The notes under the pieces: generated by a model
Told to the model about the DNA's origin: nothing
The model's input: only the letters and a program-made list of their open reading frames with translations
Database searches by the model: none
Shown here: in pieces, positions 1 to 32,000 of the stretch
Numbering within the stretch: the first letter of the stretch is position 1
How the letters are laid out: the number at the start of each line of letters is the position of its first letter
Made by a program: the position numbers and the translations under genes
Source: Zestosphaera tikiterensis
GTDB taxonomy: Archaea; Thermoproteota; Thermoprotei_A; Sulfolobales; NBVN01
Reading direction: 5' to 3'
Length of the DNA: 32,000 nt
Assembly: GCA_003056265.1 (NCBI GenBank)
Contig: NBVN01000003.1
Coordinates: forward strand, 60,001-92,000

Positions 1-1400
1 TTTTCTCAGATTTCGGTGTTGACGCTGCTTTAGTTAAGTTTGTATCTAAGTTTAGAGCTTTAAACCGCGATGACTTAGTTAAGGCTGTGGTGGTTAAGTC
101 CTTAACCGTTAAGATCCTGTTAAGCGCTTTCTTAACAGTTCTTAACTTTATCTTAGCTAGAGAGCTCTCTAACTACCTCATAGGTAGGCCGGAGCTCGCG
201 GACTACGTTAGGTTGACTTCACCGTTGATTTTAGGTCAGGTTTTGATGAATACTTCCTTAGCTACTTTCATAGCTTTAGGTTTAAGTGTGAGGAGGGCTT
301 CCACGCAAGTAGCTCAAGCAGCGCTTAAACTTGCTTTAAGCCCTACCTTAATCATACTTGGCTTAGGTGTTTTAGGGGCTTTAGTAGGTCATGTCTTAAG
401 CTACTTCGTTGTAGGCATTGCTTCAGCTTTATTCGTTGTTAAGTACGTAGGTTCTATAAAGAAACACTTAAGCAACGATTTAATCGGTGTTAACGAGCTC
501 TTCAGGTATGGATTGCCTCTATTTATATCTGGTTTTATAGGTACTTTACTTAGTAGGTATCAATACGTTTTACTAGCTTTAAACGCGGGCGACGTTGAGA
601 TAGGGAATGTGCAGGCAGCCACTCAATTCGCAACTCTCTTATCACTTACTACAACACCCTTTTCAATAACTTTATTCCCTATGTTCTCAAGCTTAAGCGT
701 TGAAACACACCGTGAGGAGATAAGCAAGTACTTCAACGCGGTCCTCAAGTACATGTCTTTATTTACGATTCCCCTCTCGCTTTTCATGGCTGTTTTCTCA
801 ACGGATGTGGTTAGGCTTATATACGGCCGTACGTATACCTTAGCCCCAGAGTACCTTACCCTAATTTCTTTAGGGTATCTATACGCTCCTCTATCAACGG
901 CTTTAGGCGCTTTAATACCTGGGTTGGGAGCAACTAATTACGTAATGTATTCCTCACTTATTCAGGCGTTGGTGATGACGCCCGCGGCTTACGCTTTAAT
1001 AAGTGGGTTCGGCGCTTCAGGCTATGCCTTAACGTTAGCTTTAGCCGGTATCCCGCCACTTACCTTCATGGTTTACGTAGTTATTAAGAAGGTTGGGTTG
1101 AGGGTTGACTGGCTTTGCTTGGTGAAGGTTTTCACAGTATCTTTAATCTCAACCATTCCTTACTCGGCGTTGCTTATGTTACACGTAAATTACGTAGTGA
1201 GGCTTGCTTTAGAGGTTATCGCGTTCTTAACGACTTACTTAACGTTGGTTCCGTTGATTGGGCTTCTTGAGTTAAGGGATGTGGAGTTGATGAGGAGGTC
1301 TTTAGGTCGTTTACCTCTGTTTGGTGTGGTTGTTAACGTGTTGCTTGACGTTGAGGTTAAGGTGATTTCCTTAAGGGTTAAATCCCGAAAAGAAACTTAA
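1..1400 (+). CDS. Polytopic membrane protein, MOP/Wzx-like polysaccharide flippase family; 5' end lies outside the window
   Basis: The frame of ORF 87..1400 stays open back to nt 3 (FSDFGVDAALVKFVSKFRALNRDDLVKA...), so the gene is cut by the window edge. It has more than 430 aa, many hydrophobic helices and a general resemblance to 'polysaccharide biosynthesis protein' flippases. No catalytic motif was recognised. Confidence 0.5.
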   Translation, partial: FSDFGVDAALVKFVSKFRALNRDDLVKAVVVKSLTVKILLSAFLTVLNFILARELSNYLIGRPELADYVRLTSPLILGQVLMNTSLATFIALGLSVRRASTQVAQAALKLALSPTLIILGLGVLGALVGHVLSYFVVGIASALFVVKYVGSIKKHLSNDLIGVNELFRYGLPLFISGFIGTLLSRYQYVLLALNAGDVEIGNVQAATQFATLLSLTTTPFSITLFPMFSSLSVETHREEISKYFNAVLKYMSLFTIPLSLFMAVFSTDVVRLIYGRTYTLAPEYLTLISLGYLYAPLSTALGALIPGLGATNYVMYSSLIQALVMTPAAYALISGFGASGYALTLALAGIPPLTFMVYVVIKKVGLRVDWLCLVKVFTVSLISTIPYSALLMLHVNYVVRLALEVIAFLTTYLTLVPLIGLLELRDVELMRRSLGRLPLFGVVVNVLLDVEVKVISLRVKSRKET

Positions 1401-1938
1401 GCGTTAGGCTTAACCCAGCTGAAGTAAGTATAGCTACTATAGGGTGTTGATTTAATGCGTAAACTATAAGGAAGGCTATAACGCCTATGGCTAGCGAAAT
1501 TAAGTCTAACACACCGTTTTTAATGAGAACCGTCTGACCTACTTTAAGTAAGGCGATAAATATTAAAGCAACTACTGCGGCGTTAATACCTCTAAATAAA
1601 ACCTTAGCTAACGGCGTGTCTAAATATTTCGAAAGTCCGGCGGCTATGGCTAAGATCACTAAATAAGCAGGTAGTACAACACCTAAGGTAGCCGTTAAGG
1701 AACCTAAAACCCCGCATAGCTTATAGCCTATGTACGTAGCGGAGTTTATAGCTACAGGGCCCGGAGTGCTTTCAGCTATGCCTAAGATCTCAACGAATTC
1801 CTCATCGCTTAACCACTTATTGATTTCGACTAGTTCTTTATGTAGTAAAGCAATACCTCCGTAACCACCGCCGAACATGAACAAACCGATTTTAAAGAAG
1901 ACTATGAAGAGCTCAAGTGGGGAAACCAGCTTTAACAC
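1378..1938 (-). CDS. Chromate ion transporter (CHR) family protein, short single-domain form
   Basis: 186 aa and hydrophobic. The N-terminal FKIGLFMFGGGYGGIALLHKELVE..WLSDEEF..ILGIAESTPGPVAINSATYIGYKL matches the CHR domain pattern. Its 3' end overlaps the convergent flippase gene by 23 nt. Confidence 0.7.
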   Translation of the reverse strand: MLKLVSPLELFIVFFKIGLFMFGGGYGGIALLHKELVEINKWLSDEEFVEILGIAESTPGPVAINSATYIGYKLCGVLGSLTATLGVVLPAYLVILAIAAGLSKYLDTPLAKVLFRGINAAVVALIFIALLKVGQTVLIKNGVLDLISLAIGVIAFLIVYALNQHPIVAILTSAGLSLTLKFLFGI

Positions 1939-2058
1939 CCAAGTAGTATAGTTGGGTGGGTTGTTTAAAACGTTTATATTTATTAGGGTATGCCCAACCT
2001 AATTTTCAATGGATGATGTAAATCTATATAATAGAATTACGTGGGAGGATCACATACG

Positions 2059-2070
2059 TTTATAAGCTTT
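2059..2070 (+). promoter_or_regulatory. TATA-box-like element TTTATAAGCTTT upstream of guaA
   Basis: The box centre is about 30 nt upstream of ATG 2095, which fits a leaderless or very short-leader archaeal mRNA. The same TTATAAG core recurs at other putative promoters in the window. Confidence 0.4.
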
Positions 2071-2094
2071 GATTTAAAATACTTCACGGTGGGT

Positions 2095-3651
2095 ATGACG
2101 TCCCTCGAGGTTTTCGATAAGGTTTTGATCGTTAACTTCGGCGGTCAATACGCTCATTTAATCTCACGTAGGTTAAGAGAGCTTAACGTATTTACTGAAG
2201 TGCTTCCCTACGTTAGACTCGGCAAGGCTGACGTAGTGGGTGAAATCCTACCTAAGTATAAAGCGGTTGTTTTATCCGGTGGTCCAGCAAGCGTTAACGA
2301 ATTAAGCTTCTTTAAAGACGTGGTTATGGAGTTAATCAACTCTGGGAAGCCGTTGCTAGGTATTTGCTTAGGGCATCAGCTAATGGCTTCAGCGTTGGGC
2401 GGTGTTGTAGAGCCTTCACTGCCTGAGTTTGGACGTACTGAAGTCTCCATAGTTAAGGAGGACCCCCTCTTTAACGGGTGGGGGGCTAAGGAAGTCGTGT
2501 GGATGAGTCATAGGGAATGCGTGACTACAGCACCTAAAGATGTTGAAGTTCTTGCCTACTCGTCAAGCGGTTGTTTAGCTGCTTTTAAAGTTTTAGGTAA
2601 GCCAGCTTACGGGGTTCAATTCCATCCCGAGGTTAAACACACCGTTAAGGGTATGACCCTCTTAAGTAATTTCCTTGACTTAGCGGGGGTTCGTAGGACT
2701 TGGATCCCTTCAAACTACTTGAGGTTGGTGGCTGAGGAAGTTGTTAAGGAGGTTGACCCCAACTCTAAAGTTCTCGCGGCCGTTAGCGGCGGGGTTGACT
2801 CAACAGTTTCAGCTGTTCTTCTTAAGAGGTTTTTAGGCGATAGGTTAATTCCCGTGTTTGTGGATCATGGCTTCATGCGTGAGGGTGAGGTAGCTGAGGT
2901 TTTAGAGAGTCTTAGGAAGGTTGGGTTAAACCCTCTCTTCATTGACGCTAGGGATAGGTTCTTAAGCAAGCTTGAAGGGGTTTCAGACTGTGAGGAAAGA
3001 CGTAGAATCATTGGGGAGGAGTTCGCTAAGATATTCTTAGAGCTTAGCTTGAAAGACCCCAGCATAAAATACTTCGTTCAGGGAACTACCTACCCGGACG
3101 TTATAGAGAGTGGGGTTGAGGTCGGTTCACATAGGATTAAAACCCACCATAACGTCGGCGGTCTACCAACGTGGTTCAACCTCAAGGTCGTTGAACCTCT
3201 TAAATACCTGTATAAGGATGAGGTTAGGCGTTTAGGGGCTTTCCTAGGGGTTCCGGAGGAAGTGCTTAGAAGGCATCCGTTCCCAGGCCCTGGCTTAGCT
3301 GTTAGGGTTGTAGGTCCTTTAACTAAGGAAAAGTTAGAGCTCGTTAGAAAAGCTTCGAAAATCGTTGAGGAGGAGTTAAGGCTTGCCGGCCTCTACGATG
3401 AGGTATGGCAGGCCTTCGCCGTGGTTGGGGAGGATAGGTGGGTTGGAGTTAAAGGTGATTCAAGGGATTACGGCTACGTTGTAGTTGTTAGGGTTGTTTC
3501 AAGCGATGATGGGATGACGGCTGATTGGGTCAGGCTGCCTTACGAAGTTTTAGATAGGATATCCAGGAGGGTGACGTCGGAGTTAAGTAACGTAACTATG
3601 GTTACTTACTCCATAACTTCCAAACCCCCCAGCACTATAGAGCCTTGCTGA
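2095..3651 (+). CDS. guaA: GMP synthase (glutamine-hydrolysing), fused GATase + ATP-pyrophosphatase
   Basis: Class-I amidotransferase motifs GICLGHQ and FHPEV, PP-loop SGGVDSTV, and a conserved C-terminus ...SITSKPPSTIEP. The start is taken at ATG 2095 (MTSLEVFDKVLIVNFGGQYAHLI) rather than the track's GTG 2041, which lies on the putative TATA box. Confidence 0.9.
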   Translation: MTSLEVFDKVLIVNFGGQYAHLISRRLRELNVFTEVLPYVRLGKADVVGEILPKYKAVVLSGGPASVNELSFFKDVVMELINSGKPLLGICLGHQLMASALGGVVEPSLPEFGRTEVSIVKEDPLFNGWGAKEVVWMSHRECVTTAPKDVEVLAYSSSGCLAAFKVLGKPAYGVQFHPEVKHTVKGMTLLSNFLDLAGVRRTWIPSNYLRLVAEEVVKEVDPNSKVLAAVSGGVDSTVSAVLLKRFLGDRLIPVFVDHGFMREGEVAEVLESLRKVGLNPLFIDARDRFLSKLEGVSDCEERRRIIGEEFAKIFLELSLKDPSIKYFVQGTTYPDVIESGVEVGSHRIKTHHNVGGLPTWFNLKVVEPLKYLYKDEVRRLGAFLGVPEEVLRRHPFPGPGLAVRVVGPLTKEKLELVRKASKIVEEELRLAGLYDEVWQAFAVVGEDRWVGVKGDSRDYGYVVVVRVVSSDDGMTADWVRLPYEVLDRISRRVTSELSNVTMVTYSITSKPPSTIEPC

Positions 3652-3668
3652 GGCTTAAGGTGGGGTTG

Positions 3669-4277
3669 ATGGAGGTTCTCTACTTAACTTGGGAGGAGGC
3701 TTTAAAGCTTTGCTATAGCTTAGCTGAGAAGGTCATGGAGTCCGGAATGGATTTCGACGCTATAGTGACGATATCCAGAGGTGGTTTAGTACCGGCTAGG
3801 ATAGTTAGCGACGTCTTAGGTGTTGACGAGCTATTCGTAGTTAGGTCTAAGTTTTGGGGTATTGGAGGTAAGGTCTACGCAGAACCGAAGGTGTCTATTC
3901 ATGAGGGGTTATCCGTAAACAGGAAGAAGACCTTAATAGTTGATGAGGTTGTGGATACAGGCGCCACCATGTCTAAAGTCGTTAGGTTGGTTAAGGACTT
4001 CGGGGCCTCAGAGGTTAGGACGGCCGTCCTACACTATAAAAGCACTAGCTCTTTAACTCCCGACTTCTACGTTGAGAAGGTTGAGAATTGGGTTTGGATT
4101 TTCTACCCGTGGTCCTTCAGCGAGACTCTCTACGGCCTTGCTAAAGCTAGAGGGTCTAGTGAAGACTTAATTAAAGAAGCTTTAAAACTACTTAATGAGT
4201 TAAAAGCTTCTAACACGCCGTTAAGCAACGAAGCCCTAATGAAGTCTTTAAACCTATATTTAAAGAAGGTGGGTTAG
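3669..4277 (+). CDS. Purine (hypoxanthine/guanine/xanthine-type) phosphoribosyltransferase
   Basis: PRPP-binding loop LIVDEVVDTGATM and a type-I PRT layout (ISRGGLVPARIVSD...). ATG 3669 is preceded by AAGGTGGGG. It lies 18 nt downstream of the guaA stop. Confidence 0.7.
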   Translation: MEVLYLTWEEALKLCYSLAEKVMESGMDFDAIVTISRGGLVPARIVSDVLGVDELFVVRSKFWGIGGKVYAEPKVSIHEGLSVNRKKTLIVDEVVDTGATMSKVVRLVKDFGASEVRTAVLHYKSTSSLTPDFYVEKVENWVWIFYPWSFSETLYGLAKARGSSEDLIKEALKLLNELKASNTPLSNEALMKSLNLYLKKVG

Positions 4278-4302
4278 TGACGTCCTTTCGCGGATTTAAC
4301 TG

Positions 4303-4307
4303 TTTTT
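4303..4307 (+). terminator. Oligo-T run (T5) downstream of the guaA-PRT pair; a further T6 lies at 4349-4354
   Basis: Archaeal terminators are typically oligo-T tracts. This is the first T5 after the stop at 4277, in an AT-rich 200-nt spacer. Confidence 0.35.
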
Positions 4308-4492
4308 ATTACTTCAGTTATGTTTTGAAGTGTGGAGTTCTTCTTTAGTTTTTTGATTTAATTATGTTAATTCCATTTAAGAAATTAATCCGTTAATCGA
4401 CAGAAAATTTTATATTGCTTTATTTAAATTATTAGGAGGGAACAGTTGGAAACCCTCTTAAAGTTTGGTGGTTTGCGGAGGTGTTTAACTCA

Positions 4493-5506
4493 ATGCTTAC
4501 TGTAGTTGTGGGAGGGTTCTTCGGCGATGAAGGTAAGGGTAAGTTAGTTGCTTACTTAGGCTTAGCTGACGACGTCGTCGCGGCGGTTAGGGTAGGGTCT
4601 GTAAATGCGGGGCATACAGTGGTTTGGAAAGGCGTTACTTATAAGTTAAGGCTTATTCCTTCAGCTTTCGTTAACTCTAAGACTAAGTTAATGATAGCCT
4701 CCGGTGCTTTAGTGCGGAAGGATGTGTTCTTAAGTGAGGTTGAGGCTTTAGGCGTGCGTGACCGTGTCTTTCTCGATAGGCATGCTGGCGTTATAGATGA
4801 AGAGCACGTTATTCGAGAGCGTGAGGATCCTAACTTAAGCGGTAGGATTGGCTCAACGCTTCAGGGTGTTGGTGCGGCTATGGCTGATAGGGTTTTAAGG
4901 AGGCTGAAGCTTGCTGAAGATTACCCTGAATTACGTCCTTACTTAATAGACGTCTCTGAGGTCGTGAATGATTACGTGGATAGAGGTTTTAACGTGTTGG
5001 TTGAAGGCACTCAAGGCACGTTCCTATCCCTATATCACGGTACATACCCTTACGTAACTAGTAGGGATACCACCTCCTCAGCAGTTCTTTCGGAGGTTGG
5101 TTTAGGGCCCAAGAAAGTTGATGAGGTGGTTGTGGTGTTTAAGTCTTTCGTTACTAGGGTTGGGGAAGGGCCTTTAGACGGTGAGTTGCCTGAGGAGGAG
5201 GTTATTAAGAGAGGCTTGATTGAGAGGGGTACCGTCACAGGTAGGGCCCGTAGGGTGGCTCCGTTTAACCTTGAATTAGCTAAGAAGGCGATAGTTTTAA
5301 ATTCAGCTACTCAAGTAGCTATAACTAAACTTGATTGGCTTTTCCCAAACGCTTACGGCGTTAAGGAATGGGGTAAGTTACCTGCTGAGGCCAGGAGGTG
5401 GGTTGATGAGATTGAGGGCGCTTTAGGCGTTCCAATAACGTTGATAGGTACTGGCGAGGAGGTGGAGCACGTAATAGATAGGAGGAGGGAGTTGGGGTAC
5501 CTATGA
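4493..5506 (+). CDS. purA: Adenylosuccinate synthetase (short archaeal form)
   Basis: P-loop GDEGKGK, NAGHTV and TKLD motifs. ATG 4493 lies 9 nt after GGAGGTG (4477-4483). The track's GTG 4481 is part of that SD. Confidence 0.9.
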   Translation: MLTVVVGGFFGDEGKGKLVAYLGLADDVVAAVRVGSVNAGHTVVWKGVTYKLRLIPSAFVNSKTKLMIASGALVRKDVFLSEVEALGVRDRVFLDRHAGVIDEEHVIREREDPNLSGRIGSTLQGVGAAMADRVLRRLKLAEDYPELRPYLIDVSEVVNDYVDRGFNVLVEGTQGTFLSLYHGTYPYVTSRDTTSSAVLSEVGLGPKKVDEVVVVFKSFVTRVGEGPLDGELPEEEVIKRGLIERGTVTGRARRVAPFNLELAKKAIVLNSATQVAITKLDWLFPNAYGVKEWGKLPAEARRWVDEIEGALGVPITLIGTGEEVEHVIDRRRELGYL

Positions 5507-6918
5507 GGGAATTCGACGTAGGTATTGTTGGGGCAGGCCCCGCAGGTCTTTTCGCCGCCGTAGAAATAGTTAAGAATTTAGGGAGTAGGGCTAAAGTAGT
5601 GCTTTTTGATAAGGGCTCATACGTTGAGAGGAGGATATGCCCTCTAACAGTTAAATCAAGCCGTAACGCCTTAAATAAAGTAACTAGGTGTCTTGAGTGT
5701 AGGGTTTGCCATATAATGCATGGAGTGGGCGGCGCTGGAGCTTTAAGTAGCGGTATAATAAACTTAAGGCCTGACGTCGGTGGCGATTTAGATAAGCTGT
5801 TAGGTGATTGGTTAGAGGCTGAGAATTTAATTAAATATGTAAACGACTTATTCACTTTGTTCGGAGCTCCTGAGAATAACCTCTACATCCCCGACGAAAA
5901 GAAGGTTACTGAGTTGGAGAGGCTTGCTGCTAAAGCAGGTGCTAAGTACGTCCCAACCCCTCAGAGGGTTTTAGGAACTGAAGTCGTTGTTAGCGTAACT
6001 AACAACATAACTAAATACTTAGAAGGCATGGGAGTTAAGTTCGCTGTGGAGACTTCCGTTGAGGACGTAAGTAAGGTCGACGGCGGCTTTAAATTAACTA
6101 CAGATAAAGGTGAGTATTTAGTTAAGAGGGTTTTGCTAGCTCCGGGTAGGGGCGGCGCTAAATGGTTTCAAAACGTAGCTATGAAGTTGGGTTTGGTGAT
6201 CGAGCCCGGACCTTTAGACATAGGTGTTAGGGTTGAAGTGCCTTACTACGTTACAGAGCACGTCACTAAAGTTAATCCAGACCCTAAGATAGTTATGTAC
6301 ACTAAATCATATGATGATAAAGTTAGGACTTTCTGCACTAATCCTAACGGGTTCGTAATTCAAGAGAGGTACGATGATGGGACTATAGGGGTTAACGGCG
6401 AGACCTACCGTGAGGTTAAGTCTAAAAACACTAACTTCGCTTTACTAGTTACGTTAAGGCTTACAGACCCGTATCTAGATGTGTTGGAGTTAGGTAAGTC
6501 CATAGCTCGAATGGCTACGAAGGTGGGTATGGGTAAACCCATAATTCAAAGGCTTGGGGATCTAGAGAAAGGTAGGAGGAGTACTTGGGAGAGGATTGAA
6601 AGAAGCGTTATAACGCCTACTTTAAAGAACGTAACGCCGGGTGACGTAGGTATGATACTCCCATATAGAGTCGTTACTAACCTTGTAGAAGCTATGGCTA
6701 GACTTAACGTTATATATCCAGGGCTATACTCACCTCAAACCCTGATATACGCACCAGAGATAAAATATTACGGAGTTAAAGCTAAGGTAGGTAAGAACTT
6801 AGAAACGAATGTTGAAGGTATTTACGTGGCTGGAGACGGTGTTGGATTGTCTAGAGGGATTAACGTCGCAGCAGCTACGGGAGTTCTCGCAGCTAGATCC
6901 ATCATTGAATCTCTATAA
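5503..6918 (+). CDS. FAD-dependent oxidoreductase of unknown substrate (resembles the uncharacterised 'FAD-dependent dehydrogenase' group)
   Basis: N-terminal dinucleotide fold GIVGAGPAGLFAA and C-terminal GIYVAGDGVGLSRGI. The ATG overlaps the purA stop (ATGA at 5503-5506). Confidence 0.6.
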   Translation: MREFDVGIVGAGPAGLFAAVEIVKNLGSRAKVVLFDKGSYVERRICPLTVKSSRNALNKVTRCLECRVCHIMHGVGGAGALSSGIINLRPDVGGDLDKLLGDWLEAENLIKYVNDLFTLFGAPENNLYIPDEKKVTELERLAAKAGAKYVPTPQRVLGTEVVVSVTNNITKYLEGMGVKFAVETSVEDVSKVDGGFKLTTDKGEYLVKRVLLAPGRGGAKWFQNVAMKLGLVIEPGPLDIGVRVEVPYYVTEHVTKVNPDPKIVMYTKSYDDKVRTFCTNPNGFVIQERYDDGTIGVNGETYREVKSKNTNFALLVTLRLTDPYLDVLELGKSIARMATKVGMGKPIIQRLGDLEKGRRSTWERIERSVITPTLKNVTPGDVGMILPYRVVTNLVEAMARLNVIYPGLYSPQTLIYAPEIKYYGVKAKVGKNLETNVEGIYVAGDGVGLSRGINVAAATGVLAARSIIESL

Positions 6919-6978
6919 ACATGTTTTATAAAGTGTTTTTAACTGAGCTAACATCATATAACTCTTGGGTGTATTATA

Positions 6979-7590
6979 TTGAGTTCACTTGTTAGGAGGA
7001 CCGGCCCCGGCACGAAACTCAAGGGTAAGAAGGTTTTAATGATTGTAGCTAACGAATTTGAAGATATTGAGCTTTTATATCCCTTCGTTCGCTTAAGCGA
7101 GGAAGGAGCTGAAGTGATTATAGTTCCTGTGAAGGCAGGCCATCACCCAAGACCTTCAGACCCAAGTAAACCGGTAACCGGCAGATTCGGTATACCGGTG
7201 CCCTTCCTAGTCTTTAGAGAAGGTGAGAGACACATACTTAAAGAGCTTAAAGACGTAAGCGTTGATGAAGTTGATGCCGTGGTAATACCTGGCGGGTTCT
7301 CACCAGACTACTTGAGGAGAATACCAGAAGTTTTAAGCTTTGTTAGGGAGGCCTACCAGAAAGGTAAGGTAATCGCGGCTATATGTCACGGGCCATGGGT
7401 TTTAATATCCGCCGGCATAGTTAAAGGGAAGAGGATAACAGGGGTTTCAGCAATTAAAGACGATATAGTGAATGCCGGCGCCATCTATGAAGACGTGCCG
7501 GCAGTTAGAGATGACAATATAATAACAGCCAGAGTTCCTGACGACCTACCCGAATTTTGTCAACTAATAATTGAAGCCCTATCTACTTAG
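6979..7590 (+). CDS. DJ-1/PfpI family protein (intracellular protease/amidase-like)
   Basis: KKVLMIVANEFEDIELLYP..., nucleophile elbow AAICHGPWVL and VIPGG. The start is uncertain: TTG 6979 gives a 17-aa N-terminal extension relative to the typical PfpI start. Confidence 0.75.
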   Translation: MSSLVRRTGPGTKLKGKKVLMIVANEFEDIELLYPFVRLSEEGAEVIIVPVKAGHHPRPSDPSKPVTGRFGIPVPFLVFREGERHILKELKDVSVDEVDAVVIPGGFSPDYLRRIPEVLSFVREAYQKGKVIAAICHGPWVLISAGIVKGKRITGVSAIKDDIVNAGAIYEDVPAVRDDNIITARVPDDLPEFCQLIIEALST

Positions 7591-7778
7591 TAATTCCCCT
7601 TCATTTTTACTATTTAAGTTTTTTACGAACACCCTACCCATATTAGCGAGGAGTTCAAGTGAGTTCAAACTTAAGAAGCAAGTAAGTCGGGTTTTAAGAG
7701 GTGTTACTGGAGTGTTGATGTATTGGGAAGGGACGAAGAACAACCTTATATTACTCGACAATTAAAACATTATTGGAT

Positions 7779-7854
<76 letters not shown>

Positions 7855-7923
7855 AAATTAAATTAACTTACTTAATCACGAGTTTTTAGAGGGTTTTATT
7901 CTTAAGTAGGACGCTATTTTATT

Positions 7924-9954
7924 ATGCATGTCACACGTTTAAGTGTTTTAATCTCAATCTTTATTGTGGTGGTTGGAGTGCGTAAGGTCTTTCATGAGTT
8001 AGTAAGCCCCTATGAAGTTGTTAAGGTTGTTTCCGGTTTCGTTGATTTGAAGCCTTTAGGTGTTGAGGTCGTTAGTTTAAGGGACGGTTATGGGAGGGTT
8101 TTAGCTGAGGATGTCTATGCCTTAAGCGATTACCCACCTTTCGATAGGTCTGAAGTGGATGGTTACGCCGTAAATTCCGATTCTTTAGTTGGTGTTGAGG
8201 AAGATTCCCCAGCTAAGTTGCGGGTTAAAGGTTCTGTGAAGGTAGGTGAGAAACCGCAGGGTGAGGTTTCGATAGGTGAGGCTTTAGAGATAGATACTGG
8301 GGCTGCCTTACCTCGAGGTGCCGACTCCGTAGTTATGGTGGAGTACACTAAGAGGGTTGGTGAGTATGTCTACGTATATGCCTCAACCCATTCCGGCGAG
8401 AACGTAGTTAGGGCTGGGTCGGACGTTATGAAAGGTGAGTTACTGCTTCGTAGGGGTACTGTGTTAAGAGGGTTTGAACTCGCTACTTTAGCGGCTGCTG
8501 GCGTGGGGAGGGTTAAGGTCTACTTGAAGCCTAAGGTTGGTGTTGTCTCTATAGGTTCGGAACTCGTAGATGTTGAGGAGGACTACCTACCTGACTTTAA
8601 GATTTACGAAATTAACTCATTCAACATCATCGCCTCGTTGAATGAGTTGGGAGTTTCAAGTAGATACTACGGTATTGTACCGGATGATTACAACTTAATT
8701 AAGGAGGTTTTAAGTAAGGCGTTAAGTGAGAACGACTTAGTCATTACTTCAGGGGGGACTTCAGCTGGGTTGGCAGACCTAACCTACAGAGTCTTCAACG
8801 ATTTAGGCGAGCCCGGCGTCATCATACACGGGCTTAAGATAAAGCCCGGTAAACCCACTATAGTAGCTGTAGTTAATGGGAAGCTACTTCTGGGCTTGCC
8901 CGGCTTCCCCCTATCCTCAGCCATGGTTTTTAGGTTGGTAGCAACCCCTATAATAGCGAAGTTGGTTGGAATCTCCGAAAGCGTTATCGCCTCTACGAAG
9001 GTGAAGGCGAAGCTAGCTTCAAGAACTTTAGGGAGTAAGGGTAAGGTGTCTCTAGTGCCTGTGGCTTTAATAAGGAGGGGTGATGGGTTGAGAGCATACC
9101 CTATACAAACACCTTCAGGATCTATTAAAACTCTCACATATGCGGATGGATTTATAGAGATTTCTGAAGATGCTTGGATTGTGGAGGAGGGGGTTGAAGT
9201 TGATGTAAACTTATTTAAGAGTTTCTGGCAACCTCCGGAGATCGTGTTTATAGGCAGTCATGACTACTTAATTGAAGAGTTAGTAAATTCAGTAACGTTA
9301 GGTAAGAACTACAAGTTGATAAACGTCGGTTCGTTAGCTGGGTTGATAGCTGTTGGGAAGGGTGAAGCAGACATTGCTGGGTCGCACATACTGGATGAAG
9401 CCACCGGAGAATATAACGTAACCTTAATTGAGAAGTTGGGGTTGAGAAACAACGTAGTGGTTGTTAGAGGTTGGGTGCGTGAGGTTGGTTTCATCGTTCC
9501 TAAAGGAAACCCTAAGAACATCACCTCGTTTAAGGACCTACTGCGTGATGACGTCATATTCGTGAATAGAACTAAAGGTTCCGGAATAAGATCCTTAATC
9601 GATATTAAATTAAGAGAGCTAGCTAAAAACTTAGGGGTAAGTTTCAACGACTTAGTCAAGAAGGTTAGGGGGTATTTCAACGAAGCTAAAACGCATACAG
9701 GCGTTGCCGCTTCAGTAGCTCAGGGTCGGGCGGACGTAGGCGTCGGCATAAAACATGCGGCATATCTGTATAACTTAGACTTCATAAAAATCGGTGAGGA
9801 AGTATATGATATAGTGATACATAGGGAAAGCCTAAATAAAGAGGTAGTGTCTAAAATCATTGGTATCCTACGTAGTAGTGAGTTTGAAGACCTTATCAAG
9901 AAATACGTAGGTTATAAAAAACATTTAAAGACCGGCGATGTGATTTACGAGTAA
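7924..9954 (+). CDS. moeA: Molybdopterin molybdenum/tungsten transferase MoeA fused to a C-terminal periplasmic-binding-protein-like domain
   Basis: MoeA motifs LVITSGGTSAG, LKIKPGKPT and LGLPGFPLSS. About 235 extra C-terminal aa (from ~PPEIVFIGSHD...) have a PBP-like alpha/beta pattern. The true start may be GTG 7978 (VRKVFHELVSPYEVV...), because the first 18 codons are hydrophobic and overlap promoter-like AT-rich DNA. Confidence 0.8.
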   Translation: MHVTRLSVLISIFIVVVGVRKVFHELVSPYEVVKVVSGFVDLKPLGVEVVSLRDGYGRVLAEDVYALSDYPPFDRSEVDGYAVNSDSLVGVEEDSPAKLRVKGSVKVGEKPQGEVSIGEALEIDTGAALPRGADSVVMVEYTKRVGEYVYVYASTHSGENVVRAGSDVMKGELLLRRGTVLRGFELATLAAAGVGRVKVYLKPKVGVVSIGSELVDVEEDYLPDFKIYEINSFNIIASLNELGVSSRYYGIVPDDYNLIKEVLSKALSENDLVITSGGTSAGLADLTYRVFNDLGEPGVIIHGLKIKPGKPTIVAVVNGKLLLGLPGFPLSSAMVFRLVATPIIAKLVGISESVIASTKVKAKLASRTLGSKGKVSLVPVALIRRGDGLRAYPIQTPSGSIKTLTYADGFIEISEDAWIVEEGVEVDVNLFKSFWQPPEIVFIGSHDYLIEELVNSVTLGKNYKLINVGSLAGLIAVGKGEADIAGSHILDEATGEYNVTLIEKLGLRNNVVVVRGWVREVGFIVPKGNPKNITSFKDLLRDDVIFVNRTKGSGIRSLIDIKLRELAKNLGVSFNDLVKKVRGYFNEAKTHTGVAASVAQGRADVGVGIKHAAYLYNLDFIKIGEEVYDIVIHRESLNKEVVSKIIGILRSSEFEDLIKKYVGYKKHLKTGDVIYE

Positions 9955-9985
9955 ATACGTTAAGTTATAAAGTAAATTAACAAAC

Positions 9986-10381
9986 TCAAACATGTTTAGG
10001 AGAGAGCTCGGTAGATATTCCAGCGATTTTAAACCCTTCCCTTTCTAAAGCTTCTGTTAACTGCTTCATAGCGTTAGAATCTAATACACCGACCGTGACA
10101 GAGCATCTGTCAGGACTTGGAAAGCATTTAAGCATCTTTACCTCAACCCCGTTTTCAAGCACTATGTTAACGATTTTAGCTACGTCCTCAGCTTTGTTAA
10201 GAATGATGTCTACGTTTACGAGTATCTCGCCGGAGGACGTTATAGGTTTGATCACAAGCTTCCTATCGGCTTGATCTAGCTCTATCTCAACAAACGACCG
10301 TGGTTCTAAACCTAAAGCTTCCCTCATTACCTGAGGTATAACGACCCTACCTCTTGAGTCAACCTTAACTATAAATTTCAT
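9986..10381 (-). CDS. AbrB/SpoVT-domain DNA-binding protein with a C-terminal alpha/beta domain
   Basis: MKFIVKVDSRGRVVIPQVMREALGL is the looped-hinge-helix signature. ATG 10381 is preferred over the track's GTG 10387. Confidence 0.65.
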   Translation of the reverse strand: MKFIVKVDSRGRVVIPQVMREALGLEPRSFVEIELDQADRKLVIKPITSSGEILVNVDIILNKAEDVAKIVNIVLENGVEVKMLKCFPSPDRCSVTVGVLDSNAMKQLTEALEREGFKIAGISTELSPKHV

Positions 10382-10452
10382 CTTCACACCAAGTATGTTA
10401 AGGTTGAGCGTTTAATATTTTTGAAAGCATGGGGAATCTCGTTTTAATGAGC

Positions 10453-11166
10453 TTATATAAACGCATGTCTATTCCTATAGAAAGTTACGGCCGCGTAGGT
10501 TATGAGGATTACCTCAGCAACACCTAAAGCTAGGATTAAGGCAACTACTAAAGTAGCTAATTCAAGCGTTATGTTAAGTATGGAGGCTACGCTAACTAAC
10601 TCCTCAGGTGTTGTTAAAGCGTAAAACCCATATCTAACGGCTATGAACCCCATCACTAAAGGTATGGGTGTAGTAACGTAAACAAACGTTAACCCTAAAG
10701 CTCTCCTCTTCCTTACGTTGAAAACAGATAGCAGTACAGGAATTACTAAGATTAACGCCGTAATAGCGAATTGAGGGCCGAAAAACCCGGAAAGTATGAA
10801 GAAATCTATCATACCGTAAAGGTATGCTCTATAAGCCTTCCTAACTGATGAGAGTCTACCTGTAAAGTCGTAGACAGCCGTTCTGGAAAACCTAAGAAAT
10901 TCATTCAACTCTTTAAGGAAATCGCCGAAGTTATCCTTCCTTAAACTACTTACTTTCCTCTTAAGGTCCTCGCTTCTGCTGTTTAAAAACTTAGCTAGCT
11001 CTTCATTATCTACTGTAATCTCCTTAATGATTATGTTTAAGTTGTTACGTATCTCATCTACTTTACCAAAGGTCTTACCACGTATTTCCTCAGGTGCTTT
11101 ACTTAACGCTTGTGAAACCGCTTCTATATTTTTAACACATTCCTGAAGAAACTCTAAACTCTTCAA
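10453..11166 (-). CDS. Hypothetical membrane protein (N-terminal coiled-coil-like region plus about 4 TM helices)
   Basis: The ORF is long and not a shadow of another gene. It has a charged helical N-terminal half and a hydrophobic C-terminal half. It starts at TTG and no family was recognised. Confidence 0.5.
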   Translation of the reverse strand: MKSLEFLQECVKNIEAVSQALSKAPEEIRGKTFGKVDEIRNNLNIIIKEITVDNEELAKFLNSRSEDLKRKVSSLRKDNFGDFLKELNEFLRFSRTAVYDFTGRLSSVRKAYRAYLYGMIDFFILSGFFGPQFAITALILVIPVLLSVFNVRKRRALGLTFVYVTTPIPLVMGFIAVRYGFYALTTPEELVSVASILNITLELATLVVALILALGVAEVILITYAAVTFYRNRHAFI

Positions 11167-11240
11167 CTTTAAATACCTCTTTAATCTTCTATAACTTCAT
11201 ATTTAAAAATATTGGGAAGTTAAGCTTTTCAACTAAAAAA

Positions 11241-11348
11241 TCAGCTCTTCCCTTTATTCGATTTCAGGAGTTTTGTAAGTGACCACGCAGTTAAACCGAG
11301 GATAAACCCCCACGAAATTAGAAGGAATGTTAAAGCCCCTAAATCCAT
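11241..11348 (-). CDS. 35-aa single-TM micro-protein, candidate small subunit of the adjacent NSS transporter (MetS-like)
   Basis: Not in the supplied track because it is under 60 aa. ATG 11348 lies 1 nt after the transporter stop (TAA 11350-11352). It translates to MDLGALTFLLISWGFILGLTAWSLTKLLKSNKGKS, one TM helix plus a basic tail. Confidence 0.5.
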   Translation of the reverse strand: MDLGALTFLLISWGFILGLTAWSLTKLLKSNKGKS

Positions 11349-11349
11349 G

Positions 11350-12939
11350 TTAATCACCTGCGACGACTATCTTTCTATTCTGTTTTAGTTCCTCACCGTA
11401 CTTCCTCCTTATGGAGTAGTAGGTTTCTAAAGCTCCGATTATTAGAATAGCTATCATCGCTACCCTAGCCCAAGTCACTATAGGCACTGAGTCCGGATAA
11501 CTCCCTCCTAGAACTTCCTCAACGTAGGTTTTGGATGCTGTGAAAGCACCCATGTTGTAGTAATCGTATGTAGTTCCAGCGAGTAATAACGCTATATAGA
11601 TCGGTGTTGCGATGAGTAATATATACTTAAAGAATGTCGGCACGTTAATGTAAGCTCCTCTATGTAGCTCGTCCCATAGGTTCTTAGGTTTGAACAACCA
11701 AACCGCCACTATGATGTCGAATAACCCCAGCAGGACTAAGAAGTAGGATCCAACCCAATTATCTAATTCGCTAAGATATACTAGAGTACCGTCGAGAGCT
11801 ACCGGCAGACCTAGGAGTAGGTAGAGTATGAAGACTATCACGGCTGCTAACGTCCTCTTTATATGTAGGTCTTCCTCAAGAAGGGCTACTAAGTAGTTAT
11901 ACATAGCTATAGCTGACGTAAACCCTGCGAAGAAGAGCAGTAGAAACCACATACTCCCAAATAATCTTCCCGCCTCACCCATAGCTGTAAATACGTTGGG
12001 TAGTGACATGTAAGCTAGCCCAACACCACCTTTAATGGCTTGCTCCGGCCCTAAGTAAGCGAAAGCTATAGGTATAGCTAGGGAACCGCCTAAAACCACC
12101 TCCGCAAACTCGTTGAGTGAGACCGTCGCTAAACCCGATAGGGCTATGTCGTCATCTTTACCTACGTAGGACGCGTAGTTTTGAATTATGCCCATACCCA
12201 AGCTTAAAGTAAAGAATATCTGTCCTGCGGCAGCTAATGAAATCCTAAAGAAGTTCTGACTTAACGTGTTGAAGTCGGGCTTCCAGATATACTCTAAACC
12301 AGCTAGAGAACTCCATTCAGGCTTAACCGGAGACCCTAACGTTAAAGACCTAGCTACGAGCACTACAGCGAAGACATACAGTAAAGGCATCATAACCTTA
12401 TTCCAAGCCTCTATACCTTTAGCAACACCCCTAGACGTCGCGATCGCAAGTAAAACTACAGCTAAACCCCAAGAAGCTAAAACCGCAGTTAAGTTGTTGA
12501 CGTGATTGATGAAGAAAGCTACGGTGTTCTGCCCATAGTAAGCCCCTGTAGCGCTGTAGTATGTGTAGGCTACAGACCAACCAACTACGTGTAGATAGTA
12601 CGAGTTAAGTAAGGTAGTCACGGAGAACGCTAACATACCGCCTATGATGCCGAAGATTAAAGCAGTCCTTGGTTTAACGCTCTCCCTACTCATTAAGTAG
12701 AACGTAGGCCCTAAAACACCGTGCCCATACTTACCTCCAAACCTCCCTGTGACCCACTCAACCCACATTATAGGTATGCCGAGCAACAGCAACGCTATAA
12801 AATACGGTATCATAAAAGCGCCTCCACCGTTTTTAGCTAGCTGGTAAGGAAACCTCCAGAAGTTACCTAAACCTACGGCATTACCTGCCATAGCCAGTAT
12901 TAAACCTAACTTAGTGGCCCAACGCTCCCTACCCTCCAT
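11350..12939 (-). CDS. Sodium-dependent transporter, neurotransmitter:sodium symporter (NSS/SNF) family
   Basis: Signature GNAVGLGNFWRFPY near the N-terminus and about 12 TM helices. ATG 12939 follows GGAGGTG. The track's GTG 12948 is part of that SD. Confidence 0.9.
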   Translation of the reverse strand: MEGRERWATKLGLILAMAGNAVGLGNFWRFPYQLAKNGGGAFMIPYFIALLLLGIPIMWVEWVTGRFGGKYGHGVLGPTFYLMSRESVKPRTALIFGIIGGMLAFSVTTLLNSYYLHVVGWSVAYTYYSATGAYYGQNTVAFFINHVNNLTAVLASWGLAVVLLAIATSRGVAKGIEAWNKVMMPLLYVFAVVLVARSLTLGSPVKPEWSSLAGLEYIWKPDFNTLSQNFFRISLAAAGQIFFTLSLGMGIIQNYASYVGKDDDIALSGLATVSLNEFAEVVLGGSLAIPIAFAYLGPEQAIKGGVGLAYMSLPNVFTAMGEAGRLFGSMWFLLLFFAGFTSAIAMYNYLVALLEEDLHIKRTLAAVIVFILYLLLGLPVALDGTLVYLSELDNWVGSYFLVLLGLFDIIVAVWLFKPKNLWDELHRGAYINVPTFFKYILLIATPIYIALLLAGTTYDYYNMGAFTASKTYVEEVLGGSYPDSVPIVTWARVAMIAILIIGALETYYSIRRKYGEELKQNRKIVVAGD

Positions 12940-13203
12940 TAAAAACACCTCCTCTTGAAACTTGAAATAGGTAACTTACTATATCCTTATATTCTTTACG
13001 CGTTAATGAAGATTTTAATTTGTTTTAATAAGTTAAACAATAAATATTACATACACGTACTCGAATCCAATAAAAATAATTTGACTTTAAGAGAAAAATT
13101 GAAAATTTTATATAAATTGGATTTTACTTTAAACTAAAATTCCAGTAAATCCTATGCAAATACTTACGTTACATCATCGAATATTTTCATGGCGTGAGGG
13201 TTT

Positions 13204-13316
13204 TGGCGCCGGGGGCGGGATTTGAACCCGCGCGCCCCAGAGGGGCAGTGGGTCTCACGTAGTGTTTTGCCGGATTGACTCGAGCCCACCCCCTTAGACC
13301 GCTCGGGCACCCCGGC
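13204..13316 (-). tRNA. tRNA-Ser (anticodon CGA) with a ~25-nt intron at the canonical 37/38 position (about 13254-13278); CCA encoded
   Basis: Reverse complement: GCCGGGG/TG/CCC-GAGCGGTCTAA-GGG/G/GTGGG-CTCGAG[TCAATCCGGCAAAACACTACGTGAG]A-CCCAC, then a long variable arm (TGCCCCTCTGGGGC..), then GCGGG-TTCAAAT-CCCGC/CCCCGGC/G/CCA. The class-II variable arm and G73 discriminator fit Ser. Confidence 0.9.
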
Positions 13317-13389
13317 CATTTTAAACTAGTTATTGAGGTAATATAAGTTATAATAATTAGACGTGTTGATTTGATTATTTTATTAAATG

Positions 13390-13394
13390 AAAAA
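13390..13394 (-). terminator. T5 tract 5 nt downstream of the rps10 stop
   Basis: The minus strand reads TAA-agctg-TTTTT. This is an oligo-T archaeal terminator candidate ending the tuf-rps10 unit. Confidence 0.4.
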
Positions 13395-13399
13395 CAGCT

Positions 13400-13711
13400 T
13401 TACCTAACTAACTCAACTTCTATGTAGACGTCGTCGGGTATTTTAATACGCATTATTTGCCTCATTACTCTCTCGTCGGCGTCTATATCTATCAACCTTT
13501 TATGTATTCTCATCTGCCATTTCTCATATACTTTCGTTCCCTCACCGTGTGGCAGTCTTAACACAGGCACCGTCAACCTCTTCGTAGGTAGAGGTACGGG
13601 ACCTCTAACGTTTACGCCGGCTTTACTGGCTATCTGAACTAGTTGCTGGGTTACCTCGCTTAAGTGGTCGATGTTGGTACTCCAAAGCCTTATCCTTACT
13701 CTTGATGACAT
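13400..13711 (-). CDS. rps10: 30S ribosomal protein S10 (uS10)
   Basis: RIRLWSTN...[10 protein letters not shown]...KRLIDI pattern, in the position after tuf. ATG 13711 is preferred over TTG 13717. Confidence 0.9.
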
Positions 13712-13730
13712 CAACAATACCCTACTTTCG

Positions 13731-15044
13731 TTACTTCTTCTCAGCTTTAGCTGGGACTACATCCATTACTACGCCGATACCTATCGTCTTACCCATGTCC
13801 CTCATTGCGAACCTTCCTAGTTGCGGTAAGTCGCTGAACTTCTCTAAGACCATCGATTTAATCGGCTTGAACTTCATTATAGCTGATTCACCGGCTTTAA
13901 TGAATTGCGGGTTCTTCTCAGCTATTTGACCGGTTTTAGGATCTAACTTACCGATTATCTCCGTGATTTTAGCAGCTACTGAAGCTGTATGTGCGTGAAG
14001 TACTGGCGTATAACCTACATGTATAGCTGTTGGGTGGAAGACCACGTAAACCCTCGCCGTAAATTCCTCAACTACCGTGGGTGGGTTCTGCGGGTGGCCA
14101 GCAACGTCACCTCTCTTTATGTCTGTCTTGCTAACACCCCTCACGTTAAATCCTATGTTGTCTCCCGGCAGTGCTTCATCAAGCTTCTCATGATGCATCT
14201 CTATAGATTTAACCTCGCCGGACACTCCAGGAGGCATGAACACTACCGTATCGCCAACCCTAAGCCTTCCGGTCTCAACCCTTCCCACAGGAACGGTGCC
14301 GACGCCGGTTATGGAGTATACCTCTTGAATCGGTATGCGTAAGGGTTTCTCAACGGGTTTAGGTGGTGGTTGTACAGAGTCTAAAGCCTCAACTAACGTT
14401 GGTCCGTTATACCAAGGCATGTTAGGTGATCTCTCAACTAAGTTCTCGCCTAACCAACCGGATACAGGCACGAAAGGTATGTTATCGACTTTATAACCTA
14501 AGCCTCTCATGAACTTCTTTAACGTGTCAACGATCTTTAAGTACCTGTCTTTACTGTACGGCGGGTCCGTAATGTCCATCTTAGTTATAGCAACTACTAC
14601 CTGGTCTATACCCATAGTCTTAGCTAAGACTATATGCTCCATAGTTTGACCTTCCCTACTCATCCCAGCTTCGAACTCACCGGACTTAGCTGAGACCACT
14701 ATTAAAGCTACGTCTGCTTGGCTAGCGCCTGTAATCATGTTCTTAACGAAGTCTCTATGTCCTGGCGCGTCAATTATAGTCCAGTAGTACTTAGGTGTTT
14801 CGAACTTCATGAAGCTTAAAGCTATTGTTAAACCTCTCTCACGCTCTTCTTTAAGCCTGTCTAAGAACCAAGCGTATTTCTCAGATTCCTTACCGGCTTT
14901 CTTAGCAGCTTCCTCAACCTCTTTAACCATCTTAGGGTCTAAAGCACCTAACTTAAGCAACGTATGTCCTACTAAAGTGCTTTTACCGTGGTCTACGTGC
15001 CCTATCACTACCAGATTCAGGTGTTCTTTCTTAGGCCTACTCAC
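13731..15044 (-). CDS. tuf: Translation elongation factor aEF-1 alpha
   Basis: G motifs [17 protein letters not shown] and TKMD. 437 aa with a GTG start preceded by GGTGA. TTTTATAAGG TATA-like box at about 15081-15094 on the minus strand. Confidence 0.95.
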
Positions 15045-15123
15045 GTTCTCTCACCATCCTCATTTAGTTAGGTATGAGCACCTTATAAAATTTTACTCTA
15101 TCTTTTAAAAACTCTTTCTTTAA

Positions 15124-15720
15124 TTACCTCGAGCTCAGGGCTATTCTCTCAATCTCCTCCTTCTTAGAGATGGCGTAGCTCTTGGGGTCGTTATTAGCCG
15201 CGGCTATTATCTCCTCAGCCAAACACTCAGCAATGCTTTTAGCTGATCTGAAGGCGGCCTGCCTAGCACCATCGGTTATATGCCTTAACGCTAAGTCAAC
15301 ACGCCTTAAGGGCGCCACATCAACCGCGACATGATATATTATACCGCCGTAGATAATCCTAGTTGTTTCCTCTCTAGGACCTGAATTCTCAATAGCCCTA
15401 ACGAGGACTTGAATGGGGTTTGTCTTAGTTTTTAAGTAGATTATCTCGAAAGCGCGCTTAACGATGTTGTAAGCTAGGTGCTTCTTACCCGTGTTCCTCC
15501 CATGCTTCATCAATTGATTTATTAAGCGCTCAACTATAGGTACTTCAGACTTTCCAAACCTCCTGTGCTCATGCCTACCTCCGGTATGCGGTAGGTACAC
15601 AGGCCTTAAAGATATGTACTTCTTCAAGCTAGGGTCTCTAACCACTATATTCTCAAAACCCCAACGACCAAACACCTTTATATCAAGAGGCCTCACTTCA
15701 ACAGTTGCCTCACCTGACAT
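15124..15720 (-). CDS. rps7: 30S ribosomal protein S7 (uS7)
   Basis: Typical archaeal S7 sequence (…[17 protein letters not shown]…[10 protein letters not shown]…) and size. Confidence 0.9.
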
Positions 15721-15835
15721 CCTGACCGACCTAAGGTAATGATGCTGTTGAGCTTAATAAGATTTAAAACCGCATTAAAAGATTTAATTCCGTCGAAGTA
15801 TTCTAACGATTGGTAACGTAAGGGAGGTAGGATAG

Positions 15836-16375
15836 TTGAAGAGGAACTCCACCATCAAGCAGAGAGGAAGGCTTCTTAAAGTAGTTGACGTAGAACCTAT
15901 AACGACTTACAACCCCAGCATCGATTTAGAGATGCCGGCACTTAATTGCTACTTAGAAAATGGCGAGACATTCACGCTTTATAACGTTCCGTTTGACATA
16001 GCTAAGGCTATAACAGCCCTTAGAAGTTCTTACGCGGAAATAGACGTTGAGGGGGATGACTCCTTCGACGGGAGGGGGACTATATATGACGTGATGATAA
16101 TGTTCTCACCTAGGCTTACAGAACTCCATAACTCAATAAAGAGGGTTGTCATAGATTCTTACGACGTTGGCAAAGGTGTATACAGCGCCAGCCTATATCT
16201 AGAGGTTGATAACTTAACAGTTAAGAAGACTTTAATACCTAGCCACGCTTTATTCCTAGCTATGTTATTTAAGAAGCCTGTCTTCGTAACCGAGGAAGTT
16301 CTTGAAATATCTAAAGAACTTGGCGATGAGTTTTTCGGAGAGTCGGACGACGAAACAACTTTTAAGGACGTTTAA
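15836..16375 (+). CDS. Hypothetical protein with a divergent bifunctional-nuclease (BFN/DUF151)-like domain
   Basis: TTG start 7 nt after GGAGGT (15823-15828). By eye it aligns to the BFN layout: ETFTLYNVPFDIAKAITAL / RGTIYDVMIMF / IKRVVIDSYDVGKGVYSASLYLE / LIPSHALFLAMLFKKPVFVTEEVLE. The usual RP..HDL and RPSDA residues are replaced. The tail is acidic. Confidence 0.55.
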   Translation: MKRNSTIKQRGRLLKVVDVEPITTYNPSIDLEMPALNCYLENGETFTLYNVPFDIAKAITALRSSYAEIDVEGDDSFDGRGTIYDVMIMFSPRLTELHNSIKRVVIDSYDVGKGVYSASLYLEVDNLTVKKTLIPSHALFLAMLFKKPVFVTEEVLEISKELGDEFFGESDDETTFKDV

Positions 16376-16384
16376 CCTTAAGAG

Positions 16385-16828
16385 CTACCTAACGGGCTTC
16401 TGCTTCTTACCCTTTAATAGAGCGTCTAAAGAAACGCCGTTAACCATTATGACTTTATACCTAACCCCCGGTAAGTCACCCATAGACTTACCTAAAGTAC
16501 CGCCTATACCCGCGATTATTACCTCATCGTGTTCGTCAATAAACGTAATGCCACCGTCTTGCGGGACGAACGCCGTAACTACCTTACCGTTTTTAACAAG
16601 CTGAACCCTAACACACTTACGCAGAGCTGAGTTAGGCTGTCTAGACTCAATACCAACCTTCTCTAGAACTATCCCTCTAGCCATTGGAGCACCTTCTAAC
16701 GGATCGTACTTCTCCTTAAGCTTAAGCATTCGTATCTTAAACTCTCTCTGACTCCACCTAAACTTCAGCCTTTTCAACCTAAGCTTCCTAGCGGCGTAAA
16801 GCCCTTTAGGTGCTTTACTTCCAGGCAC
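16385..16828 (-). CDS. rps12: 30S ribosomal protein S12 (uS12)
   Basis: [28 protein letters not shown] core. GTG start 7 nt after GGTGAT. Confidence 0.95.
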
Positions 16829-16873
16829 CGACTAATCACCACATGCTTGAGGCTCCATCTTTTAAGGCGGGGT

Positions 16874-16891
16874 AAAAGCTTATAAGCTTTT
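16874..16891. promoter_or_regulatory. Perfect 18-nt palindrome AAAAGCTTATAAGCTTTT: TATA/BRE-like element, candidate bidirectional promoter (rps12 on -, GC-rich block on +)
   Basis: Its centre lies about 54 nt upstream of the rps12 GTG and about 26 nt upstream of the G-rich block starting near 16909 on the + strand. Confidence 0.45.
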
Positions 16892-16908
16892 TGTAACTTT
16901 ATGTTTTT

Positions 16909-17100
16909 GGTGTTGGGTGTGGGCAACCGTAGCTTGGGATGAGACCCACACCTTCCCGGAGCTGACGGCGGGAGCTGATAGATGATGCGCCCCCGGTGAG
17001 GGGCTTCAGAGAAGTGATGGAAGCCCTAGAGGGAGAACCCCTCTTAAAAACAACAGGGGCCATCAGCACCTACAGCCTCGCTATTTATGAAAGTGGAGAA
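16909..17100 (+). ncRNA. Candidate structured RNA, family unassigned (GC-rich block A)
   Basis: About 62% GC over 16921-17040 (hand count 75/120) with G>C on the + strand. There are several 6-10 bp helices, a TATA-like box upstream and a T6 run downstream. No ORF longer than 30 aa. See findings. Confidence 0.35.
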
Positions 17101-17242
17101 CACTTATAAGTTTTTTGCTTGTATACCCACGCATGTAGGCCAACTGCCTAGCGAAGCAGTTTTAAGTTTTATAGGTGTTGAATAGGTATTAATAGTGCTT
17201 CATTTAGTGGTGGGTTTATAAGTTTTGCTAGCGCTATCGTAA

Positions 17243-17455
17243 AGTGAGGGTTGGGTTGACGATTCGATGAGGAGACGGAGGTAAGGATGAAACCCAACCT
17301 AATGAGGCCCTACCTTCGCTTGAGGGAGTCTAGCGGAGCGATGCGGAAGTCTAAGGCAATGAAGCTAAGCTCTCGAAAAGCGGGGGGTGGAGCGAGGATA
17401 GGGGCGATGAGTACCTACGTATGCAAACGAAAGCTTACATAGGTACGAACCCTAA
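17243..17455 (+). ncRNA. Candidate structured RNA, or a leader plus a 51-aa basic micro-ORF (17287..17442); unassigned (block C)
   Basis: TTTATAAG box at 17215-17222, purine/G-rich + strand, three helices of at least 9 bp, GGAGGT 4 nt before ATG 17287. See findings. Confidence 0.3.
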
Positions 17456-17457
17456 AG

Positions 17458-17901
17458 TTATGAAACGCTAACTACGTCTATATCGTAGTATCGTTTTAAG
17501 ATTACCCTAACTTTATTAACGTTACGTCCGTTCTTACCTATCGCTAACCCTTTATCCTCAGGCATTACTTTAACCTGCAATATCTTCTTACCGTCTTTAA
17601 GCTTGTTCAACTTTATGCTAACTACCCTTGCAGGCAGAAAGAGATTCTTAACGAAGTCTTCAAGTGAGTCAGCCCACTCAACGACCTCAATCCTCCTGCC
17701 TAAGATCTTAGAGAGTTGCTTAACGTTCTTTCCTTTAGCACCTACAGCTAAGCCGGCGGTTCCTGGGGGGACTATATATATTAACGTGTTAGACTCTTCA
17801 TCGACGATGCAGTCCTTAGCCGTAATCCCGGTGATGTCGTTTAAAAGTGCTATATACTTAAGCTCGTCCGCAGTTAATTTTACAGGCAAATCACTTCTCA
17901 C
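17458..17901 (-). CDS. nusA: Archaeal NusA-like protein (two KH domains)
   Basis: Two GxxG KH motifs (VGAKGKNVKQL, IGKNGRNVNKV), about 147 aa, in the position after rpl30e. The GTG start overlaps the rpl30e stop by 11 nt. Confidence 0.85.
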   Translation of the reverse strand: MRSDLPVKLTADELKYIALLNDITGITAKDCIVDEESNTLIYIVPPGTAGLAVGAKGKNVKQLSKILGRRIEVVEWADSLEDFVKNLFLPARVVSIKLNKLKDGKKILQVKVMPEDKGLAIGKNGRNVNKVRVILKRYYDIDVVSVS

Positions 17902-18202
17902 CTACTTCAAGTATTTTCGAATCACCTGGTTCTAACACAGCAACTAAAGTTACTGGGAAGGGCTTACCTAAAACAGACCCTAGGTCGTAACTGCTTCCCG
18001 GGTACTTAATCACTTTAATGTTGCCTAACTTAGCGTAATACATAACGTCCTCCAATAAGTTTTTAGGTATGTTATTCGCAACTATAACGCCTACGGCCTT
18101 ACCCAACTTAACTGCTTCAATGCTTCTTTTAGATCCTAAAACAACCTTCCCGGTCTTATACAGTAGCTTTATATCTGTATCTATCGGCGTAGCTTGCGAC
18201 AT
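17891..18202 (-). CDS. rpl30e: 50S ribosomal protein L30e (eL30)
   Basis: L7Ae/L30e-fold sequence (GKVVLGSKRSIEAVKLGKAVGVIVANNIP) in the conserved position between rpoA'' and nusA. Confidence 0.9.
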   Translation of the reverse strand: MSQATPIDTDIKLLYKTGKVVLGSKRSIEAVKLGKAVGVIVANNIPKNLLEDVMYYAKLGNIKVIKYPGSSYDLGSVLGKPFPVTLVAVLEPGDSKILEVGEK

Positions 18203-18205
18203 GCT

Positions 18206-22335
<4,130 letters not shown>

Positions 22336-22341
22336 CTAAAA

Positions 22342-25300
22342 TCACCTCGATATTTTATCCTTAATTATTAACTTCGGGTAGATCATCATACTCATCATCT
22401 CCTGAATCAAGAGTTTGAACGCGTATGACACGTTTACAGGGACTAACTTCTCGCTCTCGCCGTGGATTGGGCATATATACTTACCCTTACGCCTATCAAA
22501 CCATCCTATCAAACCGCATTTCTCGCAGACGTAGATCGTAAACTTATCTGAGCTCTCCAGCAGTCTTTCCTTAAGCAGTATGGGAGCACCATGACCTATT
22601 ATGGCGTCTCTCTCCATTTCACCGAACCTTAAACCGCCCTCTCTAGCCCTACCTTCAGTAGGTTGTCTAGTGAGGAGCTGGACAGGCCCTCTAGCCCTTG
22701 CGTGAATCTTATCTGAAACCATATGATGCAGCCTCTGGTAGTAAACTATACCTATGAAGACTGGAGTCATTATTAACTCGCCGGTTCTTCCGTCGTACAT
22801 AGGTTCAGTACCGTTAAGCGGGTACCCGCTTAGGAGTAACTCCCTCTCAAGATCTTCTAATTTCTCGTTAGCGAAGGGAGTTCCGTCGACGAACCTACCG
22901 AGGAGCGCTGCCACCTTACCGGCTATCGCCTCTATCAGCTGTCCTACGGTCATTCTCGAAGGTAGGGCATGCGGGTTTATTATGAGATCCGGCGTTATCC
23001 CGTCGACGGTATACGGCATATCGTATTGAGGAACTAGAAGACCAACAACTCCCTTCTGACCATGTCTCGACGCGAACTTATCGCCGATTTCAGGTATTCT
23101 TAAATCCCTTACCCTAGCCCTAACTAGTTTATTACCTTCGCCGCTGACGGTTATCGCTACGGTGTCTACGATGCCTCTATCGCCGTGACGTAAGCTTACC
23201 GACGTATCCCTCTTAGTCTCGCTGGTTAGCCCAAACTCCTTATATTCCTCGATGAATCTAGGCGGTGATATCTTACCTATTAAGACGTTGCCGGACTCTA
23301 CATCAACTTCAGGAGCTACTATACCGTCCTCATCAAGTAGTCTGTAATTGTCTCTACCTCTGTACCCTTTAACGCTAGGGTCTGGGATACTTATGACGTC
23401 TTTCTCACCGCCGGGATATCGTAGCTCTTCAACACTATATTCTCTGAAGAATGTTGACCTAGCCAACCCTCTCTCAACAGAGGATTTGTTAAGTATTACG
23501 GCGTCCTCCATGTTATATCCTGTGAATGAAAGCACAGCTACGATAAAGTTCTGCCCAGCGGGTCTTGTGTTATAACCTATCAACTCAAGGAACCTCGTTT
23601 GAACTAACGGCTTCTGAGGATAGTGTAGGAAATGCGCTCTGCTATCGAACCTCAGATGGAAGTTAGCCGCGTTTAAACCTACTGCCTGCTTAGCCATAGC
23701 CGATTGATACGCGTTCCTAGGTGATTGATTATGTTCAGCATACGGTATTAAAGCCGCCGCAATACCTAATATAGCGGGTGGATATATCTCAAGATGCGTG
23801 TGTTCCTCCGTTAAGTCTTCAGGGTTTAAAGCTATGTACGCATCCTCCTCTTCCTCCGCATCCAGATACTCTACAACACCTAAGCTAACCAATTGTGAGA
23901 ATGGGATCTTACCCTCCTTAACCTTAGAGATTAGCTCTTTAGTTACCTTCACAGAACCGTTTTCAACGATTAGCAACGGGCGTCTAACCCTACCTGAATC
24001 ACAGTTGACGTAGACCTCATTAAGGTATTCAGTCCTTAAGTATGAAACATTCACTTCATGATGTATCTTACCCGCTCTCCTAAGCTCCCTTAACTTACTC
24101 ACAAGCTCTGAAGCGTCCTCCCGCGGGTAATAACCAACTAAAGTCCCGTTGAGGTATACCTTAGCGTACGTCATCACCTGCTCGTAAAGTTCTTCATCAC
24201 CGTTCCTTAAGCGTTCGTAAACCTCAACAAGCGGGATTAACCCTAACTCCTTAAGAACCGCTAAAACTACAGACTCCTCCACACCCACCGATATGTAGGA
24301 ACTTAACGCTAAGTTCTTAACTAAGCCGCAGTTAGGCCCTTCAGGCGTTTCAAACGGGCATATCCTACCCCATTGCGTTGGGTGTAAATCACGTGCTTCG
24401 AAATGCGGCTGCCCCCTACTCAGAGGAGCTACCGTCCTTCTTAAGTGGCTGTGCATGGAAATCCAGTTGGTCCTGTCTAATATCTGACTTACTCCAGTTC
24501 TGTTACCTACCCAATTCCCGGTAGCTAACGCGTGGTTAAACCTCTCCGTTACGATGTCAGGCCTTGCTAAGGCTTTAAGTGAGAGCTTCCTCCCTTTAGT
24601 TAGCTTATGCCTTTCAACCTGATACTTCAGGTCTTTCATGTAAGCCTTAAAAGCAACTCTAAAGAGCTGAGCTAGTAAATCACCAGCTAGCCTTAACCTT
24701 CTGTTGGCGTAATGATCCTTATCGTCTGGTTTCCTCCTACCCAACATAAGCTCAATTAACTTGCAAGCCATCTGCCCTAAATACAGGGCTTTTAAAAGTC
24801 TTGACTCAGGACTATTACCTAAATGCGGTAGGAAATACGTATCAATTATCTGCAAGGCTCTTTCCTTCCTAGCCTTAACGTCAACTATACCTATAGCTAC
24901 CCTAGACGCTATGTAGTCTAGAGCTTCATCCTGTGTTTTTATCTCTCTTGCTTGATAGAACGAAGGTATTAACTCATTCTGTATTTCCGGATCTGGAGAA
25001 ACGGCTAAGGCTATGTCTCGATCTGTTTCGATGCCTAAAGCCCTCATCATAATGACGAACGGTATCTTCTGAGGTATTGACGGGAAGTTTAACGTTAGCG
25101 TGCCGTCCTTTAACCTATCGAGTATTATAGGAACTCTATAACCTGAAGATGCGGATATCACCTTAGCTGTATGCGTTATCGTTGAGGTTTCCTTACCGTA
25201 GTCTACGAAGACTCTGTTAGGTGCTAGATCCTCTTGAGTGACTATAACCCTTTCAGAACCGTTTATTATGAAGTAACCTCCAGGATCCCGCCAATCCTCA

Positions 25301-25761
25301 CCTATCTTTATCAACTCATCCTTACTCATCTTAGACGTCGGGTCTAACACGGACCTAACCATAATCGGCAACTGCCCTAACGGGACGTTATCCTCAACTG
25401 TTTCAACGCCGTCCTCATGTATGACGACCTTCAAATACATAGGAGCGCTGTACGTGAGGTTCCTAATCCTAGCCGTCATGGGGTTTATATGCTCGATGTC
25501 TGTGATTGGCGCTCCCTCAACCTCCTTAAATTCAGGTTCTCCAATCTTAACGTCAACAACCTCAAGGTATGTCTTAGGAGACCCTATTTCAACCCTACCC
25601 AACTCCTTAACGATTTTCTTAATCCACGAAGTAACGAATTCGTTGTATGAGTCGAGATGTTGCCTCACTAAACCTTTTTCCTTAAGGAACGCTTCCATTA
25701 AAGTCCATCTGTCCTCAAGAGTTAATACGTTGTTATTACTGCCCTTCAAGAACCTCACCAC
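22342..25761 (-). CDS. rpoB: DNA-directed RNA polymerase subunit B (unsplit)
   Basis: GDKFASRHGQKGV and a C-terminal Zn ribbon CEKCG...CPIHG. 1139 aa as a single ORF, which is the crenarchaeal-type arrangement. Confidence 0.95.
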   Translation of the reverse strand: MVRFLKGSNNNVLTLEDRWTLMEAFLKEKGLVRQHLDSYNEFVTSWIKKIVKELGRVEIGSPKTYLEVVDVKIGEPEFKEVEGAPITDIEHINPMTARIRNLTYSAPMYLKVVIHEDGVETVEDNVPLGQLPIMVRSVLDPTSKMSKDELIKIGEDWRDPGGYFIINGSERVIVTQEDLAPNRVFVDYGKETSTITHTAKVISASSGYRVPIILDRLKDGTLTLNFPSIPQKIPFVIMMRALGIETDRDIALAVSPDPEIQNELIPSFYQAREIKTQDEALDYIASRVAIGIVDVKARKERALQIIDTYFLPHLGNSPESRLLKALYLGQMACKLIELMLGRRKPDDKDHYANRRLRLAGDLLAQLFRVAFKAYMKDLKYQVERHKLTKGRKLSLKALARPDIVTERFNHALATGNWVGNRTGVSQILDRTNWISMHSHLRRTVAPLSRGQPHFEARDLHPTQWGRICPFETPEGPNCGLVKNLALSSYISVGVEESVVLAVLKELGLIPLVEVYERLRNGDEELYEQVMTYAKVYLNGTLVGYYPREDASELVSKLRELRRAGKIHHEVNVSYLRTEYLNEVYVNCDSGRVRRPLLIVENGSVKVTKELISKVKEGKIPFSQLVSLGVVEYLDAEEEEDAYIALNPEDLTEEHTHLEIYPPAILGIAAALIPYAEHNQSPRNAYQSAMAKQAVGLNAANFHLRFDSRAHFLHYPQKPLVQTRFLELIGYNTRPAGQNFIVAVLSFTGYNMEDAVILNKSSVERGLARSTFFREYSVEELRYPGGEKDVISIPDPSVKGYRGRDNYRLLDEDGIVAPEVDVESGNVLIGKISPPRFIEEYKEFGLTSETKRDTSVSLRHGDRGIVDTVAITVSGEGNKLVRARVRDLRIPEIGDKFASRHGQKGVVGLLVPQYDMPYTVDGITPDLIINPHALPSRMTVGQLIEAIAGKVAALLGRFVDGTPFANEKLEDLERELLLSGYPLNGTEPMYDGRTGELIMTPVFIGIVYYQRLHHMVSDKIHARARGPVQLLTRQPTEGRAREGGLRFGEMERDAIIGHGAPILLKERLLESSDKFTIYVCEKCGLIGWFDRRKGKYICPIHGESEKLVPVNVSYAFKLLIQEMMSMMIYPKLIIKDKISR

Positions 25762-25764
25762 CCC

Positions 25765-26019
25765 TTAACCAGCTATGACAAACCTATAAACAACTATCTT
25801 ACCAGCCGTAGGCGATTTACGTGTTATCCTCACAATATCCCCTGGCTTCGCACCTATAGCTACCGCCACAGGATCTGAAGCCCGTAAGTAAGGCAGTTGA
25901 TCGGGGCGAACGCCCAACTCCTTCAAAACTTTAATGGCTTCCTCAGGACTTAAAACCTCATGCTTAGGCACCAACTCATGTTCTATTACATTCACCTTCT
26001 TGCTCACCATCTTAACCAA
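25765..26019 (-). CDS. rpoH: DNA-directed RNA polymerase subunit H (Rpb5 homologue)
   Basis: [14 protein letters not shown]...[11 protein letters not shown]...[19 protein letters not shown] pattern, immediately upstream of rpoB. Confidence 0.85.
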
Positions 26020-26123
26020 CCTACCACTCGCTAATTACGTAAATGAGAACACATATTTTAAGCTTTAACATCCTCACACCGACCCAAACAAATTTTTAAG
26101 GTATCAACAAATATAAGTTTTGG

Positions 26124-26230
<107 letters not shown>

Positions 26231-26336
26231 CAAAACCTTCGTGGTGAATTAAATTTTGTATTAAATACAGGAGTAACTTTAGCTTTTGGTAATCCATAGC
26301 CGTAACTGTTTATCTTTACTCTTTTAAAGTGCTAGG

Positions 26337-27017
26337 TTAGGGTAGTATGTTTATAATTTTAGTTTTCTTGAGCTTATTCGCAACGGACTCTTCATCCATT
26401 AAGACTATGGTTAAGGCTAAGATGTGCCTCAACTCGTACGTGCTTATGAAGTATGAGAAATGATCAGCTACTTCATTATTAAGTACCGAATGCACTGTAA
26501 CTACAGTATCCCCCTTACGTAGAGCTAAGTGGGCCTTACTCTCATAGCCTATGATTGCCGGCTCCTCAACGGCTAATATTACCGGGACGTTAAACCAGGA
26601 CGAAAGGAACGCCGCTATATTAAGTGAGTAATCCGGAAGCGTTAATAACTTATCAAGTATTGAGCCAGCCAACCCACTAATAACTTTATACTTGAAATAC
26701 AACGCTACATATTGTTGGAATGTAGGCTCTGTAAAAACTTTATTTAAATCCCACCCATACTCACTCATAATCCTACTGACGTATTTCTTAACGAATCCAT
26801 CGGAAAGCAGTAGGTTTAATATGTTTTTAGCTGTTTGCGTAGCAGGTATTGAGATACCGTGGTAGTACTTACTAACTACGGTTTCGCTTAGGCCTAAAGC
26901 GTTAGCTAACTCAACATTTTTAAAGACTCTTCTCGCCGCGGCAATCGCAGCTATCGCATCCACCTTCAACATTAAGTTCAAGTACTTTCTACTTAACGTC
27001 CATTTCACCTTACTCAC
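26337..27017 (-). CDS. Putative regulator: N-terminal helix-turn-helix plus a C-terminal phosphoribosyltransferase-like fold with a degenerate PRPP loop
   Basis: HTH-like ELANALGLSETVVSKYYHG. The C-terminal half follows the PRT layout (..LTLPDYSLNIAAFLSSWFNVPVILAVEEP.. / LRKGDTVVTVHSVLNNEVA), but the usual acidic-pair/TTG loop reads VHSVLNNE. A TATA-like ATATATAAA lies about 28 nt upstream of the GTG start, suggesting a leaderless mRNA. Confidence 0.45.
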   Translation of the reverse strand: MSKVKWTLSRKYLNLMLKVDAIAAIAAARRVFKNVELANALGLSETVVSKYYHGISIPATQTAKNILNLLLSDGFVKKYVSRIMSEYGWDLNKVFTEPTFQQYVALYFKYKVISGLAGSILDKLLTLPDYSLNIAAFLSSWFNVPVILAVEEPAIIGYESKAHLALRKGDTVVTVHSVLNNEVADHFSYFISTYELRHILALTIVLMDEESVANKLKKTKIINILP

Positions 27018-27102
27018 TAAGATTAAAGTACTTCCTTGCTTTATATATGGTTGACTTCGAAAACATAAAGAAATAAAATGTGTGAAGTTAATGCATTTCT
27101 TG

Positions 27103-27150
27103 ATGATGTCTACCTCCGGAACTGACGATGATGAAAAGGCATTTGTCTGA
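27103..27150 (+). ncRNA. C/D box sRNA (2'-O-methylation guide)
   Basis: C box ATGATGT 27103-27109, 12 nt, D' box CTGA 27122-27125, 2 nt, C' box ATGATGA 27128-27134, 12 nt, D box CTGA 27147-27150. This is the canonical archaeal spacing, in an intergenic location. Confidence 0.75.
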
Positions 27151-27295
27151 ACATCTTAAACACGTTATTGAGGTCGTCGCGTGGGTTTTACATCACGAAT
27201 CAGCGCTTATAGACCTACTTCATCCCAGCCATTTAATAGTCAAAGAGTTTAAATACATTACGTAGTTTAACCATGTGTAAGGCCTGTGAGGTGTG

Positions 27296-27523
27296 ATGAT
27301 GAAAATACTTGGGAATGTTACGATCCCTCTGCTACTAACTCTATATGGATTGATTTGGATTTCCTTACAACCGGTTATGATATACGTATTAAGTAGGGTC
27401 TTCGGTTCATCCTTAATAGGGCAGATATCGGGGTTCGTAACTTACGGATTAATCAACGTAGTGTTTCTTTACAGCTGGTTTAAACTAGCTAAAGCAATTA
27501 GAGACAGTAAAATCTTGGATTGA
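27296..27523 (+). CDS. Small hypothetical membrane protein (2 predicted TM helices)
   Basis: GAGGTG SD at 27288-27293 followed by ATG ATG (27296/27299). Two hydrophobic segments, no recognised family. Confidence 0.4.
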   Translation: MMKILGNVTIPLLLTLYGLIWISLQPVMIYVLSRVFGSSLIGQISGFVTYGLINVVFLYSWFKLAKAIRDSKILD

Positions 27524-27645
27524 AGCTCAGCGCTACAGTGGTTCTTCATCAATCAGTCCGCCCGTCGTTAACTTCATAGCCATAACCTTAATACTTACGC
27601 GACTATTTAACTTTTTAGTGGGTAATAATTTACGTTGAAACCCTT

Positions 27646-30570
27646 CTACTGATTCGTTATGAAATATATGCTTGGTCTGAATGGCATAGCTAAGCTTTTC
27701 TTGTTGCCTAAGTCAGGAGCTTTCTCATCATCTGACCTGTATATGGCTTTAATAGCTACTCCGGATTTCCTTTCAATATATTCTCTAAACTTCATCAGCA
27801 ATTCATGCTCGTTAAACGCGGTTAACAACTTAAAGGATTTAAGTATGTTTTCATTTAGAGACAGTACAGACTCCATTAAGTATTTACCGACTTTATAAGC
27901 TTGTTTATTATCCACTAAGGAATTCCTAATTATATAGTTTACTACATCGCGTAGGGTTCCTCCAGACGTCACTATATCAGCGATGTTGACGAAATGCCTA
28001 TATAGGTTTTCAGGAGCTACGTAAACTACCGCCTCCTTACTTTTAACTACCTCAGACAACTTCCTTAAATCGTCAATGAACCTACTTAAGTACTCCATTG
28101 AGAGCTCAGCTTCTATATCAACGTATTTTCTAAGGGTTTCTACATCCGGCCAAGCCTCCTTAACAACTAAGGATTTATTCCCTAGCTTATGCCACAACTC
28201 CTCAGCTAGGAATGGCGTGTAGGGTGACATCGCAATAACCCACATTCGAAGTACGTCTTTCAACGTTTTCGAAGGCTTCCCAACCATCTCTAAATACTCA
28301 GTTATGTCTTGATGTATTGAGTAGAATATTTTCAAACCAGCTGATCTAATCCTGACGTTCCGTAAATCTTCTGAAGCGGATAAGATGTGGTTAGCAAACC
28401 TAGAGAGTAACCACCTCTCCGGTAAGTCAATAGAGTCGTTAAGTTCTTTATAAACTTCATCAAACGAGCTTATGAAGTCATATATGGATTTTAACTTAGT
28501 AGCTAAGCTCTCCATTAAGTCTATATCTAGGTTAAGATCCGCCTCAACCTCAGCGCCTAAAGCTATAGCGAATCTAACTACGTCGGGGGAGAACTCCTCA
28601 ACGAGCCAGTGGATTGGGTATATATTGCCTTTAGATTTAGCCATCTTCTCCCCCTTAATTAAAACCCAACCGTTAGCTACTATCTGCTTAGGCCAGAACT
28701 CCTCTGGAAATATAGCTACGTGATTATAGACGAAGAACGTAAGGTGGTTTGGTATGAGGTCTTTACCGCTATGTCTTGAATCTAGAGGGTACCAATACGT
28801 GAATTCCTCTCTAATGTCCTTAAGGATCTCTTGCTTAATTCCTAATTTGCTGGAAAGCGTTGTTAAATCCCCTAAACCTAACATAACATAGTCCCAAAAC
28901 TCCTCACTCAACTGCTCTGGGTTTAAACCGTACTTACGTATCTTATGTATTACCGTGTAGAAAGCCATGTAAATAGTTGAGTCACTTAAGGACTCTATAA
29001 CCCATCCTTTAGCCCAAGGCAGTTCCGTCCCCAACCCTCTACTTCTGGTGCATGCTTTAGCTTTAAGCCAATGTACGGTGTTTATGAATTGAGTGCGTGC
29101 CTCCTCAGGGATTATACGCATATTGGATAAAGCCTTCAACACCATGTCCTTCCAGGCAGGGTTTCCATAATCTATAAACCACTGATCCTTAACTATCTTA
29201 ACTACTATCTCTGTCCCGCACCTGCAGTAGACTGGCGCGTTCATGACTTCATACATTACGTCACCTAACTTAAAATCAAGCAATAATTTCTTTATCTTCT
29301 CTCTAGCTACCTTAACCTCCTTGCCTGAGATCTCAGCAGCTATAAAGTTCTTAACACCGGGTAAGTGTTCAAACACTACAAGACCTTCAAGACCTACCCT
29401 CATAACGCCTAAGTCATGCTCTGCTTTATATACCTCCTTAGTCGCTTTATCCAGTAACTCGGTGTCGCCTTGTGTTGAGATGCCCAACTTCTGAACTACG
29501 TCGGCTGCGGGGATCTCACTAAACCCTTCAACTGTGATTAGAGGTATTGGCTTTAAATCACCCCATAAACCCCCGAGCTTCTTAGTTACGTACTCGCGTA
29601 GAGCTACGTAATCGTATGGGGCATGGGCTGGAACACTCATAACAACTCCAGTTCCGAATTTAAGGCTTACGAAGGAAGCTTCCAACACAGGAACGACGGA
29701 ACCTGTGATCGGATTTACTACCTTACTACCTACCAAATCAGACCCTGAAATTTCCTTTACTACCTTAACCTCCTTCTGGAACGACAGCTTCCTAGCCGCT
29801 TCACAGGAAATAACCCATTTCTCCACACCTGCTTCAGTATATACTTCAGTTATGCAGTACTTACCTCCAGGATTCACCCAAACGTTCGTCACCCCTAAGA
29901 CCGTTTCAGGTCTTAAAGTAGCGGCTACGAAGAAGTTCCCACCGCTCACGTCCTTAAACTTAATTAAGAATAGCTCATCTATTTCAGGCTCTACATCATC
30001 TTTAGTGTCGTGCATCCCAACCGGCATGTTATGGTAGGGGCACCAACCCACCGGATGAGATCCCTTAATTAAGTAACCCTTATCCAGCAGTTTCTTAAAC
30101 TGCCATCGTATAAAGGCTTGAAACTCAGGATCTATGGTTGTGAATTCCCTCCTCCAGTCTATGGAAAGGCCGTATCTACGCATTGCGTCCTTAGAGAGTT
30201 CGTGGAAGTATTTAGCTACGTCTAAAGGTTTTTTAAGCTTGGCTATGTCCTCCTTACTTAAGGCGAAAGCCTCAGCCAACCTCTCAACATATGATTCATC
30301 GCCGGAAGCTATTCTCTCCGCAGTAGCTAGTATCGGCGTGCCGGTGTAGTGAAACCCCATAGGGAACAATACGTTATAGCCTGAAGCCCTTAAAAACCTA
30401 GCTACTACATCCGGGATTAAATACGTTCGAGCATGACCTAAATGTGCGGGGCCGTTCGGGTACATAAAGGCCGCGGTTAAGAAATACTTAGGCTTCTTAG
30501 GATCTGGATCGGCTATGTAAACCTTCTCCCTATCCCAAACATCAACCCACTTCTTCGAGATCTCAACCAA
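27646..30570 (-). CDS. leuS: Leucyl-tRNA synthetase
   Basis: HIGH motif HLGHARTY and KMSKS motif KMAKSKGN. Archaeal-type length of 974 aa with a TTG start. Confidence 0.95.
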   Translation of the reverse strand: MVEISKKWVDVWDREKVYIADPDPKKPKYFLTAAFMYPNGPAHLGHARTYLIPDVVARFLRASGYNVLFPMGFHYTGTPILATAERIASGDESYVERLAEAFALSKEDIAKLKKPLDVAKYFHELSKDAMRRYGLSIDWRREFTTIDPEFQAFIRWQFKKLLDKGYLIKGSHPVGWCPYHNMPVGMHDTKDDVEPEIDELFLIKFKDVSGGNFFVAATLRPETVLGVTNVWVNPGGKYCITEVYTEAGVEKWVISCEAARKLSFQKEVKVVKEISGSDLVGSKVVNPITGSVVPVLEASFVSLKFGTGVVMSVPAHAPYDYVALREYVTKKLGGLWGDLKPIPLITVEGFSEIPAADVVQKLGISTQGDTELLDKATKEVYKAEHDLGVMRVGLEGLVVFEHLPGVKNFIAAEISGKEVKVAREKIKKLLLDFKLGDVMYEVMNAPVYCRCGTEIVVKIVKDQWFIDYGNPAWKDMVLKALSNMRIIPEEARTQFINTVHWLKAKACTRSRGLGTELPWAKGWVIESLSDSTIYMAFYTVIHKIRKYGLNPEQLSEEFWDYVMLGLGDLTTLSSKLGIKQEILKDIREEFTYWYPLDSRHSGKDLIPNHLTFFVYNHVAIFPEEFWPKQIVANGWVLIKGEKMAKSKGNIYPIHWLVEEFSPDVVRFAIALGAEVEADLNLDIDLMESLATKLKSIYDFISSFDEVYKELNDSIDLPERWLLSRFANHILSASEDLRNVRIRSAGLKIFYSIHQDITEYLEMVGKPSKTLKDVLRMWVIAMSPYTPFLAEELWHKLGNKSLVVKEAWPDVETLRKYVDIEAELSMEYLSRFIDDLRKLSEVVKSKEAVVYVAPENLYRHFVNIADIVTSGGTLRDVVNYIIRNSLVDNKQAYKVGKYLMESVLSLNENILKSFKLLTAFNEHELLMKFREYIERKSGVAIKAIYRSDDEKAPDLGNKKSLAMPFRPSIYFITNQ

Positions 30571-30863
30571 ATATTTGATGAAGTCTCTCCCGCCACTCGA
30601 ATTAGTAATTTAACTCACCTAACTCCATCTTCAATTTGAAGTATTAAAGCTTTCACCTAAGGAAATCAAGCATGTCGTTAAGTGGAAGTGAAGTGTAGCT
30701 AAGTTATTGAGTAAGCTACGTACTCTACACTAGTAAAGTTTGTAGATGGAGCTCACGTGTTAACTTAAGTAAATTACGTTACGATGAACGATGTAGTTGA
30801 AGATAGTTACCTATACTATATTAAAAACCACCCATAATTAAGGTTATTATTTGTTGTGTTTGA

Positions 30864-32000
30864 CTACTCTTCAACTACGTAGTTAGGTACGACTGGAGGT
30901 AATCCCTGCCTCTTAGAGCTTAATATGTTGAGAACTCTATGTGCTACTATAAGGAGCACTATGCCTGCTGGGAGCAGTATAAACCATTGAGTTAAGTTTA
31001 AAGCGAATAACGCGTAGAGAGCTAAGCCTACGAAGCCAGCTGTAGCTGCGTAAGGCAACTGCGTTGAGACATGGTCTATGTGATCAGCTGCTGAGAACAT
31101 TGATGACATGATTGTTGTGTCGCTTATGGGTGAGCAGTGATCTCCGAAGATACCCCCACCGAAGACTGCTCCGATGGATGCGAACGCTGTTAAGTAAGCT
31201 ATCTCCGGGTTGTTCGGGTACTGCATCAAAGCCAGTTGCCAAGCCATAGGTACTGCTATAGGCATCATAATTCCGAACGTTCCCCAACTCGTTCCTGTAG
31301 TGAAGGATATGAACATCGAGACTGCGTATATGATTAAAGGCACTAACAAAGGCGATAAACCGGCTACTACCGCACCATGTATTACGTAGTCGGCCGTGCC
31401 TACAGCGTCAGTAGCTGATTTGATAGTCCACGCATGAAGTAATATAGTGTTTGGTAGAACCATTAGATACATGCCCCTTATGGTTTGCTTCATAACTTCA
31501 TGGAACGACATCACCTTACCTAGTAAGATCCACGCAAAAGCAACGAAGTATGTGGCGAACCCGCCCCAGAATAGGGCTTTAGCTGTGTCAGCATTCATTA
31601 ACGCGTCCGCAAAGGGGGTCTCCCAAAATCTAGTCATGTCTTCAGCTCCAGTAGCCCAGAGACCTAAGATAGTTATGAAAACTAAAGTTAACATAGACAC
31701 TAGGAAAAGCCATCCGGAGGCTTGCTTCCTACCAGTCGGCTCAACCCCTAAAACCTCCTCCGTAGGGAGTAATGGCGTGGCATCATCTCTTAAAACCTTA
31801 CCTTCCTTCACAGCCCTATGTTCGGCTTTCAACATAGGTCCGTAATGCCTTCTCGACCAAACAACTATAAACACCATGATTATAGCTAGTAAGGAGTAGA
31901 AGTGATATGGAACGGCGTTTAACCACATAACGTAAGCACTCATATCTGGAGCTAAAGGTATAGCACCGCTTGCTGCTTGCTCAGATAAAGTGTTTATGGA
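30864..32000 (-). CDS. Na+/H+ antiporter NhaC-family membrane protein; N-terminus lies beyond the window end
   Basis: TGTSWGTFGIMMPIAVPMA motif and a polytopic sequence. The frame remains open from 31943 to nt 32000 (…SINTLSEQAASGAIPLAPD-M…), so the gene is cut by the window edge. Confidence 0.75.
   Translation of the reverse strand, partial: SINTLSEQAASGAIPLAPDMSAYVMWLNAVPYHFYSLLAIIMVFIVVWSRRHYGPMLKAEHRAVKEGKVLRDDATPLLPTEEVLGVEPTGRKQASGWLFLVSMLTLVFITILGLWATGAEDMTRFWETPFADALMNADTAKALFWGGFATYFVAFAWILLGKVMSFHEVMKQTIRGMYLMVLPNTILLHAWTIKSATDAVGTADYVIHGAVVAGLSPLLVPLIIYAVSMFISFTTGTSWGTFGIMMPIAVPMAWQLALMQYPNNPEIAYLTAFASIGAVFGGGIFGDHCSPISDTTIMSSMFSAADHIDHVSTQLPYAATAGFVGLALYALFALNLTQWFILLPAGIVLLIVAHRVLNILSSKRQGLPPVVPNYVVEE

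Follow-up and report, generated by a model that had tools for sequence, protein, structure and literature searches.

Two strain-specific insertions lengthen the nusA-rps12 spacer of Zestosphaera tikiterensis, one of them carrying a probable three-hairpin RNA gene

Why a gap of 629 bp interrupts the tightly packed RNA polymerase and ribosomal protein genes of Zestosphaera tikiterensis finds an answer in the comparison of strains. In the stretch of DNA analysed here (32,000 nucleotides, hereafter the window), the gap is, to judge from the DNA, a nusA-rps12 spacer of the usual short kind, enlarged by two insertions, A on the left and B on the right, in one strain lineage of this uncultured, Desulfurococcales-like archaeon. 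The two blocks are strain-specific and lie outside the design of the operon. The right-hand one holds an RNA (RNA B) that belongs to a small structured non-coding RNA family occurring at four or more loci in related hot-environment metagenomes and kept at the level of base pairing rather than of protein sequence. Our preferred account, to which we assign a probability of roughly 0.6, is that a short spacer gained both insertions and that B is a cassette made of a promoter and a three-hairpin non-coding RNA of this small family, perhaps bound by L7Ae and acting in trans.

The preliminary description of this DNA had been struck by a spacer at 16829-17457 with no ORF of at least 60 aa, and this is borne out: the longest ORF inside has 56 aa, and the junctions from rpoH to nusA do range, as it stated, from an 11-nt overlap to a 6-nt gap. 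The gene downstream is identified as that of S12 by Pfam PF00164, which identical genes of metagenome contigs match, and by 64-92% identity with relatives; a Shine-Dalgarno-like GGTGAT lies 7 nt upstream of its GTG, while gene callers place the nusA start at 17889 (143 aa). The two G-rich blocks are equally real, with a GC content of 0.56-0.63 at 16900-17060 and of 0.51-0.56 at 17260-17460 against 0.44 for the whole window, and the GC skew of the + strand is positive in both, as had been observed. The three TTATAAG boxes with T runs are present in the spacer, and the box YTTATAAGYTTTT occurs six times in the window where 0.6 copies are expected, a tenfold enrichment; four of the six copies fall in the spacer, at 16874 and 16879 (together a palindrome), 17103 and 17215. 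The three tRNA genes cited as an illustration of GC enrichment also exist (7779-7854, c13204-13316 and 26125-30, the last two with an intron). A third, short block had been proposed at about 17128-17160, but it is not a separate unit: it comprises the end of the ancestral spacer and the first bases of insertion B.

We fetched the S12 locus from 80 species-level genomes and measured the gap wherever nusA lies upstream (about 60 relatives). It typically spans 45-75 nt and overall about 10-150 nt, far less than the gap of the window. The nearest other NusA sequences are 77-79% identical, and one such lineage (NusA 78%) has a 76-nt spacer. Nor did the spacer prove conserved among relatives: across 80 nusA-S12 loci, blastn and nhmmer found zero similarity to the spacer. 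Conspecific metagenome contigs, 98-100% identical to the window, have a spacer of only 98-110 nt. In two of these short variants (L088 and L092) position 16842 is joined directly to 17062 and position 17150 to 17451, and a third contig (L086) shows the first of these junctions; the short-variant strains read ATCACCAC followed by CTACAGCC with nothing in between. Since conspecific strains are without exactly these stretches, the window strain carries the ancestral spacer plus insertions A and B. The short spacer is taken to be ancestral because, beside the S12 start, its junction (ATCACCAC followed by CTACAG, that is, CACCAC/CTA) resembles the outgroup's CCACCACCTAAG, and for A the opposite possibility, that the short variants arose by deletion from an older long spacer, is rejected because the short junction matches the outgroup sequence. 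Long and short forms occur together in one sample (L117 and L092, JGI 3300005801). L117 is the same locus in its long form, 98.4% identical to the window, and all 17 differences between the two belong to the insertions, the 455 nt of flanking coding DNA being free of them. A number of assemblies are interrupted within the spacer, as is expected at a polymorphic site. The notion that the blocks form part of the RNA polymerase and ribosomal protein cluster is therefore not tenable, both being absent here from the conspecific short strains and from all relatives.

The ancestral remainder between the insertions, segment S, is 93-99% identical in L088, L092 and L086 and begins with the right copy (ATCAGCAC) of an 8-nt repeat. 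The left copy, ATCACCAC, is the complement of the S12 Shine-Dalgarno region, which is duplicated around A. Segment S contains a TATA-like box at 17103-17115 that is likely the original S12 promoter; in the ancestral arrangement, read from the sequence, this box (17104) is 42 nt from the S12 Shine-Dalgarno motif. The box brought in by A, AAAAGCTTATAAGCTTTT, lies 45 nt from that motif instead, and could serve as promoter in both directions, for S12 on the - strand and, with a start predicted at about 16909, for A's G-rich part on the + strand. It is possible that insertion A was tolerated because its TATA-like box came to sit at nearly the original distance from S12.

Table 1. Features of the nusA-rps12 region, in window coordinates.
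Feature	Position	Strand	Basis or remark
rps12 (S12), 147 aa, GTG start	16385..16828	-	ORF list
8-nt direct repeat, left copy, ATCACCAC	16835..16842		flanks insertion A
Insertion A, 219 nt, AT-rich left part and G-rich part	16843..17061	+	missing in L086, L088, L092
Palindromic TATA-like box AAAAGCTTATAAGCTTTT	16874..16891		box enrichment
Putative block A transcript, uncertain status	16909..17116	+	ends at T6 run 17111-17116
Ancestral spacer segment S, 89 nt	17062..17150		common to all strains
Repeat unit B as common to second locus	17145..17453	+	L118 1754-2069, 89.6% identical
Insertion B, 300 nt (cassette about 305 bp)	17151..17450	+	empty site in short strains; CCTA on both sides
TATA-like box TTTATAAGTTTTG	17215..17227	+	kept in L118
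RNA B, ~210 nt, three hairpins	17246..17456	+	fold and covariance model matches; family outside Rfam
Hairpin 1: 10-bp stem, GAC bulge, U.U pair, 20-nt purine-rich loop	17248..17300	+	
51-aa ORF in RNA B	17287..17442	+	GGAGGT at 17277-17282
Hairpin 2, conserved family core	17307..17393	+	73-81% identical across four loci
Hairpin 3, GGGC-GAU-GA-GUACCUA...UAGGUAC-GA-ACCC	17399..17453	+	
nusA (archaeal NusA-like KH protein)	17458..17901	-	

That the right block (17243-17455) is a structured RNA of the + strand, as the preliminary description had supposed, is upheld by its fold, by homologues at three other loci, by substitutions that avoid stems and by covariation. The + strand folds at -75 kcal/mol (z -3.4) and the - strand at -57, a difference of 18 kcal/mol; the + strand reading follows from this better fold and from the G.U pairs and GA motifs, which work only there. 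Among the close copies, 3 of 16 variable positions are paired, though 117 of 208 positions are paired in all (hypergeometric P=0.0018, using the MFE fold from the window sequence alone), and two of the three stem substitutions keep or weaken the pair rather than abolish it.

Searches at the DNA level failed to find relatives of B, and the 51-aa ORF embedded in it was used as a proxy in a protein search, which led to L117 and to a second locus, L118. A profile search of 1.84 billion representative proteins yielded four more small ORFs, two of which were traced to DNA (L119 and L120). The family thus assembled has five sequences at four distinct loci, with an ascertainment bias because called ORFs were the route to its members. 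A covariance model derived from the close copies (window, L117 and L118) matches L118 with 261 bits (E 2e-71), L120 with 90 bits (E 1e-24) and L119 with 73 bits (E 6e-20), and the B of the window scores 257-272 bits on the family models R1 and R2, with the three-hairpin structure kept. In the five-sequence alignment, which was fitted to the model, 95.9% of cells are paired. Changes affecting both partners are seen in 11 pairs; shuffles give 3.7±1.5 such pairs, with none of 500 attaining 11, and sliding the partners gives 0-2. A structure-blind MAFFT alignment gives, for hairpin 2, three compensatory pairs and many compatible one-sided changes. The L118 copy takes in the AT-rich promoter part with its TATA-like box, is preceded by TGCCTA as in the window, and has a MazE/PhoU-domain gene on one side and a tyrosine recombinase gene on the other, lying upstream of the recombinase and in the same direction as its neighbours. 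L119 and L120, copies at a greater distance with 73-78% identity, share the RNA core but not the flanks. Phage and plasmid collections gave zero matches to the spacer, a scan of viral contigs with a pattern for hairpin 1 of block B gave nothing, and neither did a metagenome scan with a two-motif pattern; matches in two viral contigs, L094 (19 nt, an AT-rich contig) and L121 (24 nt, 50% GC), lie inside unrelated ORFs, a long one in the case of L121, and were taken as chance.

The anatomy of B is that of a self-contained gene. The box TTTATAAGTTTTG has its centre some 27 nt ahead of the first helix, a geometry resembling that of the tRNA genes of the window. Hairpin 1 has tandem G.A pairs (17261-62 with 17289-90), and hairpin 2 ends in an 11-nt apical loop, GGAAGUCUAAG (17345-17355; family consensus GGRAGKCUAAG). 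Beside the bulge of hairpin 3 stands a C.A pair, for which L117 and L118 have U-A. In L120 a terminator-like hairpin is predicted to compete with hairpin 3. A search of the window for targets of the conserved loops found nothing above chance beyond the purine bias of coding strands.

With respect to known RNA classes, cmscan against Rfam 15 agrees with the earlier judgement by eye that the spacer matches none of them. At gathering level the window yields only two tRNAs, both outside the spacer; at E<=10, the region 16750-17550 gives chance-level matches only (at most 16 bits), and L118-L120 give nothing at E<=0.1. No near-threshold Rfam score was found for tRNA, RNase P (including type T), SRP, 5S, group I and II introns, HEARO and omega RNAs, or Hgc and SscA. 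Box C/D sRNAs measure 50-70 nt whereas B has about 210, and B contains neither CUGA nor C/D or C'/D' boxes with 12-nt guides; the best Rfam C/D match of the spacer region, sR43, reaches 11 bits against a gathering score of 45, and a canonical box C/D sRNA elsewhere in the window (27103-27150) looks quite unlike B. H/ACA sRNAs differ from B as well, since its hairpins have small internal loops only, with no pseudouridylation pocket and no ACA after any of them. A closer parallel may be sought in the GC-rich non-coding RNA genes (Hgc, SscA) of AT-rich hyperthermophiles that Klein, Misulovin and Eddy reportedly described in PNAS in 2002. RNAs of the Hgc/SscA type are structured, have 100-200 nt and an orphan function, and some occur in small paralogous families. 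B resembles them as an intergenic enrichment in G+C in an AT-rich thermophile, but it matches none of HgcC, HgcE, HgcF, HgcG and SscA in sequence or structure, its host is crenarchaeal, and its gene is strain-variable and moves together with its promoter. RNA B is a new addition to the broad class of orphan archaeal structured RNAs and forms a family of its own.

A more specific hint at function comes from the kink-turn (K-turn) motif. Hairpin 1 fits the motif at every position, is the best K-turn-like match in the window and has the longest C-stem of all; hairpin 3 fits the consensus with the C.A pair beside the bulge. Loose K-turn patterns are frequent by chance, with 26 in the window. L7Ae binds the K-turns of many small RNAs, among them box C/D and H/ACA sRNAs, RNase P RNA and SRP RNA, as well as K-turns of mRNA 5' regions, and RIP-seq of its partners has been carried out in Sulfolobus acidocaldarius (PMC5539422). 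Like L7Ae-bound K-turn RNAs, hairpins 1 and 3 have the terminal layout of box C/D RNAs (stem, 3-nt bulge, tandem G.A), with a U.U at the third position, and the K-turn of hairpin 1 overlaps an AUG, as do mRNA K-turns reported to bind L7Ae (PMC5539422). Unlike in L7Ae-bound K-turn RNAs, conservation of the K-turn letters is only partial in the B family: the core letters of hairpin 1 are kept in L117 and L120, whereas L118 has an A for the key G at 17261 and L119 is without the 5' arm, and the motif of hairpin 3 is not clearly recognisable in L119. Because of this partial conservation (in L118, L119 and L120), binding by L7Ae would be reasonable but is proposed here only conditionally.

Block A is a different matter. 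The preliminary description had placed the left block (16909-17100) on a par with the right one, and in one respect this stands, in that its + strand folds well (MFE -82 kcal/mol, z -3.6); the remainder does not, as no homologue turned up elsewhere and the fold is not kept between strain variants. L117 carries insertion A with 11 differences, all between 16965 and 17067; seven of the 11 fall in predicted stems and four of these break pairs. Imposed on the L117 sequence, the structure of the window reaches -65, against an MFE of -82 for L117's own fold, and one apparent compensatory change (16974/17067) hinges on the fold chosen. Exact ORF look-ups and a protein search revealed no second locus or homologue of A, and neither an HMM nor the two B covariance models (R1/R2) detect it. 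Its layout is similar to that of B, with an AT-rich part holding a TATA-like box followed by a G-rich part, and the two share a pair of short collinear motifs (D3 and D4). With an alignment p of about 0.01-0.02 and no HMM or covariance model match, descent of A and B as paralogues or by tandem duplication is not established. Block A contains CUGA twice, with box spacings of 18 and 16 nt and no D box after the second guide, and a tRNA-like reading of it (CCGUAGCU) was rejected since no tRNA model supports it. The D4 motif by itself gave 22 matches in a metagenome pattern scan, which were taken as chance; one of them, a bacterial lipoprotein gene sharing the reading TGAISTY..AIYE with block A, was judged to be chance as well. 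Block A could be an RNA gene, either fast-changing or decayed, or simply inserted DNA.

It is possible that both blocks are simply non-functional remnants of foreign or mobile DNA that stayed behind at a permissive intergenic site after illegitimate recombination, or after integration and excision, and have drifted neutrally since. Both are dispensable, being missing in conspecific strains, all differences from L117 are confined to them, the fold of A is not conserved and the junctions show short repeats only. Moreover, the L120 copy has a tRNA 3' fragment 180 nt away, and after the copy come ORFans and a weak fragment of an integrase, below the Pfam cut-off, although such a link of the family to integrases is only suggestive. 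For block A alone this explanation is quite possible. As an account of both blocks we consider it unlikely, because neutrality would not lead one to expect that substitutions in B avoid stems and that its pairs covary, that the RNA core remains 73-81% identical at four loci with unrelated flanks, or that the TATA-like box and its spacing are kept in L118.

How the preferred promoter-and-RNA cassette would have moved into the spacer is a related issue. Small non-autonomous elements are known in archaea, among them MITEs such as SM1-SM4 of Sulfolobus and elements derived from IS200/IS605. B is like these in being about 300 bp long without a protein gene, in its presence or absence in near-identical strains, in having a second copy at an unrelated locus, and in its short junction repeats with TGCCTA on the left at both sites. 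Unlike MITEs, it has no terminal inverted repeats and its end hairpins are dissimilar; neither A nor B has inverted termini, the flanking repeats measure 8 nt for A and 4 nt for B, and the full B unit turned up in just two copies, 10% apart. Set against IS200/IS605-type elements and TnpB guide RNAs, the picture is mixed: B has the TGCCTA on its left at both loci and its RNA ends at the right boundary, the end hairpins are dissimilar and the distant members lack the ends. An IS200/IS605-like origin is neither favoured nor disfavoured by this. The short flanks available around the B copies hold no transposase or TnpB gene, and the recombinase beside the L118 copy was rejected as the integrase of an element, since it best matches archaeal XerA and looks chromosomal. 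The distant members share the RNA core but not the ends, which argues that the RNA gene, and not a transposon, is what is conserved. A bolder proposal would make B a miniature integrative cassette (about 305 bp, with a promoter and a K-turn RNA gene) that integrates site-specifically beside TGCCTA and duplicates CCTA, moved in trans by a recombinase of the host or of another element or guided by its own RNA; the RNA would then be cargo or the targeting component of an undescribed archaeal element, and A a diverged second member 90 bp away. We regard this as a long shot. The mechanism of insertion has only repeats of 4-8 nt to be read from.

The position of the blocks within an operon invites yet another explanation, namely that the spacer RNAs are cis-acting regulators, antisense or leader, of nusA 3' end formation or of rps12-rps7-EF expression. 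The two blocks run antisense to the operon, RNA B meets no T run until 17492 and its transcript would thus extend about 40 nt into nusA, and insertion A parts S12 from its old promoter while adding a T5 run (17045-17049, - strand) and a new TATA box. We nonetheless hold such a role to be highly improbable, because the blocks are missing at this site in conspecific strains and all relatives, and the other members of the family lie in unrelated contexts, that of L118 even in the same direction as its neighbours. For these same reasons any effect on the operon would be a side effect of the landing site.

As to the embedded ORF, its frame is open in all copies found, and gene callers give products of 43-52 aa. 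Yet the open frame is no evidence for coding, because the copies were found through that very ORF, and T-poor sequence seldom yields stop codons in any case. Compared with L118, the ORF has 13 changes in 11 codons, of which 10 are non-synonymous and one synonymous (7, 4 and 2 at the three codon positions), no pair within the family shows an excess at third positions (11/14/12, for example), and indels of +1/-1 and of 1+2 nt shift the frame locally. Pfam gave zero matches for the three longest frames of the spacer, exact look-ups found none of the spacer ORFs on record, and, with a decayed protein gene in mind, a 616-aa concatenate of the open stretches of at least 25 aa in all six frames returned nothing at E<=10 from 5.8 billion proteins. 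The 51-aa ORF is not under coding constraint. The idea that B is the gene of a small basic protein (about 51 aa), with the conserved GGAGGT-N4-ATG driving translation and the K-turn over the start regulating it as in L7Ae-controlled mRNAs, is accordingly the hardest of all to credit, even though no part of the family is better conserved than the one holding the Shine-Dalgarno-like motif and ATG, the K-turn of hairpin 1 encloses the start codon and L7Ae is reported on K-turns in mRNA 5' regions (PMC5539422).

Our best guess, then, is that RNA B acts in trans as a small RNA, possibly with L7Ae bound to it, and that its gene cassette is movable. The cassette consists of the AT-rich part with its TATA-like box and, some 27 nt on, the G-rich RNA (about 210 nt), which is read antisense to the operon. 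It would have arrived by insertion at the DNA level beside TGCCTA/CCTA, perhaps through site-specific or microhomology-mediated recombination. The box and its geometry suggest that a promoter of its own would drive RNA B. Among its hairpins, one or two may form K-turns that bind L7Ae, and the RNA could act in trans by way of conserved single-stranded loops, at the apex of hairpin 2 (11 nt) and in hairpin 1 (purine-rich); nusA and rps12 would probably not be its specific targets.

Whatever its role, RNA B represents a candidate new family of structured RNAs with covariation support and no Rfam match, and adds to the poorly charted non-coding RNAs of uncultured Thermoprotei. It also illustrates that strains otherwise about 99% identical can differ by the gain or loss of a whole RNA gene, promoter included, even inside the most conserved cluster of transcription and translation genes. 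For annotation, the lesson is that a long gap in a tight operon may reflect a recent insertion rather than a conserved operon-regulatory RNA. If the K-turns of RNA B do bind L7Ae, the family would constitute a new and directly testable class of L7Ae partner.

The second large gap in the window holds a box C/D sRNA whose elements read AUGAUGU, 12 nt, CUGA, CG, AUGAUGA, 12 nt and CUGA, and which is absent from the output of the Rfam scan at gathering level. Two tRNA genes in the window are interrupted by introns, and one of them, the tRNA-Ser(cga) gene, was recovered neither at the Rfam gathering level nor by ARAGORN with default settings, being detected only when the intron option was on. The gene encoding a BFN-domain protein between rps12 and rps7 is kept at this position in most relatives from the Desulfurococcales and Sulfolobales; in more distant archaea it is missing from this site and the S12 and S7 genes abut.

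Features in the window and in the distant locus L120
Feature	Position	Strand	Remarks
tRNA-Ser(cga), 25-nt intron	13204-13316	-	ARAGORN with intron option
179-aa gene, BFN domain (PF02577)	15836-16375	+	between rps12 and rps7, on the strand opposite to both
tRNA gene, called anticodon tta, 24-nt intron	26125-26230	+	tRNA call
Archaeal box C/D sRNA, textbook form	27103-27150	+	within the second large gap (27018-27645)
tRNA 3' fragment (T arm, acceptor strand, CC, T run)	L120 530-627		the family member lies 180 nt downstream

Beyond the window, the close copy of unit B in locus L118 ends 42 nt before a tyrosine recombinase gene (2112-2471), the N-terminal part of which finds its best match in archaeal XerA, an adjacency that could be due to chance or could be meaningful. 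At L120, which carries only the RNA core of the family, the tRNA is represented by its 3' fragment alone, the complete tRNA being missing, and ORFans and a sub-threshold fragment of an archaeal integrase lie downstream of the family member, an arrangement that resembles the border of an integrated element. Stretches of 19-26 nt from blocks A and B recur in two unrelated protein-coding genes, a bacterial lipoprotein gene (L099, 4988-5026) and a phage ORF (L121, 442-470), where they are read in the same frame as the blocks' own open frames (TGAISTY and MRKSKAMKL). These matches were judged to be chance.

Comparison of the window with L117, a metagenome contig carrying both insertions at the same locus, places all 17 differences between these otherwise identical strains within the insertions, at positions from 16965 to 17418; 11 of them belong to block A and lie between 16965 and 17067, whereas the 455 nt of coding DNA on the flanks show no difference. 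This confinement suggests either that the insertions recombine with alleles or copies elsewhere, or that they are under very relaxed constraint.

Follow-up and report, generated by a model that had tools for sequence, protein, structure and literature searches.

The window analysed here, a stretch of 32,000 nucleotides, comes from a Zestosphaera-like crenarchaeon and carries the minus-strand rpoB-rpoA-L30e-NusA-S12-S7-EF1a-S10 cluster. Block A, the GC-rich element considered below, is located in the spacer between the NusA and S12 genes of this cluster (Table 1). The spacer is 630 nt long in the window, 50–75 nt in 26 related species, and 98 nt in two 99%-identical strains (L081 and L083). The 98-nt spacer reads as window sequence 17451.., 17150–17070, 16842.., such that 16842 is joined directly to 17070 and InsA is absent. 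Two insertions, InsA and InsB, are present in the window and in one metagenome contig of 98.4% identity (L090). The filled state was recovered from independent assemblies, namely L090 from JGI and L085, L097, and L082 from Logan, and the filled allele is carried by the populations of SRR17771679 and JGI 3300005801; InsA, or its left part, is present in L090 (98.4%), L097 (100%), and L082/L098 (99.95%). Block A is genuine: a GC-rich element that folds well and lies within a 227-bp insertion carried by only some strains of this hot-spring archaeon.

The empty-site contigs differ from the window by ~1% SNPs elsewhere, which indicates that they represent other strains and not spliced RNA. An archaeal bulge-helix-bulge intron would place two 3-nt bulges with a 4-bp helix between them at both junctions, and by inspection neither strand of the InsA and InsB junctions offers a possible central 4-bp helix. 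InsA starts 2 nt upstream of the S12 Shine-Dalgarno sequence GGTGAT, and its left flank, ATCACCAC (16835–42), is nearly repeated by its last 8 nt, ATCAGCAC (17062–69). The defining features of a MITE are terminal inverted repeats and a target-site duplication of fixed length. The ends of InsA and InsB have no inverted repeats, for which reason a MITE origin is rejected, and their flanking repeats are 8 nt and imperfect (A) or 4 nt (B). The ancestral segment that lies between the insertions bears the original S12 TATA, AAAAAACTTATAAG, on its minus strand.

The initial annotation of Block A had proposed looking for compensatory changes in orthologous spacers. Those of the 26 related species, at 50–75 nt, lack Block A and are too short for the element, and a covariation search in them is therefore uninformative. 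Searches for further spacer alleles by way of NusA, L30e, S12, and a BFN-domain protein returned only contigs that end at or inside the elements.

Table 1. Features of the NusA-S12 spacer and adjacent genes, in window coordinates
Feature	Position	Strand	Description
Ribosomal protein S12 gene	16385..16828	-	PF00164
InsA	16843..17069	+	227-bp insertion with promoter and most of Block A
Palindromic BRE/TATA AAAAGCTTATAAGCTTTT	16874..16891	.	putative promoter
P1 hairpin	16915..16953	+	9 bp (GGGUGUGGG / CCCACACCU), 21-nt loop ending GGAUGAGA
Duplicated 8-mer GGAGCTGA	16958-65 and 16971-78	+	
P2 long-range helix	16970-80 / 17061-71	+	closes multi-branched core; crosses right edge of InsA
P3	16990-94 / 17029-33	+	alternative pairing
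P4	17000..17027	+	8-bp hairpin with K-loop-like 12-nt loop
Variable 3' branch	17028..17059	+	hairpin 17028-33/17039-44 of the initial annotation, or P3 + P5
P5	17038-43 / 17054-59	+	alternative pairing
3' motif AGGGGCCATCAGCACCTAC	17055..17073	+	common to Block B (AGGGGCGATGAGTACCTAC, 17400-18)
Ancestral spacer segment	17070..17150	.	kept in empty-site strains; contains T6 run 17111-16
InsB	17151..17450	+	300-bp sister cassette: AT-rich promoter part and GC-rich RNA (~17245-17452)
NusA (KH domain) gene	17458..17901	-	InsB ends 4-7 nt past its stop codon

Composition, folding energy and promoter sequences of Block A

Over 16921–17040 the plus strand has 75 G+C in 120 positions (44 G and 31 C), precisely as first counted, and all coordinates and strings initially given for Block A are exact on recheck. 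With ~60% GC in a 44% GC genome, Block A is a GC island of a strength that, outside coding sequence in the 32-kb window, is otherwise reached by tRNA genes only. In this respect it is like the GC-island noncoding RNAs of AT-rich hyperthermophiles, in which local GC excess marks structured RNA, but it differs from those described in having no relation in Rfam 15 and in being a presence/absence polymorphism within the spacer of a core operon.

Block A reaches a minimum free energy of −82.1 kcal/mol, whereas its shuffles average −65.4 kcal/mol (z −3.6), and none of 200 shuffles equals it; at 80 °C, z is −3.9. The fold thus beats chance in the shuffled-sequence comparison that had been put forward for it. 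Since the minus strand comes close (z −3.3, with −4.0 for the core), folding energy alone leaves the strand of Block A undecided.

A TATA-like box (AAGCTTATAAGCTTT, 16876–90) and a downstream T6 run (17111–16) lie exactly where they had been placed. Read on the plus strand, the TATA CTTATAAG (16879–86) starts 36 nt upstream of P1. The TATA boxes of the window's three tRNA genes (CTTATATT or TTTTTAAG) start at −32 to −36, and that of InsB (TTTATAAG, 17215–22) starts at −33 relative to the first hairpin of Block B, such that the TATA-hairpin spacing of both insertions matches that of the tRNA genes. Given this tRNA-like spacing and the T6 run that follows, an independent plus-strand RNA gene, as originally suggested, is the best reading, and we infer both transcription and its strand. 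On the minus strand, the palindromic TATA of InsA could be a new S12 promoter; 16857–16888 resembles the region upstream of S7.

Helices of Block A in two alleles

The second allele, in L090, is the sole other allele of Block A and differs by 11 substitutions, with a core difference of 10.7%. P1, in which GGTGTGGG (16916–23) had been paired with CCCACACC (16945–52), is exact and is identical between the two alleles. A K-turn in P1 is not claimed, as its 5' strand has no GA and could form a non-standard variant only. The long-range helix was proposed as GGGAGCTGAT (16970–79) with ATCAGCACCT (17062–71) and one A-A mismatch, all of which is correct, and the second allele lends it further support: the pair 16974:17067 changes from G-C to A-U, a compensatory double change, and 16980:17061 changes from A.C to G-C, by which a pair is gained. 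The compensatory change is one pair, observed in one other allele, and among 11 substitutions one such pair would hit a 10-bp helix by chance ~8% of the time (a rough estimate).

The initial annotation had also suggested a two-state switch, with either copy of a duplicated 8-mer pairing with the same 3' partner. The 8-mer does occur twice as noted, but the switch is not borne out. The copies diverge in the second allele, to GGAGCTGG and GGAACTGA, and there only copy 2 keeps Watson-Crick pairing; its duplex with the 3' partner has an energy of −17.0 kcal/mol compared with −8.3 kcal/mol for copy 1.

The variable 3' branch accounts for five of the 11 allele differences (17030, 17043, 17044, 17045, and 17047) and the 5' strand of P3 for a sixth (16991). 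The hairpin first drawn in this branch, AGAGGG (17028–33) with CCCTCT (17039–44), is right as to its strings, but two of its six pairs are lost in the second allele; the alternative pairing, P3 plus P5, gains three pairs there. The strings GCCCC (16989–93) and GGGGC (17000–04 and 17056–60), for which alternative partners had been considered, are likewise present as given.

The segment 16992–17029, which includes P4, is invariant between the two alleles. P4 pairs GGGGCTTC (17000–07) with GAAGCCCT (17020–27) around the 12-nt loop AGAGAAGTGATG, again exactly as annotated. The K-loop of A and the K-turn of B were assigned by eye, and the K-loop was judged against the descriptors of PMC4652768. By inspection, the loop can indeed form what its k-loop-like content had suggested: the proposed pairs are A17008-U17018 and the tandem G17009.A17017 and A17010.G17016, leaving a 5-nt loop, GAAGU, with G17019 bulged. 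With the A-U, G.A, and A.G pairs and the 5-nt loop, the loop AGAGAAGUGAUG would give 10–11 layers, by inspection only. P4 so modelled probably carries an L7Ae-type K-loop, from which we infer L7Ae binding.

A K-loop-capped hairpin brings to mind the Pyrobaculum H/ACA-like sRNAs (PMC4652768), in which, as in P4 so modelled, tandem G.A lies ~10 layers above the stem base, a bulge follows one pair after G.A, and single strands flank the hairpin. On this reading, Block A would be a truncated pseudouridylation guide of this type that assembles with Cbf5-Nop10-L7Ae, with P4 as the GA stem and with the flanks ..CCGGUGA (5') and AGAGGG.. (3') as the rRNA-pairing pocket. By eye, the P4 loop fits a K-loop in which one Watson-Crick pair and then a 1-nt bulge stand 3' of the tandem G.A, the descriptor for Pae sR204, sR208, sR209, and sR210 (PMC4652768); 10–11 stacked layers would separate the closing pair from the G.A pairs; and ACA triplets occur at 17050–55 and 17072–74. 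Canonical H/ACA RNAs, however, have an ANA box 14–15 nt 3' of the pocket-closing pair, a 7–9-bp lower stem, and a 5–8/5–6-nt internal loop. In Block A, the corresponding position (17040–42) is CCU, the nearest ACA (17050–52) is 24 nt away, a 17-nt hairpin occupies the 3' side, and no 7–9-bp lower stem lies right under a 5–8/5–6-nt pocket. In contrast to the Pyrobaculum sRNAs, P4 is set inside a larger three-way junction, and a covarying long-range helix closes that junction. The putative guides vary as well: the 3' "guide" bears a hairpin and differs between alleles (17030, 17043–47), as would not be expected of a guide to conserved rRNA. Rfam H/ACA families give no match at E < 10. We regard this assignment as improbable.

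The C/D box sRNA genes of a hyperthermophilic crenarchaeon (PMC6009581) resemble Block A in having their own promoters and K-turn-type GA motifs, in lying hard by protein-coding genes or antisense to them, and in shifting position or copy number between close relatives. Block A, in contrast, has no pair of C (RUGAUGA) and D (CUGA) boxes and no terminal stem with 10–12-nt guides, is 3–4 times longer, and showed no terminal inverted repeats. No C/D plus D'/C' arrangement was found by inspection on either strand of 16905–17116, and the best Rfam C/D matches are to sR43 (11 bits, threshold 45) and SNORD48 (12.3 bits, threshold 36). A gathering-threshold scan of the whole window with Rfam 15 returned two tRNAs only, and a permissive scan of 16700–17600 gave a best E of 1.7 (15.8 bits against an 80-bit threshold). 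The Rfam search suggested at the outset thus assigns Block A to no family at the gathering threshold.

InsB and its copy at a second locus

InsB is a sister cassette situated 80 nt from InsA. Its RNA is made up of hairpin 1, a long central hairpin, and a 3' hairpin, the base of which, GGGY-GAU-GA...GA-ACCC, looks K-turn-like by eye. A copy of B is present at an unrelated locus (L091 1754–2069, 89.6% identity), between other genes, where homology stops exactly at the InsB edges. The B cassette is preserved there in full at ~90% identity, the 95 nt of its promoter region included, and the region of this copy has no Rfam match. InsB sits directly 3' of TGCCTA; the same hexamer stands left of B at each of the two loci, and in the empty site TGCCTA is joined precisely to the flank. 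The sharp edges of InsB at the unrelated locus establish that InsB has moved.

Block B folds better on the plus strand (−71.7 kcal/mol) than on the minus strand (−57.1 kcal/mol) owing to its G.U pairs. Of 210 columns, 118 are paired, and these contain only four of the 18 variable ones (one-sided Fisher p 0.0025). Two stems show a C.A to U-A change, and the 3' hairpin varies nowhere outside its loop; in L091, one pair is lost (G-C to U.U). A K-turn with the bulge GAC in hairpin 1 of B is not claimed to be conserved, as its key G is A in L091.

These observations bear on whether the blocks instead act in cis, as a structured leader or processing element of the minus-strand NusA-S12 transcript such as a ribosomal-protein or L30e/L7Ae feedback site. 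Block A does lie between two co-oriented genes of a conserved operon, beside an L7Ae-family gene, and its minus strand folds well too. Yet near-identical strains and all 26 related species lack the element, the L091 copy of B points the same way as its unrelated neighbours, the G.U pairs favour the plus strand for B, and each block has a plus-strand TATA of its own. We consider such a cis element very unlikely.

A and B share GGATGARAYCCA, which belongs to the P1 part of A, and a 19-mer at equal spacing. The common 3' motif is the bulged strand of the putative K-turn in B and the 3' strand of P2 in A. The global alignment of A with B scores 71 against 47.4 ± 6.7 for dinucleotide shuffles, a value reached by 2 of 1000 (p ~0.002), and an nhmmer profile of B gave no match to A. 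Block A resembles a 3'-truncated relative of B that is without the terminal K-turn hairpin.

Nhmmer profiles of A and B run against the window and 98 loci found the known copies only. Metagenome pattern scans with two motifs shared by A and B returned zero and then three matches, all of them chance matches in bacterial coding sequence; scans of viral contigs returned one chance match (L084) and nothing further, and blastn against phage and plasmid collections had no match. As no further members were found in the metagenome and viral scans, the phage and plasmid collections, a set of 5.8 billion proteins, or the 98 loci, the family appears to be tiny and could be decaying. A search with the B plus-strand ORF was the only protein-level search that recovered copies; A and the other frames of B gave none.

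The 30-aa ATG ORF initially reported at 17017–17109 is present and is nested in a 37-aa GTG ORF, but no ORF in Block A is conserved between the alleles. Small protein genes could be sought in a frame of ~56 codons from ATG 16939 in A and in a 51-aa ORF (17287–17442) after GGAGGT in B. The three differences in the A/B 19-mer fall at third codon positions (GAISTY/GAMSTY), and the B ORF runs uninterrupted through three copies and is annotated as a gene by JGI. The A frame, however, is broken in the window by an in-frame TGA and in L090 by a TAA; all but one of 13 nucleotide changes in the B ORF (12 of 13) are in nonsynonymous codons, with radical replacements; and 60% GC in a 44% GC genome is atypical of coding sequence here. 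The two frames have no homologues or domains, protein and Pfam searches of A and B gave no match in any frame (Pfam on the plus-strand frames included), and exact-protein look-ups of the internal ORFs found none on record. With stops at different places in the A alleles and no synonymous excess in B, neither block is under coding constraint, and a protein-coding reading is scarcely credible.

Could the insertions be functionless DNA, foreign or paralogous fragments patched in by microhomology-mediated repair? The GC-rich hairpins would then be the relic of a source RNA gene, and A would be truncated and decaying, although perhaps transcribed. Presence and absence of the insertion among strains 1% apart, the absence from A of the 3' K-turn hairpin of B, the 10.7% difference between the A alleles in the core, and the near-absence of the family from very large databases all agree with this explanation. 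So does the junction microhomology, which is CCTA/CCTA in one case and ATCACCAC/ATCAGCAC followed by a shared CTAC in the other. Captured DNA does not lead one to expect, however, that the promoter, P1, and P4 are without any change beside a core that varies, with a compensatory pair and pair-gaining changes among its differences, that B substitutions avoid paired columns, or that the entire B cassette, including the 95-nt promoter region, is ~90% identical at a second locus. We judge capture without function to be unlikely.

The mobility of InsB also invites comparison with non-autonomous elements of the IS200/IS605 type (PATE-like), in which the structured RNA would be an omega/reRNA scaffold that reads to the right end, takes the flanking DNA as guide, and serves a TnpB-type nuclease encoded elsewhere. 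InsA and InsB are short noncoding units without terminal inverted repeats or a proper target duplication; both copies of B are found 3' of the fixed hexamer TGCCTA, with a precise empty site; and the ~200-nt structured RNA of InsB points to the right end, where an imperfect subterminal hairpin lies 8 nt from the edge (DNA fold z −2.8). Several features do not fit. Neither A nor B has a left-end hairpin (z ~−0.5), and A, known from one locus, lacks the right-end hairpin as well and has a left flank different from that of B. No TnpB or IscB remnant appears in any frame, no tnpB is encoded in the window, and Rfam HEARO and IS605-orfB give no match. The promoter of InsA and InsB, moreover, is an upstream TATA box inside the element, which is not typical of such elements. 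We therefore hold this origin to be distinctly improbable.

A possible small-RNA gene cassette

We lean, somewhat more than evenly, toward Block A being the RNA-coding core of a small-RNA gene cassette that is self-contained and was acquired recently. On the sequence features described above, it is probably a new plus-strand small RNA gene with an L7Ae-type K-loop, housed in a relocatable cassette. The 227-bp InsA would have carried a BRE/TATA promoter into the NusA-S12 spacer. Transcription would start on the plus strand at ~16905–16912 and end at the pre-existing T6 run (17111–16), yielding a noncoding RNA of ~165–205 nt. We predict that this RNA folds into the 5' hairpin P1 and a multi-branched domain that is closed by P2 and encloses the invariant K-loop hairpin P4. 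With the K-loop as the likely docking site of L7Ae, the RNA would act in trans as a stable RNP and not within the minus-strand mRNA. The palindromic TATA of InsA probably also re-supplies S12 with a promoter.

InsA would belong to a small set of modules that may relocate at the DNA level, each consisting of a promoter and a structured RNA, with InsB as a diverged member of which another copy occupies an unrelated locus. A bolder possibility, which we think rather unlikely, is that InsA and InsB exemplify an undescribed class of archaeal DNA-level mobile units that combine a TATA promoter with a ~200-nt K-turn/K-loop RNA and target short motifs in the intergenic spacers of highly expressed operons. 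Units of this kind could be selfish RNA genes or orphan guides for a nuclease or transposase encoded elsewhere.

In Sulfolobus, 21 sRNAs of unknown function have been reported, six of them enriched with L7Ae (Daume et al. 2017, PMC5539422), and by analogy the Block A RNA would join this L7Ae-bound class. As a practical lesson, strain-level metagenome contigs were the informative source for covariation, and orthologous spacers were the wrong place to look. If expressed, Block A would give the Desulfurococcales a further small RNA family, one that is unclassified and probably binds L7Ae, and it would be a small RNA gene caught during its gain, with filled and empty alleles in one species and within a highly conserved archaeal gene cluster. 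The locus would thereby offer a natural experiment on the spread of archaeal small RNA genes, which until now has been deduced chiefly for Pyrobaculum C/D box genes, and on how the insertion of a bidirectional promoter may rewire NusA-S12 transcription.

Two insertions in the NusA–S12 spacer

The source of the window is a hyperthermophilic crenarchaeon near Zestosphaera, whose NusA is 77–80% identical to that of Zestosphaera and Desulfurococcaceae MAGs. Block A, our GC-rich candidate RNA, sits in the conserved cluster rpoB-rpoA'-rpoA''-L30e-NusA-S12-(BFN-domain ORF, opposite strand)-S7-EF1alpha-S10. The NusA–S12 spacer measures 630 nt in the window versus about 50–75 nt in 26 related species, and the orthologous spacers, proposed in the initial annotation as a source of covariation, therefore lack the element. 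That Block A, a plus-strand candidate between minus-strand genes, is a cis leader seems very improbable.

Public assemblies yielded contigs that encode an identical S12 protein. In two of these, L081 and L083 (both 99% identical to the window), the spacer is 98 nt long and reads ...17451 / 17150–17070 / 16842... in window coordinates, so that the window carries two additional segments, InsA and InsB. The left flank of InsA, ATCACCAC, is nearly repeated as its last 8 nt, ATCAGCAC. Spliced RNA is ruled out as the origin of the empty contigs, because they differ from the window by ~1% throughout and thus represent other strains. The filled state is genuine and no assembly artefact. A JGI contig of 1085 nt carrying a second allele (L090, 98.4%) is collinear with the window across both insertions, Logan contigs L097, L085, and L082/L098 (99.95–100%) run into them from either side, and L086, assembled from the run that also gave L082, ends at the InsB edge. 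With short spacers in all outgroups, parsimony favors two recent gains over one old gain and two subsequent precise losses.

The ends of L082/L098, L097, L085, and L086 fall at 16865, 16939, 17350, and 17456, so that short-read contigs of the same population break at or inside the two elements, as would be expected were these polymorphic, or repeated, within the community. Within InsA, the promoter segment (16857–16888) resembles the S7 upstream region on the opposite strand (15751–15783; 82% over 33 nt; within-window E 0.017), which could reflect generic promoter similarity or the source of the InsA promoter.

Features of the NusA–S12 region, the relocated copy, and neighboring genes (window positions unless stated)
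Feature	Position	Strand	Remarks
tRNA	13207–13316	minus	just downstream of S10; long variable arm (Ser/Leu type), ~29-nt intron; 44 bits in local Rfam scan, missed by whole-window gathering scan and ARAGORN
BFN (bifunctional-nuclease)-domain ORF	15836–16375	plus	179 aa; between S12 and S7, on the opposite strand; conserved in L081, L082, L097
S12 gene	16385–16828	minus	one side of Block A
InsA	16843–17069		227 bp; includes the TATA palindrome and almost the whole of Block A
P2	16970–16980/17061–17071		long-range helix
P3	16990–16994/17029–17033
P5	17038–17043/17054–17059
Hairpin and T4 run	17143–17162		small; CTGCCTAGCGAAGCAGTTTT; across InsB left edge, half ancestral, half inserted DNA; similar in L091 copy
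InsB	17151–17450		300 bp, 80 nt from Block A; second GC-rich block (Block B) and own TATA box, CCTA at both sides
Block B RNA (candidate)	~17245–17452	plus	long central hairpin, K-turn-like 3' hairpin
NusA gene	17458–17901	minus	other side of Block A
tRNA	26125–26227	plus	30-nt intron at non-canonical site, between variable region and T arm; Rfam 63.7 bits, not reported by ARAGORN
InsB copy	L091 1754–2069		unrelated locus, 3' of TGCCTA

Fold, alleles, and coding potential

The base counts, six helices, duplicated GGAGCTGA, TATA-like palindrome, T6 run, and short ORF of the initial annotation all proved exact. The minimum free energy of 16905–17116 (212 nt) is −82.1 kcal/mol against a dinucleotide-shuffle mean of −65.4 (z −3.6, equaled by 0 of 200 shuffles), and the core still exceeds its shuffles at 80 °C (z −3.9). 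Since the reverse complement folds almost equally well (z −3.3), energy by itself cannot assign the strand. The suggested Rfam search, run with Rfam 15, returned no family at Block A at curated or permissive thresholds.

L090 differs from the window at 11 positions, all in 16965–17067 (L090 419–521), a 10.7% divergence of the Block A core in which 9 of 11 changes are transitions; the alleles do not differ in the promoter, the 5' hairpin P1, hairpin P4, or the flanking genes. Such divergence at otherwise identical loci suggests conversion by an unseen paralogue. The long-range helix first seen by eye (P2) finds suggestive support in L090, where 16974:17067 is A-U instead of G-C and A to G at 16980 makes a new G-C pair with 17061; the alternative with the first 8-mer copy gains only two G.U pairs. 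The switch between two folds proposed for the duplicated 8-mer is possible in the window allele, in which the whole-molecule alternatives are nearly isoenergetic, but is not conserved in L090, in which the copies are no longer identical and the copy 2 duplex is stronger (−17.0 vs −8.3 kcal/mol for copy 1). In L090, the proposed AGAGGG/CCCUCU hairpin is short of two pairs, and P3 and P5 each reach full pairing. Drawn from two alleles only, the covariation is suggestive, and we estimate at ~8% the chance of one compensatory pair landing in the predicted helix at random.

Block B has 210 columns, 118 of them paired, and just 4 of its 18 variable columns lie in paired positions (one-sided Fisher p 0.0025, somewhat circular, as the structure derives from the same sequences). 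In other copies, U-A pairs replace two C.A mismatches; a further C.A to U.G change flanks a helix, one G-C pair is disrupted (to U.U), and changes in the 3' hairpin are confined to its loop. G.U pairs give the plus strand of Block B a stability advantage of 14.6 kcal/mol over the minus.

A protein-coding reading of either block was rejected. The Block A frame from ATG 16939 meets TGA at 16963 in the window, and L090, with TGG at that codon, has TAA further on. Between the window and L091, a contig with a second InsB copy, 12 of 13 nucleotide differences in Block B lie in nonsynonymous codons, with radical replacements (S to F, K to E, G to V, R to W). Six-frame searches of 5.8 billion proteins gave no match, nor did plus-strand frames against Pfam, and a small protein is the least probable reading of Block A.

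Relocation of InsB and its probable kinship with Block A

The 51-aa ORF of Block B, used as a search handle, matched two called "proteins," in L090 and in L091 from the same metagenome. The L091 copy (89.6% identity to InsB) is flanked by a PhoU/MazE-domain gene and another gene, shares the orientation of both, and has homology that begins and ends exactly at the InsB edges; InsB is therefore a discrete unit occupying different loci. C-box-like and D-box-like motifs (AATGATGG ... CTCTGAAT) occur in a short segment just upstream of this copy (L091 ~1700–1745); Rfam gave no match there at E up to 1.

Both insertions share a layout in which the TATA box starts before a G-rich hairpin, by 36 nt in Block A (CTTATAAG) and 33 nt in Block B (TTTATAAG), a spacing equal to that of three tRNA genes in the window (TATA starts at −32 to −36). 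The 3' strand of the first hairpin reads GGAUGA(G/A)A(C/U)CCA in both, and ~105 nt beyond it follows AGGGG(C/U)(C/G)AU(C/G)AG(C/U)ACCUA(C/U). Aligned globally, the two RNA regions reach a score of 71 versus 47.4 ± 6.7 in shuffles, a score attained by 2 of 1000 shuffles, yet an nhmmer profile of Block B does not reach Block A, so the relationship is likely but distant. The similarity runs 4 nt past the InsA edge into ancestral DNA (..AGCAC/CTAC vs ..AGTACCTAC), consistent with a B-like donor having been captured at a microhomology and having lost its 3' hairpin. The main rival to the small RNA gene reading, that Block A is a decaying captured fragment, we consider unlikely.

TGCCTA immediately 5' of InsB in both copies, the precise empty site, and the subterminal right-end hairpin of InsB recall non-autonomous IS200/IS605-type elements with guide RNAs, but the missing left-end hairpin, the different flank of Block A, and the external promoter are unlike such elements, and we give this origin little credence. 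Terminal inverted repeats and left-end hairpins were not found at InsA or InsB, and six-frame protein searches and Pfam detected no transposase or nuclease remnant in them. We lean, by a modest degree, toward Block A being an independent small RNA gene on the plus strand, carried by a relocatable cassette.

K-motifs and family membership

The 12-nt loop of P4, invariant in both alleles, can by inspection pair A17008-U17018, G17009.A17017, and A17010.G17016, giving a 5-nt loop with G17019 bulged. It could thus form a K-loop of the L7Ae-bound kind, and we infer that L7Ae would bind it. The base of the Block B 3' hairpin shows on inspection the full K-turn pattern GGGY-GAU-GA-stem...stem-GA-ACCC, invariant in three copies, and would likewise be predicted to bind L7Ae. 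By inspection, the bulge of P4 is positioned as in several Pyrobaculum H/ACA-like RNAs (PMC4652768). Block A lacks an ANA box at 14–15 nt, a lower stem, and a pocket, which excludes canonical H/ACA membership; an H/ACA-like guide is improbable, if slightly less so than an IS200/IS605-type element. Assignment to the C/D box RNAs fails as well.

Block A is a member of no defined family. Among the nearest described phenomena are the Sulfolobus sRNAs without assigned function that associate with L7Ae (PMC5539422), and by analogy Block A may work like the nearest cases, as a promoter-bearing, K-motif small RNA gene that comes and goes among close relatives. On its own, a new family of archaeal small RNAs would be unsurprising. 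Filled and empty alleles inside the rpo–S12 cluster, together with a relocated sister cassette, make the mobility of a small RNA gene directly testable.

Follow-up and report, generated by a model that had tools for sequence, protein, structure and literature searches.

A PATE/MITE-like, protein-less cassette with a structured and probably guide-type RNA in the nusA-S12 spacer of Zestosphaera tikiterensis

On the whole, our analysis indicates that the segment 17145-17453, on the + strand of the window (the whole stretch of 32,000 nucleotides analysed here), is probably a PATE/MITE-like derivative of a TnpB-type element that carries the RNA gene of a likely omega-type guide, a reading to which we give a probability of about 0.68. 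The cassette is 309 bp long and protein-less, and consists of a left-end piece, a promoter and an RNA scaffold. Block C, the part at 17243-17457, is thus named in the preliminary description, which took it either for a structured RNA or for a hidden gene of a 51-aa basic micro-protein. The RNA half of this alternative holds and the protein half does not. What the description missed is that a mobile element is present here, with Block C as its RNA-bearing end. As a whole, Block C is of a known kind, a protein-less transposon derivative with a guide-like RNA, from a parent of variant architecture.

The cassette opens with a segment at 17145-17213 (+), which begins GCCT (17146-17149), is common to the three copies of subfamily A, among them that of the window, and holds at ~17166-17174 a second TATA-like module, TTTTATAGG. 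It is followed by the TATA box of the RNA gene, TTTATAAG (17215-17222, +), from which the archaeal TATA-to-start spacing predicts a transcription start at ~17243-17247. In most full-length copies a TATA-like box is seen in the alignment 23-36 nt 5' of the RNA start; a strict regular expression recovered only part of the boxes visible there. The RNA scaffold P0-P1-P2-P3 occupies 17243-17453 (+, ~211 nt) and scores 175 bits with the covariance model R1, which was built on alignment A3. Its 3' limit, 17453, is the point of divergence among all three subfamily-A copies, and the element end is marked by a terminal motif GAACCCT (17447-17453, +), which is TEM-like. Similarity between copies stops at 17453 and the first run of at least four T lies 41 nt downstream, with no consistent pattern of a T-run terminator just past the element end across copies. 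The unique flank at 17454-17475 (+) would be the candidate guide segment if the RNA is an omega RNA, its length being a guess. As a unit, 17145-17453 is collinear with C14:407597-407904 (96.8% identity) and C2:412047-412352 (85%), which lie in unrelated contexts and whose similarity to the window cassette breaks sharply at both ends. A search of the cassette ends in the three subfamily-A copies found neither a TIR nor a TSD.

The features that the preliminary description listed for Block C are all found where it placed them, and its structured-RNA reading is borne out by compensatory base changes in dozens of homologues. The + strand of 17243-17457 folds at -75.2 kcal/mol, compared with -58.0 ± 4.2 kcal/mol for shuffled sequences (n=200; z -4.13). 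None of the 200 shuffles folds as well, and all three helices are in the MFE structure; the minus strand folds less well (z -3.2). This shows a structure beyond chance, which the covariation of homologues confirms. In particular, the covariance analysis of the helices that had been proposed as a check finds compensatory changes in P1 and P2. The P1 hairpin (17249-17299, +) has the stem already described, GGTTGGGTT at 17249-17257 pairing with AACCCAACC at 17291-17299, and encloses a purine-rich loop (17258-17290) with the consensus GACGA..CGAUGAG..GAG.UAAGGAUGA, in which many columns are invariant. The stems differ among homologues with pairing kept, for example GGGUUGGGUU/AACCCAACC, GGGUGCC/GGCACCC, GGAGCCC/GGGCUUC and GAGCGAC/GUCGCUC among others, and the P1 duplex beats the shuffled control in 32 of 39 distinct members.

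P2 is a long bipartite hairpin at 17307-17393 (+) and holds the second helix of the preliminary description, in which CGCTT (17317-17321) and GGGAG (17324-17328) pair with CTCTC/AAGCG (17370-17382), as is indeed the case; its apical extension is absent from short-form homologues. On alignment A5, made of 46 distinct sequences, pairing holds in 92.5% of the P2 cells, both partners vary in 16 of the 22 pairs, and the covariation score is reached by none of 500 shuffles, whereas slid controls have only 31-58% of cells paired. A largely independent second set collected from the protein side, A6, gives again 92.5% paired and 0/500 shuffles. The ends of the RNA are joined by P0, whose 5' strand AGGG (17247-17250, +) has as partner CCCT at 17450-17453, the last four bases of the element. 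Read by eye from the homologues, without a statistical test, P0 pairs as AGGG/CCCU in some and as AGAG/CUCU in others (L105, L046, L068), and within subfamily C as UAGGGG/CCUCUA or UGGAGG/CCUCUG, with L104 and L108 as exceptions. The third helix, the subterminal hairpin P3 (17411-17446, +), is present with its 14-nt arms (17411-17424 / 17433-17446), 12 nt of which are paired, and varies by subfamily; in many homologues its stem is flanked by GA and GAUGAA, which look like K-turn elements in sequence. Two divergent members, C2:333586-333760 and C18:27272-27446, score only 27-32 bits with R1 and carry a P3-type hairpin 83-93% identical to that of the window. The shared P3 module on divergent cores suggests that modules are swapped between subfamilies.

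The 51-codon ORF (17287-17442, +) exists as described, from ATG 17287 to TAG 17442, and we judge it a non-gene. In favor of a basic micro-protein of 51 aa are the GGAGGT located 4 nt upstream of the ATG, the open frame itself, and a similar frame of 40-50 codons open in subfamily C. Against it, the homologous frame meets a stop by codon 36 in 8 of 14 other copies (in four of the eight already at codon 5 or 6), and the copy with 96.8% identity has a 1-nt deletion that shifts the frame. Inter-copy indels are mostly not multiples of three, and substitutions track base-pairing rather than codon logic. The test of frame conservation that the preliminary description itself had named therefore finds stops or frameshifts in most copies, in paralogues and orthologues alike, and with them the micro-protein reading fails; we leave it next to no probability. 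The gating of translation that had been imagined from the position of the SD and the ATG within the first helix fares no better, as neither the start codon nor the SD is conserved among copies, and in place of GGAGG other copies have GAGAT or AAGAC. The SD/ATG region is a loop conserved for RNA reasons, and the basic peptide is a by-product of the purine-rich RNA sequence. For annotation, one false small-protein candidate is removed.

We then present a view of the repeat family to which Block C belongs. A DNA search of the genome holding the window gives 17 matches, and blastn together with R1 gives 13 full-length and about 8 partial or divergent copies. All copies are intergenic, in either orientation relative to the neighbour genes, and in contexts that differ from copy to copy. 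The shared core corresponds to 17243-17410 of the window; behind it come a hairpin that varies and a short tail that is conserved. Counted from the RNA start, each subfamily has a sharp 3' limit (+192 to +211), whereas its reach on the 5' side is variable. Searched with R1, the family is patchily distributed: it turns up in 6 of the 52 genomes of the taxonomic family and in 25 of the 151 of the order, frequently as several copies per genome. A search of Block C against Rfam 15, whose models include RNase P, SRP, C/D, H/ACA and HEARO RNAs, gives no match that reaches the gathering score, and relaxing E to 10 adds noise only, so that we have an RNA family absent from Rfam and present in many hyperthermophilic archaea. 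Known RNAs were considered as candidates. RNase P and SRP RNA both sit elsewhere in the genome with high scores. A C/D-box or H/ACA guide RNA, which the GAUGA motifs might recall, does not fit in box order or pocket geometry, and the Rfam models are unmatched. As for the omega RNA of a canonical TnpB, none of the ~13 such genes in the genome adjoins a copy, and their 3' regions are dissimilar to the family.

Outside Z. tikiterensis the RNA has a recurrent neighbor. In two complete Sulfolobaceae-like genomes and one other, it lies ~190 nt upstream of, and divergent from, an ORF of ~360 aa. Overall, starting from the RNA, the divergent ~360-aa ORF is found with a gap of 171-229 nt in at least nine genomes (G096, G023, G043, G094, G149, G177, G182, G106 and Z. 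tikiterensis). Starting from the protein, the RNA is found at 47 of 80 loci, where it is encoded on the opposite strand and ends 180-240 nt ahead of the start codon. These 80 loci are from named archaea, including Desulfurococcales, Acidilobaceae, Sulfolobaceae, Thermocladium and others, and those without an RNA match are mostly the ones with the most distant proteins. The orthologue in Z. tikiterensis (47-49% identity) is C14:81184-82278 (364 aa), in the single full-length element of the genome, and it adjoins the RNA copy C14:80812-80974 in the same divergent arrangement. Three distant paralogues of the protein (27-39% identity) are located at C8:83330-84319, C2:9125-9664 and C2:156474-157198, and the R1 search finds no RNA copy beside them. 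In a Desulfurococcales MAG (JAVVGG010000035.1, locus L114), two RNA copies share a 3.4-kb locus with the TnpB-like gene, the first lying upstream of this gene and the second ~700 nt downstream, both on the opposite strand.

The protein family, 350-380 aa in size, has more than 200 homologues, annotated as 'hypothetical', 'predicted transposase' or 'IS605 OrfB'. A Pfam scan of the ~360-aa family proteins gives no match, and NCBIfam gives weak matches to TnpB and Cas12f2 models. In an alignment of 23 homologues, the RuvC-like motifs have an unvarying D205, E269 and D336, and no conserved cysteines of a C4 zinc finger are found between RuvC-II and RuvC-III; likewise the zinc ribbon PF07282 is unmatched in the scanned family proteins, and the genome scan gave none at C14:81184-82278. 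Since a sequence search of the partner against PDB chains returned noise only, a fold search was used. The AF2 model (pLDDT 87.5) matches in Foldseek Cas12f, Cas12k, the ISDra2 and ISFba1 TnpB and Fanzor, with E from 4e-10 to 1e-5, and to 1e-6 when only Cas12f, Cas12k and TnpB structures are counted. The partner is thus predicted to be a TnpB/Cas12f-like nuclease without the zinc finger.

The full elements show where the boundaries are located. The Sulfolobaceae-like genomes G177 and G182 have in common a block of 1481 bp with 84% identity in different contexts, and in this element the RNA 3' end is one boundary while the stop codon of the ORF lies 21 nt from the other, leaving little non-coding room for another RNA past the stop. 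G094 has two full elements and three protein-less copies of ~225-335 bp with an identical sharp end on the RNA side. The RNA 3' end is the boundary in G177/G182, in G094 and in all subfamilies of the Z. tikiterensis genome. Subfamily C most clearly has the form of a PATE/MITE, as the far end of the parent is joined to the RNA end at 3 sites: its three solo copies have upstream of the promoter a 68-nt piece ~91% identical to the stop-codon end of the full element. This homology shows that they arose by internal deletion and retain both ends. In subfamily A, the three copies, that of the window among them, have the same internal junction in three contexts; they are collinear and lie in unrelated surroundings, and their left-end homology to a parent is at the motif level only. 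No full-length parent of subfamily A is found in the Z. tikiterensis genome. BLAST of the window left segment against the far ends of full elements gives no match, and what is common to them is only a GCCT...TTTTRA pattern. That 17145-17213 is left-end derived is therefore weakly suggested, by analogy with subfamily C and its 91% homology.

The element ends carry short related motifs. Far ends start with TTCTRGA, GCCT or GTCT, and RNA ends finish with CTCTRGA, CCCT or CTCT(T). The A-type full elements of other genomes begin GCCT, 12-20 nt past the TnpB-like stop codon, and the window cassette likewise has GCCT at its start (17146-17149) and CCCT at its finish (17450-17453). The left-flank motif and the terminal motif of the same element are nearly identical (TTCTGGA and CTCTGGA; GCCT and CCCT), and if the left motif serves as a TAM, the avoidance of self-targeting would hang on a single base. 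No clear hairpin is found at the left end. The genome has one Y1 TnpA gene (C2:108751-109107). The full element L045 (G023) has a perfect 13-bp terminal inverted repeat, TCTAGAGGTCTGA ... TCAGACCTCTAGA; the other members have only the short direct motif at both ends.

It is of interest to compare these elements with known systems. PATEs often encode omega RNAs that are necessarily used in trans (Meers et al. 2023, PMC10055086). Like them (PMC10055086), the window cassette is short and ORF-less, retains both ends, carries an RNA scaffold that reaches the boundary with its 3' end, and is multi-copy without TIRs or TSDs; the nuclease and the transposase would come in trans. Unlike in PATEs, the RNA here has its own internal TATA promoter, the nuclease gene of the parent is directed away from the RNA, the elements reside in hyperthermophilic archaea, and the homology of the left end to the parent is weakly supported. 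In comparison with the TnpB/omega-RNA systems (ISDra2 TnpB, PDB 8EXA and 8H1J; IS607; Cas12f), the partner has in common the predicted fold and the RuvC D-E-D triad, both of which are in the protein of the parent element, outside the window. A structured RNA at the element end, which would here also read through into the flank, and short related motifs at the left flank and right end, TAM/TEM-like, are further likenesses. The differences are that the partner is shorter (350-380 aa), has no C4 zinc finger, and is missed by Pfam TnpB models and by the PDB sequence search, and that the RNA gene, which always occupies the opposite strand at 170-240 nt ahead of the start codon, does not overlap the 3' end of tnpB. 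The C4 zinc finger is typical of TnpB and lost in some clades (PMC10691335). IS200/IS605 elements carry transposon-adjacent and transposon-encoded motifs (PMC10055086), which the related end motifs here resemble. Of the other traits of IS200/IS605-type (peel-and-paste) ends, the picture is mixed: there is a right-end hairpin, P3, and neither TIR nor TSD is found at the cassette ends, but a left-end hairpin is not found either, and the homologue in G023 shows its 13-bp inverted repeat instead. An ncRNA 'within ISC1476' of S. solfataricus is listed by Danan et al. 2012 (PMC3326292). Compared by name and description only, ISC1476 (Saccharolobus solfataricus) is alike in its internal ncRNA and in a size, implied by the name, near 1481 bp, and a relation between the two elements is a lead only. 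A limited literature search found no description of a divergent, self-promoted omega RNA.

Putting these results together, the parent would be an element of two divergent genes, one for a ~360-aa TnpB/Cas12f-like nuclease and the other for a structured RNA of ~130-210 nt with its own TATA promoter, the RNA being transcribed outward and its scaffold ending exactly at one element boundary. A miniature would have lost the nuclease gene, retaining the promoter and the complete RNA together with a short left end, and would then have spread to at least three sites, including the normally tight nusA-rpS12 spacer. By analogy with the OMEGA systems of IS200/IS605, the RNA may read past the element end into the flank and bind the TnpB-like nuclease, which C14:81184-82278 would supply in trans. 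It might then guide cleavage of the 'empty' donor joint, formed by the left-flank motif and the right flank, so that recombination could restore the element after excision. The cassette would be moved by a transposase acting in trans, for which the one Y1 TnpA of the genome is a candidate. Against this explanation are the lack of a full-length subfamily-A parent in this genome, the left segment that BLAST leaves unlinked to a full-element end, the near identity of the left-flank and terminal motifs, and the lack of a clear left-end hairpin, which makes the transposition chemistry tentative.

As to its function, the RNA is most likely the omega-type guide RNA of the element, judged by analogy. 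This is argued because the scaffold ends at the boundary, because the partner combines a predicted Cas12f/TnpB fold with an intact triad, because little non-coding space is left beyond the stop codon for a second RNA, and because the miniatures retain the promoter and the RNA in full while their other end is cut down to a stub. Against a guide, the RNA gene lies upstream of the tnpB-like gene and diverges from it, while in canonical systems the omega RNA shares the strand of the gene and overlaps its 3' end; moreover, it belongs to no Rfam family, and the partner has no sequence-level match to solved TnpBs. The same divergence speaks for an RNA of the transposon that is not a guide, either a regulatory or antisense RNA or a structured end needed by the transposase, with the real guide overlapping the 3' end of the ORF. 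Omega RNAs can indeed overlap the CDS (PMC10691335), and P3 with the terminal motif is expected of an IS200/IS605 end whatever the RNA does. However, the miniatures keep 68-90 nt of the ORF-stop end compared with the whole RNA and its promoter, and the scaffold stops precisely at the boundary, which is also the behaviour of guide scaffolds. In addition, the G-U-tolerant covarying pairs and the conserved TATA box at the right distance speak for selection acting on a transcript. In the identity profile of two full-element pairs, in which a conserved RNA in the 3' end of the ORF was sought, that end does not stand out in conservation from the remainder of the gene, but the profile is uninformative. 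We hold this alternative to be improbable.

Fainter still is the chance that the copies are small RNA genes domesticated by the host, for example L7Ae-binding K-turn RNPs or trans-acting regulators, with the transposon link being historical. Each copy has indeed its own promoter, the GAUGA-type motifs resemble K-turn elements, and solo copies outnumber full elements in several genomes. Such genes would not be expected to have the patchy distribution reported above (6/52 and 25/151 genomes), differing contexts, sharp element-like ends with left-end pieces kept, and a lineage-specific copy in the window. Returning to the omega-type guide as the preferred function, a bolder form of it is that the divergent, self-promoted RNA is the true guide of the zinc-finger-less ~360-aa nuclease and that the miniatures are dispersed guide genes acting in trans, which we regard as tentative and put well below even odds. 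Guide and nuclease would then be separate transcription units, with one nuclease gene and a different flank-derived guide in each miniature; if true, this would be a step towards array-like guide genes uncoupled from the nuclease, served by a very compact hyperthermophilic RNA-guided nuclease.

Whatever its function, the RNA family goes together with a divergent TnpB-like nuclease that escapes the standard TnpB models of Pfam. Should the RNA prove to be a guide, a guide of omega type can be a gene of its own with its own promoter, able to outlast its nuclease and to exceed it in number, which bears on the origin of CRISPR-like arrays from transposon RNAs, and the ~360-aa protein is a thermostable candidate editor. 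If it is not, Block C is still an ordinary transposon relic.

The location of the cassette is also noticeable. The window holds on the minus strand the cluster rpoA'-rpoA''-L30e-nusA, then a gap, then S12-S7-EF1alpha, and Block C is on the + strand in the gap, which is 629 bp long. In 12 relatives the spacer between nusA and S12 measures 46-92 bp, against 632 bp here (window 16829-17457), which shows that it is filled by inserted DNA; judged from this comparison, the window copy is a lineage-specific insertion. The 309-bp cassette is about half of the spacer, and accounts for that much of an odd gap in a conserved RNA polymerase/ribosomal-protein cluster. Another part of the spacer, Block A (16919-17039), is 92% identical, in antisense, to sequence ~180-300 nt past the stop of a canonical tnpB on contig C13, and may by this match be a piece of the end of another TnpB element. 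The operon spacer appears to have taken up no fewer than two separate insertions, namely Block A and the cassette of Block C. Beside the near-identical copy of the window cassette, ~280 nt upstream of its RNA start, a 94-nt fragment (C14:407319-407412, L024) is 91% identical to the 3' coding part of the canonical tnpB at C8:1348-1545, and looks like the remnant of a TnpB gene.
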